From Fonticula alba ATCC 38817 (taxonomy: Eukaryota; Protista; Nucleariida): 13,987 nt of DNA. This document shows, one piece after another, positions 1-13,987 of the stretch. How positions within the stretch are numbered: position 1 is the first letter of the stretch; each line of letters starts with the position of its first letter. The notes under the pieces were generated by a model. It did not search any database. It saw nothing but the letters and a program-made list of their open reading frames with translations, and had not been told where the DNA came from. The position numbers and the translations under genes were made by a program. Location of the stretch: the NCBI GenBank assembly GCA_000388065.2, contig KB932208.1. One strand, 5' to 3'.

Positions 1-50
1 CCCCGCCCCGGAGCCCCGACCCCACACTTACACACCGGCACACCACGCAG

Positions 51-1198
51 TCCCGCCCGCCCCCCTCGGCCCGGCGGCCGACGGCACCGAGCCCCCCTTC
101 ACCTATGACTCCCTGCGCCGGACCATCCCCCGGCACTGCTTCGAGCGGTCGCTCGCCCGGTCGCTCGGCTACCTGGCCGTGGACCTGGCCTACGTCGTGG
201 TCCAGACCCTGGCCTTCCTCTGGGTGGACCGGCGCCTGGCCGGCTACAGCGACCTCCTCTCGTGGGGCCTCTGGACCGCCTGCTTCCTGACCTACACCTT
301 CCTCCAGGGCGTGGCCTTCACCTCGATCTGGGTGCTGGCCCACGAGTGCGGCCACCAGGCCTTCTCCCCGTCGGCCGTGGCCAACGACACCATCGGCTTC
401 ATCCTGCACACCATGCTCTTCGTGCCGTACTTCAGCTGGCAGCGCACCCACAACACCCACCACAAGTACACCAACAACCTGCAGAAGGACGAGGTGTTCG
501 TCCCGCTGGTTGCCCGCCAGGAGACCGACGTCCAGCAGGCGGCCAATCTCTCCCGCCGCGGGGACATCCAGACCACCCTGCAGCTGGCCGCCATGCTGAT
601 CCTCGGCTGGCCGCTCTACCTGCTGTACAATGCCACCGGCCACAAGACCGAGGGCTTTGCCTCGCACTACCTGCCCTCCTCCGAGATCTTCCTCCCCCGC
701 GATCGGCCCTTCGTCATCCTCAGCAACATCGGCCTGCTGGCCTGGGTGGCCGCCCTCGGCGCCTTCGCCATGCTCACCCCGGCCGGCTGGACCGACATCC
801 TGAAGTTCTACCTCCCGGCCCTCATGGTCAACTATGCCTTCCTGGTGGCCATCACCTTCCTCCAGCACACCGACCGCACCCTGGCCCACTTCGACCATGA
901 GGACTGGAACTACCTCCGCGGCGCCCTCAGCACCATCGACCGCACCATGTCCCCCTGGCTCGATCGCCGCCTGCACCACATCCACACCACCCACGTCAGC
1001 CACCACCTCTTCAGCAAGATCCCCTTCTACCATGCCGGCGAGGCCACGGTCGCCCTGCGCAAGGCCCTCGGCCCCTACTACGCCAGCGACTTCGAGACCC
1101 CCTTCCTGGTGGCGCTCTTCCGCAACTTCCGCGACCTCAACTACAAGCAGAACACCCAGGGCACCTTCTGGTGGCTGGAGACCCATCTGCTGGACTAG
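51..1198 (+). CDS. FAD2: Delta-12 (omega-6) fatty acid desaturase, FAD2 family; 5'-partial (true start lies upstream of the window or of the candidate acceptor at 49-50)
   Basis: The frame of ORF 179..1198 is open back to position 2. It reads EPPFTYDSLRRTIPRHCFERS (89-163), matching the FAD2 N-terminal PPFT..I..AIP.HCF.RS motif. Three His boxes are present: HECGH 341-355, HNTHH 449-463 and HVSHH 992-1006, followed by KIPFYHA.EAT. Several hydrophobic TM segments and strongly C/G-ending codons. Stop TAG at 1196-1198. Candidate 3' splice site CAG at 48-50 with CTTAC at 27-31. Confidence 0.93.
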
Positions 1199-2137
1199 AG
1201 TCCCCCCCCCGGCGGCGTGTGTGTGTGACAACACACATGGGGCGGGGCGCCGGCGCCGGAGCCGACGAGGGATCTCCCCCTCGCGCGCGCGCGCGTGTGT
1301 GTGTGTACCCGTGCTCCGCGCCTCACCCCGAGAGGGGGAGGCCGGGCACCCGGGCACTGCCCCCTGCCCGCTCTTCTCTCCGGGCTTCCGGCGCGCCGAT
1401 GTGCCCCCCCCCCCCCACCCCCCTCCCTTGGGCCAGGCATGCGTGATTGTCCTGTTGCTGCCCTGCCTCCCCTCGTACGAGGGGGGGCGTCGGGCGAGAG
1501 AGAGCCGGCATGGCGAGAAGGGGGCGCGCAGCGAGAGGGCCCGTGCCGGCATGTGCACGTGCACGTGCATCTCCCCGCGCCGCCCCCATCCCTCCCTCTT
1601 TCTCTCTCTTTCTCTTTGCGCAGCGGCAAACACGCATGCATCATCCCCCTCCCCCCCCCCCCCCCCTTTCTCCCTCGCCGCTCCCGAGGGACAATAGAGT
1701 GCTTCTCCCCTTTCTCTTCGAAAAGTATGCTTGTGTCGCTGCGGTGGGTGTTTTGGCGCCGGTGCTGTGTCCCCCGCCGCGCCGTCTCCTGGGCCAGGAG
1801 AGGGGGCGAGGCTATGTCCTTCTTTCCCTTGCGCGCCCCGCCCACTGGAGGGGGGGGAATGTGCCCCGGCGCAAGCGACAAAGGCCCGCCCGTGACTTCC
1901 CTCGCCGCTCCAAGAAGAAAAAGACACACAAAAACCCACCTCTTATGTGTAGCTGCTCTATAGGGGGGGGGGGGGGGAGGGATGCGTCGCTTACACGGGA
2001 GGAAAGCATGGGAAAACAGGGAAGACAACGCGTGCGCATGGCGCCCGCCCGCCACACAGCACAAGGGACAGGGAGGGGGGGAGGAGGGCCACCCGAGGAG
2101 GAGACCCCACGCAGACAGGGCCGCCCGCCATCCCCCC

Positions 2138-3541
2138 TTAGAAGGGATTCCTCCGCGGGGCCGGGCGGGGCCGCGAGGCGAAACTCGACGGGGCCCGCCG
2201 CGACATGGCCGGCGCCGGCTGCTCGGCCAGCACCACGGCCGGACGCTGCTCGGCTTGTGGTGACATCGGGGCCGCCGCCGCCGCCGCCGCCGCCGCCGGT
2301 GACTCCGGCAAGCCGCCCCACACGCACACCCGGCCGTCCTCGCCGCCGGTGATGATGCGGTCCGCCCCGAGCCAGGCCACCGCGCGCACATGGTCCTCAT
2401 GGCCACCGGCCAGGCGCAGAACCTGCCGCACGCCAGCCGGCTGGGTCGGATCCAGCGCCAGCCCGGCCAGCGTCCCGTCGCCCTCGGTGCCCAGCAGCAG
2501 CAGCCCCGGCCCGAGGAGGCCCCCGGCCCCGGCGGCACCCCCTTCCCCGGGGGCCACATACGTCCGGTGGGTGAAGCCAATCAGCGAGTTGACCGCAGCA
2601 CCGGCGGTGCGGGCGCGCGCCCGCACATCCGGCCAATCCACGGCCAGGGCCGCCGTGTCCACGGACCACAGCCCGGCCGTTTCGGCGTGGCTGGTCACCG
2701 CCAAGGCCAGGGGGGCCCCCCCGGCGGCCATGCCCCCGGGCCCCGGCACCCGGGCAAACTCCGCCATGGCCGGGCTCTGCCGGGTGTTCAGCACGCACTC
2801 CACCGACTCCTCCTCCACCGACCGGGCCCCGGCATTCAGCACAAAGGCCGACACCAGACCATCCTCGGCGCACGAGAGGAAGACATTGGCCGCGCGCGGG
2901 TGGCACCGGATGGCCGTCACCTCGTCCGTGTGCGACTCGCCGAAGGTGGCCATCGGCTTCGGGGGGGCGCCGCCGGCCGCCATCCGCACGTCCCACAGGC
3001 ACACCGGCGCACTGCACAGGTCCATGTCCACCGGCGAGCCGGTGACCAGCATATGCCCGCCGGCCGCCACATCGAAGGCCGTCACGCCGCCCGGCCGCCA
3101 GGCCACGCACACGCGCCCGCCCTCGCTCGGCGGTGCCCGCAGGTCCCACATCCGCACGGCCCCATCGGTCCCGGCCGTGGCGAACACCAGCCACGGGATG
3201 TCGGCCACGGCATCGGCCACGCCGGCATCCCCGGCGGCCCCGGCCTCGGCCAGGCTGCCGGCCACCTCGATGGCTCCGGCCTCCGCCCGGCCAAACCGGA
3301 ACCCCTGGGCACCGGGAACATGCAGCGCCGTGGCCAGGCCCATGCCACCGGGCGCCGCGCAGTCGTACAGGCTGATGGTTTCGGTGCTGGTCAGGACGCC
3401 GGCCCGCGCGCTGCCGGCCGCCACCCGCACATCCAGGATGTATGTCCCGGCCCGCGCGTCTGGCACCGCGGTCTCCAGCAGCCCGTGCGTGCTGGGACCG
3501 GCCACGGGGCCGGCTTCCTCGCCGATGGAGAAGGGATCCAT
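2138..3541 (-). CDS. WDR89: WD40-repeat protein, WDR89-like (467 aa, apparently single coding exon)
   Basis: Internal ATG at 3541 of ORF 2138..4234, in frame, with TAA at 2140-2138. WD motifs: TAGTDGAVRMWDLR, VCLWDVR, and GHEDHVRAVAW...TGGEDGRVCVW. The segment ESHTDEVTAIRCHP...FLSCAEDGLVSAF...EESVECVLN resembles the WDR89 segment ESHSDDVTQVRFHP...SGS.DGLVNVFD...EED (family recalled, not searched). Confidence 0.82.
   Translation of the reverse strand: MDPFSIGEEAGPVAGPSTHGLLETAVPDARAGTYILDVRVAAGSARAGVLTSTETISLYDCAAPGGMGLATALHVPGAQGFRFGRAEAGAIEVAGSLAEAGAAGDAGVADAVADIPWLVFATAGTDGAVRMWDLRAPPSEGGRVCVAWRPGGVTAFDVAAGGHMLVTGSPVDMDLCSAPVCLWDVRMAAGGAPPKPMATFGESHTDEVTAIRCHPRAANVFLSCAEDGLVSAFVLNAGARSVEEESVECVLNTRQSPAMAEFARVPGPGGMAAGGAPLALAVTSHAETAGLWSVDTAALAVDWPDVRARARTAGAAVNSLIGFTHRTYVAPGEGGAAGAGGLLGPGLLLLGTEGDGTLAGLALDPTQPAGVRQVLRLAGGHEDHVRAVAWLGADRIITGGEDGRVCVWGGLPESPAAAAAAAAAPMSPQAEQRPAVVLAEQPAPAMSRRAPSSFASRPRPAPRRNPF
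2271..2297 (-). repeat. Trinucleotide repeat (9 units) encoding poly-Ala in the WDR89-like C-terminal tail
   Basis: (GCC)9 on +, translating to ESP-A9-PMS. Confidence 0.9.
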
Positions 3542-3578
3542 GCTGTGTTGGGGGAGAGGGGCAGAGGGAGGGGGGGGG

Positions 3579-3612
3579 GAGAGAGGGAGAGAGAGAGAGA
3601 GAGAGAGAGAGA
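3579..3612. repeat. (GA)n microsatellite upstream of the WDR89-like ATG
   Basis: Direct reading. It forms a pyrimidine tract on the - strand ahead of the CAG at 3545-3543. Confidence 0.9.
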
Positions 3613-4035
3613 AAGGCGAAGAAAGGAAGATGGAGAGGGAGGTAGGGGGGAGTGGCAATGGATCGTGGCCCGCTCGCCGCCCTCGCCGGGGGGGCTCTTG
3701 TCCGGCGGGGCGCACATGCGTGCGATCCGGCATGCGCCTGCCCGCGCGTGCCTCTCTCCGCCAGGCACGGGGAGAGCCAGGGGGGGGGGGGGGGGCCGAG
3801 CCGGGCGCACGCTTCCCCGCGTGCGTGGCTCCGGGCCCCTCTCTCCCGCCGATGCGCCCCCAGCTAGCCGGCCCCGCGCCCCGGCCCGGACCGGCGCCGG
3901 CCTCGGGCGCGCGTGCTTCGGCGAACGAAAGACCCCGGGACCCGCCGCGTGTGCGGCAGGGGTCCCCACGGATCCGGCCCCACTCAAAATAGCGGGGCTT
4001 TGACGGAAGCCATACCGGAAATCCGCCACACCCGT

Positions 4036-4045
4036 GTGGCGTGAT
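4036..4045 (-). promoter_or_regulatory. Candidate sterol regulatory element (ATCACGCCAC) in the divergent WDR89/ERG28 intergenic region
   Basis: The + strand reads GTGGCGTGAT, whose reverse complement fits the SREBP-type consensus RTCACSCCAY. This is a motif match only. Confidence 0.25.
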
Positions 4046-4174
4046 CCCTCGTCCACATGCCACCGCTCTCGACATGCCAACGAATGGCCGGCTCTGCCAC
4101 CTGGCCCGCCGCGCCACAGCCAGCGAACAGGCCGGGCGCGGGCGCGGGCGCGGGGGGGAACAACGCGACCCAAA

Positions 4175-4469
4175 GCACCCCCGCCCGCCCCCGGGAGCCG
4201 TGTGCCAGGAAGCCCCGCACATTTCGCTGATCAAACCGAGGGGGGCGGGAAAGAGGGTTGGGTCTCCCTCCCCCCCCCGTCATGCCTCGGCCGCGGCCGG
4301 GGCCGAGGGGGGAGATCGGAAGAGCACACGTGCACCCCCGCCCGCCCCCGGGAGCCGTGTGCCAGGAAGCCCCGCACATTTCGCTGATCAAACCGAGGGG
4401 GGCGGGAAAGAGGGTTGGGTCCCCCTCCCCCCCCCGTCATGCCTCGGCCGCGGCCGGGGCCGAGGGGGG
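4175..4469. repeat. 138-bp direct repeat pair (4175-4312 and 4332-4469), probably artefactual
   Basis: The copies are identical except for one T/C difference (4265 versus 4422). The period is 157 bp and the spacer is the adapter 19-mer. Confidence 0.92.
4313..4331 (+). other. Illumina TruSeq adapter fragment embedded in the assembly
   Basis: AGATCGGAAGAGCACACGT is identical to the first 19 nt of the TruSeq adapter AGATCGGAAGAGCACACGTCTGAACTCCAGTCAC. Confidence 0.95.
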
Positions 4470-4634
4470 GGGGGGGAGCAGCTGCTCGGCCCTCTGTGGA
4501 GCACGGGCTGCGGCGGGGACCGCTGCCGCCGGCGTCCGCCAGCCGGGGCGGAACGCCGCCGATCCCCTTGCCCGGCCCGCTCGGTTCTTGAGATGGCCGT
4601 CTCGGCAGGGGCGCCAGGCCGGCGCTTCCCCGGC

Positions 4635-4754
4635 NNNNNNNNNNNNNNNNNNNNNNNNNNNNNNNNNNNNNNNNNNNNNNNNNNNNNNNNNNNNNNNNNN
4701 NNNNNNNNNNNNNNNNNNNNNNNNNNNNNNNNNNNNNNNNNNNNNNNNNNNNNN
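4635..4754. other. Assembly gap (120 N)
   Basis: N run followed by C16. Confidence 1.
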
Positions 4755-4817
4755 CCCCCCCCCCCCCCCCAGCCGAAGACCCCTCCGGCACAGCTTGCCT
4801 GACTAGCCGCCTCCGCC

Positions 4818-5759
4818 ATGTTCTCGGTCATGCCTTCCCTCGCCACCCTGGCCCGCGCCTCCCTGATCTACGTGCGCCATGATGCACTGCACGCCGCGCC
4901 CCGCCCTGCCATCGTTGTCCATGCCACTGACCACGCCTCTGCCCCATGGCGGCGGTGCCCCTTGCCCCCGGACAGGCCGCCATCGGCCGGGTCGTTGGCG
5001 CCTACCTCGGCTTCTGCCGCCCGGACCAGCTCCGCAAGTACCTGTACACCATTGGCGCCGTGGAGGGTGCGCACATGCCCCGGCATTCCGGGATCCGGCC
5101 CCTCGCTCCCGCCCTCACCCGCCTCTCGGATATCCGCCCCCCCTTTGCTGCTTGAACACGCTAACCCAACATCCTGTCCATCCATCCATCTCTCTCTCTC
5201 TCTCTCCCGGGGCCGACTCAGTCACCCCCCTGGCCGGCCGCATCTTCACCATGTGGGTCACCCTGACCGGTGTCCTCTGCGTCGTGGCCGCCCACCAGTT
5301 CCACGTCCAGGGTACGGGCATTCGAATCGGCTGCTGCGCCCCCCCCCCCCCCCTCCCCCCCTGTCCCATGGATCTCCCCCGCCTTGCTGACACGCACGCA
5401 CGCCGGCGCCCCGTCCCCCGGGACCAGCCTTCCGCCTGACTGCCATTGCCTCCTTCGGCCTGGCCTTCTCCCACTTCATGTCCGAGGTCTTCATCTTCCG
5501 CACCCTGCGCTTCAAGGACACCTACTCCACCATGGCCGTGGCCCGTAAGTGCTTTCTTCCCCCTGCCCCCCGCCCCTCTGCCACCCACCTCCCTCTCCCC
5601 CGCAAAGACCCCGTGCCCTGACCGCCTTGCCATTTTGTCCCCCCGGTGGATGGAAACCCACCCCCGACGCGTCCATGTACACGCATGCGCGGACGCCCAT
5701 GCGCGCATACAGTCACCTGCACCGTCCTCCTGACCCTCAACGAGCTGATGGGCATGTAA
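4818..5759 (+). CDS. ERG28: ERG28-like ergosterol/sterol biosynthesis scaffold protein (132 aa, 5 exons: 4818-4871, 4976-5066, 5222-5311, 5428-5544, 5713-5759)
   Basis: Manual splicing at GT..AG sites (donors GTGCGC, GTGCGC, GTACGG, GTAAGT; branch-like CTGAC or CTAAC in introns 1-3) gives a 399-nt open frame: MFSVMPSLATLARASLIYAAIGRVVGAYLGFCRPDQLRKYLYTIGAVEVTPLAGRIFTMWVTLTGVLCVVAAHQFHVQAFRLTAIASFGLAFSHFMSEVFIFRTLRFKDTYSTMAVALTCTVLLTLNELMGM*. The motifs VTPLAGRIFTMW and LAFSHFMSEVFIFRT match the Erg28 family patterns (..L.ARTFG.W and LAL.HF.SE.F...T). Size and hydrophobicity also fit. Confidence 0.85.
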
Positions 5760-6177
5760 GCGGCGGCGTGCTGCATGGCCCCTCTTGGCCCCTCCCCCCC
5801 CCCCTTCCCTTGCCCTGCCCTGCGCGCGTAGGACGGCCGGACTATGCCAGTTGAGTCCACCACCTGCGAATGTGCGCCTCCGCCTCTTGTGGGCCGTCTC
5901 AGACATGTATATATATAATGCACACATTTTTTCCGCGCACATCCATGCATGCGTACATATACAACACGGCCTCGATCGGCACAAGTGGAGGTATATCGGA
6001 AAAAAGATGTGCACCCCTTGCTCCTCGCCCCTTCCCCAAAGGAAAAAACCCCGGAGGGCACACAAGAAGGCGATACAGGGGGGGGGGGGGGGGGGGGGGG
6101 GCGTGGTGCTAGCCCAAGCAGCCACGCCCCGCCAATCAACTGCCAGGGGAGGAGGAGGAGGAGGCGAGGAGAAACGG

Positions 6178-6977
6178 NNNNNNNNNNNNNNNNNNNNNNN
6201 NNNNNNNNNNNNNNNNNNNNNNNNNNNNNNNNNNNNNNNNNNNNNNNNNNNNNNNNNNNNNNNNNNNNNNNNNNNNNNNNNNNNNNNNNNNNNNNNNNNN
6301 NNNNNNNNNNNNNNNNNNNNNNNNNNNNNNNNNNNNNNNNNNNNNNNNNNNNNNNNNNNNNNNNNNNNNNNNNNNNNNNNNNNNNNNNNNNNNNNNNNNN
6401 NNNNNNNNNNNNNNNNNNNNNNNNNNNNNNNNNNNNNNNNNNNNNNNNNNNNNNNNNNNNNNNNNNNNNNNNNNNNNNNNNNNNNNNNNNNNNNNNNNNN
6501 NNNNNNNNNNNNNNNNNNNNNNNNNNNNNNNNNNNNNNNNNNNNNNNNNNNNNNNNNNNNNNNNNNNNNNNNNNNNNNNNNNNNNNNNNNNNNNNNNNNN
6601 NNNNNNNNNNNNNNNNNNNNNNNNNNNNNNNNNNNNNNNNNNNNNNNNNNNNNNNNNNNNNNNNNNNNNNNNNNNNNNNNNNNNNNNNNNNNNNNNNNNN
6701 NNNNNNNNNNNNNNNNNNNNNNNNNNNNNNNNNNNNNNNNNNNNNNNNNNNNNNNNNNNNNNNNNNNNNNNNNNNNNNNNNNNNNNNNNNNNNNNNNNNN
6801 NNNNNNNNNNNNNNNNNNNNNNNNNNNNNNNNNNNNNNNNNNNNNNNNNNNNNNNNNNNNNNNNNNNNNNNNNNNNNNNNNNNNNNNNNNNNNNNNNNNN
6901 NNNNNNNNNNNNNNNNNNNNNNNNNNNNNNNNNNNNNNNNNNNNNNNNNNNNNNNNNNNNNNNNNNNNNNNNNNNNN
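6178..6977. other. Assembly gap (800 N), probably hiding kinase subdomains IX-XI
   Basis: N run followed by G26. The visible kinase stops just after APE, and no DVYS/DxWS-type motif is seen on either side of the gap. Confidence 0.95.
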
Positions 6978-7181
6978 GGGGGGGGGGGGGGGGGGGGGGG
7001 GGGAGGCGAAAACGAAAGAGCAAGAGGTTAGCACGCGCATGATGGCGTGGGGAAAATCGAGAAAGAGGGAGGGAGAGAGAGAGAGAGAAAGAAAAAAGCC
7101 CAGCAGGGCAAGAGGAGCCCCCTCCGGAAAAAGAAGCAGTGACAGGGCGACTTGGCCCCATTCGTGTGTGGATGTACGCAC

Positions 7182-10100
7182 CGCACCGGCGTAGGCCGCC
7201 TCGAAGACCTCCGGCGCGGCGTAGCGCGGGGAGAAGCCGGCCACCACACTCAGGCGGTTAATCGAATCGTGGCTGTCCACAGGGAGAGAGTGAGGGTGCA
7301 CAAAGCGGCCTGCGCGTCAGAACGAGCGAGCGAGCGAGCGAGAGGGCGGCGAAGGAGCCGGAAGACCGAGGGCATGGTCCCCGGACGGAGGAGCATGACC
7401 AGCAGCCAAAGATCCCCCCAAAGAGGCATTGGCGCAGGGCGCAGGGCGCAGGGAGAAGGAAGCCGGGCGGAGGCGAGAGAGGGAGGGAACGCGTACTTGG
7501 TGCGGGCCAGGCCAAAGTCGCAGATGGCCGGCTCGAAGTAGATGACCCGCCTCGGGGCACCATCCGACGCCGGGCCACCGCTGGCCGGGATGGGCATGCG
7601 CGATGCCCGGAGCAGAACATTGGCGCTCTTGATGTCCCGGTGGGCGATGCCGACCGAGTGCATGTCGCGCACGGCCAGGCCAATGCGCCCGATGAGGTGG
7701 CACACCTCATCGGCCGACAGCAAGCCAGCCGACTCGTAGGCCCCCGGGTGCCGGCGACCGAGCGCGGCGAACAACCCCTCCGGCATGGCCTCCGGCTTGT
7801 GCAGGTACGTTTGCAAATCGCTGTCATACAGATGCGTGACAATGGTCCGAGGCCGGGAGGTGAAGCCAATCAGCCGGACCACCGAGTCCTTGAAGGCCAG
7901 TGACCACAGCAGGGCCACCTCCTGGCGGAAGCGCTCATTGTTCTGGTGCTCGGACCGGCTGGCCTGCCCGGACACATGCTTGATGGCCACCACCTCGGAC
8001 CCGGCCCGGGCCACGGCATTGGGATCCAGCAGCCGGCCCCGGTACACGGTGCCGGCGCCGCCCTTGCCGATGGGCTCCAGCTGCTGCAGCTGCTGGGCCC
8101 CGTCAACATTCAGCTCCAGGAAGCCCGGCACCGACACCGACTCGCAGGTGTTCAGCACCGTGGCCTCGGAATCCGTGTAGTTGGCGTTGAAGATGGTCGA
8201 CCGCCGGTGCATCTCCAGCTGCTCGAGCTCCTTCTGCCGGCGGGGGCGCCAGTAGAAGATGTACACACAGAGCAGCAGGATGGCAAGCAGCAGCAGGATC
8301 ACCACGATCGGCACCGCGATGGACACGGCCCGCCGAGAGGAGCTGATCGGCGTCTGCACCGAGAAGCTCAGGGTGTTGGTGCTTCGGCCGGCCATCGGGT
8401 GCACCGCGTGCACCGTCACATCCAGGAAGGCACGCGAGGGGAAGGTCTCGCGGATGAGGACCGTCGGCGAGGTCGTTGTAACCTGGACCAGTGGCGCCGG
8501 ATTGGCGGCGGCGACCGTGGCGGGCTCACCAGCCGCCAGGGCCACCGACGCGGTGGCATTGAACACCTGGATGAGATACTGCGCCGCGTCCGGGGAGGGC
8601 TCCCAGTCGAAGCTGAGCATCTTGCTGGAGATGGACACCTCGCCAATCAGGCCGCCCGGCGGCCGAGGCCGGGTCCAGACAACCGTCTGGAAGATGGGCG
8701 ACCTGTTGTCGGCTGCCGACCCCTCCGGCGACCCGGCCGCAGGCGAGGAGGAAGTGGACGAAGCCGACGCCACGGCCACCACGCTCGATGACGAGGCCGA
8801 CCCCGATGCCGGGGAGCCCGGCGCACGCTCAAGGGCCAGGCGCACGAAGATGTCCCGTGCCCCGGACAGATTCTTGATGGTGAAGGAGCTGGGGAAGGTG
8901 GCCACCCCGGCGGTGGTGCTGGCCGAGCCGGAGGCCAGCGCCTCGCCGAAGGGCAAGCGCGCCACCTCGGTCAGAACCAAGTTCCCCGGCCGGCCCTGGG
9001 AGATGACCACACTGCCGCCGGCCTGCGGCAGGACGTCCGCCTGCATGGTCCAAGACAGGTGCAGGGTGTGGTGCGTGCTCTGGATGTCGACCAGGGCGAA
9101 GACCGACCCATCGCCAGCCGGCAGGGGATCCGGCAGGCAAAGCGTCTCCACCGCGGCCGGCAGCCCGGTCTCCGGGTGCAGGTACTGCGGGTCCCAGGTG
9201 TTGTTGCCGATACACTTCCGATGGGGCTGGCCGGAAAAGCCGGTTGGACAGACCCCGACGGCCCGGTGCCCGGCCACCGTCTTGGGCAGCGAGACCTCCG
9301 ACAGGGGATCGACCCCGGCCGGGCAGCTGTGCTCCACACACGGCTGGCCGCCGACATTTTCGAGGTCCCACTCGCCGGTGGCCATACACCGGAGGACCGG
9401 GGCACCGTCATGGTTCGGCGGACACTGGCCGGTTACCACCTCCCCGACGTTGGAGCGGGGGAAGGACCCAAGCGCCGATTCATACGGCAAGCAATAGGAA
9501 ACTGCCGGGATCATGAGGCCGGGACCGAAGGAGGGGTGGGGGACGGAGTGTGTGTGTGTGTGCGTGTGCGTGTGCGTGTGCGTGTCTGTCAGCGGGGAGG
9601 ACGGCAACAAAGGGAGGCCCAGATCCCATGCTATCGGCAAGTCCCGTCCTGGGTCCTCGCCGCAACTGGAGGCTGGAAAGGATGCGACAATGGGAAAACG
9701 GCAAGAGAGAGAGAGGGGGGAGAGAAAGCGGAAAGAGGACGCACTGAGGCACAGGTCGGTGATCGGCCCCCAGCCGGTGGGCATGCAGTAGCGGCTCTTT
9801 TCACCGGAGTAGATCCCGGTGCAGGAGATCCTGCGTTCGGCCGAGACAATCTGCTCGGGCCAGTGGCCCTCCTCCGGAAGCGCCTCCGAGGGGATGCACT
9901 TGTCGCCTGCGTGGGGGGGGGGGGGGGGGGGGGGGGAGTGACCGGAGAAATGCCGGCCAGCAGGAGAAGCCCAGGGACAGGCGGCACAAACTCGGTAAGC
10001 ACGGGCACACCACGCGGAGGGACCGGAGGGGAAGGGAGCGAGGACCGGAGGAAACGTACGGACACACGCGCCATCGACCATCGAGTGGGTGGAAGGGCAA

Positions 10101-10716
10101 CTGCAGCCACCATTCGGGGTGCAAATCATGTCCGGGGTGCACACCTCCACCTTCATCCCGATGAAGGTGAAGAAAGAGTCGATGAACCGCATACAGTCCT
10201 CCCCATCAACCGGGCGCATATGGACGAGAGTCTATGCATGAAAAGAGGGCGCAATAGGTGAGTGCGGGCTTGATCCCATTCAGCCGGGCTGGCGGCGAGG
10301 GAGGGGGGGGGGGGGGGGGTGCAAGAGGTGACACATGGCAAGCGCACCGTTTTGCGCTCATAAAAAACGTCCTTGAAGAAGATGGATGCCAGGGACAGAG
10401 GCATGGGCATCACATGGAAGGCGCCGCCCTCACTTTGCACCGCACAAGGGAGGAAAGGAGGCCGACGATGGCACAACGCGAAGCAATGGATGTCCGCCTG
10501 GTGAGAAACAAAAAAAAACACCGTCAAAGGGTGTGGGGGCAAAGGGATCCCCAAAGGGAGGTCGTACATTTCGACAGTCTCATGGTAGCCGGGGTAGGTG
10601 GTGTGGGCGCCATCGATGGCCGTGACGGCGAAGGCGTGGCAATTGGAGAAATGCATGTTCGCCGAGAAGGTGTTGCTTTTGAGGATGATCATGCGTCAGG
10701 TCAGGGGCAGAGAGAG

Positions 10717-10808
<92 letters not shown>

Positions 10809-11584
10809 GCAGGAGGCGGGGGCGTTGATGTCAAAGGCCGGCTGCCCGGGCTCTGATCCGACGAGGAGGCCATGGGCGTACAAGGTCGAGGGGTCGATGA
10901 AGTACTGCGTCGAATAGGGAAGCAGGTAATCCACGTAGTCCGATGTGGGATAGTAGAACAGGGACGTTTCGCGTCCGCACAGGGTATAAGGGCCGATGGA
11001 CTCCTCAAACTGCATCATTCAACGCAAGCGAGAGCATGTCAGAGCCAAGGCAAGGAAGAGGAGGGGGAGCGGGGGGGGGGGGGGCGAGAAAAAAAACCAG
11101 CCCTCCCACCCCGGTCCCCGTGAGGTGCCGGTCCCAGCCAAACACATGTGCGAAAAGATCCGGGAGGACGTACAACGAGCTCCGGCATGGTGAATTGGGC
11201 CACCGGGCCACCATTAAAGAGGCTCGAGGCACCCAAGTCAAAACGATAGTACGGGCTCACCGTGGAAGTGTCGAGGTCTGCTTCGTCTTGGAGATCGTGG
11301 TACGAGGCCATGTATGGGCCGGAAGTGATGACCAAGAAAAAGTACCTCCGCCAACCATCCTCGCTGAGAGTCACTTTGAATATGTCGGGCGGGGTGACGA
11401 GATTGTCCTCCTCGGGAGGCGGCATCAGGGGCAGAGACGGATCGCGAACCACACACCGGGGGTAGGGACTGACATAGTCACTGGCGGCATGGACGGCATC
11501 GCCATTGCTGTGGCTGGGCCGGGCAAAGAGGTGATCCATCCGCGGGGAGTAGGCGCTACCGGTAGCGGTGGCGGCGGCGGTGGC

Positions 11585-11631
<47 letters not shown>

Positions 11632-12019
11632 TGCTGCTGGAGCCCGGCGGGTCGGGGCATGAGCACTTCTTGTAGGGATGCGGCAGGGAAGAGCCGCCCG
11701 ACGAAGGAGTGGAGGGCTGTGGCGGCGGGGCCAGGCAGCTGGGATCAACATCGAGGCCCTCTACATGATGGCGGTAGTCCGGGGCGATCGGCCGAGCGGT
11801 GGCGGGAGCTCGAGCCCGGCGTGCGATCATTTGTCGAGCCGCTTGGATGACCTCCGGCGACCGGAGGAGGGGGGAATCAGACGGCACAGGGGCCGTCTGG
11901 ACGGTGAACTCCCGCGGCGATGCGGCGGTGCCGGTGGCGATCAGAGCGCAGCAGTACAACGCCAGGGACAGCACCAGCAGGGCATACTGGCGCCGGCGAG
12001 GCGCCAAGAGGCCGGCCAT
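7182..12019 (-). CDS. Single-pass receptor-like TKL-group Ser/Thr protein kinase, 3'-incomplete (at least 1199 aa). Exons: 12019-11174, 11009-10882, 10675-10568, 10432-10348, 10231-10060, 9906-9745, 9501-7497, 7272-7182; remainder probably in gap 6178-6977
   Basis: The exon chain joins in frame at GT..AG sites with compatible phases (0,2,2,0,1,1,2). It starts with a signal peptide (MAGLLAPRRRQYALLVLSLALYCCALIATG) and has a TM helix at 8329-8249. Kinase motifs: GKGGAG 8068-8051, VAIK (K at 7981-7979), alphaC RFRQE, HRDIKSAN 7642-7619, DFG 7519-7511, and GFSPRYAAPE (APE 7217-7209). Internal 5' exon boundaries and the last donor (7181 versus 7186) are less certain than the kinase itself. Confidence 0.88.
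8249..8329 (-). other. Transmembrane helix of the receptor kinase
   Basis: 27 hydrophobic residues (AVSIAVPIVVILLLLAILLLCVYIFYW) followed by the basic stop-transfer motif RPRRQK. Confidence 0.9.
8352..9100 (-). other. Two fibronectin type III-like domains (about 9100-8831 and 8671-8352) separated by a Ser/Ala-rich linker
   Basis: FN3-like signatures: STHHTLHLSWT...FTIKNLSG...IFVRL, and PPGGL....ISSKMLSFDWEPSPDAAQYLIQV...VTVHAV. Boundaries are approximate. Confidence 0.6.
9137..9906 (-). other. Three tandem Cys-rich HRM/hormone-receptor-domain-like (or Sushi-like) modules in the kinase ectodomain
   Basis: The pattern C...[WFL]P......C....G...R/L.C....W....C recurs three times: HWPEQIVSAERRISCTGIYSGEKSRYCMPTGW, FPRSNVGEVVTGQCPPNHDGAPVLRCMATGEW, and LPKTVAGHRAVGVCPTGFSGQPHRKCIGNNTW. 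The span includes intron 9744-9502. Confidence 0.65.
9548..9585. repeat. (TG)n/(TGTGCG)n microsatellite in kinase intron 6
   Basis: Direct reading: 38 nt of purine-pyrimidine alternation. Confidence 0.9.
10709..10808. repeat. (GA)n microsatellite of about 100 nt with occasional C interruptions, inside kinase intron 2
   Basis: Direct reading. It reads (CT)n on the sense (-) strand and lies within intron 10881-10676. Confidence 0.95.
11588..11629 (-). repeat. (GCC)14 trinucleotide repeat encoding poly-Ala in the kinase ectodomain
   Basis: 14 perfect GGC units on +, translating to SSSS-A14-TATAAATAT. Confidence 0.93.
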
Positions 12020-12053
12020 GGTACGATGCCTGGGAGCCTGAGACTGGTGGGCA

Positions 12054-12105
12054 GCGAGAGGAGCAGGCGAGAGGAGCAGGCGAGAGGAGCAGGCGAGAGG
12101 AGCAG
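12054..12105. repeat. Minisatellite (GCGAGAGGAGCAG)x4
   Basis: Four exact 13-nt copies start at 12054, 12067, 12080 and 12093, lying 35-86 nt upstream of the kinase ATG. Confidence 0.95.
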
Positions 12106-12295
12106 GGCGTGAGGGGGGGGGGGTGTCGGGGATTGCAAATTGCCAGCCGGAAATAATGGTGACCGGGGGGGCGCGGGCCGGGGGGCCGCCGGGCTGGGCG
12201 CCGATAAAGAGCCGGCCAGTGGCCGGCAAGATAGCGAGGGGAAAGGGGGCGCCGCTCGGGCACATGCTCCGGCCCCGGGCTGCCCCGGTTGCCAG

Positions 12296-12606
12296 NNNNN
12301 NNNNNNNNNNNNNNNNNNNNNNNNNNNNNNNNNNNNNNNNNNNNNNNNNNNNNNNNNNNNNNNNNNNNNNNNNNNNNNNNNNNNNNNNNNNNNNNNNNNN
12401 NNNNNNNNNNNNNNNNNNNNNNNNNNNNNNNNNNNNNNNNNNNNNNNNNNNNNNNNNNNNNNNNNNNNNNNNNNNNNNNNNNNNNNNNNNNNNNNNNNNN
12501 NNNNNNNNNNNNNNNNNNNNNNNNNNNNNNNNNNNNNNNNNNNNNNNNNNNNNNNNNNNNNNNNNNNNNNNNNNNNNNNNNNNNNNNNNNNNNNNNNNNN
12601 NNNNNN
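12296..12606. other. Assembly gap (311 N)
   Basis: N run followed by G13. Confidence 1.
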
Positions 12607-13534
12607 GGGGGGGGGGGGGACACATGCACACACACGCACACACGTACACACGCATGCGCATGCACATGCGTTGAGCTGCGCAATCCAGCTGGTCTGCCGA
12701 GGGGATCCCGGCGCCGGGCGCATGCCCTCTGGGTGCCCGATCGAGAAAGGAGCACGCAGCGCACCACGGGCCGGGTCAACTCCGCGAGAGGGTTCCATGC
12801 TGGTGTGGGCACAGCCCCGTATCGCTGGCGGCGCGCCGGAGGTCACCCAGGCGGGAACCGGGGAGGGACGGACCCGCCGCCCCCGCCGCCCCCGGCGGCC
12901 TCTACAAAGTAGATGGGGCCAGAAGGGCCAGGGTGGGGCGGGGGGGGGGGTGGGCGCCGCGCACGCGCGCGCGGGCACATTCTCACGAAATGTCCGGCAA
13001 ACACGAGGGAAAAAAGTGCCTGTCCAGCACGCAAGAATGCGCGGAGGGCCTCTCGAAATGGACGCCGCCGGCAGGACAGCGGTTTCATCCCCGTCCAGAG
13101 GGCCCGAGGGAGGTTGTCAGGGCGACGATCCCGGCCGCGGTGGCGGTGGGACTTTTCACGCCCACCGGGGACCAGCGCGCGCGCACACCGGGCCGGAAAC
13201 AGCCCAAAGCCGGCCTTACCCCTTGCTGCCGTTGGGCAGGGGGCGCGGCCGTGTGGGCGCGCGCGTCGTATGGGCGCGCGCCTCCCACCCGGCCGCGGGC
13301 CCATCCCCCACCGAGCATCTGCCTGGCCGGGAGGAGAGGCGCGCTCACGGGGCCGGGAGACCGCGCTGGAAAAAAAAACCAGAAAAAAAAACAGGCACGA
13401 CTAAGTCACAAAAGAGAGGACGCCGGAGGAATGCGATCCCCGGTCTCCCGGCGGGTCTGGACGACCGCGGTCGGTGCAGCGGTCGGTGCCGCGGTACAAC
13501 CCGCGGCTCTCCTGGAGGGGAGGCGGCCGGGGGG

Positions 13535-13543
13535 AGAGAGAGC

Positions 13544-13577
<34 letters not shown>

Positions 13578-13578
13578 G
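13535..13578. repeat. (GA)n microsatellite
   Basis: Direct reading. Confidence 0.9.
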
Positions 13579-13987
13579 GTAGGGAGACGGAGGCCGCCTT
13601 CCCACAGGGGAAAAGGGGCCGGCTCGAGGTCCGGGCCGGTGGGCCCCTGGCTGCAACCCACCCCCAAACATCCCCCAGTGCCCCTGTCCGTCTCTGGCCC
13701 CGCGCCCACATGGCCGTGCAAGCGCGGTCGCCAGCCCCTCCCCGCCCCAGCTCCCCGCCCCCCAGCCAGGCGGGAGTCGGGAAATTGCCGTCAAGCAGCA
13801 GCCCCGGCACCGGCGGGCACCCCTGCCCCCCGCCCAGGGAGGCCCTATTATTGCGGAAAGTGTGGGGCATCTTACGCGCCCATCGTCCCGCTTGGACAAG
13901 CCCCTGGCTGGCTCTCGGCCGGCCCCCGCGTCACGGCCGAGCCCGCCTCTGTACTCGCCCGCCGTTCGCCCGGGGGGGGGGGGGGGG

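What the first reader, a model, noticed from the sequence alone, without database searches (positions are those of the whole stretch)
7182..12019. Receptor-like TKL Ser/Thr kinase with an unusual mosaic, metazoan-style ectodomain
Seen: eight exons splice in frame into signal peptide, Pro/Ser/Ala-rich stalk, unknown region, EGF-like Cys module, three Cys/Trp modules, two FN3-like domains, TM helix and a kinase with all visible catalytic motifs intact. Established: K in the HRDxKxxN catalytic loop marks Ser/Thr (TKL-type) rather than tyrosine kinases (HRDLAARN); FN3 and EGF modules are typical of animal receptor ectodomains. Inference: this is a cell-surface receptor in a unicellular eukaryote with a domain combination I do not recognise from any characterised receptor. 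It could be a sensing or adhesion receptor built independently of animal RTKs.
Basis: partly seen in the sequence, partly recalled or inferred. Interest (0 to 1): 0.75.

Follow-up and report, generated by a model that had tools for sequence, protein, structure and literature searches.

The report
Sushi/HRM–FN3 receptor kinase of Fonticula
This is a real, expressed gene of the amoeba Fonticula alba (a close relative of fungi) for a cell-surface receptor whose outer part is built from animal-style sushi/HRM and fibronectin modules and whose inner part is a serine/threonine kinase; the design has no studied counterpart, but it belongs to a small gene family with many relatives in environmental DNA.

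Summary
Transcript contigs from four public runs splice the minus strand of 12019-7182 into eight GT..AG exons. One 2443-nt contig joins the 5' exons to the ectodomain/TM exon, so this is one gene.

The 1199 codons encode, in order:
- a signal peptide and a low-complexity Pro/Ser/Ala region
- an unassigned N-domain of about 220 aa
- an EGF-like Cys motif
- three 4-Cys/Trp modules of the sushi(CCP)/HRM type
- two FN3 domains (predicted fold, Z 11.9)
- one TM helix and a conserved juxtamembrane motif
- a kinase with GxGxxG, VAIK, HRDIKSAN, DFG and SPRYAAPE intact

The kinase C-lobe is missing from the assembly. The transcript runs on into the 800-N gap at 6178-6977.

The genome is Fonticula alba. 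Three paralogs (contigs C15, C3, C4) share the layout, and environmental proteins carry (HRM/sushi)n-FN3-kinase. A family kinase profile scores best against the TKL kinases CTR1, B-Raf and IRAK4. The modelled ectodomain most resembles Eph receptor ectodomains.

One paper (PMC12716839) had noted HRM-bearing non-GPCR membrane proteins in F. alba, but I found no mention of a kinase in its main text. This scan also noted receptor-kinase arrays elsewhere in this genome, and the HRM modules of this same window.

Verdict: a new variant of a known kind, the receptor-like Ser/Thr kinase. Interest is moderate.

The parts
11174..12019 (-). Exon 1: ATG at 12019, signal peptide (aa 1-33), Pro/Ser/Ala-rich region with a poly-Ala (GCC)n tract (aa 34-195), and the start of the unassigned N-domain
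   Evidence: Joint 11174|11009. RNA contigs cover 12083-11645 and 11551-11174. One open frame with no stop. No Pfam hit.
10882..11009 (-). Exon 2 (128 nt), N-domain
   Evidence: Joints 11174|11009 and 10882|10675
10568..10675 (-). Exon 3 (108 nt), N-domain
   Evidence: Joints 10882|10675 and 10568|10432
10348..10432 (-). Exon 4 (85 nt), N-domain
   Evidence: Joints 10568|10432 and 10348|10231
10060..10231 (-). Exon 5 (172 nt): end of the N-domain plus the EGF-like Cys motif (aa 420-446, window 10141-10061)
   Evidence: Joint 10348|10231. The Cys spacing is conserved in the paralogs. No Pfam EGF hit.
9745..9906 (-). Exon 6 (162 nt, phase 1-1): exactly one sushi/HRM-like module (module 1, aa 448-500)
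   Evidence: Joint 9745|9501. Module alignment A4. The C4 paralog has a 162-nt exon for the same module.
7497..9501 (-). Exon 7 (2005 nt): modules 2 and 3, FN3-1, Ser-rich linker, FN3-2, TM helix, juxtamembrane segment, and the kinase from the N-lobe through DFG
   Evidence: Joints 9745|9501 and 7497|7272. Pfam Pkinase 8.5e-15 and HRM 2.4e-5.
9134..9499 (-). Sushi/HRM-like modules 2 (9499-9329) and 3 (9328-9134)
   Evidence: AF2 pLDDT about 90. The module profile hits CCP repeats of CR1, CR2 and C2, and the CRFR1 ectodomain. Pfam HRM matches 11 of 15 modules and Sushi 4 of 15.
8345..9103 (-). FN3-1 (9103-8828), Ser-rich linker (8827-8699), FN3-2 (8695-8345)
   Evidence: VIA-align Z 11.9, rmsd 2.4 A over 93 residues for FN3-2. 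Tandem FN3 matches span model residues 136-386. FN3-1 is modelled with low confidence.
8249..8329 (-). Transmembrane helix (aa 892-918) followed by RPRRQK
   Evidence: Highest Kyte-Doolittle window of the protein, 3.47
8111..8164 (-). Conserved juxtamembrane motif ATVLNT..SVPGFL just before the kinase
   Evidence: Shared with the paralogs and with environmental relatives
7182..7272 (-). Exon 8 (91 nt): activation segment and P+1 loop with SPRYAAPE
   Evidence: Joint 7497|7272 and a loose end at 7181. The motif is family-wide.
6178..6977 (.). 800-N assembly gap that should hold the remaining kinase exons (subdomains IX-XI)
   Evidence: The transcript runs on for at least 255 nt from 7182. Its first 30 nt are absent from the whole assembly. 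The C4 paralog has two more exons after this point.

Best explanation
The locus encodes an expressed type I single-pass receptor-like protein kinase of Fonticula alba.

Outside the cell it carries a variable distal head: an unassigned N-domain, an EGF-like motif and three sushi(CCP)/HRM-type disulfide modules. The head is held away from the membrane by two FN3 domains.

Inside, after a conserved juxtamembrane motif, sits an RD-type kinase that looks catalytically competent and is TKL-like, with a Ser/Thr-type catalytic loop.

Inferred mechanism: a ligand or a partner surface binds the head and brings receptors together. The kinases then phosphorylate each other's activation segments and downstream targets on Ser/Thr.

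Shown here: the gene structure, expression, topology, domain types, motif integrity and family membership. Inferred only: ligand binding, dimerisation and substrate class.
For: - Splicing and expression: seven junctions. One contig joins exons 1 to 7.
- Kinase motifs GKGGAGTV, VAIK, the alphaC Glu, HRDIKSAN and DFG lie in exon 7; SPRYAAPE lies in exon 8. Pfam Pkinase 8.5e-15.
- TKL affinity: the family profile's best solved relatives are CTR1 (108 bits), B-Raf (about 100) and IRAK4 (about 90).
- Ectodomain: AF2 models modules 2-3 at pLDDT about 90 and FN3-2 at about 85. FN3 matches at Z 11.9. Eph receptor ectodomains are the top Foldseek and Atlas shape matches. The module profile hits complement CCPs and class-B GPCR ectodomains.
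- Family: paralogs on C15, C3 and C4 have the same order of parts. Environmental proteins combine HRM/sushi, fn3 and a kinase and share the SPRYAxPE and LNT..PGF motifs.
- Head versus signalling part: against the C15 paralog the ectodomain is 40% identical and the cytoplasmic part 85%. Third-position differences at identical four-fold codons are 53% versus 25% (Fisher p 4e-4).
Against: - The C-lobe (subdomains IX-XI) is not in the assembly, so an intact kinase is inferred from only 10 codons of transcript and from the paralogs.
- No ligand, binding partner or phosphorylation data exist.
- TKL placement is by profile ranking, not by a tree.
- The N-domain has no assigned fold.
- FN3-1 is modelled poorly (pLDDT about 50).
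- Window-only Pfam scores for HRM (25.1 bits) and Sushi (17.8 bits) are below the curated cut-offs.
Confidence: 0.8

Rival explanations
1. It is mainly a cell-cell adhesion or self/non-self recognition molecule used during collective feeding or aggregation. The kinase reports contact between cells rather than a soluble cue.
For: - Sushi and FN3 modules are typical of adhesion proteins, and the Eph-like layout belongs to a contact receptor.
- The head diverges fast (dN/dS about 0.7) while the signalling half stays alike.
- Other notes of this scan describe receptor-kinase arrays with variable heads in this genome.
Against: No partner is known and there are no population data on polymorphism. 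A dN/dS below 1 does not show diversifying selection. This is compatible with the main explanation rather than exclusive of it.
Confidence: 0.3
2. The kinase is dual-specific or phosphorylates tyrosine, supplying phosphotyrosine signalling in a lineage without tyrosine kinases.
For: - In the P+1 loop PRYAAPE, Arg-aromatic-x-Ala-Pro-Glu resembles the tyrosine-kinase pattern (K/R)W(M/T)APE, and the usual GT of Ser/Thr kinases is absent (the comparison is from my own knowledge).
- Fonticula has no TK but keeps 3 SH2 domains and 1 PTP (PMC4342544).
- TKL kinases do this job in Dictyostelium and plants (my own knowledge).
Against: The catalytic loop HRDIKSAN is the Ser/Thr type. There is no biochemical evidence. 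The resemblance is motif-level only.
Confidence: 0.15
3. The locus is a truncated or decaying copy, and the apparent completeness is an artefact of reading only part of the gene.
For: The assembly ends the gene at an 800-N gap. I did not see the product among database hits, whereas the C3 and C4 paralogs' products are there.
Against: The spliced in-frame transcript continues beyond exon 8 in the kinase frame, reading GSVDTPLEQD. This fits the ..FEQD..DVY.. stretch of the paralogs. There is no stop in 1199 codons. The C15 paralog has a gap at the same place, which points to assembly collapse of near-identical 3' ends.
Confidence: 0.05
4. The 5' exons (12019-10348) belong to a separate upstream gene.
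For: RNA contigs break at the (GCC)n tract at 11552-11644.
Against: One 2443-nt contig joins 11551 through six junctions to 8140. The break lies inside a single open exon.
Confidence: 0.02

Closest known systems
Eph receptor tyrosine kinases (animals)
   Same: The order of parts matches: distal globular head, Cys-rich region with a sushi-type and an EGF-type module, two FN3 domains, a single TM helix and a kinase. Eph ectodomains are the top structural matches of the modelled exon-7 ectodomain. Four family modules weakly hit Pfam Ephrin_CRD.
   Different: No ephrin-binding domain was detected. There are three sushi/HRM modules instead of one, and they follow rather than precede the EGF-like motif. 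The kinase is TKL-like with a Ser/Thr-type catalytic loop, not a TK. TM-scores are low (about 0.2-0.3), so the match reflects shared modules. Homology is not shown.
Receptor-like kinases of the TKL group (plant RLK/Pelle-IRAK family; amoebozoan and oomycete transmembrane TKLs such as Entamoeba TMKs)
   Same: They are single-pass receptors with a TKL-type Ser/Thr kinase. IRAK4, CTR1 and Raf are the nearest solved kinases. They show lineage-specific expansion with varied ectodomains.
   Different: Their ectodomains are LRR, LysM, lectin or CXXC-rich, not sushi/HRM plus FN3 (my own knowledge). The family here has its own SPRYAxPE P+1 loop and its own LNT..PGF juxtamembrane motif. No phylogeny was made.
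HRM (hormone receptor) domain of secretin and adhesion GPCRs
   Same: Pfam HRM is the best single-module match for 11 of 15 family modules. CRFR1 and VIP-receptor ectodomains are hit by the module profile.
   Different: The modules are attached to a kinase, not to GAIN/7TM. They have four Cys, not six, and they match only model positions about 3-53 of 66. Complement CCP repeats score at least as well (C2b 41.9 bits against CRFR1 33.5). The window's own score is just under the Pfam cut-off.
HRM-containing non-GPCR transmembrane proteins of F. alba noted in PMC12716839
   Same: Probably the same gene family. That paper reports five or six such proteins in the F. alba proteome and asks whether they reflect transfer, common ancestry or convergence.
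   Different: I found no mention of a kinase, of FN3 or of environmental relatives in the passages about these proteins. I could not read its supplement. I did not see the window's own product among database hits, so it may not be one of their proteins.
Other Fonticula receptor-like kinases with furin-like, VSP or GF_recep_IV Cys-rich ectodomains
   Same: Same genome, same single-pass topology, and kinase N-lobes 30-41% identical.
   Different: Their ectodomains are a different type and much larger (900-1500 aa). The SPRYAAPE exon search finds only C8, C4 and C3.

Membership tests
Eukaryotic protein kinase, catalytically competent | Gly-rich loop, VAIK Lys, alphaC Glu, HRD, catalytic-loop Asn, DFG, APE | tested here: met
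   GKGGAGTV, VAIK, RFRQEVALL, HRDIKSAN, DFG and SPRYAAPE are all present. Pfam Pkinase 8.5e-15.
Eukaryotic protein kinase, catalytically competent | Complete C-lobe (subdomains IX-XI) | not testable with these tools
   It lies in the 800-N gap. Only about 10 codons are visible from the transcript's loose end. Paralogs C3 and C4 have it.
TKL group | Closer in sequence to TKL kinases than to other groups | tested here: met
   The best 60 solved hits of the family profile are CTR1, B-Raf and IRAK4, plus two TK entries. The 118-bit EGFR chain is 678 aa long and has no single stretch passing the threshold.
TKL group | Placement inside TKL in a kinome phylogeny | not tested
Tyrosine kinase (TK) group | Catalytic loop HRDLAARN or HRDLRAAN | tested here: not met
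   The loop is HRDIKSAN. PMC4342544 reports no TK in Fonticula.
Sushi / CCP (PF00084) | About 55-65 aa with four Cys and a Trp between Cys3 and Cys4 | tested here: met
   In alignment A4 three Cys and one Gly are invariant; the Trp and the fourth Cys are nearly invariant. The module profile hits CR1, CR2, C2, MCP and factor H.
Sushi / CCP (PF00084) | Pfam score over the gathering cut-off in the window protein | tested here: not met
   17.8 bits against a cut-off of 20.7.
HRM (PF02793) | Pfam score over the gathering cut-off | tested here: inconclusive
   Window exon 7 scores 25.1 bits against 26.2. C15 scores 27.2, C5 32.9, P0001 26.2 and P0004 28.4.
HRM (PF02793) | Full domain with three disulfides, including the N-terminal C..WD..CW part | tested here: not met
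   The modules have four Cys and match about positions 3-53 of 66. The feature definition is from my own knowledge.
Fibronectin type III | Seven-strand beta-sandwich of about 90-100 aa | tested here: met
   FN3-2: Z 11.9, rmsd 2.4 A, 93 aligned residues. The tandem matches also cover FN3-1. Pfam fn3 passes in aligned relatives but gives no hit in the window.
EGF-like domain | Six-Cys pattern recognised by a profile | tested here: inconclusive
   A conserved spacing C-x5,6-C-x4,9-C-x-C-x10,13-C is seen in four paralogs. No Pfam EGF hit at E up to 1.
Eph receptor family | N-terminal ephrin-binding domain (PF01404) | tested here: not met
   No hit in exons 1-5 or in the genome. The genome search's control also stayed silent, so this absence is weak.
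Eph receptor family | Cys-rich region plus two FN3 before the TM helix | tested here: met
   Foldseek top hits are EphA4, EphA2 and EphB2 at E down to 5.8e-12. Atlas rows 1, 3 and 8 are Eph receptors.

The most novel reading that the evidence does not exclude
Holomycota independently assembled an Eph-like contact receptor: a variable head, a sushi/EGF Cys-rich region, two FN3 domains, a TM helix and a kinase. It sits on a TKL-type kinase whose P+1 loop (PRYAAPE) lets it phosphorylate tyrosine. The family, with heads that diverge fast while the signalling half is kept alike by copying between paralogs, serves cell-cell or prey recognition during Fonticula's collective feeding and aggregation. 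If so, sushi/HRM modules and receptor-kinase logic were present in the opisthokont ancestor or were reinvented outside animals.
Probability: 0.1. Interest if true: 0.8.

Novelty: new variant of a known kind. Interest (0 to 1): 0.5.

Why it matters
Receptor kinases with sushi, EGF and FN3 ectodomains are usually treated as part of the animal toolkit. Fungi are reported to lack receptor-kinase architectures (PMC6733946), and Fonticula has no tyrosine kinases (PMC4342544). This gene shows that the sister lineage of fungi has an expressed receptor of animal-like outer design on a TKL-like Ser/Thr kinase.

It also bears on a question left open in PMC12716839. The 'HRM' proteins of F. alba, at least those of this subfamily, are receptor kinases. 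Their modules are as close to complement-type sushi repeats as to GPCR HRMs. Relatives with up to more than 20 such modules exist in environmental eukaryotes, so the domain is not an isolated oddity of one genome.

Fonticula is an aggregative organism. That makes the family a concrete candidate for testing how cell-surface recognition was built outside animals.

Tried and rejected
- The 989-aa ORF 7250-10219 is rejected as a gene product. It reads through three introns.
- A continuous exon from 10675 to 10348, or an acceptor at 10495, is rejected. RNA shows the intron 10567-10433. A donor inside or next to the (CT)n tract is also rejected, because exon 2 ends at 10882.
- The joint 10321->11063 (CA..GA, with runs of G in between) links two poly-C tracts. 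I take it for an assembly artefact of the contigs.
- A search of the assembly for the first 30 nt of the missing next exon found nothing.
- Folding the N-domain of paralog P0001 alone failed (mean pLDDT 32), so no fold search was made on it.
- The ESM Atlas feature search of that N-domain gave no usable hit.
- Pfam Ephrin_lbd was not found in the genome, but the control was silent too.
- The word-based protein searches found only F. alba paralogs and unnamed metagenome proteins. The one named exception was a weak Lithocolla hit.
- The supplement of PMC12716839 that lists the F. alba HRM proteins is not held.
- Joined-model step left out. The spliced 1199-aa model was assembled only inside sandbox scripts, for coordinates and for local comparison with paralog loci. 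The N-domain spans exons 1-5, so it could not be folded or searched as a whole.

Full report
**Source.** The window is contig C8:157718-171704 of a 31.3-Mb, 214-contig, roughly 67% G+C genome. The closest database proteins are named 'serine/threonine protein kinase [Fonticula alba]', and they sit on contigs whose lengths equal C4 and C3 of this assembly. The organism is therefore Fonticula alba, an aggregative amoeba that is sister to fungi.

**Gene structure.** I laid the contigs of four public 2012 runs on 6978-12150. The index labels them 'RNA?', and the splice joints described next confirm that they are transcripts. Every well-supported joint is CT..AC on the + strand, which is GT..AG on the minus strand. 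The joints are 11174|11009, 10882|10675, 10568|10432, 10348|10231, 9745|9501 and 7497|7272.

The junction 10060|9906 lies in a poly-C stretch that the tool skips. It follows exactly from the 2443-nt contig, whose 262 unlisted bases equal 85 (exon 4) + 172 (exon 5) + 5 (start of exon 6). It has a GTACGT donor and a CAG acceptor.

That one contig runs from 11551 to 8140 across six junctions, so the 5' exons and the ectodomain/TM exon belong to one mRNA. The only break upstream is the (GCC)n tract at 11552-11644, inside an uninterrupted open exon. A second contig covers 11645-12083, about 64 nt upstream of the ATG at 12019.

The eight exons add up to 3597 nt, 1199 codons and no stop. Two places differ from what the frames alone suggest. 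Exon 2 ends at 10882, and the whole (CT)n tract is intronic. The open stretch 10567-10433 is an intron.

**Incompleteness.** At 7182 the transcript does not stop. In all four runs a contig continues for at least 255 nt with sequence that is not in the window and not anywhere in the assembly. Read on the minus strand in the exon-8 frame it begins GSVDTPLEQD. This lines up with the ..PFEQD..DVYALG / ..FEDQ..DIYSFG stretch that leads into subdomain IX in the complete paralogs.

The 800-N gap at 6178-6977 therefore hides the last exons. The C4 paralog has two exons after this point. The C15 paralog has a gap at the same relative position, which suggests collapse of near-identical 3' ends during assembly.

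**Protein, by exon and by reference.** The joined model was used only inside scripts for bookkeeping and was never sent to a search or fold tool. The N-domain, which spans exons 1-5, could therefore not be searched or folded whole.
- **aa 1-33:** signal peptide with a basic n-region and a hydrophobic core.
- **aa 34-195:** Pro/Ser/Ala-rich, with poly-Ala.
- **aa 196-418:** no Pfam match and not alignable with confidence to the paralogs' N-domains.
- **aa 420-446:** a Cys spacing of EGF type that is conserved in all four paralogs but has no profile hit.
- **aa 448-623:** three modules of 53-65 aa. The first is encoded by a symmetric phase 1-1 exon of 162 nt. The C4 gene has an exon of the same size for the same module.
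- **aa 634-886:** two FN3 domains separated by a Ser-rich linker.
- **aa 892-918:** the only strong hydrophobic segment after the signal peptide, followed by RPRRQK.
- **From aa 972:** the kinase.

**Modules.** An alignment of 15 modules (window, C15, C3, C4 and one environmental protein) shows C-P...(W/F)P.T..G..A.G.C..G(F/Y).G....C...G.W....C. Scanned singly, 11 of the 15 match Pfam HRM, 4 match Sushi and 4 match Ephrin_CRD, all weakly.

As a profile they hit complement CCP repeats. CR1 scores 7.8e-46 over 8 repeats and C2b 9.1e-10 for one repeat. They also hit class-B GPCR ectodomains (CRFR1 3.8e-7).

They are best called sushi(CCP)/HRM-type modules. The HRM label alone is too specific, since they have four rather than six Cys and cover only part of the HRM model. 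To my knowledge the class-B ectodomain is itself a short-consensus-repeat fold, so the double match is expected.

**Fold.** AlphaFold2 on the exon-7 ectodomain with a four-paralog alignment gave mean pLDDT 66. Modules 2-3 were near 90 and FN3-2 near 85. FN3-1 and the linker were poor.
- VIA-align gives FN3 matches at Z 11.9 (rmsd 2.4 A, 93 residues), with tandem-FN3 matches spanning residues 136-386.
- The best Foldseek matches overall are Eph receptor ectodomains (EphA4 5.8e-12, EphA2, EphB2).
- The ESM Atlas shape search also puts Eph receptors first.
- TM-scores are low (0.2-0.3). What is shared is the string of module types (Cys-rich sushi region plus two FN3 before the membrane), not a rigid shape.

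**Kinase.** All visible motifs are intact (GKGGAGTV, VAIK, the alphaC Glu, HRDIKSAN, DFG, APE), and it is an RD kinase. A single-sequence search of solved structures is weak (PIM-1 1e-4 for the window fragment, CTR1 4e-11 for P0001), so the domain is divergent.

A profile of eight family kinase domains scores best against CTR1 (108 bits), B-Raf (about 100) and IRAK4 (about 90). These are all TKL kinases. Tyrosine kinases come next, and no other Ser/Thr group appears among the best 60. One EGFR entry at 118 bits is a 678-aa chain in which no single stretch passes the threshold, so its total probably sums more than one match.

I therefore accept 'TKL-like', but I made no tree.

The family has two signatures of its own: the P+1 loop SPRYA(A/P/S)PE and a juxtamembrane LNT......PGF motif. 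Both are shared with environmental relatives, and the first also with a Lithocolla (nucleariid) transcript.

**Family and distribution.** In the genome the exon-7 ectodomain finds C15 (41% identity over its whole length) and weaker pieces on C4 and C5. The kinase finds C15 (84%), C3 and C4 (49%), and then at least 45 further kinase loci at 30-41%.

Four of those further loci were sampled. All are 1300-1900-aa open frames with one TM segment ahead of the kinase. Three of the four carry furin-like, VSP or GF_recep_IV Cys-rich ectodomain hits, and the fourth (L019) has no ectodomain hit. Fonticula thus has a large receptor-kinase repertoire, of which this is a four-member sushi/HRM-FN3 subfamily. 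The SPRYAAPE exon is found only on C8, C4 and C3, and C15's copy lies in its gap.

C3 and C4 show the same order of parts, and C3 carries a complete kinase in one exon.

Outside the genome, word-based searches found metagenome proteins with HRM + fn3 + kinase. An exhaustive profile search with the ectodomain found 1802 proteins at E up to 0.001 and 113 at E up to 1e-30. Several of the top hits combine many HRM/sushi modules, fn3 and a kinase, for example a 1780-aa protein.

Among ten top hits looked up, the only named member was the F. alba C3 protein. The rest are unnamed ENA/JGI metagenome proteins. One 42-kb environmental contig (65-70% G+C, with a split PEPCK gene and a tetraspanin, hence eukaryotic) carries two such genes in tandem.

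I did not see the window's own product, or C15's, in any of these searches. Both genes are interrupted by gaps and may be unannotated.

**Head versus signalling half.** Against C15 the ectodomain part of exon 7 is 40% identical (dN 0.61, dS 0.86). The TM-to-DFG part is 85% identical (dN 0.12, dS 0.32). Poor alignment can inflate dS, so I also counted third positions only at aligned, identical four-fold codons. They differ at 53% in the ectodomain and 25% in the cytoplasmic part (Fisher p 4e-4).

The signalling half is therefore younger or has been homogenised, by gene conversion or a chimeric origin. The head has diverged freely. Similarity ends at the exon-7 boundary, so the event is not very recent. 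Other notes of this scan describe the same pattern in receptor-kinase arrays elsewhere in this genome. I tested it only for this pair.

**Literature.**
- PMC12716839 reports five or six non-GPCR transmembrane proteins with HRM domains in F. alba, the only non-holozoan with HRM in its survey. It leaves open horizontal transfer, common ancestry or convergence. In its passages about F. alba I found no mention of a kinase, and its supplement was not readable here.
- PMC4342544 finds no tyrosine kinase, one PTP and three SH2 domains in Fonticula.
- PMC6733946 finds no receptor-kinase architectures in fungi.
- I found no paper that describes this architecture.

**Verdict.** The gene is a receptor-like, TKL-like Ser/Thr kinase with an animal-style sushi/HRM-FN3 ectodomain, an Eph-like layout on a non-tyrosine kinase. 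It is not unique, since it has paralogs, environmental relatives and a passing mention in the literature. Receptor Ser/Thr kinases with lineage-specific ectodomains are also a known theme. I rate it a new variant of a known kind, with moderate interest. The ligand, the fold of the N-domain, the phospho-acceptor specificity and the biological role remain open.

Noticed in passing
window 6178-6977 and L007 6897-7257 (C15 paralog): Both close paralogs have an assembly gap right after the intron that follows the DFG exon. This is probably collapse of near-identical 3' kinase exons, so both genes lack their C-lobe in the assembly.
   Followed up: partly
window 11506: All four runs' transcript contigs read C where the assembly has T on the + strand. 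On the coding strand this turns codon 172 from AAT (Asn) into GAT (Asp). The site is 46 nt from a contig end and next to the (GCC)n tract, so it may be an error.
   Followed up: no
window 10321 and 11063: Some contigs join two poly-C tracts (skipping 741 nt, CA..GA, with extra G in between). This looks like a de Bruijn artefact. It implies that some unspliced or genomic reads are present in the runs.
   Followed up: no
window 9745-9906; L015 5687-5848: One sushi/HRM module equals one symmetric phase 1-1 exon of 162 nt in both the C8 and the C4 genes. This is the exon design usually linked with module shuffling in animals.
   Followed up: partly
window about 11813-11830 (aa 64-69): A dibasic RRAR motif lies in the N-terminal low-complexity region. 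It could be a pro-protein convertase site. This is pure pattern.
   Followed up: no
G000:C5:1233184-1239669 (L016, L017): Further loci with HRM/sushi-type modules (Pfam HRM up to 32.9 bits), followed in L017 by a stretch that reads like FN3. No close kinase match lies nearby, and large N gaps interrupt them. They may be the other HRM membrane proteins counted in PMC12716839.
   Followed up: partly
G000: C10, C5, C11, C9 and others; L019-L022: At least 45 further kinase loci. Many lie in 1300-1900-aa open frames with one TM segment, and three of the four sampled carry furin-like, VSP or GF_recep_IV ectodomain hits. They are clustered on C10 and C5. This is a large receptor-kinase repertoire in the sister lineage of fungi.
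   Followed up: partly
L023 (ENA metagenome contig, 41.8 kb): Two tandem (sushi/HRM)n-FN3-kinase genes of 1604 and 1564 aa on a 65-70% G+C eukaryotic contig. Its PEPCK is 70% identical to Fonticula's. The organism is unknown.
   Followed up: partly
window 179-1195 (+) and 2141-4234 (-): Neighbouring genes: a fatty-acid desaturase (Pfam 9.3e-28) and a WD40-repeat protein. They show no evident link to the receptor.
   Followed up: no
window about 4800-5770 (+): A small multi-exon gene on the opposite strand, with hydrophobic short exons, ends just downstream of the gap. I did not identify it.
   Followed up: no
window 10705-10825 and 11560-11640: A long (CT)n microsatellite fills intron 2, and a (GCC)n tract encodes poly-Ala in exon 1. 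Both break the short-read contigs.
   Followed up: no
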